From the NCBI RefSeq assembly GCF_004376175.1, contig NZ_SNUY01000033.1:1-32000 (forward strand): a DNA stretch of 32,000 nt, written 5' to 3'. Made by a program: the position numbers and the translations under genes. Source of the stretch: Halalkalibacterium halodurans. GTDB lineage: Bacteria > Bacillota > Bacilli > Bacillales > Bacillaceae_D. Positions 1 through 32,000 of the stretch are shown here, piece by piece. A model generated the notes under the pieces. That model had not been told where the DNA came from. It saw only the letters and a list, made by a program, of their open reading frames with translations, and made no database searches. Position 1 is the first letter of the stretch. Each line of letters begins with the position of its first letter.

Positions 1-148
1 TCGCCCTTGATTGACCTCTGAATAAACCATTGGCGTGTTTGTCAAGAGCGATAGCGCGGCCTTTCCACCTAATAAATGGTAGGTAGTATGAACCGTGCTA
101 GTTTTTCATAGAACTTTTGACACTACCTATGTTAGTCACTTTTTATAA

Positions 149-165
149 ATGCAATTTCTATGCCA
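149..165 (-). promoter_or_regulatory. sigma-54 (-24/-12) promoter firing leftward toward or beyond the window edge
   Basis: The minus strand reads TGGCAT-AGAAA-TTGCAT. This has the exact GG-N10-GC spacing of the TGGCAC-N5-TTGCW consensus. It lies directly downstream of the NtrC-type activator gene and its terminator. Confidence 0.7.
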
Positions 166-184
166 ACTTTAAAAAGCTCGTTTT

Positions 185-198
185 TGTATGCGCTTTCA
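185..198. promoter_or_regulatory. cre-like CcpA operator candidate
   Basis: TGTATGCGCTTTCA fits the cre consensus WTGNAANCGNWNNCW except at one position. It sits about 20 nt upstream of the -24 element. Confidence 0.4.
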
Positions 199-225
199 AT
201 TCGATCGGAACTGTTTGCCTGTTGA

Positions 226-266
226 AAAACGGCAAAAAATGCCGCACCTGCAATTTTTGCCGTTTT
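226..266 (-). terminator. rho-independent terminator after the response regulator gene (hairpin is symmetric, could act on both strands)
   Basis: 13-bp perfect inverted repeat AAAACGGCAAAAA / TTTTTGCCGTTTT (226-238 and 254-266) with a 15-nt loop. A T-run follows on the minus strand. It starts 6 nt after the stop codon at 272-274. Confidence 0.7.
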
Positions 267-271
267 CGTGA

Positions 272-1633
272 TTAGTTTTTACCGACAAGATACTGTTTTA
301 ATTTATCCCTTAATCCCCGCTCACTAATGCCGAGCATTTCCGCTGTTTTCTTACGGTGATTGTCGTTGTGCTTCAAGGTTGCCAAAATGAAGTCTTTCTC
401 TAATTCTTTTAGCGGGCGACCGATATAATCATCGAGTGAGCCTTTTTGTTTGGCGAATCCTTCCCCTTTTTCACGTATGAACATAGGCAAGTCCTCAAGC
501 TCAATATACTCGCCATCTGCAATTACCATTGAACTTTCCACAATGTTAGATAGCTCGCGAATATTGCCAGGGTATTGATAGGCTAGTAACTCCCGTTGAG
601 CATCAGACCGAAACCCTTTCATGCTTTTTCCTAACTCCTGATTAAATGTATGAAGAAAGTGTTGCAGCAAATACGGAAGGTCCTCTTGCCTTTCACGCAA
701 TGGCGGCAAATGGATATGGATGACGTGTAAACGAAAGTATAAATCCTCGCGAAACGTCCCTTCCTTTACTTGTTCCTGTAACGACTTGTTGGTTGCCGCA
801 ATCACACGTACGTCAAGCTTTTCCGTTTTGTTTGAACCGAGCTTGGTTACTTCTTTTTTCTGCAACACTCGAAGTAGCTTCGCCTGGAGTGCTAACGGCA
901 TGTCACCGATTTCATCAAGAAAAATCGTTCCTCGATTGGCGAGTTGAAATTTTCCTTCCTTTCTTGTCGCAGCCCCAGTGAAGGCCCCTTTCTCATAGCC
1001 GAAAAGCTCGCTCTCTAACAAGTGTTCCGGAATCGCTGCACAATTCACAACTTCAAAGTGTTCCTGTTTTCGTTTGCCTGAAAAGTGAATCGCCCGAGCG
1101 ACGAGTTCCTTTCCTGTGCCACTTTCACCTGTAATTAAGACGCTTGAGTCAACATTTTTTACTTTTTCAATAAGATGAAACATTTGGGTCATCGCTTCAC
1201 TTTTTCCGATCATACCTTCATAGCCGTACTTCTTTTCAAGCTCTTGGCTTAAATAAGCAACTTGTTCGTTCAGCTTTTTGTAATGTAATGCTTGCTCTAA
1301 AACCGAGAACAATTCTTCCATGTGGATTGGCTTTGTTAAATACGAATAGGCCCCTAATCGAATCGCCTTGACCGAATTGGCAATCGTTCCATAAGCCGTA
1401 ATCATAATGACAATCGTCTCCGGCTTTTTCCTTTTAATTTCCTGAAGTACTTCAAGGCCATCGACTTTACCAATCTTTAAATCAAGAAGAACAACATCGA
1501 TAGGTTCTTGCTCGATGATATGCAATCCTTTGTCTACCTCGGTTGTCGCCTCTGTCTCATAGTCATCCTCTAACGCAAACTGCAAAGAAGAACAGATGGA
1601 AGGTTCATCATCAATTATGAGAATTCGTTTCAT
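272..1633 (-). CDS. sigma-54-dependent response regulator (NtrC family enhancer-binding protein: receiver + AAA+ + Fis-type HTH)
   Basis: Receiver domain with the LLDLKIG acceptor Asp. Walker A GESGTGKE, the sigma-54 contact loop GAFTGA, Walker B FLDEIG, and a C-terminal HTH (KKTAEMLGISERGL). GGGAGGG Shine-Dalgarno before the ATG. Overlaps the kinase gene by 23 nt. Confidence 0.95.
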   Translation of the reverse strand: MKRILIIDDEPSICSSLQFALEDDYETEATTEVDKGLHIIEQEPIDVVLLDLKIGKVDGLEVLQEIKRKKPETIVIMITAYGTIANSVKAIRLGAYSYLTKPIHMEELFSVLEQALHYKKLNEQVAYLSQELEKKYGYEGMIGKSEAMTQMFHLIEKVKNVDSSVLITGESGTGKELVARAIHFSGKRKQEHFEVVNCAAIPEHLLESELFGYEKGAFTGAATRKEGKFQLANRGTIFLDEIGDMPLALQAKLLRVLQKKEVTKLGSNKTEKLDVRVIAATNKSLQEQVKEGTFREDLYFRLHVIHIHLPPLRERQEDLPYLLQHFLHTFNQELGKSMKGFRSDAQRELLAYQYPGNIRELSNIVESSMVIADGEYIELEDLPMFIREKGEGFAKQKGSLDDYIGRPLKELEKDFILATLKHNDNHRKKTAEMLGISERGLRDKLKQYLVGKN

Positions 1634-3614
1634 CGGTTGTTCCCTCCCTTATCATTGGAAAATAAAGGCTTATCGTCGTACCAATCCTTGCAGTAGTTCT
1701 AATCACAAGCCTGCCCCCATTTTCCTGTACATACTGGTTGGCAATCGCAAGTCCTAATCCTGTTCCTTTTGCCTTCGTCGTAAAAAACGGCTCAAGGGCT
1801 TGCTTCTGTTCTACTTCTGTCATGCCAACACCTTCATCCTTAACTTCAAGAATATACTCCTGTTTCAACTGGTACACGCGGATGGATAGCCGTAAGCCTT
1901 CTTCATTTTTCTCCTCCATCGCGTCCAAGCTATTAATCATTAAGTTCATAACGACTTGTTTCAGCTGGTTAGGATCCGCCTTTACGAGAAAGGGTCCTTC
2001 GATCGCTCCGTCCATCGTAAAACCCCGATTGGTCACGGTTCGATCAAAAAGCAGCATACACTCTCGGGCGAGCTCTGCGAGATCGATCATCTCCCTAGAA
2101 GGTTGCTTCGGTTTTGCATAATCAATGAGCCCTTCAATCAACGTGCTAACCCGCTCAATTTCTTGTGGAACATAAGTGGAAATCTCCTTTTGGAATCGTT
2201 CGTTACAAAGCTTTTTCGGGATTAACTCGACAAATGTTTTAATCGAGGTGAGGGGATTTCGCACTTCATGGGCGATCCCTGCCACCACACGGATGAGAGC
2301 ACGGCTTTTTTCTTGTTCGAATATTTGCATCCGCAGCTGCCGTTCTTCCGATATATCTTCAAACGTAACAATAGTTCCCGTTACGTTCCCTTCGACGTCA
2401 AATACTGGATATACATAATAGCGCAGGTAGATGGTGCGTCCATCAGCTCGCTCCCATTTGGTTTCCTCCCCTAAAAACCGTTGTTTTTCTGTAAATACCG
2501 TTTGTACTTTTCCGATTAATAGTTTTTTCAAAAGAGAAACTTTTCCAAAGTGAAGGCCAACGGTCTCTCTCGTAGTCCCTACAATCGCAGCCGCTTTCGG
2601 GTTAAAAGAAGTAATGATCCCTTCACGGTTAACCGTGGCAATCCCCCGCGGACTGCTATTTAAAATTTGGCGCTGAAACTCGTTGCTATTGCGTGTTTCC
2701 TCTATTTGTTTTTCTAACGTTCGATTCAACTCATGGAGGACAACGGTTTTTTTTGCTACTTCTTTTTGGAGCTGGCGATTCCAACGAATCCCTAGAAAAA
2801 ACAAAATGAGCGCAATAAGCAATAGAACCCCAATAATTTGAATCGCTAGCCACAGCCTCTCGGTGACAAGCTGTTCTCCGTTAAACCAATGTCGATAAAG
2901 AGTGCTATACGTCCCATCGCTTTTCAACTCTCGTAATCCGTCATTGATGTCCATTAAAAGTGGGTAGTTTTCTTTTTGTACGGCTATCGTATAATCGAGA
3001 GGGAGCAAATAGTTTCCAGCTACACGATACTTATGAGACAGACCTTTTTGCTCCAGCAAATAGTTCGCCGTCAACACACTCCCAATAAACGCCTCAGCTC
3101 GATCGTTTTGCAACAGCTCAATCCCTGCTTCTTGATGACTTGTCACATGATAACGAATGCCGCGAATATTTCGTAAAAACTCGTACTCTAACGTATCTGC
3201 TTGCAGGGCAGTTACTTTGTTCGCCAAGTCTGGTAATCCTTGAATCTCCTCATTATTGGTCGCCACAATTAAGCCGATCGATGTTCCGAGAATTGAATCT
3301 GTAAATTCAAGTCGGTTCGCGTACGACTCTTTAAAAGGCAGGGAAAGAAAAATGTCCACTTTCCCTTGATCAATTGCTTCTATAGCCTGTCGCTGAGTCA
3401 TTGGCACATAGTGAGCGTCCCATCCTTTCCTCTCAGCAACCTCAGAAAAGATATCAATAACAAACCCGTACGGTCCGTCACCTCCTTCCGCATGCAACGG
3501 GGGGAGATGAGGATCATAGGCCACCTTCACTTGCCGCTCAGCTAACGCGGGGGCGGGAAGCATCACGAACATAAAGACAAGCTTGATCATCAGGTAAAGC
3601 GGAAATCGTCTCAT
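1611..3614 (-). CDS. sensor histidine kinase with an N-terminal extracytoplasmic solute-binding (family 3 SBP-like) domain, TM helix, PAS, HisKA and HATPase domains
   Basis: Signal/TM start, ~230-aa SBP-like region, and TM helix LWLAIQIIGVLLLIALILFFLGI. PAS region, H-box AHEVRNPL, G1 DEGVGM and G2 GTGLGL. Confidence 0.92.
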   Translation of the reverse strand: MRRFPLYLMIKLVFMFVMLPAPALAERQVKVAYDPHLPPLHAEGGDGPYGFVIDIFSEVAERKGWDAHYVPMTQRQAIEAIDQGKVDIFLSLPFKESYANRLEFTDSILGTSIGLIVATNNEEIQGLPDLANKVTALQADTLEYEFLRNIRGIRYHVTSHQEAGIELLQNDRAEAFIGSVLTANYLLEQKGLSHKYRVAGNYLLPLDYTIAVQKENYPLLMDINDGLRELKSDGTYSTLYRHWFNGEQLVTERLWLAIQIIGVLLLIALILFFLGIRWNRQLQKEVAKKTVVLHELNRTLEKQIEETRNSNEFQRQILNSSPRGIATVNREGIITSFNPKAAAIVGTTRETVGLHFGKVSLLKKLLIGKVQTVFTEKQRFLGEETKWERADGRTIYLRYYVYPVFDVEGNVTGTIVTFEDISEERQLRMQIFEQEKSRALIRVVAGIAHEVRNPLTSIKTFVELIPKKLCNERFQKEISTYVPQEIERVSTLIEGLIDYAKPKQPSREMIDLAELARECMLLFDRTVTNRGFTMDGAIEGPFLVKADPNQLKQVVMNLMINSLDAMEEKNEEGLRLSIRVYQLKQEYILEVKDEGVGMTEVEQKQALEPFFTTKAKGTGLGLAIANQYVQENGGRLVIRTTARIGTTISLYFPMIREGTTDETNSHN

Positions 3615-3752
3615 AGCTGTAACCCCTTACAAGTAGTCTCTTTTTTTCATCGTAGAGGAAAAGCAGCAAAATGCCAACCCTTCTAGTTTTTCCATTACAA
3701 GCTTGTTGGCTAATTGAACGTGTTGATGAGAGGGCCTTTCCCTTTTTCTATT

Positions 3753-3785
3753 GAAAAAAGCAAGACGCGATGCTTCACGTCTTGC
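3753..3785 (-). terminator. rho-independent terminator of the 190-aa membrane protein gene
   Basis: GCAAGACG / CGTCTTGC 8-bp stem (3760-3767, 3778-3785) with a 10-nt loop. A T6 run follows on the minus strand. Confidence 0.75.
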
Positions 3786-3793
3786 CTCTCCTT

Positions 3794-4366
3794 CTATTGA
3801 TTCAGGTTAGCTTCGTGGCCGGGAAGCCTGTCGTTGATCATTTCCTCCATTGCCGATAAGGATGGTGGTTCTTCCTCGAGAACATCCGTAACAACAGGCT
3901 GAACAACGGCTTCATAATATGCTTGAAACGGAAAAAAATGTGTACCTTCTGAGTGAAGCTCCATCGCTCGCTCATAGATTTCGGGATAATGGGTTACTTG
4001 CCAGTGAATGCGCATAGTCCCTAGTTCATTCGTTTCTATCGATTCATAATATCCGTGACGAAATAGATTCGCCACTACTAACGGACGCTCGGTTGACAAA
4101 TAACGAGCAGTAGCGTCTTCCACTTCCCACGCTTTATCAGCAGTAAACAACACATCGCCTTCATATACTCGCTCGACAAAAGCCTCCGATGTGGCAATAA
4201 CGAGCAAAATCGTTACAACAGCGGCTAGAAAGCCTGCCATGTTTTCCTTCCGCTTATCCCCTTTCTTCAAAAACTTGCTCATGATGACACTTAGCAAAAA
4301 AGAAACCCCGATCGTAAACAAAATGCTTACCATCATAAAGAGCCATGTAGGCATAATGATCGTCAT
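3794..4366 (-). CDS. hypothetical membrane protein (two N-terminal TM helices plus a soluble domain)
   Basis: 190-aa ORF with its own terminator. It is divergent from the radical SAM gene. I recognise no family. Confidence 0.6.
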   Translation of the reverse strand: MTIIMPTWLFMMVSILFTIGVSFLLSVIMSKFLKKGDKRKENMAGFLAAVVTILLVIATSEAFVERVYEGDVLFTADKAWEVEDATARYLSTERPLVVANLFRHGYYESIETNELGTMRIHWQVTHYPEIYERAMELHSEGTHFFPFQAYYEAVVQPVVTDVLEEEPPSLSAMEEMINDRLPGHEANLNQ

Positions 4367-4454
4367 GTGGCGTCACTCTCTCATTAATTCTGAAACTCCC
4401 TCTGAATATGGTATCATATTTTACGGAAGCAATTAAAGAATTGAGGGATTAACG

Positions 4455-6233
4455 ATGAAAACCGTCGTGACGACTTTAAATGCAAAATACATCCATACGT
4501 GTTTAGCGCTTCGTTGTTTAAAAGCGTACGCCGAACCAGAGTTTCCTATTGAAATGGTTGAATATACAATTAAAGATCCTGCCATGAACATCGTTGCTGA
4601 TCTTCATCAACGAAAGCCTGATGTCATCGGGTTTAGCTGTTACATTTGGAACATCCAAGAGACGATTCAAGTTATTGAAATGCTTAAAAAAGTCATGCCT
4701 TCCGTGAAGATCGTTCTTGGTGGTCCTGAGGTTTCATACGACACCCGAGAATGGATGGAGCGCCTCCATGCAGTCGATTTCATCGTGGTCGGCGAAGGGG
4801 AAGAAACGTTTAAACATCTGCTAGAGGAAATGAACACCACCGCAAAGTATCATCTCGTCTTTGGCTTAGCATACCGAAAAGGGGATGACATTGTTATCAA
4901 TCCACCACGGCCGAAGCTTCCGTTAAACGAGCTCCCCTCTCCGTATCGCTTTTCAGAGGATGTGGCTAGCTTAAGTAAACGAGTGACCTATTTTGAGACG
5001 AGCCGTGGCTGTCCATACAGCTGTCAGTTTTGCTTATCCTCTATCGAAGTGGGCGTTCGTTATTTTGACTTAGAACGTGTGAAAGCAGATCTTCTTTATT
5101 TAATCAACAGCGGGGCCAAGCTGATCAAATTTGTTGATCGCACATTTAACATTCGGCGCGACTATGCCCTTGAAGTGTTTCGCTTCCTGATCGACAATCA
5201 TCAAGGCTGCGTGTTTCAATTTGAAATCACGGCAGATATTATGCGTCCTGAGGTGCTTGCGTTCTTAAATGAGCATGCGCCGAAAGGGATTTTTCGCTTT
5301 GAAATTGGCGTCCAATCGACCAACGATTTAACCAACGAACTCGTACAACGTCGGCAAAACTTCGAAAAGTTAAAGCGGACCGTGACGATGGTGAAAGAAG
5401 GGGGAAAAATCGATCAACATCTCGATTTGATTGCCGGCTTGCCTGAGGAAGACTACCAATCGTTTCGGAAAACATTCAATGATGTATTTGCCATGCATCC
5501 CGATGAGTTACAGCTAGGTTTTTTGAAAATGCTTCGCGGAACAGGTCTTCGCCTTCGTGCGGAGGATCACAACTACCTCTTTATGGACCAAGCGCCGTAT
5601 GAAATTCTCGGTAACAACGTGTTGTCATTTGATGAAATTGTACGGATAAAGCGAGTGGAGGATGTGCTCGAGAAATATTGGAATGCACACCGAATGGATA
5701 CGACCATCCTCTATTTAGTGGAATACGAATTTGACAGCCCATTTGACTTCTTTCAATCCTTTGGCGACTATTGGGATGAAAAGGGTTGGGCCCGTATTGG
5801 TCACCAGCTTGAGGATTTATTTATTCGCCTTTTCGCCTTCCTTGAAGATCGCAGGACAGACAACTTACCGATCATTAAAGGACTCATGATGTACGATTAT
5901 TTCCGCGGTCACAAGCATAAGCCGCGAAAAACGTGGTGGCCATTTTCGTTAACAAAGGAAAAACAGTCATCTCTTATTAAACGATTAGCAGCGACTCCAG
6001 AAGTGTTTTCTGAAGCGCTTGCCCGTCACCAGCTGTCAGAGAAAGAATTGCACAAACATACGATGCTAGAGGTGATTCCTTTCTCCCTTGCCGATTGGCT
6101 AAAGCGAGGGGTTATCGTAAAAGAAGATACATTATTACTAGCTCTCTACCAGCCGAAAGGAGAGGGGACGGAAGTATTTAGTGGCCCTTTACACAGCCTC
6201 ACCAACCAAAAGGAGGAAACGATTCATGAATGA
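4455..6233 (+). CDS. B12-binding-domain radical SAM protein (DUF4080-type C-terminus)
   Basis: N-terminal cobalamin-binding-like domain (DVIGFSCYIWN...VLGGPE). Radical SAM cluster motif CPYSCQFC (CxxxCxxC). Long helical C-terminal extension. GAGGG Shine-Dalgarno 7 nt before the ATG. Confidence 0.88.
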   Translation: MKTVVTTLNAKYIHTCLALRCLKAYAEPEFPIEMVEYTIKDPAMNIVADLHQRKPDVIGFSCYIWNIQETIQVIEMLKKVMPSVKIVLGGPEVSYDTREWMERLHAVDFIVVGEGEETFKHLLEEMNTTAKYHLVFGLAYRKGDDIVINPPRPKLPLNELPSPYRFSEDVASLSKRVTYFETSRGCPYSCQFCLSSIEVGVRYFDLERVKADLLYLINSGAKLIKFVDRTFNIRRDYALEVFRFLIDNHQGCVFQFEITADIMRPEVLAFLNEHAPKGIFRFEIGVQSTNDLTNELVQRRQNFEKLKRTVTMVKEGGKIDQHLDLIAGLPEEDYQSFRKTFNDVFAMHPDELQLGFLKMLRGTGLRLRAEDHNYLFMDQAPYEILGNNVLSFDEIVRIKRVEDVLEKYWNAHRMDTTILYLVEYEFDSPFDFFQSFGDYWDEKGWARIGHQLEDLFIRLFAFLEDRRTDNLPIIKGLMMYDYFRGHKHKPRKTWWPFSLTKEKQSSLIKRLAATPEVFSEALARHQLSEKELHKHTMLEVIPFSLADWLKRGVIVKEDTLLLALYQPKGEGTEVFSGPLHSLTNQKEETIHE

Positions 6234-7116
6234 AGTGATTCAAACGATGATGAACCACCGCTCCTGTCGCCAATACAGTGACAAACCAGTTCCCGACGAT
6301 CATTTGCAAGCGATTCTTCGCGCCGCCCAATGGGGGCCGTCGTGGATTCATGGTCAGCAAGTCTCGGTTATTGTCATTCGTGAGCCAAACGAGCGAGAGT
6401 TGTTTGCTGAGCTCGTAGGTGGACAGGCTCACGTTGCACAAGCACCGATCTTTCTCGTGTTTTGCGCAGATTTTCACCGTGCGGCGGTGGCGGCAGAAGC
6501 CCGTGGGAAATTCTTAGCAGCCTTGGAGGATGTAGATGCCCTTATGGTTGGTGCAACAGATGTTGGTATTGCACTCAGCAACGCCATAACAGCAGCCGAA
6601 TCGCTCGGCCTTGGAACCGTACCGATTGGTGGAATCCGGCGCCAGCCTTTGCGCGTAATCGAAACGCTCCAATTGCCATCATATGTGATCCCGATTTCTG
6701 GGCTCTGTATCGGATATCCGGAGGAGACAGTCGAACAAAAGCCACGCCTCCCGTTGGATGTATTCACCCATGATGGCCGGTATGAGCCACTTAGTCAAAA
6801 GACACTTGCTGCTTATGACGAACTCATATCTGGTAATACGAAACAGCGGACAGGTGGAGCGACGACTACAACCTGGTCGGATCGCCTCATCAGCTTCTAT
6901 GAACAGCCCTACTACCAAGAGATTGCCGCCATGCTAAAACAGCAAGGGTTCACTTGTAAAAGGTTGAGGGACTCTCCCTATCCTTCTTCTTTTCGTTTTT
7001 CTAACCCGTTCGTAAATGTCGTTAATAATTGGGAGGCGGCAACCGTCGGCACGACTTCTCCCTTTCTCATTTGCTCCATCAAAAGCGGGAGCTGTTGCTT
7101 GATGTCATCTTGCTGA
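6226..7116 (+). CDS. nfrA: NfrA-type FMN-dependent NADPH oxidoreductase (nitroreductase family) with an atypical ~50-aa C-terminal extension
   Basis: The protein begins MNEVIQTMMNHRSCRQY, and the nitroreductase fold is collinear with B. subtilis NfrA as I remember it. AAGGAGGA Shine-Dalgarno at 6209-6216. The start overlaps the radical SAM stop (ATGAATGA). The ORF track start at 6181 is an in-frame upstream artefact. Confidence 0.82.
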   Translation: MNEVIQTMMNHRSCRQYSDKPVPDDHLQAILRAAQWGPSWIHGQQVSVIVIREPNERELFAELVGGQAHVAQAPIFLVFCADFHRAAVAAEARGKFLAALEDVDALMVGATDVGIALSNAITAAESLGLGTVPIGGIRRQPLRVIETLQLPSYVIPISGLCIGYPEETVEQKPRLPLDVFTHDGRYEPLSQKTLAAYDELISGNTKQRTGGATTTTWSDRLISFYEQPYYQEIAAMLKQQGFTCKRLRDSPYPSSFRFSNPFVNVVNNWEAATVGTTSPFLICSIKSGSCCLMSSC

Positions 7117-8000
7117 AAAAACCATAGCTTTAATTCATCTTCAATGACAGCGTAAAACCATTCAAGGGCTTGCTTTTCTCGGCGTTCTTCAAAGATACCA
7201 TTCTCCTTTGAAAACTGGAAAAAGCTATAGATCACATCCCACATCTCCGAAATTCCTTCACCAGTTAACGCCGATACCGTGTACGCTTTCGTTTCCCATC
7301 CTTCCGTCGCTTGAGGAAGAAAATGAAGCAGGCGATTGTACTCAGCTTTTGTTTTCAGTGCGACCTGACGATTCGGACCGTCCGCCTTATTAATAAAAAT
7401 TGCGTCAGCCATCTCCATCACGCCTTTTTTTATCCCTTGCAATTCATCCCCTGCCCCTGTCAGCATGAGAACGAGAAAGCAATCGACCATGGAACGAACG
7501 ACCGCTTCGCTTTGCCCCACTCCAACCGTTTCCACAATGATTACATCAAAACCGGCTGCTTCGCAAAGCAGTAATGTCTCACGGCTTCGCCTCGTCACAC
7601 CACCTAATGTGCCACTAGAAGGGGAAGGACGGACATATGCATTTTTGTTGCGTGAGAGCTCTTCCATGCGCGTTTTATCCCCAAGGATGCTCCCTTTCGT
7701 CAGCTGACTGGATGGATCGACAGCGAGAACAGCGACACGATGTCCCTTGTCACAAAGCATCGTCCCGAGTGCTTCAATCAAAGTGCTTTTCCCTGCACCT
7801 GGGACACCTGTAATTCCGATTCGAATCGACTTCCCCGTCTGTGGGATGATTCCGTTTAACACTTCCGTTGCGATCGGCCTATGTCTCTCTGAATGACTCT
7901 CGATCAACGTGATCGCCCGTGCCAACAAAGCCCGATCCCCAGCCAATACTCCGTTAATATAATCTTCCACCGTCAGTTCCTTTCGTTTCGGTGGCTCCAC
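6978..8000 (-). CDS. meaB: methylmalonyl-CoA mutase accessory GTPase (MeaB/ArgK, G3E family)
   Basis: P-loop GVPGAGKST, VETVGVGQ, and NKAD G4 motif. GTG start behind AAGGAGGGGG. Sits immediately downstream of mutB. Confidence 0.92.
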   Translation of the reverse strand: MEPPKRKELTVEDYINGVLAGDRALLARAITLIESHSERHRPIATEVLNGIIPQTGKSIRIGITGVPGAGKSTLIEALGTMLCDKGHRVAVLAVDPSSQLTKGSILGDKTRMEELSRNKNAYVRPSPSSGTLGGVTRRSRETLLLCEAAGFDVIIVETVGVGQSEAVVRSMVDCFLVLMLTGAGDELQGIKKGVMEMADAIFINKADGPNRQVALKTKAEYNRLLHFLPQATEGWETKAYTVSALTGEGISEMWDVIYSFFQFSKENGIFEERREKQALEWFYAVIEDELKLWFFQQDDIKQQLPLLMEQMRKGEVVPTVAASQLLTTFTNGLEKRKEEG

Positions 8001-8061
8001 ACTTCCCCCTCCTTTCTTTCACGTCGGATCATTTTTCGCTTCGTTGTAGTAAAGGGAAGTG

Positions 8062-10212
8062 CTATGCTTCCCCTTCATAGCCTAGACGGCGGTTCATCTC
8101 ATGAAGCACTTGCTGGGCGCATACAGGAATGATCGTACCTGGTCCGAAAACGGCTGCAGCTCCATGCGCTTTCAAAAAGTCATAATCTTGAGGGGGAATG
8201 ACACCGCCGATGATGACCATAATGTCCTCACGACCGAGCTTTTTCAATTCATCTACCACTTGAGGGAGGAGCGTTTTATGTCCTGCAGCCAGAGAGCTCA
8301 TACCTAGAACATGAACATCGTTTTCAACCGCTTGCAATGCTGCTTCCTCTGGAGTTTGGAATAGCGGACCGATGTCAACGTCAAAGCCCATATCAGCAAA
8401 AGCGGTTGCGATGACCTTTGCCCCGCGATCGTGGCCGTCTTGGCCCATTTTTGCCACCATGATCCGTGGCCTCCGTCCTTCACGTTCATAAAACGTGTCC
8501 GTCATTTCCCTCACACGTGCCATTTCTTCTTTCTCACCAAATTCAGAACGATACACACCGCTAATCGATCGAATCACCGCCTTATGACGACCTACCACCT
8601 TCTCGTACGCCATCGAAATTTCACCTAACGATGCCCGCGCCCGTGCTGCTTCTACCGCGCATGTAAGCAAGTTTTCTTTCCCTGTTTCTGCCGCCTTTGT
8701 GATTCGATTTAACGCCTGCTGTACCCGTTCCTCATCACGCTCTGCTTTTAGCTTTTCTAAGCGGCGAATTTGTGCTTCCCGAACCGCTGTATTGTCAATG
8801 TCGAGAATGTCAAGGGGTTCTTCTGTATCTGGGCGATATTTATTCACACCGATGATCGCTTCTTTCCCTGAGTCAATTTTTGCCTGACGACGCGCTGCCG
8901 CTTCCTCAATTCTCATTTTCGGCAATCCTGTATCGATTGCTTTCGCCATTCCGCCAAGCTCCTCGATTTCCTCGATATTGGCCCATGCTTTTTGCAGCAA
9001 CTCGGCTGTCAGCGACTCGACGTAATACGAACCGCCCCACGGATCAAGGACGTTCGTAATTCCCGTTTCATCCTGCAAATACAGTTGCGTGTTACGAGCG
9101 ATCCGGGCGGAAAAATCGGTCGGTAAGGCGATGGCTTCATCCAGTGCATTTGTATGAAGAGACTGGGTATGACCGAGCGCTGCCGCAAGGGCCTCGACAC
9201 ATGTGCGGACGACATTGTTGTACGGATCTTGTTCAGTGAGCGACCAGCCTGACGTTTGCGAATGGGTTCTTAAGGCGAGTGACTTTGGATTTTTCGGGTT
9301 AAACCGTTTCATGAGCTTTGCCCAAATGAGCCGAGCGGCCCGCATTTTCGCTACTTCCATAAAATGATTCATACCAATCGCCCAGAAAAAGGACAGCCTT
9401 GGTGCGAACGCATCAATATCCAATCCCGCCTTCATCCCTGTGCGCACATACTCCAAGCCGTCAGCTAGCGTGTAGGCAAGCTCGAGGTCAGCTGTCGCTC
9501 CGGCCTCCTGCATATGGTAGCCAGAAATGCTGATGCTGTTAAATTTCGGCATATAGTTAGACGTATATTCAAAAATATCGGCAATCACTTTCATGGATGC
9601 TTCTGGTGGATAAATGTACGTGTTGCGCACCATGTACTCTTTTAAAATGTCATTTTGAATCGTTCCCGTCAACTGTTCTTGCTTCACCCCTTGCTCTTCC
9701 GCTGCCACGATGTAAAATGCCATCACCGGCAGAATGGCTCCATTCATCGTCATCGAAACCGACATTTGATCAAGGGGAATACCGTCAAACAAGATTTTCA
9801 TGTCTAAGATGGAGTCAACAGCCACTCCCGCTTTTCCTACATCACCGACCACTCGCGGATGATCAGAATCATAGCCGCGGTGAGTGGCAAGGTCAAAAGC
9901 GATCGAAAGTCCTTTTTGTCCAGCTGCTAAATTCCGTCGGTAAAAGGCGTTTGACTCCTCAGCTGTGGAAAACCCTGCATATTGCCGGATCGTCCATGGG
10001 CGTGTTTTATACATCGTTGGGTAAGGCCCGCGAAAAAAAGGGGGGATACCCGCGACGTAATTAAGGTGTTTCATGCCATGAATGTCTTCTTTTGTATAAA
10101 AGGTTTTGACAGGGATCTGTTCATTTGTTTCAAAGGCTACATTAGCTTCTTTGCTCTTTATAGACAAAGAACTTCGCGGAAATGACATCGTTGCAAAATC
10201 AGGTGTTTGCAT
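8062..10212 (-). CDS. mutB: methylmalonyl-CoA mutase large (catalytic, B12-binding) subunit
   Basis: 716 aa. TIM-barrel substrate domain plus a C-terminal cobalamin domain with the DxHxxG motif ([11 protein letters not shown]). The start overlaps the mutA stop by 14 nt. Confidence 0.96.
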
Positions 10213-12250
10213 CGCGGATCACCCCTCTTTTCATCAACACTTCGTTCATAAACTGGAAAACGTTCGTTCGAACATGGATCGTACCATACAATCCTTTTTG
10301 CTCGTATGCTTGTAAAGTTTCACTTGAAAGGTTACCCGCTAGTAAGATCATGGCGTTCGGATGCGCCTCGCGAACGGCTTCAATAAGAGAAGCAGCTAAT
10401 GATTCGTAGTCTTCATCCCGGCCACATAAAACGATCGGGTTCCCCGTTTTTTCTTGCAATTGGCGTAATGCTTCATCGGTTGAGGTAACCCCGGTCGTCG
10501 TGTCCACTTGAAACCCACCAACCTGAAACAGTTCCCGGGCAAAATCAGCTCTAGGCTTGTGGGACGCGAGGGAACCTAGCGTTAATAAAGTCACGCGCGG
10601 ACGGTCACCAGTCCTTTTCACCCATTGCTCGGTCGCCTTTCTTAGAGCTTCATAGCTCATGCTAAGGCGTGTTTCTTTTATAGATGCAATGGTTGGTACC
10701 GCCTCCTTTGTTTGTAGTGCCGTTAGTAGCTTACTAAAAGGGACCCCTTCCTTTACTGCTTGGAGGAGAGACGGATAATTTGATGCTTTTAGATGCTTTT
10801 CTTGCTTTGTCCGAATGGCTTTCCTGTACGGTGCTATTGGTTCTTCTTCCTGTTTTGTCAGTGGCTTTTCATCGATCGCCACATAACGATTCGTCCCGAC
10901 CATCACAGTTTTTCTTACTTCCGCTGCTTGTTCCTGTCTTTGCCTTGATCGTTCTACCCATTGCTGTGGTAAACCTTTCTCTAAGGAGGCAATCATTCCT
11001 CCTTCAGATTCTATCGTTTGAAATAATGACCAAGCGGCTTCACCTAACTTTTCCGTAAGTACTTCTACATACCATGATCCTGCTGCTGGATCTTCCACTT
11101 GGCCGATGTGAGCTTCTTCTTGAAGGATTATGGACGTGTTTCGCGCAATCCGACGCGAGAATGGACTTGGCTTTTGAATCGGTTCATCAAATGGGCTGAC
11201 ATGAAGACTGTCTGCTCCTCCTACAGCGGCGGCAAACGCTTCACCTGTCCCACGTAACATGTTCACATACGGGTCATAGACCGTTTTTGTGTAAAAAGAC
11301 GTCCGCGCATGGAGCCATATGTTTCGCCCTTCTTTCTCAGCACCGAACGCCTCCATAATGTTAGCCCATAGCAAACGTAGAGCACGGAGTTTAGCGATTT
11401 CCTTAAATAGATCAGAGCCGACAGAAACGCTCATGCAGAAGCTTCTACCGATGTCATCAATAGCGATGTCTCGTTCTAGGAGCGCGCGGACGTATTGGAC
11501 ACCTGTTGCGAGAAGGAAGGCAAGCTCTTCAGTCGCAGTAGCCCCACCATTATGATACACATGACTTTGAACAAGGATCGTTTTCAGATCAAGCGCTCGC
11601 TCATTTACCACTTGTACACTATGGGATAGCTCATCAAAAACTGTTCGCCATGAATATGACAAGGAGCCTTTTTTCACCCACTCATGAATCGGATCAGCAC
11701 CAACCACACCATGAAGGGATGTGGGGGCAATCGCAAGTAAGCTAGCAAGAAACGGCGTTTGAACCGCTCCCCCATTTAAATGGATTGGTACGCTGCTGAC
11801 ATCGATTCCTTCTAGCGCTGTCTCCATATCCTCATGGTTGTATAAGAGGAGTCCTGTTCGTCCTGTCTCTCCTTTTTGATCCACGGGCGATAAACCATCC
11901 CGCACCGTTTGGTCAATAACCATATGAAGAGCGGTCTGTCCTCTTGCTAGATCGTTTTTAGCTGTACGGTTAAACGATTCTGGTGTCCCTTGATTGAGTT
12001 CTTGGCTGACGAGCCATTTCCCGTTTTTTCGTTTGACTGGATGAACATGGCGCTCATTTATATGAAGATCATCAACATCACGCTGCTGATACATCGGTTC
12101 AAGGGTGAGCCCCTCTAACGTTTTCGTCAACAGCTTTTGATCAAAGGCCGCTCCCTTCAACGATGCCTCAGCTACCTTGCGCCATTCATCGTACGTAGGG
12201 ATCGGAAACTCTGCAAAAAGATCTAAATCTACTTGCTTTGTCATATTCAT
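10199..12250 (-). CDS. mutA: methylmalonyl-CoA mutase small (beta) subunit
   Basis: 683 aa, paralogous in layout to MutB but without the DxHxxG His ligand motif. Translationally overlapped with mutB. Confidence 0.88.
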
Positions 12251-12296
12251 TGCGGCCGCAGGGCCGCTTCCCTCCTTCCCAATTCCGGCCCACTCA

Positions 12297-13847
12297 CTAT
12301 AAAGGAATGTTGCCGTGCTTTTTCTTTGGAAGAGTTTTCTTTTTATTTTTTAACATCGCAAGGGCACTCACTAGGCTTTTTCGTGTATCTCGTGGGTCAA
12401 TCACATCATCAATCATTCCATTGGCAGCCGCTACATATGGATTAGCAAACCGCTCGCGATACTCTGAAATTTTCGCTTGCCGAGTGGCTTCAGGGTTGGC
12501 ACTTTCTTTTATCTCTTTAGCAAAAATAATATTGGCCGCCCCTTCCGGTCCCATAACAGCTAGCTCTGCATTCGGCCATGCGAAGACTAAATCGGCTCCA
12601 ATCGCTTTACTATTTAATGCGACGTACGCTCCGCCATATGCCTTCCGCAAAATCACGGTTATTTTCGGCACCGTTGCTTCAGAATAGGCGTACAAAATCT
12701 TTGCTCCGTGGCGAATAATTCCCCCATGCTCCTGCTGAACACCAGGTATGAATCCGCTTACATCCTCAAATGTAATGAGGGGAATATTAAAACAGTCACA
12801 GAAGCGGATAAACCTTGCGCATTTGTCTGATGAATTAATGTCTAAACCACCCGCCATCATTTTCGGATTGTTGGCAATGATTCCGACCGTATCCCCGTTG
12901 ATTCGAGCGAAACCAACGACAATGTTTCGGGCAAACTGAGGCTGGACCTCAAGGAACTGTTCATCATCCACTACTTTTTCAATGACGTGGCGCACATCAT
13001 ATACTTTCGTTCCGTCAACAGGGACAATGTCAAGCAATTCCTGCACCCGTTCGTCGAGGGGAACAAAATGCTTCGCTCGTTGATGTGGGGGCTTTTCTTC
13101 AAAACTCGAAGGCAAATAGGAAAGGAGATTCCGCACCTGTTGTAAAACCTCCTCTTCAGAAGCGGCAGTGAAATGGGCGTTTCCGCTTATTGTGGAATGA
13201 ACCTTGGCCCCGCCTAAATCTTCGCTGTTTATTTTTGCCCCTGTCACGCTTTCAATCACCTTCGGGCCTGTGATAAACATTTGACTCGTTTTTTCGACCA
13301 TGAACACAAAATCAGTGATTGCTGGAGAATAGACAGCCCCCCCAGCACATGGACCTAAAATCACTGAAATTTGCGGGATGACACCTGAATAAATCGAATT
13401 CCGATAAAAAATTTCCCCATATCCATCAAGGGAGCGAACACCTTCTTGAATTCGTGCCCCTCCCGAATCATTTAGACCAATAATCGGGGCCCCATTTTCC
13501 GCGGCAAGGTCCATCACCTTTGTGATTTTCCTCGCGTGCATTTCCCCTAACGCGCCCCCAAAAACCGTAAAGTCTTGAGCGAAAAGAAACACGAGTCGCC
13601 CATCGACTTTTCCATATCCGGTAACAACGCCTTCGCCAGGGGCTTCAGCCGTTCCAAAATCCAAGCCACGATGCTCGATAAATGGATTTAATTCGACAAA
13701 CGTTCCTTCATCAAGGAGCAAGTCGATTCGTTCACGTGCCGTCAGCTTTCCTCGGTCATGTTGGGCATCGATCCGCTTTGATCCACCCCCGAGCTTCACT
13801 TTATCGCGACGTTCTTCCATTTCATGAATCCGATCAAACATATCCAT
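12297..13847 (-). CDS. pccB: propionyl-CoA carboxylase beta chain / acyl-CoA carboxyltransferase subunit
   Basis: Two-lobed carboxyltransferase sequence (GGSKRIDAQHDRGKLTARERI..., ...GGAYVAL...). The start chosen is the ATG at 13847, with AGGAG 8 nt upstream. It lies one nt after the TetR stop. Confidence 0.92.
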   Translation of the reverse strand: MDMFDRIHEMEERRDKVKLGGGSKRIDAQHDRGKLTARERIDLLLDEGTFVELNPFIEHRGLDFGTAEAPGEGVVTGYGKVDGRLVFLFAQDFTVFGGALGEMHARKITKVMDLAAENGAPIIGLNDSGGARIQEGVRSLDGYGEIFYRNSIYSGVIPQISVILGPCAGGAVYSPAITDFVFMVEKTSQMFITGPKVIESVTGAKINSEDLGGAKVHSTISGNAHFTAASEEEVLQQVRNLLSYLPSSFEEKPPHQRAKHFVPLDERVQELLDIVPVDGTKVYDVRHVIEKVVDDEQFLEVQPQFARNIVVGFARINGDTVGIIANNPKMMAGGLDINSSDKCARFIRFCDCFNIPLITFEDVSGFIPGVQQEHGGIIRHGAKILYAYSEATVPKITVILRKAYGGAYVALNSKAIGADLVFAWPNAELAVMGPEGAANIIFAKEIKESANPEATRQAKISEYRERFANPYVAAANGMIDDVIDPRDTRKSLVSALAMLKNKKKTLPKKKHGNIPL

Positions 13848-13848
13848 T

Positions 13849-14508
13849 TTACACACTCCTTTCACCCGTCCTTAAACCATGCTGAAGAAACAGCGATTGA
13901 TAATCAGGACGAGTCAATGCTTCTTGCGTCAACACTGCGTGCAATACTAAATCAGCATAAATGTCTGCAATCTCGGCCACAGAGTACTTTCCGGATGTTT
14001 TATACCATTTATATGTCCAGTTGATCATCCCAAAAATAGCCATGGATGTAATCGGGACAGGAATTTCTTCTCGGAACTCACCAGCGTCAATCCCTTCCTT
14101 GACTAAGCGAAACATTAATTGTTTATATTGATCACGTTTCTTTTTAATATCCTTAAAGTAATCTGAACTTAAATATAATGACTCCTGATAAAATACAGTT
14201 ACATGGGGACGATAAAAATCAAACATCATGACAAACGAACGGACCGTAGCATGGAGACGTTCTGCTGGTGTTTCATACTTTTCATACGCTTCTCTCGCTT
14301 TTTCGAGCACATACGTAATGAACGAATCATGAATGGTGTACAATAGCTCATCCTTTGATTTAAAATTATGATAAAATCCTCCCTTCGACGTCCCACTTTC
14401 TTGCACGATTCGATCTACCGTTACGGCGTGAAACCCATGTTCCTCAAAAAGAAGGAGGGCCGTTTCGATAATTCGCTCCTTTGTTGATCTTTTCAATATA
14501 CGTTCCAC
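13849..14508 (-). CDS. TetR/AcrR family transcriptional regulator, first gene of the pccB-mutAB-meaB operon
   Basis: N-terminal TetR HTH (TKERIIETALLLFEEHGFHAVTVDRIVQESGTSKGGFYHNFKSKDELL). GTG start behind GGAGAAGG. Confidence 0.9.
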   Translation of the reverse strand: MERILKRSTKERIIETALLLFEEHGFHAVTVDRIVQESGTSKGGFYHNFKSKDELLYTIHDSFITYVLEKAREAYEKYETPAERLHATVRSFVMMFDFYRPHVTVFYQESLYLSSDYFKDIKKKRDQYKQLMFRLVKEGIDAGEFREEIPVPITSMAIFGMINWTYKWYKTSGKYSVAEIADIYADLVLHAVLTQEALTRPDYQSLFLQHGLRTGERSV

Positions 14509-14523
14509 CCTTCTCCTCGATCA

Positions 14524-14539
14524 GACCGACTAGTCAGTC
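14524..14539. promoter_or_regulatory. candidate TetR operator (16-bp imperfect palindrome)
   Basis: GACCGACTAGTCAGTC is palindromic at 14 of 16 positions around a central CTAG. It lies between the -10 box and the Shine-Dalgarno site of the tetR operon. Confidence 0.5.
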
Positions 14540-14559
14540 CTTTGTTTGTATCCGCTTTC

Positions 14560-14588
14560 ATTTTATGAAACGTTCGCATCATTGTCAA
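14560..14588 (-). promoter_or_regulatory. sigma-A promoter of the tetR-pccB-mutAB-meaB operon
   Basis: The minus strand reads TTGACA, a 17-nt spacer, then TAAAAT (-35 at 14583-14588, -10 at 14560-14565). Confidence 0.65.
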
Positions 14589-14747
14589 TGAATTCTGATG
14601 ACAATCTCACTTAATCTACTTCTCCCGCGAAAAAAAGAACGATGGAATGGATTATCTCTCTATTATTTGGACATGCTAAAATTAATAGTAAAAGAGCTTG
14701 CACCCTTTGGCCAAAAGCTCATATTTTATCAAAGAGAGGTTGTAAAG

Positions 14748-14933
14748 GTGGGGGTCGTGGTGAAGTTTGAGAAAGCTAAAATGCAATCGTTGCTAGAGCA
14801 TGACCGCTTTCTACGTGAAACGTACATTGATGCGATTCAAGTAATGGACGAAGAAGAAGCGTTGCGTTTGCTTTATGATGTGATGATCTTAAAGGAACCG
14901 CTTCAACAAAATGCTTACTTGCATTTAACTTAA
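14748..14933 (+). CDS. small hypothetical protein (~61 aa), start uncertain
   Basis: This is the 3-prime part of ORF 14598-14933. The GTG at 14748 has an AGAGAGG Shine-Dalgarno 8 nt upstream. The ATG at 14598 has none and lies next to the divergent tetR promoter. I recognise no family. Confidence 0.4.
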   Translation: MGVVVKFEKAKMQSLLEHDRFLRETYIDAIQVMDEEEALRLLYDVMILKEPLQQNAYLHLT

Positions 14934-14968
14934 TCATTAAAGTGCTTTGGAATAGCCATTAAAAGAAA

Positions 14969-14993
14969 TGCCCACCCGCCGAAAGGGTGAGCA
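14969..14993. terminator. bidirectional terminator shared by two convergent small genes
   Basis: TGCCCACCC / GGGTGAGCA stem (8 of 9 pairs) with a 7-nt loop. It is flanked by an A-run upstream and a T-run downstream. Confidence 0.6.
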
Positions 14994-15001
14994 TTCTTTT
15001 G

Positions 15002-15295
15002 TTAAAAAAAGAGTAATTGGAGTTTATGCCCTTGCTCTTCAACTGTTTTTCCGTTTTTATACTCGTCTATAAATACTTGACGCTTGTTCGTAAGTGACAT
15101 AAATGCGTCTTGATCCCGTTTTTCTAGCGCCTGATCGATCGCTTCGTCAATTTCCTTTTTTCGATATGCAAAGATCGCATATTCTAAAATGGCTTGAGCG
15201 TACAACGATTGTAAAACGGACTCAGGACGCTTTTCGACTCTCAACTTTCGCAATTGACGTAGTGCCTGCCGCTCCATCGCAAAATGTTGGCTCAT
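15002..15295 (-). CDS. IDEAL-domain protein (YpiB/UPF0302-like C-terminal motif)
   Basis: Contains EIDEAIDQALEKRDQDAFMSLT, the signature that gives the IDEAL domain its name. The start chosen is the ATG at 15295, with AAAGGGG 9 nt upstream. The ORF is open up to a TTG at 15361 that has no Shine-Dalgarno. Confidence 0.6.
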   Translation of the reverse strand: MSQHFAMERQALRQLRKLRVEKRPESVLQSLYAQAILEYAIFAYRKKEIDEAIDQALEKRDQDAFMSLTNKRQVFIDEYKNGKTVEEQGHKLQLLFF

Positions 15296-15585
15296 CGTCC
15301 GCATCCCCTTTCTTATTAAATTTCCATTCTCCGATTGTTGCCGGTCATAGCGTTCATTCAACCAGATGAGTGCTAATTCTCTGGTTTACCTCTCTATTCC
15401 CCGTATAACTTAATCGAAAACCTTTTCATTCTTTCTTTTTTTCGGAAATTTAGTATCAATTGCGAGCACTTTTTATGCTCGTGACAGTAGGAGATGCTAA
15501 CTATGATCAATCATCATCTGCAAAAAGTTGCGTGAGGAACCGTACTATTTTAGTGAAAATTCATTACTAATCAATTTATCCTCTT

Positions 15586-16359
15586 TTAGGATGACTTTTC
15601 CTGCTGGGCTGCCTGTTCTCGCAATTGCGCTGCCCGCACTTCCCGCTGCTCTGTGTTCATTTTCGGACAGGAGTAACAATAGTTTCCTTCTTCCTTTAAA
15701 TAGCTTAAACAACAGGCAGGTTTGATTCGAACATGTTCGTTCGGGTCCGCCCAACTGCTGACATAACGAAACTTTACATCGAACGGATTCCGTTTTAAGC
15801 CAAATGCGTCTCCACTTAACTGCTTTAAAACCTCACCATCTGTCCGGATTCGCAGTTGGGTCGTTTGATCAGTTTCTTTTTTTAACCACGCACTTTGCTG
15901 TTGATAAAGGGGAAATGCTAGTAAACCGAAGGCATGGGTTTTCGGCAAATCAGCTACTTCTGCTATATTTTCAATGATCGGGGCGATTCGTTTAGCAAGT
16001 GCGGTAAAATATGAAGAAATGCTATTCGGTGCTAATGGTTCTAGTCTGGCTCGCCTGAGCTCAAAGCCTACTTCCTTGCCTTTAGAAAAAAACGCCAGTT
16101 CATCAAACAGAAGCCACTGGTTCTTAACAGACGCTAAATAGTAGTGGGCAGCAAATAGGAGGGAGAAGGGCTTGATCATGCTTGCGCCTCCCACTTTTAA
16201 CTCTTTCCCTTTCAAAATCCCATTCCGCCATACCACCATTTTCCGTGCGCCTTCCTTACCAACAAGTCCTGTTTCTGTGATCATTAGATCTACCTTTTCC
16301 ACAGGAAATGTATGGATGAAAAACATTTCCTTTAACTGGTGCTGAATCTTTTCATCCAT
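15586..16359 (-). CDS. FhuF/FchR-type ferric-siderophore-reductase-like [2Fe-2S] protein
   Basis: The C-terminus ACCLSYLKEEGNYCYSCPK is an exact C-C-x10-C-x2-C cluster motif of the FhuF family. The ~257-aa length is typical. The start ATG at 16359 (or TTG at 16365) abuts the stop of the upstream 73-aa ORF. Confidence 0.72.
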   Translation of the reverse strand: MDEKIQHQLKEMFFIHTFPVEKVDLMITETGLVGKEGARKMVVWRNGILKGKELKVGGASMIKPFSLLFAAHYYLASVKNQWLLFDELAFFSKGKEVGFELRRARLEPLAPNSISSYFTALAKRIAPIIENIAEVADLPKTHAFGLLAFPLYQQQSAWLKKETDQTTQLRIRTDGEVLKQLSGDAFGLKRNPFDVKFRYVSSWADPNEHVRIKPACCLSYLKEEGNYCYSCPKMNTEQREVRAAQLREQAAQQEKSS

Positions 16360-16365
16360 CGACAA

Positions 16366-16587
16366 TCACCCACCTTTTTTCATTCCATCTGTCCGTTTAA
16401 TAGACTGAATTTCTGTAAGAGCTAGATGATGTACACTTTTACCATCATCATCGTAGACAAGACATGCCCTTTTTTTTGAATCATAATGTAATATTCGGCC
16501 GATGACTTTTTGGTCACCTTCGAGCAAGGAGATGACAACAAGCTGATTTTCGTCAATCCAACGCTGTATAATTTCTAATTGTCTCAT
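16366..16587 (-). CDS. small protein resembling the C-terminal half of YolD-like proteins (tentative)
   Basis: 73 aa. The pattern ...VVISLLEGDQKVIGRILHYDSKKRACLVYDDDGKSVHHLALTEIQSI resembles the conserved C-terminal half of YolD-like proteins. The N-terminal W..LPEH part is absent. Homology is unverified. Confidence 0.45.
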   Translation of the reverse strand: MRQLEIIQRWIDENQLVVISLLEGDQKVIGRILHYDSKKRACLVYDDDGKSVHHLALTEIQSIKRTDGMKKGG

Positions 16588-16632
16588 CTTGACCTATCGC
16601 TCCGATCTTTCTTCTTGTTTTTTAAATGGTAC

Positions 16633-16661
16633 TTGTCATTGTAGCAGAAAAGGGGTACAAT
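16633..16661 (+). promoter_or_regulatory. sigma-A promoter for the 119-aa gene
   Basis: TTGTCA (16633-16638), a 17-nt spacer, then TACAAT (16656-16661). Confidence 0.65.
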
Positions 16662-16667
16662 AAACAA
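16638..16667 (-). promoter_or_regulatory. candidate sigma-A promoter for the YolD-like/FhuF-like operon
   Basis: The minus strand reads TTGTTT (16662-16667), an 18-nt spacer, then TACAAT (16638-16643). Each box overlaps a box of the opposite promoter. Confidence 0.45.
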
Positions 16668-16681
16668 CGAACACATGTTCC
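16668..16681. promoter_or_regulatory. LexA (DinR) SOS box / Cheo box
   Basis: CGAACACATGTTCC against the Bacillus consensus CGAAC-N4-GTTCG. Only the last base differs. It lies 6 nt downstream of the plus-strand -10 and abuts the minus-strand -35. Confidence 0.65.
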
Positions 16682-16706
16682 TATTTTGATTTTGGAGGTG
16701 ACTGGC

Positions 16707-17066
16707 ATGTTAAATGAAGTACAGCGAAACCTTGTGCAACGCTATATTATTTTAACACTAGTTCGCCAAGCACTAGAGAAAGATTTTAACACGTTACAGG
16801 CTTCCTCGCTCATCTGTCAGGAGTTGCTTCATTCGTTTCTAACGGAACGTATGCATGAAGTAGGTCGAGAAATCGGGGCTCTCCAGCGTGATTTACGTAA
16901 ACAGAAATTAACGATCAAAAAAGAAAAGAACGACGGATTTTTCACAAAATACAGTTACTACTTTAAAGGATATGAAGGGACTTTCTCATTGTTGAATGCC
17001 AGATTAAAACACGACACTCTCACCTATATGAAGCGACACCTTTTTAAACTGGAGACTAAACAGTAG
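16707..17066 (+). CDS. hypothetical 119-aa protein, probable SOS-regulated gene
   Basis: ATG at 16707 preceded by TGGAGGTGA. The upstream part of ORF 16626-17066 is occupied by the promoter and the LexA box. Predicted to be helical. I cannot confirm any family. Confidence 0.65.
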   Translation: MLNEVQRNLVQRYIILTLVRQALEKDFNTLQASSLICQELLHSFLTERMHEVGREIGALQRDLRKQKLTIKKEKNDGFFTKYSYYFKGYEGTFSLLNARLKHDTLTYMKRHLFKLETKQ

Positions 17067-17154
17067 AAGCTTGGCTTTCCCCTAAGTCTTAATTTAGCAG
17101 CGCTCGGTTATCTTATATTTTTTTGCTAGAAAATAACGTTCTTACTCAAAACAA

Positions 17155-17182
17155 AAACAAGGAAGAAAAGCCTTCCTTGTTT
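17155..17182. terminator. bidirectional rho-independent terminator (khtU and the 119-aa gene)
   Basis: 11-bp perfect stem AAACAAGGAAG / CTTCCTTGTTT with a 6-nt loop. T-rich tails on both strands. It starts 3 nt after the khtU stop. Confidence 0.8.
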
Positions 17183-17184
17183 GT

Positions 17185-18351
17185 TTAGCTAGGAACTTGC
17201 CATTTTTGCTCTGTCTGCTTCGTCTTAAACAATCGTTTGGTAATAGCAGGGGCAGACTGAAACAAAACGATTCCAAGCATTGCGGAAGCAAGGATAAAAA
17301 TACTCCCAAACGCTTGAACTGTACCTGTTGCTAAGGCTGCAATAATAATGGAAAACTCGCCCCGCTGTGTCAAAGACAGCCCTGCACGTAGAGCTACTTT
17401 TTTTGATAGACCGTACAGTTTACCACCAACCATTCCAACAATAATTTTTCCAACAATGGACCAAACAAGCAAGGTTATTAATAATCCAATCATCGGAACC
17501 CCTTCAGAAAAGGAAATGGTTGTCCCGAAGTAGAGAAAAAAGATTGGGAGGGTTAAGTCACGAAGCGGGACAACGAGACCTTCCAGCTGGTGGGATCGCT
17601 TCACTTCTGCCAGCATAATTCCTGCTAAAAACGCACCCAACACTTCTGACAATTCTAAGTAAAGGGCAAACCCTCCATAGGCTATCGCCACCCCCACGAC
17701 AAAAAGAATAAACACATCACTGGATAAATGGCGATCAAAAAAAGGTCCCAACTTGCTAAATAAATATCTGCCTAACACAATAGCCACAATCGTCAAAAGA
17801 AAGACTTTACCCATTAACAATGCCAAAGCCCCACCAGTAATTTCTTCTCCTGCCGTTAGCCCGACTAAAACAGCTACAAGTACAGGAGCAACCAAATCTT
17901 CAAAAATCAGCAATCCGAGAATAAACTCTGATTCAGGGTTCGCCATCCGTTTAGAGCTTTCGAGCATTTTCGCTGTAATCGAAGAGCTAGTAGCATAAAC
18001 AACCCCACCAATAAGAAGAGATGAGATGAGATCCAGCCCGAAAAGTAGGCAAATTCCTGTTGCAATTCCGAAGTTCAAAACGACATCGATCGATCCTGCT
18101 GGAGTCACTTTTTTCGCAACCCCAACAAGTTGCTTTAAAGGAAATTCCATGCCGAGCATAAAAAATAACAGAACGATTCCTACTTCACCTACAAAGTGTA
18201 CCATGTGAGAATCTGTCAATAGTCCGCTGACAGCAATCCCGAGCAATATGTAAACGATCACCTCTGGTATTTTCCATTTTGCTCCTAGAAAACCTGTCAC
18301 AAACAAAAGTAAGAGTACGAGGCCAGCACCAAGTAATTCTGGAATATCCAA
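17185..18351 (-). CDS. khtU: K+/H+ antiporter, CPA2 family (KhtU/YhaU-like)
   Basis: 388-aa polytopic membrane protein with a Kef-type antiporter layout. TTG start behind GGGGAGG. Directly downstream of khtT, as in B. subtilis khtSTU. Confidence 0.88.
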   Translation of the reverse strand: MDIPELLGAGLVLLLLFVTGFLGAKWKIPEVIVYILLGIAVSGLLTDSHMVHFVGEVGIVLLFFMLGMEFPLKQLVGVAKKVTPAGSIDVVLNFGIATGICLLFGLDLISSLLIGGVVYATSSSITAKMLESSKRMANPESEFILGLLIFEDLVAPVLVAVLVGLTAGEEITGGALALLMGKVFLLTIVAIVLGRYLFSKLGPFFDRHLSSDVFILFVVGVAIAYGGFALYLELSEVLGAFLAGIMLAEVKRSHQLEGLVVPLRDLTLPIFFLYFGTTISFSEGVPMIGLLITLLVWSIVGKIIVGMVGGKLYGLSKKVALRAGLSLTQRGEFSIIIAALATGTVQAFGSIFILASAMLGIVLFQSAPAITKRLFKTKQTEQKWQVPS

Positions 18352-18356
18352 TAGAC

Positions 18357-18845
18357 TTACGCCTCCCCTTCACAGAGACGCTCGAACCGATCAATTTGTT
18401 CTTGTTTTCCTACTGCAATTAAAACATCCCCTTGATAAAGAACTTCGTCAACTTCTGGGCTCGCCTGTACCTCACCCTCTCGTACAATTCCAATAACTGA
18501 TACACCCGTTTTCTTACGAATGTTCGCCTCTCCTATCGTCTTATTGACAATGGGGGAATTCTTTTTCAATTCAATCCATTCCATCACCATTTTGTTTTTA
18601 ATCATCTTCATTTTGTCATTATCCACCGGCTGAAACACAGCCCCAAGTAACTGTGCCCCTAACTCTCGTGTTTCATCAGCTGTTAAATTGATGGCAAAAT
18701 CTGGTTCATCGTTGTCTTCATGGGCAAAAAAATAGAGCTCTCGCTTACCAGTATGATGAATAATGAGAACAATCATATTTCTTTGTGCTGTCATAAATGT
18801 CATTTTCTTACCGATTCCCGGTAAGTCAGCCATTTTCACTTCCAT
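18357..18845 (-). CDS. khtT: antiporter regulatory subunit KhtT (N-terminal domain plus RCK_C/TrkA-C)
   Basis: The DLPGIGKK N-terminus and the C-terminal RCK_C segment (IGEANIRKKTGVSVIGIVREGE...GDVLIAVG) are collinear with B. subtilis KhtT (YhaT) as I remember it. Confidence 0.85.
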   Translation of the reverse strand: MEVKMADLPGIGKKMTFMTAQRNMIVLIIHHTGKRELYFFAHEDNDEPDFAINLTADETRELGAQLLGAVFQPVDNDKMKMIKNKMVMEWIELKKNSPIVNKTIGEANIRKKTGVSVIGIVREGEVQASPEVDEVLYQGDVLIAVGKQEQIDRFERLCEGEA

Positions 18846-19011
18846 TCGTCACTACATCCTTTCTTTTTCCTAGATTACATTTTAACTACTCTACATCATT
18901 ATAGTATACAAGCGTAGAAGCGTGCATTTATTTGGAACGTAAAACAAGAATTCTATAGCACCTTCTTTTTCTCATCTTTTAGGAAGGCAATCTTTCTTAA
19001 AGTTGAACAAA

Positions 19012-19044
19012 AAAGAAAACCCACATGAACAGCGAGTTTTCTTT
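19012..19044 (-). terminator. weak AT-rich terminator after cheY
   Basis: AAAGAAAAC / GTTTTCTTT stem with a 15-nt loop, followed by TTTGTT on the minus strand. There are only two GC pairs. Confidence 0.35.
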
Positions 19045-19054
19045 AAGGTAGCTC

Positions 19055-19417
19055 TTATTTTCCTAGTACTTTGTTAATCGCTTCAATGACGCGATCTCCT
19101 TGAAATGGTTTAACGATGAAATCCTTCGCCCCTGATTGAATAGCGTCAATCACCATCGCCTGTTGTCCCATCGCCGAGCACATAATGACTTTCGCATCTG
19201 CATCATAAGCTTTAATTTCTTTCAATGCTTGAATGCCATCTTTTTCAGGCATCGTGATATCGAGTGTGACGAGGTCAGGTGAATGCTCTTTATATAATTG
19301 AACGGCTTCTTCTCCGTTCGCTGCCTCTCCTACGACCTCAAAATCGTTTTTCGTTAAAATGTCTTTAATCATCATTCTCATAAATGCCGCATCATCCACG
19401 ACTAATACGGTTGCCAT
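19055..19417 (-). CDS. cheY: chemotaxis response regulator CheY
   Basis: 120 aa. Almost collinear with B. subtilis CheY (VDDAAFMRMMIKDIL, SPDLVTLDITMPE, CSAMGQQAMVIDAIQSGAKDFIVKPFQ). Confidence 0.96.
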   Translation of the reverse strand: MATVLVVDDAAFMRMMIKDILTKNDFEVVGEAANGEEAVQLYKEHSPDLVTLDITMPEKDGIQALKEIKAYDADAKVIMCSAMGQQAMVIDAIQSGAKDFIVKPFQGDRVIEAINKVLGK

Positions 19418-19440
19418 GTTTATCTACCTATCCTTTCATT

Positions 19441-19908
19441 CTACGTTGAGAGTTGTCCCTTTTTCCGTTGGATTACTTTTTCTAAGTTTAACAAAGTGAA
19501 TAAACGATCTTCTTCTTTTACAACACCTCGTAAGTAATCTTCCTGTACACCACCAACCACTTCAGGAGTCGGCTCGATTTTTTCAGCAGGAACGTCGACG
19601 ACATCATTAGCTCCATCTACAACAAAGCCAATTTCAACCCCATCATCGGCAATAACAAGTATCCGAGTGGAATCATCGTGCGCCTTTGCTGGTAATCCGA
19701 AGCGGGCTCGTAAATTAATGACTGGTGTAATCACCCCGCGGAGGTTCATGACACCTATAACATATGAAGGGGTTCCTGGGATTCGCGTCACTGGTTGCAT
19801 CCGCTCAATGGACTGAATATAGTCCACTTCAATCGCATACTCTTCATCCCCTAATTGAAAAACAATAAGCTTTAAATCGTTTTTTGTTGCCATTTCGCTG
19901 GACACCAT
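19441..19908 (-). CDS. cheW: chemotaxis coupling protein CheW
   Basis: 155-aa single CheW domain (VFQLGDEEYAIEV...VMNLRGVITPVINLR). Confidence 0.94.
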   Translation of the reverse strand: MVSSEMATKNDLKLIVFQLGDEEYAIEVDYIQSIERMQPVTRIPGTPSYVIGVMNLRGVITPVINLRARFGLPAKAHDDSTRILVIADDGVEIGFVVDGANDVVDVPAEKIEPTPEVVGGVQEDYLRGVVKEEDRLFTLLNLEKVIQRKKGQLST

Positions 19909-19923
19909 TTAACTCCCTCCTTG

Positions 19924-21972
19924 CTATTTGATAAGCGCATTTGTATCCACGATGAGTGCCACTTGGCCATTTCCAAGAATCGTTGCACCAGAGATTGCAA
20001 AAACATCAGTCAAGTAATCCCCAAGTGATTTAAGAACGATATCGTGTTGGCCAATTAATGAATCAACAACAAGTCCAGCAACCTTCTCCCCTTTATGTAC
20101 GATCACAAGGGAATAGAGTTCATCAGCCTCACGTTTTTCTGGAACAGCAAAAATGTCCGAGAGGAAGACAAGTGGAACGACTTTCCCTCTAAAGTCAATC
20201 ACCTTTTGGTTGTGGGCACTATACACTTCATTTTTGTTCACAATGGCAGTCTCCACAATCGAGGAAAGTGGAATCGCATATTTCTCATCCGCAACCTCGA
20301 CGAGCATCACATCAATGATGGACAAAGTGAGCGGCAATTGAATAGAGAAAAGAGAGCCTTTTCCGAGTTTTGAGGTGACACTCACAACCCCTCCAATCGA
20401 TTCAAATGTGCTTTGCACAACATCAAGCCCTACGCCTCGACCAGAAATGTCTGTAATTTTTTCAGCCGTGCTAAAACCTGGAGCAAATAATAGCTGGAAC
20501 ACTTGGGAATCGTTCATTTTGGCGGCGTCCTCTTCTGTTACGACACCGTTTGTCAGCGCCTTTTGTAGCACTTTATCACGATCGATGCCGGCTCCGTCAT
20601 CCTCGATTTCAATAAATACATTGTTCCCACTATGGAATGCTCGGAGAATGACCGTCCCTTCCTCAGGCTTTCCTGCCGCACGCCGAACCTCAGGTGTTTC
20701 AATGCCGTGATCAATTGAATTTCGAATGAGATGGACGAGGGGATCACCAATTTCATCAATAATTGTTCGGTCCAACTCTGTCTCTGCGCCAACAATTTCT
20801 AAGTTTACTTTCTTGTTCAATTCTTTCGACAAGCTACGAACCATCCGCGGGAAGCGATTGAACACTTGCTCCACTGGCATCATTCTCATATTTAAAATGA
20901 TTTCTTGCAAATCACCAGAAATTCTGGACATTCGCTCCACTGTTTCATTCAATTCATTTTGATTAAGTTCGCTCGCGATTTGCTCTAACCGCCCCCGATC
21001 GATGACTAGTTCTTCAAACAAGTTCATCAATACATCAAGCCGCTCAATATTGACCCGAACCGTTTTATTTACTTCCACGCCTTTTTTATCAGAAGGAGTC
21101 GTAGTTGCCGTTTTTTTCTCCGTCTGTTCTTCCGCTTTTTCAACGTCTACCTGCTTGTCCGATTGGGTGTGTTGCGTTTCTTTTAATGCTTGTAAGGCCT
21201 GTTTGTCGAGAGAGCAAATGTCGACAGCCGTAATTTCTGATACTTTTAAAATTCGCTGCCTCACTTCCTCGCCGTCCACTTTCGTAAGTAACGTTACTAG
21301 AAAGCGCTCATCAAATTTTTCCTCTTCTAGCTCTTCCGCAGAAGGTGTAGATTTGATCACTTCCCCCACTTGCTCAAGAACTTCAAACACCATAAATACT
21401 CGTGCTGCTTTAAGCAGCGTTTTCTCATCAAGAGTCACTTCAATTTGATAGGCTTGATACCCTTGTTCGAACGATTGATCCAAAACCGTCATTTCGAATT
21501 CATCGTACGACTCAATGATGGAACTACCTGAAAGCTCTAGTTGACCGGCAGCAGGACTCGGTGTGTGCACAGCTTTTCCAGCATCAGGAGTTTCCCCCTT
21601 CTCAATCTGCTCAAGCATCACGACGACTTTTGTAACATCTCGCTTTCCGTCTCCACCTGAAGCGATGTCACCAACCATCGCTTCTAAGTCGTCGACAGCC
21701 TCAAATACCACATCAAGTACTTCTGAGGTTGCGTCTAACTTTTGATTTCGAATTAGATCGAGGACATTTTCCATGTTGTGTGTCAAGTGGGCTAAATCCT
21801 CAAAGCCCATCGTAGCAGCCATTCCTTTTAACGTATGAGCCGAACGAAAAATTTCCCCGACAATTGAAAGATCGCTAGGTGAAACTTCCAACTTCAATAA
21901 ATTGTCATTGATTGCCTGTAAATGCTCCTGACTTTCATCAATAAATACTTCTAAATATTCAGAGTGACTCAA
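19924..21972 (-). CDS. cheA: chemotaxis histidine kinase CheA (P1-P5)
   Basis: HPt site HTLKGMAATMGF. Dimerisation domain. HATPase motifs (DDGAGID, GRGVGLD). C-terminal CheW-like P5. TTG start behind GAGGTG. Confidence 0.96.
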   Translation of the reverse strand: MSHSEYLEVFIDESQEHLQAINDNLLKLEVSPSDLSIVGEIFRSAHTLKGMAATMGFEDLAHLTHNMENVLDLIRNQKLDATSEVLDVVFEAVDDLEAMVGDIASGGDGKRDVTKVVVMLEQIEKGETPDAGKAVHTPSPAAGQLELSGSSIIESYDEFEMTVLDQSFEQGYQAYQIEVTLDEKTLLKAARVFMVFEVLEQVGEVIKSTPSAEELEEEKFDERFLVTLLTKVDGEEVRQRILKVSEITAVDICSLDKQALQALKETQHTQSDKQVDVEKAEEQTEKKTATTTPSDKKGVEVNKTVRVNIERLDVLMNLFEELVIDRGRLEQIASELNQNELNETVERMSRISGDLQEIILNMRMMPVEQVFNRFPRMVRSLSKELNKKVNLEIVGAETELDRTIIDEIGDPLVHLIRNSIDHGIETPEVRRAAGKPEEGTVILRAFHSGNNVFIEIEDDGAGIDRDKVLQKALTNGVVTEEDAAKMNDSQVFQLLFAPGFSTAEKITDISGRGVGLDVVQSTFESIGGVVSVTSKLGKGSLFSIQLPLTLSIIDVMLVEVADEKYAIPLSSIVETAIVNKNEVYSAHNQKVIDFRGKVVPLVFLSDIFAVPEKREADELYSLVIVHKGEKVAGLVVDSLIGQHDIVLKSLGDYLTDVFAISGATILGNGQVALIVDTNALIK

Positions 21973-22025
21973 GATTTTTCACCTCGATACGTATAGTCCT
22001 AGAAGACATAATACCATTTTACTAG

Positions 22026-22033
22026 ATTATACA
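22026..22033 (-). promoter_or_regulatory. extended -10 element upstream of cheA
   Basis: The minus strand reads TGTATAAT (TGnTATAAT type) about 50 nt upstream of the cheA start. There is no good -35, and I found no sigma-D type TAAA-N15-GCCGATAT. Confidence 0.35.
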
Positions 22034-22131
22034 TGAAACTTCTTTTATATTACCATAAATTTTGCGATTTCGAACGGTCACTCTCCATAAAAATAAGAAA
22101 AATAACCTAGGATCTTTGGCATTGTCTTATT

Positions 22132-23763
22132 TTAGCTCAATAAATATTTTTTAAATTCAGAAAAGGTTAACGGCTTCGCATGATAATAGCCTTGGACAGT
22201 GTCACACTTTTTCTCCTTCAAAAAAGAAAGCTGTTTTTCCGTTTCAACACCTTCCGCAACGACAGTTAAATCGAGCTCATGACCTAGGTGAATGATCATT
22301 GAAATGATGGCTTCCACTTGAGAGTTCACGCCAATCTCTGCAATAAAGGATTTATCAATCTTTAACTTTTGAATAGGTAACTGGCTTATATATTGAAGCG
22401 AGCTATACCCTGTACCAAAGTCATCGAGGCTTACTCGGATCCCTTGTGCCCTTAATTTTTGGAGTACTTTCATCGCACGATTCATATCTATTGTAATTCG
22501 CTCAGTGACTTCGACCTCTAACAAAGAGGGGTCTAAACCATATTTGTTTAAGCTATCTAAAATCATATCGACAATGTCTGGTTGTAAAAACTGCCTTAAA
22601 GAAAGATTGACTGACATTGGGACCGAACTAGCTTCTTTTTCAATAAGGAGCGCCTTTTGCTTACAAGCCTCATCCAACACCCACTTGCCGACAACTCCAA
22701 TCAAACCAATTTCTTCAGCTACTGGGATAAAGAAATTTGGCCCTAACACTCCTAGAGCTGGATGATTCCAACGGACCAACACTTCTTCGCCACAATGCTC
22801 TCCCGTTGTCGTTTCAAAGATTGGTTGAAAGTAAAGCTCAAGCTCCTGATTTTCAACAGCTCGACGCAAATCATTTTCTAGCCGAAAAGGATGAATCCAT
22901 TCGTCTTTCAACTCTTGGCAAAACCAGGAGACACAATTACCGCCTCGCGCTTTAGCATGTCGCAATGCGCGTTCTAATGAATTCCAGATCATCTCTACAC
23001 TTTTTCCATCCATTGGATAAACCGCTGCCCCGATGCTGGCGGTCATCGTAAACTGCACTTCATCCACTTGAAATGGCTGCTGAATGATAGAGGAAATATA
23101 AGTTGCCAACGTTTCCTTTTTTGGCAGCTCCCCTTTGATCGCAGCACAGGCAATAAATTCATCTCCACTCACCCGTGCGATCCATTGCTGATTCGGTAGT
23201 TGCCAAAGCAACCTCCTAACGAGTGTTTGCAACACTTGATCACCATAACCTTCCCCTAACGAATCATTGACGAGCTTAAAACGGTCCAAATTAATAAGGA
23301 AAAGCACATACGTCTCTGCCTGATTTTCCTGAAAGGTACGTTCCATTAGGCGTGGAACTTCTTGACGAATCGGCACCCCTGTTAACGGATCCATCCCCTT
23401 GTCGATCAAAGGAGCAATGAACGCAATCACCTGCTTGTCAGGAAGAAGCTGCAAAGAGAGGCAAAAGGTTTCAAAGGTTTCTCCATTTCGTTTAATGAGT
23501 TCGACTTTCTCCACCTGCGATATTTTATTGACGGTAGCCAATGCTAAATAAAGAGATTCTCGACACTCTGATTCAAACAGTTGAAACACACTGCTTCTCT
23601 GATTTTGCTCCCAGTCAACACGAAGGGTTTCCATCGCACCTTCATTCATATTTAATAAGGCTCCCTCTTCATCCATCGTAAACATCGGTAACGGGACGTG
23701 GGCATATAAAATCGACTCTAGGTCTTTATGGAATGGTCTTGATTCGTTGGATTGGTTAGGCAT
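22132..23763 (-). CDS. PAS-GGDEF-EAL c-di-GMP signalling protein (SGDEF variant cyclase site, intact EAL-type phosphodiesterase residues)
   Basis: N-terminal PAS-like region. GGDEF domain with RVSGDEFI. EAL domain with EVLVRW, DDFGTGYSSL, KIDKSF, EGVET and QGYY. Confidence 0.92.
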   Translation of the reverse strand: MPNQSNESRPFHKDLESILYAHVPLPMFTMDEEGALLNMNEGAMETLRVDWEQNQRSSVFQLFESECRESLYLALATVNKISQVEKVELIKRNGETFETFCLSLQLLPDKQVIAFIAPLIDKGMDPLTGVPIRQEVPRLMERTFQENQAETYVLFLINLDRFKLVNDSLGEGYGDQVLQTLVRRLLWQLPNQQWIARVSGDEFIACAAIKGELPKKETLATYISSIIQQPFQVDEVQFTMTASIGAAVYPMDGKSVEMIWNSLERALRHAKARGGNCVSWFCQELKDEWIHPFRLENDLRRAVENQELELYFQPIFETTTGEHCGEEVLVRWNHPALGVLGPNFFIPVAEEIGLIGVVGKWVLDEACKQKALLIEKEASSVPMSVNLSLRQFLQPDIVDMILDSLNKYGLDPSLLEVEVTERITIDMNRAMKVLQKLRAQGIRVSLDDFGTGYSSLQYISQLPIQKLKIDKSFIAEIGVNSQVEAIISMIIHLGHELDLTVVAEGVETEKQLSFLKEKKCDTVQGYYHAKPLTFSEFKKYLLS

Positions 23764-23801
23764 ACGTGCATCCCCTATCGTATGTATTGGTTTCTAAAGC
23801 T

Positions 23802-24632
23802 CTAGTTTTTGAACAATTCAACAACTGAACGAATGACAGTTAAATGGTCATGAGCAACTTCTGACGCTCTTTGGGGATGGATGTAAATGCCTTGCATGCC
23901 TAGTGTTAACGCTTGAGCGATCTCATTCATAAAATTATCCCCAACAGAGACAACTTGACTCATGTCCACTTCATACTGATGCACCACCTCTTTAAATATA
24001 TCGGTCGTTCGCGTCGGTTTTTTTGCTGATGTTATAATATGGTTAAATACATCATGTAAATGAAGCTCATGTAGCAAGCGCTGAACATCTTCTCGGTCAC
24101 TGTTCGTCACAAGGACGATTTCTTTTGTCGCCTTTAATTCAATCAATCCTTCACGCAAACCAGGAAGAGGAGTTAACTCAAACTCATCCGTCACCATATA
24201 TTCTTTTGTCGCAACATAGCTTGCATAACAATCTTCGACACCATAATGCTTTGCTGTGACAAATGGATACCACCAGCCATCACCAACTGCAATGATGGTT
24301 TCAAAATCAAATGAAACAGGATCAGAATAAAGCGTCTCCCATTCTTCAGCTGGTACGTATGAGCCATCCCATGTTTGAACTGATTGGACAGAGATCGTCA
24401 TTGGGTCAATCGTCAAAATATAATCACGTTTCACATCATATCCTTTTCCGATTTGAACAGGATGATGCCCATCTTTCATCGCCGTATAATCGCGCCAAAA
24501 ATCTAACTGCTGGCTCTGCGGGACGTTTTGCTTTAAGTGGTTCGCATAATAATCAAAATGGTCTGTTCCTTCATATAATGTGCCATCCAAATCAAAAATG
24601 ACAAGCTTACTTGACTTCAACACTGGATTCAT
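23802..24632 (-). CDS. HAD-superfamily hydrolase with a large cap insertion
   Basis: Motif I FDLDGTL, motif II VLVTNS, motif IV SVGDNFMNE. Only 38 nt upstream of the GGDEF-EAL gene on the same strand. Confidence 0.82.
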   Translation of the reverse strand: MNPVLKSSKLVIFDLDGTLYEGTDHFDYYANHLKQNVPQSQQLDFWRDYTAMKDGHHPVQIGKGYDVKRDYILTIDPMTISVQSVQTWDGSYVPAEEWETLYSDPVSFDFETIIAVGDGWWYPFVTAKHYGVEDCYASYVATKEYMVTDEFELTPLPGLREGLIELKATKEIVLVTNSDREDVQRLLHELHLHDVFNHIITSAKKPTRTTDIFKEVVHQYEVDMSQVVSVGDNFMNEIAQALTLGMQGIYIHPQRASEVAHDHLTVIRSVVELFKN

Positions 24633-24752
24633 ATCTTTTGTTCCCTCACTTCATCTAAAAGTTCCTTATTAAGATCACTATAAGTTTTTACGACAAATCA
24701 AGCAAATAACTTTATCAAAAAAACGAATTTACGAATTACTTTATTAAAATAA

Positions 24753-24803
24753 TGTAAAGTTAACATGTGAAAACGATGAACTTTGTGAATTCCGTAAAGT
24801 TAC
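24753..24803 (+). repeat. direct repeat GTAAAGTTA(A)CA x2 in the phnD control region
   Basis: GTAAAGTTAACA at 24753-24764 and GTAAAGTTACA at 24793-24803, 40 bp apart. Inverted AACTTT cores occur at 24778-24783 and 24853-24858. A TATAAT -10 lies at 24835-24840. Confidence 0.35.
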
Positions 24804-24889
24804 AAAATTCGCTAGCAATCTATTACACAATCTTATATAATTCAACTGTAACAAACTTTAAAAATACATAAAAAAAGGGGTTTTACAAA

Positions 24890-25831
24890 ATGAAAAAAAT
24901 GCTTTACTTTTTGGGAGTAAGCATGCTTGTTTTTGTCCTTGCTGCATGTGGAACTTCTGACGACGGCGACACAGCAGGATCTGGAGAGGCAGATGGCGCC
25001 GATGAAGCTGGTGAAATGCCGTCAGAGCTTATTATGGGATTTGTTCCATCCAGCGAATCTGATCAAATTGCCGATACTGTAGAGCCACTTGCTGAGCGTC
25101 TTTCTGAAGAGCTCGGTATTCCAGTTAGTGGACAAGTCATGACAAATTACACTGGCCTTGTTGAAGCCATGGGCAACGATCAAGTACACATTGGTTTCAT
25201 TCCTGCATTCGGTTATGTCCTTGCAACCGATCGCTATCCTCAAGTCGAAGTCATCCTCAAGTCTGTCCGTAACGGCAGCGGTACATACCGTGCACAATAT
25301 ACCGTTCTTGCAGATTCCGATATTGAATCGATCGAAGACCTTGAAGGAAAAGTTTGGGTGTATAGTGACCTTGCATCAACGTCAGGATACTTATTCCCTG
25401 CCGCTCAATTAGTGACAGAATACGATGTCCCTGCTGATGGAATTGATTCATTTTTCGGTAATCAAATTCAAGCGGGTAGCCATGACAATGCCCTCATCAC
25501 TGTTTTAGAAGGCGGTGCTGATGTGGCGACAACGTTTGAAGACGCCCGTGAAATCATCGAAGGCGACTATCCTGAAGCGATGGAAGATCTTCGTGTTATC
25601 GGATATACAGAAGAAATTCCAAACGACACTATTTCTGTTCTGAATACACTTCCTCAAGAGTTAATCGACCAAATTCGTGACGTATTCCTTTCATTCAATG
25701 AAGATGAAGACATGATCAAGATTTTGAATGACGTTTATCGTTGGGATGCTATTGAAGAAGCATCTGATGATGAATACGATATCGTTCGCGAAACGTATGA
25801 GCTATTCTCTGACCAAGTGTCATTAGATTAA
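24890..25831 (+). CDS. phnD: phosphonate/phosphite ABC transporter substrate-binding lipoprotein
   Basis: Signal peptide with lipobox LAAC followed by an acidic linker. PhnD-type fold, with phnC and phnE genes downstream. Confidence 0.88.
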   Translation: MKKMLYFLGVSMLVFVLAACGTSDDGDTAGSGEADGADEAGEMPSELIMGFVPSSESDQIADTVEPLAERLSEELGIPVSGQVMTNYTGLVEAMGNDQVHIGFIPAFGYVLATDRYPQVEVILKSVRNGSGTYRAQYTVLADSDIESIEDLEGKVWVYSDLASTSGYLFPAAQLVTEYDVPADGIDSFFGNQIQAGSHDNALITVLEGGADVATTFEDAREIIEGDYPEAMEDLRVIGYTEEIPNDTISVLNTLPQELIDQIRDVFLSFNEDEDMIKILNDVYRWDAIEEASDDEYDIVRETYELFSDQVSLD

Positions 25832-25864
25832 CGATCCAGCTCAAAGCTGCTTTTTAGACAAAGA

Positions 25865-25897
25865 AGAAGGGGAGTGGGTACCTCCCCTTCTCTTTTG
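25865..25897 (+). terminator. strong intra-operon hairpin/terminator between phnD and phnC
   Basis: 10-bp stem AGAAGGGGAG / CTCCCCTTCT with a 7-nt loop, followed by CTTTTGT. Confidence 0.7.
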
Positions 25898-25949
25898 TAT
25901 GTAGGCGTTTGTCACTTTACTAGCATTTATGAAATGAGGGAAATGTCCG

Positions 25950-26726
25950 ATGATAGAGTTTAAAAATGTGTCTCTCGTCTATCCAAACGGAACACAAGGG
26001 TTAAAAGGTGTAAACTTAAAAATTAACGAAGGAGAGTTTGTCGTCATTGTTGGCCTTTCTGGTGCCGGGAAATCCACGCTCATACGCAGCATGAATCGAC
26101 TTGTCACCCCAACCGAAGGCGAACTTCTTATTGATGGTGAAAACATTCTTCCCTATTCTTCAAGACAGTTACGTAAGCTTCGCACAAAGGTCGGCATGAT
26201 CTTTCAAAACTACAACCTTGTCAAACGTTCATCTGTGATGAAAAATGTCATTTCTGGCCGCCTCGGTCATGTTGGAACGTTCGCAAGCCTTTTAAACCTT
26301 TATCCGAAGGAAGATGTGGCACTTGCGTATCGCAGCTTGCAACGGGTTAACATTGCCGAAAAAGTGTATCAACGGGCCGATCAACTGAGTGGTGGTCAAC
26401 AGCAGCGTGTCGCAATTGCTCGCGTGTTGACCCAGCAACCAAAAATAATTTTAGCCGACGAGCCTGTGGCAAGTCTTGATCCGCCGACTTCTCATCAAGT
26501 GATGACCTATTTACGCAAGATCAACAAGGAAGATAAAATTACAACGATTGTCAATTTGCATTTCATCGACATGGCGATGGAATATGCGGATCGAATTATT
26601 GGTATGCGTGCAGGTGAGGTCGTATTTGATGGACCTGCTAGTGAAGTGAGCGAGGAAACGTTCGAGGAAATTTACGGTAGAAAAATTCGTGAAGATGACC
26701 TAGTAGGAGGTCAGGACAATGAGTAA
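25950..26726 (+). CDS. phnC: phosphonate ABC transporter ATP-binding protein
   Basis: Walker A GLSGAGKST, signature LSGGQQQR, Walker B ILADEP. Confidence 0.94.
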   Translation: MIEFKNVSLVYPNGTQGLKGVNLKINEGEFVVIVGLSGAGKSTLIRSMNRLVTPTEGELLIDGENILPYSSRQLRKLRTKVGMIFQNYNLVKRSSVMKNVISGRLGHVGTFASLLNLYPKEDVALAYRSLQRVNIAEKVYQRADQLSGGQQQRVAIARVLTQQPKIILADEPVASLDPPTSHQVMTYLRKINKEDKITTIVNLHFIDMAMEYADRIIGMRAGEVVFDGPASEVSEETFEEIYGRKIREDDLVGGQDNE

Positions 26727-27510
26727 GCAAGAGGTTAAAGGAGTCATCTCGTCCAAGGCGAAGCTCCGGATGACCGTGCTCCTCGTTGCCATCGTCGGCA
26801 TGTACGTGTTTACATCGGCACGAACAGGGTCTTCGATCCCTGATTTAATTTCAGGCTCTCCGCGTATTTTCTCTATGTTCGCAGAGTTGTTCCCACCGAA
26901 CTGGGGATATGCCTCTCAAGTGTGGGGGTACTTGGCAGAGACTGTGCAAATGGCAATCATCGCGACAACCGTGGCAGCCATCATTTCCATTCCGATTAGC
27001 TTGCTATCAGCGGCAAACTTGTTTCCAAATCGGACCATTCATATGCCCGTTCGCTTTATTATGAATGTCTTACGGACGATTCCTGACATCTTATTAGCGG
27101 TCATTTTCGTTGGCATTTTTGGAATCGGTGTCTTTTCTGGAATTATGGCCCTTATTATTTTCTCGCTTGGCTTATTAGCGAAGCTCTTGTATGAGACGAT
27201 TGAAGCGATCGATCTCAATCCGCTTGAGGCGATTCGTGCATCAGGAGGCAACACCATTCAAGTCATTTGGTATGCTGTCATGCCACAAGTCCTCCCTCAG
27301 TTTGTTTCGTTTAGCTTATATGTATTTGAAGTCAACGTGCGGGCGTCGGTTGTGCTTGGATTCGTTGGTGCTGGTGGAATCGGTTTGATTCTTCAACAGC
27401 AGCTCGGTTTTTTCAATTATCCAAACGTTTCCACGATCATTCTCATTATTTTCGCCGCCGTCGTTGTCATTGATTACATTAGTAATAAGATTAGGGAGGG
27501 ACTTGTCTAA
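26719..27510 (+). CDS. phnE: phosphonate ABC transporter permease
   Basis: Six-TM permease with the EAA-type loop EAIRASGGN. The start overlaps the phnC stop. Confidence 0.9.
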   Translation: MSKQEVKGVISSKAKLRMTVLLVAIVGMYVFTSARTGSSIPDLISGSPRIFSMFAELFPPNWGYASQVWGYLAETVQMAIIATTVAAIISIPISLLSAANLFPNRTIHMPVRFIMNVLRTIPDILLAVIFVGIFGIGVFSGIMALIIFSLGLLAKLLYETIEAIDLNPLEAIRASGGNTIQVIWYAVMPQVLPQFVSFSLYVFEVNVRASVVLGFVGAGGIGLILQQQLGFFNYPNVSTIILIIFAAVVVIDYISNKIREGLV

Positions 27511-28310
27511 TGAACCTTACGTTACCTCCAAAAAAACCGCGTTCTGCTGCGAAAACGATTCGTAACATTGCCGTTGCGATCGCGGTCATTGCGATTTATA
27601 CTTGGACGTTTACCTCTATTAATATTGATTGGGGACGCATCTTTAGTGAACGAACAATCGAAAACATGGGGCGAGTGATTCCGCAACTATTTTCTCCTGA
27701 CTGGCTCACCTATTCCAAGGTATTAAACGCGATGATGGAAACGTTGGCAATGGCTTATACCGGAACGTTGATGGCTGCCATTCTAGCAATTCCATTTGGC
27801 TTTTTTGCAGCCAGTAATATGGTAAAAAATAAGTTTTTCAACACGTTATCGAAGTGGGCTTTAGATGCAATCCGTGCATTTCCAGAATTAATGCTCGCGA
27901 TCATTTTTATCGCAGCCGTCGGTCCATCGCCGTTTGCTGGGGTCTTAGCCATCGCGATTGGCTCGATCGGGATGCTCGGGAAGCTTTACTGCGAAGTGAT
28001 TGAATCGATTGATATGAACGTCGTCGAAGCTCTTGAGGCCAACGGTGCAAATAAGCTACAAGTTCTCGTGTATGGGATCGTTCCACAAATCCTTCCAGAA
28101 TTTCTATCCTACGCGATTTATCGATTTGAAATCGATGTTCGTGCCTCCACGATCTTAGGGATCGTCGGTGCCGGGGGGATCGGGATGCTCGTTTCGATTG
28201 CGACGCAAAACCGAAACTGGGATGAAGTCGGAATGATTCTTCTCGTCATCATCATTGTCGTCACATTGATTGATTACATTAGTGCGGCGATCCGTAAGCG
28301 AATTGTTTAA
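27510..28310 (+). CDS. phnE: phosphonate ABC transporter permease (second copy)
   Basis: Paralogue of the preceding gene, with loop EALEANGAN. TAATG stop-start overlap. Confidence 0.9.
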   Translation: MNLTLPPKKPRSAAKTIRNIAVAIAVIAIYTWTFTSINIDWGRIFSERTIENMGRVIPQLFSPDWLTYSKVLNAMMETLAMAYTGTLMAAILAIPFGFFAASNMVKNKFFNTLSKWALDAIRAFPELMLAIIFIAAVGPSPFAGVLAIAIGSIGMLGKLYCEVIESIDMNVVEALEANGANKLQVLVYGIVPQILPEFLSYAIYRFEIDVRASTILGIVGAGGIGMLVSIATQNRNWDEVGMILLVIIIVVTLIDYISAAIRKRIV

Positions 28311-28388
28311 CTTAACATCCGTGCATCACGAAGCTAGGCATCGGAATCTTCCTTTGCCTGGCTTCTTCTTTCGAAAGGAGGACTTTTC

Positions 28389-28745
28389 ATGCTTTATATC
28401 GTAAAAAAGAGACATCGCACGAATTACCCAAACCCGATTACGCTTGTGAAGGGACAATCTGTCCATATAGGCGAACAATATAGCGGCTCTGAGCCTTGGG
28501 AACACTGGTATTTCTGTCAAACAGCGGATGGTAGTTTAAAAGGCTGGGTTCCGAAGCAACTGCTTGCGATCGAAGGCTCAAAAGGAGTAGCATTGGACGA
28601 CTATACAGCGACAGAACTAAACGTGGACGTAGGAGAAATCGTAGTGAAGCTAAAAGAGCTAAACGGCTGGATTTGGTGTCGTCAGCAAACGAGCGGTGAA
28701 GTCGGCTGGATTCCGAAAGAAAACGTGGAGAAACGAGTTAAATAA
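28389..28745 (+). CDS. cytoplasmic SH3-like domain protein
   Basis: 118 aa with no signal peptide. Two SH3-like halves each end in a GW(V/I)PK motif (LKGWVPKQLL, EVGWIPKENV). AAAGGAGG Shine-Dalgarno 7 nt before the ATG. Confidence 0.65.
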   Translation: MLYIVKKRHRTNYPNPITLVKGQSVHIGEQYSGSEPWEHWYFCQTADGSLKGWVPKQLLAIEGSKGVALDDYTATELNVDVGEIVVKLKELNGWIWCRQQTSGEVGWIPKENVEKRVK

Positions 28746-28940
28746 TGAGAGTTTTTTCTTTTCTGTCCTCACTATATGCATTTAGAACCTTTTAAGGATA
28801 AGACTCTACTGAAGCTAAACCTGAAATCTACAAATGGTTGTTTCTATACTAAAGGAAACTACTACTAAACTCGAGCTGTTTCACGACCTCACTTCATTTT
28901 TTACTAGACCATTAGTACCCTTTCCAACTCTATTTATTAT

Positions 28941-28967
28941 GGCAGCACCTTGGCTACGGATGCTGCC
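28941..28967. terminator. GC-rich hairpin between the SH3 gene and the convergent helicase gene
   Basis: GGCAGCA / TGCTGCC 7-bp stem with a 13-nt loop. The T-tract (TTTGACAGTTT) is on the plus strand only. Confidence 0.4.
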
Positions 28968-28990
28968 TTTGACAGTTTCACTGAGGCGGG

Positions 28991-31900
28991 TTATTTTTTC
29001 ACGCCAAGTTGTTCGTAGTCGAAGCGATTCGCCTTCCTCTTTCGTAAATCGACGAGCTGCTGAACATGCTTTCGCACTCTTGCGATGACACCGGAGCGGT
29101 CCGTTAAAGAATGAAGAGGCTGCTGTTGGTCCCGTACAACAAAGAGCGAAGCCGACTTGACGGGAACATGACATAGCTGCTCGTAGGCCTCTGCATACAA
29201 AGCAAGCTGTGGTTCATAAAATCGAAGTAATTCTGCCCCGGAGCGACGAATTTGATTCGTTTTAAAATCAATGATATGGTACTCGTTTTCGTTCTTCACG
29301 ATTTTATCTATTTCCCCTACAATTTCAGCTCCTTCAAAGGAAAAAGAGAACGCCCATTCATTCGCGACAGGTTCACCCAACCATTGTAGGGAATGTTGGT
29401 TCACTCCACGAAACAACCTTTGAATATGTTCCTCGTAATGCTTTCGTTCATCTTGGGTCCAATCATGCGCTGCAAGGGTCATCTCTATACTGCCAGCAAG
29501 GGTTACTCCTTGATCTACGAGTTCAAACACTTTATGAGCCAAGCTTCCTACCTTAGAAGGATCAATATTTGAATCTTCTTGTTTCGTTTTTGCTTCGTGT
29601 TGAACGCTCGTCTCTATTCCGAGAATGTAGCGCTCGTAATAGGCGACCGGGTCTTGGATAAATGTCATCATTTCAGTTACAGACAATGGTACAAGTTCCG
29701 GCTGACGGGGAACGATTGGCGGAACCTTGTATGTCTGAATGTCTTTTTCCCAACGATCATGGGATGCAACGTCTTCTTCGATCTTTAAGTGAGACCTAAG
29801 TTCAGGCATTTCCTCTAACGCTTCTTCTACTTCGTATAGCCATGACGAGGTGGAAGGTTGTTCCTTACCTGTCATCCATAAGTAGTCACGTGCACGAGTA
29901 GCGGCCACATAGAATAGCCGTTTATTCTCTGCCATTGTAGCAAGATCGGCTTGCTCTTTAACAAGCGCAAAGGCAGGCGTCTCTAGTTTCACCACTCCAT
30001 CATCCTCTTCCCATTCATGACGAAGGACAATGCCCATTTCTCGGTCGTAGCGAACCTGTCCTTTGTCCCGTTGCGGAACACGGTCAAGCTGTGGCAAACA
30101 GACGATCGGGAATTCAAGACCTTTCGAAGCGTGAACGGTCATAATATGGACGACGTTTCCTGCCACTTGCTCAACTTCGGCTTCTCCTTCCTTTTCCACC
30201 TCTGCTTGAATCAAGTCAAAACGTTGGAGCAGTTCTTCCAACACGTTCGTCTTCCAACCGCTCATCACATCGATGAGCTTTTCTACATTCCTCACTTTTT
30301 GCATTCCGTTTTCCTGAACAAAAAGAGACATCTTTAATCCTGTTTGGTCGAACAACTCATACAGGTGATCGATTAATGAAGGGACTGGACGGAACGGAAC
30401 CCACCGATCAAGCCATGTACGCAACCTTACGAAAGCGTCCGTAACGACGGGGCGTTCAGCAAAAAGACTGGCCATCTCCTTATCAACGACAATATCAAAC
30501 CATGTTAGTTCATCGGAAAAACGTTCCTTGACAAACATTAGATCATCGAGCGTTAGTCCGAACATTGGACTTCTAAGCAATGCAAAGAGATAGAGCTCTT
30601 CAAACGGGCGGTCAAGCCACCGTAGCAGTGTCACGAAGTCTAGAATTTCCTGTCGTTCGTAAAAGCCAACACCGCCATAGACGTGGTACGGAATACCTTT
30701 ATCGCTTAGCGCCCGTTCTAAGGCTAACAATTCCGTCCGCACAGGAATCAAGATCGCCATATCTCCCCAATTCGGTGAACGCCACGATTCACCGTTCCAT
30801 ACCGTCGGCTCCCCTGTTCGCACCATCTCTAGCAAGCGATCGGCAATATGGTGATAGGGTACCTGATCATTATCCTTTTCTTTCTCCGTTGTTTTTGTTA
30901 TGTGCAAGCTCACCCGGATGTCATCCTCTTTTTCTGGTTCTCTCGCAGGAATGAGAGAGGCGTAAGGGACTGAATGAACGCTTACGTCTTTCATTGCATG
31001 AGCAAACAGTCCGTTTACTACATGAATGACAGGGGCGGTTGTTCGGTAGTTCGTATTCATCTCAATAAATTGCGCCTCTTTCTCATCCCGTGCCTGTTCA
31101 CTCATTTCATTCATCAGCGTTACATCGGCTCCGCGAAAACGGTAGATCGATTGTTTTCCATCACCGACAAGAAACTGATAGGAAGGGTTGATCTTTGTGA
31201 GCACATCCATTTGCATTTGATTCGTATCTTGGAATTCATCGACCATCATATGTTTGAACTGGTCATGGCAGCTTTTCTGCACGTCCTCCTGATCCAACAA
31301 ACAAACAGCATTCCTCTGCAAATCAGAAAAGTCGAAAGCACTTAAAAGTTGTTTCCGTTCTTTGTAGCGAGCCGCAAAATATTGCAACAAGTCGATAAAG
31401 GCTGTAAGAACCTCCTTTGTTATTGGTTGTACCTCTACCGAAAAAGAGGTCCATTGTTTTTTTAACCCTTTCCACTCATCATAGAGTTGTTGAAAGGCTG
31501 GTGCTTTCTCCCCCCAGCTTTTATGCCCTCGTGCTGGCATGGCTGCTGTCAGCGTTTGTACATATAAATCTGGCGCTTCAGGATTAAGCTGATGAAAACA
31601 GCTGAGTAGATTGTGAATGTGATCTTTGAGCGCTTTCGTCAAGCTTGGATCATTTCCATCGATCCGATCCACTAAACGAGACGCTTTTTCATGAAACACC
31701 GCGATCTGCTGTTCTTTTTCGAGAAGGAGTGCATGGGTTTGCACATTGAGCATCGCATCACCATCCAAGCGTTTAAATACGTCGTCATCGGCATGAATGT
31801 CTCGAATGTGTTCGTATACTTGGAGTAGAGAAGACTCAAGGGAACGCTTCGTATAGCATTCAAGGAGCTTTGCGAACAAGGGACGTAAAAGTGCGTCTTG

Positions 31901-32000
31901 GAATAGATCGTCAAGTATCTCTCGTTTCATGATCGCTGCTTCCACTTCATCTAATACGATAAATGTTGGCGGAATGCCCGCTTCTTGCGCATACTCTAAT
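28991..32000 (-). CDS. AddA/RecB-like UvrD-family helicase with a C-terminal PD-(D/E)xK nuclease domain (5-prime end lies beyond the window)
   Basis: SF1 helicase motifs MVDEFQDTN (II), GDGKQSIYRFRGA (III), TVHASKGLEFPIV (V) and RLFYVAATRARDYL (VI). Nuclease motifs GEIDKIV, IIDFKT and QLALYAEA. The frame stays open upstream of the listed Met at 31945 through to position 32000. Confidence 0.9.
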   Translation of the reverse strand, partial: LEYAQEAGIPPTFIVLDEVEAAIMKREILDDLFQDALLRPLFAKLLECYTKRSLESSLLQVYEHIRDIHADDDVFKRLDGDAMLNVQTHALLLEKEQQIAVFHEKASRLVDRIDGNDPSLTKALKDHIHNLLSCFHQLNPEAPDLYVQTLTAAMPARGHKSWGEKAPAFQQLYDEWKGLKKQWTSFSVEVQPITKEVLTAFIDLLQYFAARYKERKQLLSAFDFSDLQRNAVCLLDQEDVQKSCHDQFKHMMVDEFQDTNQMQMDVLTKINPSYQFLVGDGKQSIYRFRGADVTLMNEMSEQARDEKEAQFIEMNTNYRTTAPVIHVVNGLFAHAMKDVSVHSVPYASLIPAREPEKEDDIRVSLHITKTTEKEKDNDQVPYHHIADRLLEMVRTGEPTVWNGESWRSPNWGDMAILIPVRTELLALERALSDKGIPYHVYGGVGFYERQEILDFVTLLRWLDRPFEELYLFALLRSPMFGLTLDDLMFVKERFSDELTWFDIVVDKEMASLFAERPVVTDAFVRLRTWLDRWVPFRPVPSLIDHLYELFDQTGLKMSLFVQENGMQKVRNVEKLIDVMSGWKTNVLEELLQRFDLIQAEVEKEGEAEVEQVAGNVVHIMTVHASKGLEFPIVCLPQLDRVPQRDKGQVRYDREMGIVLRHEWEEDDGVVKLETPAFALVKEQADLATMAENKRLFYVAATRARDYLWMTGKEQPSTSSWLYEVEEALEEMPELRSHLKIEEDVASHDRWEKDIQTYKVPPIVPRQPELVPLSVTEMMTFIQDPVAYYERYILGIETSVQHEAKTKQEDSNIDPSKVGSLAHKVFELVDQGVTLAGSIEMTLAAHDWTQDERKHYEEHIQRLFRGVNQHSLQWLGEPVANEWAFSFSFEGAEIVGEIDKIVKNENEYHIIDFKTNQIRRSGAELLRFYEPQLALYAEAYEQLCHVPVKSASLFVVRDQQQPLHSLTDRSGVIARVRKHVQQLVDLRKRKANRFDYEQLGVKK

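Follow-up and report, generated by a model that had tools for sequence, protein, structure and literature searches.

The locus examined here raises the question of whether a small open reading frame and the adjoining gene for an iron-sulfur protein in Halalkalibacterium halodurans form a DNA damage-inducible module, as an earlier note on this DNA had proposed, with the Fe-S protein standing where a Y-family polymerase would be expected beside a YolD-like factor. Within the window (the whole 32,000-nucleotide stretch that was analysed), both ORF calls lie on the minus strand. The gene at 16366-16587 encodes 73 residues and is the ortholog of BH2962 of H. halodurans C-125; the gene at 15586-16359 (257 aa, named '(2Fe-2S)-binding protein' by NCBI) is the ortholog of BH2961. 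The literature searched contained no mention of BH2961-BH2963. Between strains, the small gene differs by 6 synonymous and 3 nonsynonymous codon changes.

The junction of the two genes (16360-16375, minus strand) is as tight as first described: the 73-aa ORF ends at TGA 16366-16368 and a 6-nt spacer (16360-16365) follows, after which the ATG at 16359 opens the 257-aa ORF, a start at which the N-termini of its orthologs (MDxxIK) align. The AGGTGG Shine-Dalgarno of the 257-aa gene (16370-16375) sits within the final codons of the small gene. This short spacing and the ribosome-binding site inside the upstream gene argue for coupled expression, and the two genes are probably co-transcribed and translationally coupled in H. 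halodurans.

YolD and YqjX (PF08863) are putative small subunits of YqjW/UvrX-type Y-family polymerases in Bacillus. The 73-aa protein had been read as resembling the C-terminal half of YolD; a lack of significant similarity had been named in advance as grounds for giving that reading up, and neither HMM, BLASTP nor hhalign comparison lends it statistical support. Searching Pfam with the protein (hmmscan) returned nothing for YolD at E ≤ 1. When the whole genome was scanned with PF08863 at the same limit (the family's membership cut-off is 27.5 bits), the results were two genuine YolD genes, scoring 95 and 92 bits (one of them adjoins a Y-family polymerase), and one weak chance match, with the 73-aa ORF absent; the genome thus carries its canonical YolD genes elsewhere, apart from the small gene. 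BLASTP of the 73-aa protein against these two YolD proteins gave no significance, and across 21 members of the small family PF08863 yielded E-values, of at least 0.029, for only two.

What likeness there is between YolD and the 73-aa protein is structural and positional. Both are small Bacillales proteins, the C-terminal half of YolD likewise consists of a helix and then an SH3/Sm-type barrel of five strands, and the LexA box close to the small gene may be counted as a further resemblance. An hhalign comparison of the small-family alignment (A1) with 26 YolD sequences reached P = 0.011 and a probability of 4%, and this weak alignment falls exactly on the helix-plus-barrel half of YolD, with the elements in the same order, so that a very remote homology to that half is conceivable. 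In contrast, the N-terminal arm of the 26 YolD sequences (W-E-x-S-R-x-M-L-P-E-H) is missing from A1, and the first element of the 73-aa protein is already the helix ahead of the barrel. In YolD/YqjX this arm has been modelled to insert into PolY, and it is the only feature common to PolY small subunits (PMC12926913). The expected partner is missing as well: the window neighbours of the small gene are yhjD, the FhuF-like gene and an IDEAL-domain gene, and tblastn with the genome's own PolY and YolD found neither near small-family genes in 30 loci. A sequence search of the PDB with a YolD protein retrieved no YolD structure, and no entry named YolD was among the top 50 BFVD structure matches of the 73-aa model.

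Our data indicate instead that the small protein represents a family of its own. Twenty-one representatives were recovered at E < 1e-3 among 1.8e9 proteins, and the family occurs in 32 of 401 Bacillales genomes (about 8% of those sampled), with no member found in most of the genera sampled. No Pfam family covers it. Conserved residues in A1 include W10, G30, R31, Y45, D48, K50, E59 and I60, and the family has its own motifs, YDDDxK and NEID. An AlphaFold2 model built on the 21-sequence alignment (pLDDT 82) has a helix at residues 2-12 and strands at 16-21, 27-36, 41-46, 51-56 and 60-65, a predicted Sm/Hfq-like fold with an N-terminal helix and a strongly bent five-stranded sheet. This model supersedes a single-sequence prediction that was all-beta (pLDDT 71) with weak Tudor/SH3 matches. 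The top 50 Foldseek matches of the predicted model in the PDB were without exception Hfq structures, at TM 0.73-0.78 and for the most part at rmsd 1.0-1.4 Å, with a typical superposition at TM ~0.77 and rmsd ~1.1 Å over 64-66 residues, and with TM reaching 0.78 when normalised to the query and 0.90 when normalised to the target.

In size, in α1-β1-5 topology and in superposition of the predicted structure, the 73-aa protein is like Hfq (PDB 4NOY, 3HFO, 1KQ2 and 3HSB), but sequence-profile similarity to Hfq is absent. The Hfq HMM (PF17209) gave nothing at E ≤ 10 against the protein, whereas the canonical hfq elsewhere in the genome scores 119 bits. The Sm2 motif of Hfq (YKHAI, as Y/F-K-H-A-I) is absent as well, K-S-V-H-H-L-A-L standing at the corresponding place. 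Homology of the family to Hfq was rejected on an hhalign P of 0.53; matches of the 73-aa protein to Pfam Hfq_1 (E = 0.0065) and to an NCBIfam Hfq-related model (E = 0.027) are weak. Phage structure matches of the model include entries named 'RNA-binding protein', and a PDB sequence search with A1 gave nothing useful. Judged by sequence, then, the protein is neither a YolD nor an Hfq, and belongs to an undescribed Bacillales family of about 70 residues for which an Hfq-like fold is confidently predicted. We had also considered the gene as a neighbour of the B. subtilis yhjC type; this was dropped, given that the family was not found in most genera sampled and that no named B. subtilis member turned up. 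Searches with each protein of the pair singly, using word-indexed homolog lookup, recovered only same-species copies.

The 257-aa protein fared better under the same scrutiny. Its exact C-C-x10-C-x2-C motif, noticed at the outset, is present as ACC-LSYLKEEGNY-C-YS-CP; the codons of the putative [2Fe-2S] ligands C216, C217, C228 and C231 occupy 15667-15714 (minus strand), and all four cysteines are invariant in six homologs (alignment A2). A Pfam FhuF_C (PF11575) match covers 15661-15714; the family's cut-off is 20.5 bits, and the score was 16.5 bits by hmmscan, while scanning the genome gave 20.1 bits, or 20.5 when counted 'with its neighbours'. Scanned alone, the protein gave no direct match to FhuF (PF06276, cut-off 25.2 bits), though intermediate paralogs give sub-threshold FhuF matches. 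The ortholog profile A2 matched the genome's own PF06276-positive reductase gene (C120:10034-10756) at E = 1.9e-16 over positions 10-239, and direct BLASTP between the two proteins gave 1e-4 with 23% identity. Motif and profile together support the assignment to the FhuF/FchR type that had been made from the letters alone, and identify the protein as a divergent homologue in this superfamily; a PDB sequence search with A2 gave nothing useful and reached no solved FhuF.

FhuF of E. coli and FchR of Bacillus halodurans are [2Fe-2S] ferric-siderophore reductases (Matzanke 2004 and Miethke 2011, cited in PMC8891985). The 257-aa protein shares with them a similar length and the C-terminal C-C-x10-C-x2-C, and with the FhuF-domain reductase of its own genome a homology over about 230 residues, yet when scanned alone it remains below the Pfam thresholds for both domains. 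The binding of a [2Fe-2S] cluster and electron transfer are its most likely properties, and we infer a reductase activity. Its surroundings also differ from those of siderophore reductases: the canonical FhuF-domain gene of this genome comes after Fe-siderophore ABC genes, whereas the 257-aa gene lies in a cheAWY-khtTU-yhjD neighbourhood without a siderophore ABC transporter. As had been remarked, a Fur box and iron-uptake genes are missing here; none of the former was found between 16360 and 16710 at ≤4 mismatches, and none of the latter (nor any transporter gene of this kind) nearby, whether in the window or at the four orthologous loci compared. Fur regulation was rejected on the absence of an upstream box. 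Most of the remote paralogs have near-perfect Fur boxes and ABC transporter neighbours, and the H. nanhaiisediminis ortholog has a Fur-like box with 2 mismatches (shuffle P ~0.014). On the preferred reading the protein is a divergent orphan paralog that kept its CCx10Cx2C ligands and lost the Fur box and transporter neighbourhood. An orphan FhuF/FchR-type subfamily that has left the Fur/siderophore context may act on a substrate other than a siderophore.

The LexA box that suggested SOS control is real, but its position ties it to another gene. CGAACACATGTTCC (16668-16681, plus strand) matches CGAACN4GTTCG at 13 of 14 positions and is the sole LexA-type box with ≤1 mismatch in the window. Chance alone would give 1.14 such boxes in 32 kb, against the 1 observed, and what lends the box credibility is solely its conservation beside yhjD in related genomes. 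At least 11 related loci have a box in the equivalent position with respect to yhjD, and between strains the half-sites do not change, variation being confined to the N4 spacer. The yhjD-like gene itself (16707-17066, plus strand, 119 aa) takes its name from a precomputed label, PF26325:YhjD, on the same gene in other strains. A consensus scan placed its promoter, TTGTCA-17-TACAAT, at 16633-16661 on the plus strand (10 of 12 matches), and the box lies 7 nt past the -10, 25 nt before the yhjD ATG and 81 nt upstream of the ATG of the 73-aa gene. In every genome examined the -35/-10/box order is the same and the box falls between the -10 and the ribosome-binding site of yhjD, whereas its distance to the small gene ranges from 81 to about 300 nt. 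Position and conservation mark the box as a genuine operator and an integral part of the yhjD promoter.

The yhjD promoter of B. subtilis is LexA-regulated and part of the SOS regulon. There as here, a CGAACN4GTTCG-type box immediately follows the -10 of the yhjD homolog; the present arrangement differs in its divergent neighbour, the small Sm-fold gene (with the FhuF-like gene in H. halodurans). With the operator inside its promoter, yhjD should be derepressed by DNA damage. For the leftward genes, we read from the sequence a candidate extended -10, TGCTACAAT (16638-16646, minus strand), which overlaps the yhjD -35 on the opposite strand and whose weak -35 is abutted by the LexA box; at this site the consensus scan returned no complete minus-strand promoter. 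In H. halodurans the yhjD -35 and the ATG of the small gene are only ~45 nt apart, so a leftward promoter must overlap that of yhjD, and through such an overlap LexA may also influence the small/FhuF-like transcript. A further palindrome, CGAAC-AT-GTTCG inside the 257-aa gene (15728-15745), is not spaced as a LexA box should be and was set aside.

Comparison of gene orders separates the two members of the pair. Among the genomes examined, the small and FhuF-like genes adjoin only in H. halodurans; relatives have either a divergent yhjD and FhuF-like gene followed by the IDEAL gene, without the small gene, or a divergent yhjD and small gene followed by the IDEAL gene, without the FhuF-like gene. 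Across genomes, the presence of the one gene shows no correlation with that of the other. By comparison, yhjD and the small gene flank the LexA box in 8 genomes from 4 genera of one family, with intergenic regions of 125-205 nt in most, so that the small gene is repeatedly paired divergently with a LexA-controlled yhjD. Outside that family the small gene occurs in many unrelated settings, with neither yhjD nor a LexA box beside it, and Alkalihalophilus has yhjD without the small gene. H. halodurans may have retained a complete ancestral set, and since each of the other arrangements is derivable from it by one deletion, some functional link between the genes is conceivable.

We consider it likely that two unrelated genes have come to lie side by side by chance of gene order: a member of the Sm-fold family and an orphan FhuF-like gene, beside a box that is yhjD's. 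The original proposal, in which a truncated YolD-type factor and an Fe-S protein form a LexA-controlled damage module with the FhuF-like protein replacing the polymerase, would have pointed to a novel arm of the damage response in Gram-positive bacteria; the evidence falls short of this, and we regard the proposal as very improbable. The tight translational coupling, the box 81 nt upstream of the small gene, the lack of a Fur box, and the YolD-like order of elements with its weak hhalign match (P = 0.011) can all be cited for it, but every sequence test for YolD failed or was non-significant, the PolY-binding arm is missing (see PMC12926913), the pair is conserved in one species only, the phyletic patterns do not agree and the box is positioned for yhjD. 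An Fe-S protein in a damage-inducible module is thus possible for H. halodurans itself, while conservation does not indicate one; a genuine operator does lie close by. Given a pairing seen in a single species and a box that belongs to yhjD, what looked like a module probably reflects, for the most part, how genes happen to be ordered beside the LexA-controlled yhjD.

The repeated association with yhjD permits other readings, of which one, that yhjD and the small Sm-fold gene are a divergent, LexA-co-regulated SOS couple with the FhuF-like gene a passenger inserted downstream in H. halodurans, appears unlikely to us. It draws on the conserved order in 8 genomes and 4 genera, on the short intergenic regions and on the SH3-type barrel of the YolD C-terminal domain. 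YhjD-type proteins have recently been tied to Y-family polymerases, and in Cohnella abietis a YhjD-named domain is fused to a YolD-type PolY-binding arm (PMC12926913), which links the YhjD type to translesion synthesis. Against this, related genomes may simply have inherited the same gene order; the many contexts of the small gene without yhjD or a box, the Alkalihalophilus yhjD that lacks the small gene, and the H. nanhaiisediminis locus, where the best -10 for the small gene is about 140 nt from the box, also count against a couple. Extending the Cohnella fusion further, the small family would supply a free-standing, SOS-controlled partner of YhjD that shares its LexA operator and is the counterpart of the YolD C-terminal barrel, YhjD and barrel forming an unrecognised accessory damage-response module in Gram-positive bacteria, with the Fe-S FhuF-like protein co-expressed in H. 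halodurans; this we think decidedly unlikely. Highly improbable, in our view, is that the 73-aa protein works as an Hfq paralog, forming rings and chaperoning RNA, with a post-transcriptional action possibly on the FhuF-like mRNA or on iron-related transcripts. The full-length structural match to Hfq of many species, the weak Hfq_1 and Hfq-related hits and the 'RNA-binding protein' names among phage matches favour it, but Sm/SH3-like barrels are very common among protein folds, profile comparison with Hfq failed, the Sm2 motif is replaced and the family's own motifs stand apart, and the genome already has its hfq.

Under the preferred reading, of a chance adjacency, the locus belongs to a small conserved neighbourhood in which yhjD and its LexA box are followed on the other side by the small gene, the FhuF-like gene and the IDEAL gene, different genera having kept different members; where the leftward promoter overlaps that of yhjD, the leftward genes may come under some LexA influence. 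The IDEAL-domain gene (15002-15295, minus strand; 97 aa as called in other strains; Pfam IDEAL 3.2e-12) is the conserved downstream neighbour by synteny among relatives, and may have its own promoter at a promoter-like site at 15574-15547. The first predicted intrinsic terminator 3' of the small, FhuF-like and IDEAL genes lies at 14966-14996 (minus strand).

The gene structure described in the earlier note is accurate by sequence: on the minus strand, a 73-aa ORF (16587 to 16366, TGA at 16368–16366; BH2962) is followed after 6 bases by the ATG (16359) of a 257-aa ORF ending at 15586 (BH2961, named '(2Fe-2S)-binding protein' by NCBI). Translational coupling of the two is plausible, since a Shine-Dalgarno sequence (AGGTGG, 16375–16370, minus strand) lies within the final codons of the small ORF. 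The small ORF neighbors a yhjD-type gene encoding 119 aa (16707–17066, plus strand), with khtT/khtU and cheY/W/A farther right in the window, while an IDEAL-domain gene lies downstream of the 257-aa ORF on the minus strand, with a TetR/acyl-CoA operon farther left. The gap between the stop of the large, FhuF-like gene and the IDEAL-domain gene (290 nt, 15296–15585) holds a promoter-like site at 15574–15547 and no predicted terminator, the first one following the IDEAL-domain gene at 14996–14966.

The small ORF is a genuine gene. Searched exhaustively with phmmer, 1.8 billion representatives yielded 21 family members at E<1e-3, all 68–134 aa and most 68–86 aa long; every named member is a 'hypothetical protein' in its source, and no Pfam family was found for any of them. 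Strongly conserved positions include W10, G30-R31, Y45, D48, K50, and E59-I60 (motifs GR...GRIL.YD, YDDD.K, and NEID), and the gene differs between H. halodurans strains by 6 synonymous and 3 nonsynonymous codon changes. An AlphaFold2 model from the 21-sequence alignment (pLDDT 82) has a helix at residues 2–12 followed by five strands, and its top 50 Foldseek matches in the PDB were exclusively Hfq structures (E about 1e-4), superposing with an rmsd of about 1.1 Å over 64–66 residues and TM-scores of 0.73–0.78 (query-normalised) and up to 0.90 (target-normalised). The top 50 matches in BFVD included uncharacterised phage Sm-like proteins and none named YolD. Hfq itself was rejected on sequence: the small ORF had no PF17209 match at E≤10 and hhalign against Hfq gave P=0.53, while the canonical hfq of the same genome scores 119 bits with PF17209. 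The defensible label is an undescribed small protein family with a predicted Sm/Hfq-like fold.

The YolD-like label of the earlier note, which would have made the ORF a relative of the putative small subunit of Y-family polymerases, gained no significant support. YolD was not matched by hmmscan against Pfam at E≤1, a PF08863 scan of the whole genome picked up two canonical YolD genes, scoring 95 and 92 bits, and not the small ORF, and BLASTP against both of these YolD proteins was not significant. Comparison by hhalign of the small-family profile with a profile of 26 YolD proteins, all taken from the window's own bacterial family, gave P=0.011 at a probability of 4%; this weak alignment spans 46 columns of YolD's C-terminal half, precisely where the resemblance had been seen, and the order of elements there (helix, then five strands) is common to both. 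According to a 2026 survey of bacterial polymerases (PMC12926913), the one feature shared by all YqjX/YolD-type subunits is an N-terminal arm, unstructured and inserted into the polymerase, and their C-terminal domain is an SH3-type barrel. This arm is absent from the 73-aa protein. None of the 30 small-family loci examined has a Y-family polymerase within roughly 1.5 kb. Together these results leave the YolD label unsupported, and the lack of significant similarity is the outcome that the earlier note had itself named as refuting its proposal. Of this genome's canonical YolD genes, the one at locus L013 (G000:C35:62846–65132) follows a same-strand Y-family polymerase gene at a distance of 400 nt, and the one at L014 (G000:C13) has no polymerase in the 3.2 kb examined.

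The proposed recruitment of an Fe-S protein into an SOS module is likewise not supported by conservation, as the small gene directly precedes the FhuF-like gene in every H. halodurans strain examined, an adjacency seen in no other genome searched. The H. halodurans order is yhjD, divergent from the small gene, then FhuF-like and IDEAL genes. In Alkalihalophilus, yhjD diverges from the FhuF-like gene (IDEAL next in 3 of 4 genomes examined), and a search of two of these four did not detect the small gene; in genomes of genus g6, yhjD diverges from the small gene and IDEAL, without an FhuF-like ortholog; and in a second Halalkalibacterium species it diverges from the small gene only. The two genes stand 1.5 kb apart in H. 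nanhaiisediminis, with an opposite-strand CNNM-type gene between them, and the FhuF-like ortholog of H. akibai comes after khtU. Beyond the window's bacterial family, the small gene occurs in many unrelated contexts (e.g., flanked by gatB and a diacylglycerol-kinase gene, or beside fruR/fruK), and the LexA box is absent there. These differing arrangements indicate that the two genes are independently dispensable, with uncorrelated distributions. H. halodurans may retain the full ancestral gene set, and an Fe-S protein in an SOS module is a possibility for this species alone. A broken FhuF-like ortholog in one Alkalihalophilus-group genome (L006, G016:C1:3037511–3038262; two frames, two TAA stops) also suggests that this gene is dispensable.

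The FhuF/FchR label of the 257-aa protein, which placed it with [2Fe-2S] ferric-siderophore reductases, stands at the superfamily level. The C-terminal end (...KPACC-LSYLKEEGNY-C-YS-CPK) carries the exact C-C-x10-C-x2-C motif reported earlier. Homology is clear because orthologs occur in Alkalihalophilus and Halalkalibacter species (37–40% identity), the four motif cysteines are invariant across the aligned orthologs, the ortholog profile matches the genome's PF06276/PF11575-positive gene on contig C120 (E=1.9e-16, positions 10–239), and homologs at E≤1e-10 are found in 184 of 401 Bacillales genomes. The C120 gene comes after Fe-siderophore ABC permease and ATPase genes, the canonical FchR-type arrangement. 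The protein falls on a divergent orphan branch; its FhuF_C match was sub-threshold when scanned alone (16.5 bits, cut-off 20.5) and reached 20.1 bits in the genome scan. In many distant homologs a near-perfect Fur box lies immediately upstream, ABC transporter and binding-protein genes lie nearby, or both; neither was found in the window's ortholog group, with one exception, so the picture of an FhuF-type protein outside its usual iron context holds, and the earlier note is accurate in reporting neither a Fur box nor iron-uptake genes at this locus. These orthologs define an orphan subfamily of the FhuF/FchR superfamily. The exception is a Fur-like box in H. nanhaiisediminis (TGAGAATCACTATCA, 2 mismatches, L108:3965–3979; shuffle P about 0.014 in a 214-nt region), 33 nt upstream of the sole FhuF-like ortholog whose own promoter region is away from yhjD. 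The sole place where a true YolD nears an FhuF-like gene is locus L070 (G247:C10; 3225–3596 and 2279), where roughly 1 kb separates a YolD-like gene, with an LMLPEH arm and a LexA box at the gene start, from an FchR-type paralog that has a Fur box, probably by coincidence.

Of greater interest is the Hfq-fold family, so far undescribed, which forms a conserved divergent pair with the LexA-controlled yhjD gene. Within the window, the operator CGAACACATGTTCC (16668–16681) is the sole LexA box at ≤1 mismatch (chance expectation 1.14); the count alone equals chance, and the box is credible because it is conserved. Variation among other H. halodurans strains is confined to the N4 spacer, and at least 11 related loci have a box at the equivalent yhjD position, directly after the -10 and ~20–25 nt before the yhjD start, in a conserved promoter (-35 TTGTCA/TTGCAA, -10 TATAAT/TACAAT) of constant layout (-35, -10, LexA box, RBS). 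The yhjD homolog of B. subtilis is listed as LexA-repressed. New here is that the operator faces the small Sm-fold gene on its opposite side in 8 genomes of 4 genera (window 16588–16706; loci L019, L020, L031, and L160–L163). That the Hfq-fold gene acts as a partner of yhjD in this pair is a speculative reading that we consider unlikely. Fusion of a YhjD-named domain to the polymerase-binding arm of YolD has recently been reported (PMC12926913).

In H. halodurans the small-gene ATG is only some 45 nt away from the yhjD -35, so a leftward promoter must overlap that of yhjD; a candidate extended -10 (TGCTACAAT, 16646–16638) would place the LexA box near -45. The box lies 81 to about 300 nt from the small gene in other genera, with candidate promoters well away from it. 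Within the FhuF-like gene, a palindrome (TTCGAACATGTTCGTTCGG, 15728–15745) has CGAAC/GTTCG half-sites 2 nt apart instead of 4 and is therefore not a canonical LexA site. In some assemblies yhjD is annotated as 146 aa long with a start at 16626 (16626–17066), which would put the promoter and LexA box within coding sequence; the shorter version of 119 aa (ATG 16707) fits both the orthologs and the operator.

Follow-up and report, generated by a model that had tools for sequence, protein, structure and literature searches.

A predicted LexA operator in the promoter of a YhjD-family gene of Halalkalibacterium halodurans

Introduction

The canonical Cheo/SOS boxes of the Bacillota, such as those of recA, lexA and uvrBA, are 14-bp imperfect palindromes that overlap either the transcription start or the spacer of the promoter. 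Multiple boxes have been reported for lexA and yneA. In Escherichia coli, uvrA and ssb are transcribed divergently and their promoters share a single LexA box. The refined LexA consensus of Gram-positive bacteria, as quoted in PMC2248561, is CGAACRNRYGTTYC.

In Bacillus subtilis, the curated regulatory network lists yhjD (BSU10470), yhjE and sipV as genes repressed by lexA (supplement of PMC4670728). The divergent genes yhjC and yhjB were also considered here as LexA targets. This is not borne out by the same curated table, in which both are placed under the control of CodY and ComK and not under that of LexA (supplement of PMC4670728).

The YhjD family has also been connected with translesion synthesis. 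Arm-bearing YhjD proteins have been proposed as small subunits of a mutasome formed by the translesion polymerase (PolY) of the YqjW/UvrX type (PMC12926913, published in 2026). In Cohnella and Paenibacillus, YhjD homologs stand in for YolD next to a YqjW-type PolY, and these proteins have only the N-terminal arm in common with YolD/YqjX (PMC12926913).

The present analysis deals with a stretch of 32,000 nucleotides from the alkaliphile Halalkalibacterium halodurans, once classed in Bacillus, hereafter called the window. A gene of 119 codons and a two-gene operon are divergently transcribed from an intergenic region of 119 bp (positions 16588-16706). The original prediction for this region placed one LexA box within two interlocked promoters and proposed that it could silence both transcription units.

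A stand-alone YhjD-domain gene

The plus-strand gene (16707-17066) codes for a 119-aa protein of the YhjD family (PF26325), constituted by a stand-alone YhjD domain without the N-terminal YolD-like arm. PF26325 is precomputed for proteins with 95-97% identity to that of the window and for all the remoter homologs found. No match was obtained for the 119-aa protein or 31 relatives in scans against NCBIfam and against a local copy of Pfam from which the PF26325 model is absent. An exhaustive HMMER search recovered 34 relatives, nearly all of them with about 115-130 residues and belonging to Bacillales of alkaline or saline habit. Alignment A3 was built with 31 of these 34, and the window protein and 30 aligned relatives all begin at the YhjD domain. 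When the A3 profile was compared by hhalign with residues 45-156 of the Cohnella abietis YhjD, a probability of 99% and an E-value of 2.5e-18 were obtained. These sequence comparisons place the 119-aa gene in the YhjD family, and its relation to B. subtilis yhjD is drawn through the Pfam family and the Cohnella YhjD homolog.

The AlphaFold model of the 119-aa protein (pLDDT 94) is made up of a pair of long helices, a sheet of three strands and a helix at the C terminus. Neither the fold search nor the sequence search against the PDB detected a significant relative of this protein. Searches with YhjD by tblastn found nothing in phages and one match in plasmids.

The window gene and B. subtilis yhjD share the PF26325 family and a small product (about 120 aa), and the B. 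subtilis gene is likewise divergent from a small gene whose unit, yhjCB, is not listed under LexA (PMC4670728). However, B. subtilis yhjD is grouped with yhjE and sipV, whereas the window gene is monocistronic and convergent with a CPA2 antiporter gene, and its divergent unit is an operon formed by a 73-aa gene and an FhuF-like gene. The C-terminal YhjD domain is also common to the window protein and to those of Cohnella abietis (BBI32856) and Paenibacillus beijingensis (AJY76488) (PMC12926913). In the Paenibacillaceae proteins this domain is preceded by an additional arm of some 44 residues (…RWxSxxMLxEH…), a counterpart by homology of the arm that YolD/YqjX inserts into PolY, and their genes adjoin a polymerase gene. 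In contrast, the window protein is armless and its gene has as neighbours the 73-aa/FhuF-like operon and the CPA2 antiporter gene, with no Y-family polymerase gene adjacent to it. Nor was a polymerase gene found beside yhjD in any of the YhjD loci fetched from other organisms. The fusion of the YhjD domain to the polymerase-binding YolD arm in Paenibacillaceae points to a role of YhjD around translesion synthesis.

This family assignment bears on two statements of the original prediction, namely that none of the three genes has a known DNA-repair role and that the site may belong to an undescribed branch of the SOS response. The former does not hold for the 119-aa gene, since in this family B. 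subtilis yhjD is curated as repressed by LexA (PMC4670728) and arm-bearing YhjD proteins are proposed polymerase subunits (PMC12926913). The latter is not supported either: the connection between LexA and yhjD was already known in B. subtilis (PMC4670728), and the site in the window is therefore an expected SOS operator and not a sign of a new SOS branch.

The start of the gene is annotated in two ways. Some gene callers (JGI, Logan) give the yhjD homolog of the window as a 146-aa ORF starting at 16626 (16626-17066), while NCBI gives 119 aa. The longer ORF would span both the promoter and the box and has no ribosome-binding site. The start at 16707 is favoured because a ribosome-binding site (GGAGGTG, 16694-16700, plus strand) lies 6 nt ahead of the ATG at 16707 and because homologs start at the aligned position. 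Between the convergent yhjD-family and CPA2 antiporter genes, the scanner reports a hairpin (17155-17182) with a 12-bp stem and a T run on the minus strand, and what follows it on the plus strand is only GTTTAGC. This hairpin is a minus-strand terminator, and it may be bidirectional.

The predicted LexA box and the yhjD promoter

The predicted operator CGAACACATGTTCC occupies positions 16668-16681 and would correspond to about +1 to +14 of the yhjD transcript. It agrees with the refined consensus CGAACRNRYGTTYC at all 14 positions. In the 32-kb window this consensus is matched once, by CGAACACATGTTCC itself, against 0.02 matches expected, and any match appeared in only 2 of 100 shuffled sequences. 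Compared with the simple palindrome CGAAC-N4-GTTCG the agreement is 13 of 14 positions. When one mismatch to this palindrome is allowed, the window contains one match and 1.14 are expected, so the site is not significant on the loose pattern alone. The original prediction had regarded the last base of the site as a deviation; against the refined consensus it is no deviation at all.

The box is accompanied by a good promoter on the plus strand. Its -35 hexamer is TTGTCA (16633-16638) and its -10 hexamer is TACAAT (16656-16661), both read directly from the sequence and listed by the promoter scanner, which gives 10 of 12 consensus matches with a 17-nt spacer. The box begins 6 nt past the -10 hexamer and ends 12 nt before the ribosome-binding site, and the gene starts 25 nt past the box. 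The original prediction is right on this geometry. By overlapping the promoter and the predicted transcription start of the yhjD-family gene, the box would occupy a classic operator position. It resembles in this the canonical boxes of recA, lexA and uvrBA, with which it also shares its 14-bp imperfect palindrome and its full match to CGAACRNRYGTTYC; unlike lexA and yneA, the window gene has a single box.

The box is identical in three other H. halodurans assemblies. The intergenic region of the close strains (L006-L008) is 99% identical and hence uninformative. No RNA family of Rfam was matched by the intergenic region.

A weak second box-like sequence, TTAACACTAGTTCG, which has two mismatches, lies at 16752-16765, 45 nt inside the yhjD coding region. 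One of the Anaerobacillus-type loci (L016) contains a similar sequence at +51. Coding constraint is the likely cause of both, since each of them encodes a conserved LTLVR/LTLAR peptide.

Conservation of the box upstream of yhjD homologs

The upstream regions of 13 YhjD-family genes from about nine genera of Bacillales were read. A Cheo-type box is present in the promoters of 11 of these 13 genes, 10 of them being convincing, and it lies either just past the -10 hexamer or inside the -35/-10 spacer, irrespective of the neighbouring genes. The proteins of the box-bearing homologs are 21-43% identical and their gene neighbourhoods differ, the neighbours including a peptidyl-prolyl isomerase gene, an IDEAL-domain gene, an RNA ligase gene and a small gene coding for a LexA DNA-binding domain. 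The parts conserved upstream are the -10 hexamer, the box and the ribosome-binding site, the remaining sequence being unconserved.

Eight homologous loci have a common layout in which the box follows the -10 hexamer at a distance of 1-8 nt. In the loci with the box after the -10, this hexamer is of the TAAAAT type. Boxes at this position are CGAACATACGTTCT in Halalkalibacterium ligniniphilum (L014; 43% identical protein) and in Paenalkalicoccus suaedae (L023), CGAACATA[GA]GTTCT in three loci of the Anaerobacillus type (L009, L011 and L016), and AGAACAAACGTTCT in two of the Salisediminibacterium type (L013 and L018). Boxes in the -35/-10 spacer are GGAACGTATATTCG in Marinococcus (L020), AGAACACTTGTTCT on a plasmid of Sutcliffiella horikoshii (L024) and CGAACATATATTCT in the mobile-element copy of Bacillus sp. 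FJAT-45350 (L012). Paenibacillus J31TS4 (L021) has only a weak box, and in Aliibacillus (L022) no box was found within 80 bp upstream of yhjD.

Sites with up to two mismatches number 12 in 804 upstream positions and 33 among 71,531 positions in other parts of these loci, which represents a 32-fold enrichment. The background chance of such a site is 0.03 per 80-bp upstream window, and sites were observed in 11 of 12 loci; these loci are not phylogenetically independent (they form about 9-11 groups), and an exact P-value should not be over-read. At the level of sequence, the enrichment at yhjD promoters is unambiguous. The recurrence of the box in the upstream regions of homologous genes from other genera, a check that the original prediction had asked for, can be taken, for a prediction made from sequence, as the decisive evidence for a LexA (Cheo) box. 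The distribution indicates that the box is a property of yhjD, since it follows this gene rather than the 73-aa or the FhuF-like genes.

The locus of Bacillus sp. FJAT-45350 (NISU01000001.1; L012, positions 2655-3348) carries a second YhjD paralog. The region around it resembles a mobile element or prophage and also contains Replic_Relax, HTH_3, SocA_Panacea, holin and amidase genes. This paralog is divergent from a gene whose 76-aa product has a LexA DNA-binding domain and nothing else. The intergenic region of 115 bp holds two back-to-back promoters, each with a box in its spacer (CGAACATACATTCT and CGAACATATATTCT), and the right half of both boxes is ATTC. The arrangement resembles a switch of the immunity type, with the LexA DNA-binding domain acting as a mini-repressor.

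The divergent operon and its putative promoter

The first gene of the divergent unit (16366-16587, minus strand) codes for a 73-aa protein whose homologs were found in Halalkalibacterium only. The original prediction called this protein YolD-like, a description that the comparisons do not sustain: it has no match to the Pfam YolD family (PF08863) at E <= 0.1, BLASTP gave no alignment with B. subtilis YolD at E <= 100, and its sequence lacks the N-terminal arm motif (RGxIKWxxMMLPEH). Weak sub-threshold matches to Hfq_1 are the only ones obtained. Its single-sequence model (pLDDT 71) is all-beta with six strands. In a fold search against the PDB this model had no significant match, the weak ones being Tudor/SH3-like (E > 0.1), and the modelled fold is possibly a barrel of the SH3/Tudor/Sm-like type. 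The C-terminal domain of YolD is described as SH3-like (supplement of PMC12926913), and a distant likeness of the 73-aa protein to YolD at the level of the predicted fold is possible.

The second gene (15586-16365, minus strand) has its start codon immediately after the stop codon of the 73-aa gene and codes for a 259-aa FhuF-like, putative (2Fe-2S) protein. Its relatives are named (2Fe-2S)-binding protein or FhuF in the sources, and an entry from H. halodurans shares 96% identity with it. The C-terminal region contains a CC-x10-C-x2-C motif whose cysteines are invariant in four relatives (alignment A1). Scores against FhuF_C (16.5 bits, cut-off 20.5) and TIGR03950 (18.9 bits, cut-off 137.9) are below threshold, as are all its model matches, and the protein can be called FhuF-like, putatively, only through this C-terminal motif.

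The best candidate for a promoter of this operon within the 119-bp intergenic region is a putative TTGTTT-18-TGnTACAAT on the minus strand. Its -35 hexamer TTGTTT (16662-16667), with 3 of 6 consensus matches, directly abuts the box. The extended -10 element TGCTACAAT (16638-16646) contains TACAAT at 16643-16638 and TG at 16646-16645. The promoter as a whole has an 18-nt spacer and 8 of 12 matches plus the TG, and it is omitted by the scanner because its -35 has only 3 of 6. It is present as the original prediction had described, with its -35 against the box. The two promoters fill the same 35 bp on opposite strands (16633-16667), and the predicted starts, near 16668 for the plus strand and near 16631 for the minus strand, are about 37 bp apart. 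The statement that each -10 overlaps the -35 of the other is a loose one; the hexamers do meet, either by abutting or by having a single base (16638) in common. Likewise, the inverted repeat TTGTCATTGTA / TACAATAAACAA from which the two promoters were said to be built is real, but it includes one mismatch and one indel and was not reported by the repeat finder.

In H. ligniniphilum (L014), a 71-aa ortholog of the 73-aa protein is encoded 337 bp from yhjD, with its own promoter (11 of 12 matches) about 240 bp from the box of that locus and no full box of its own. At L014:2680-2700 (minus strand), the TTTACA-16-TATAAT promoter of this ortholog is followed, 7 nt on, by a lone CGAAC half-site (CGAACTTTAACAAC), which is probably there by chance. 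Five Halalkalibacter/Alkalihalobacillus loci with FhuF-like orthologs, in which neither the 73-aa gene nor yhjD is present, were used as a negative control, and GAAC-N4-GTTC is absent from the whole 8.7 kb of these loci. With up to two mismatches in the 150 bp upstream, one additional site is found, CGAATTCATGTTTG at -55 in L004. The absence of the box from these 73-aa and FhuF-like orthologs means that LexA control would not be a conserved property of either gene.

Another sequence, AAATGTGTGCG(C/A)ATTCAT, is conserved about 50-90 bp upstream of the FhuF-like gene in four Halalkalibacter/Alkalihalobacillus genomes (L001-L004). It lies at about 3915-3950 of the locus, is not of the Cheo type and contains the CGAATTCATGTTTG of L004. 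It may be the site of another regulator.

The gene order of the region has parallels elsewhere. An IDEAL-domain gene, yhjD and a TrkA-type gene are adjacent in H. ligniniphilum (L014), Marinococcus (L020) and Aliibacillus (L022). In Halalkalibacter, the FhuF-like gene pairs with an IDEAL-domain gene, with no yhjD nearby. The window (15002-18845) combines both arrangements, which suggests that an insertion between the IDEAL-domain gene and yhjD brought in the 73-aa and FhuF-like genes. The IDEAL-domain ORF of the window (15002-15361, minus strand) has 119 aa counted from a TTG, but is called with 97 or 115 aa in other assemblies of this species. Its first 19 residues match by tblastn in a different frame in those strains, which suggests that the start is mis-called or that there is an indel close to the 5' end.

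Mechanism and alternative readings

The motif is likely to be a functional LexA operator for the sigma-A promoter of the monocistronic yhjD-family gene, which LexA cleavage would derepress. In the undamaged cell, a LexA dimer would sit on 16668-16681, at about +1 to +14 and right after the -10 hexamer, and would bar RNA polymerase from forming a productive complex at the yhjD promoter. Upon DNA damage, RecA-stimulated self-cleavage of LexA would free the near-consensus promoter, and the 119-aa YhjD-domain protein would be made. We infer that LexA binds the site, that damage induces the 119-aa gene and that transcription starts where the promoter predicts. Any effect on the divergent 73-aa/FhuF-like operon would be a secondary result of the tight packing of promoters in H. 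halodurans.

It appears very improbable that the palindrome arose by chance, or that it serves a different regulator, and that LexA makes no use of it. The loose pattern does yield one match per 32 kb, just as chance gives, and the small proteins with only a LexA DNA-binding domain that are encoded beside yhjD paralogs on mobile elements could recognise similar boxes. However, an exact match to CGAACRNRYGTTYC was expected only 0.02 times in the window, the box is kept at the same promoter position across about nine genera whose flanking sequences are not conserved, and curation places the B. subtilis ortholog among the targets of LexA (PMC4670728). CGAACACATGTTCC is very probably a real LexA binding site.

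The divergent operon raises a separate question, namely whether a single LexA dimer represses both promoters, so that the 73-aa/FhuF-like operon would also be SOS-induced, as the original prediction had proposed. The E. coli uvrA/ssb pair makes such dual control a known arrangement, with one operator between back-to-back promoters as in the window, although its LexA motif and its phylum are different and comparison gives no support to a dependence of the second promoter of the window on the box. With an intergenic region of only 119 bp and a terminator upstream on the minus strand, the promoter of the operon must be near the box, and a candidate, TTGTTT-18-TGnTACAAT, is indeed present with its -35 against it. 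The box abuts this -35 without covering it, but the footprint expected for LexA, of 18-20 bp (PMC4551915), would reach 2-3 bp into the hexamer. On the other side, the box lies at about -36 to -49 of the minus-strand promoter, a poor position for repression and especially so for an extended -10 promoter, which is less dependent on its -35. Comparison also argues against it: in H. ligniniphilum the 71-aa ortholog is served by a separate promoter, some 240 bp away from the box, and lacks a full box, the five FhuF-like loci of Halalkalibacter/Alkalihalobacillus have no GAAC-N4-GTTC, and yhjC/yhjB, divergent from yhjD in B. subtilis, are listed under CodY and ComK and not under LexA (PMC4670728). 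Where two divergent promoters are both clearly box-controlled, as in the mobile element of FJAT-45350, each has its own spacer box. The geometry of the window permits silencing of both units by one dimer, and the comparison gives it no support; we regard it as rather unlikely.

The same packing could work in the opposite sense. Only one polymerase would fit on the 35 bp that both promoters occupy on opposite strands, and LexA would block the strong plus-strand promoter while the weaker minus-strand one stays usable. Once freed by the SOS response, the yhjD promoter would outcompete its neighbour, and expression of the 73-aa/FhuF-like operon would fall as that of yhjD rises. Such interference agrees with the plus-strand promoter being nearer the consensus (10 of 12 matches, compared with 8 of 12 plus TG) and with a box that is downstream of the plus-strand promoter and upstream of the minus-strand one. 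It is nevertheless an improbable reading, drawn from the geometry, and polymerase contacts upstream of the minus-strand -35 may still be obstructed by LexA when it is bound. A further idea, speculative and rather doubtful, is that in H. halodurans the insertion of the operon against the yhjD promoter produced two fully interlocked promoters with one LexA box, by which a putative iron-sulfur/ferric-reductase-like protein would have become newly coupled to the SOS response, positively or inversely. If true, the SOS coupling of this putative iron-sulfur protein would be a lineage-specific rewiring achieved purely by promoter packing.

Significance for the YhjD family

Under the reading preferred here, that of an operator for the yhjD-family gene, what appeared to be a new SOS branch becomes an expected one, and an alkaliphile gains a well-supported LexA target. 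The interlocked promoters of H. halodurans would make a compact natural system in which to weigh the sharing of an operator against competition between promoters. Among the stand-alone YhjD-domain genes of many Bacillales, on chromosomes, on a plasmid and on a mobile element, the presence of a promoter LexA box is a conserved trait. Taken with the fusion to the YolD arm in Paenibacillaceae, this conservation strengthens the case for a function of the YhjD fold in the DNA-damage response. Since no solved structure resembles YhjD and its model is a confident one (pLDDT 94), YhjD would be a reasonable candidate for functional study.
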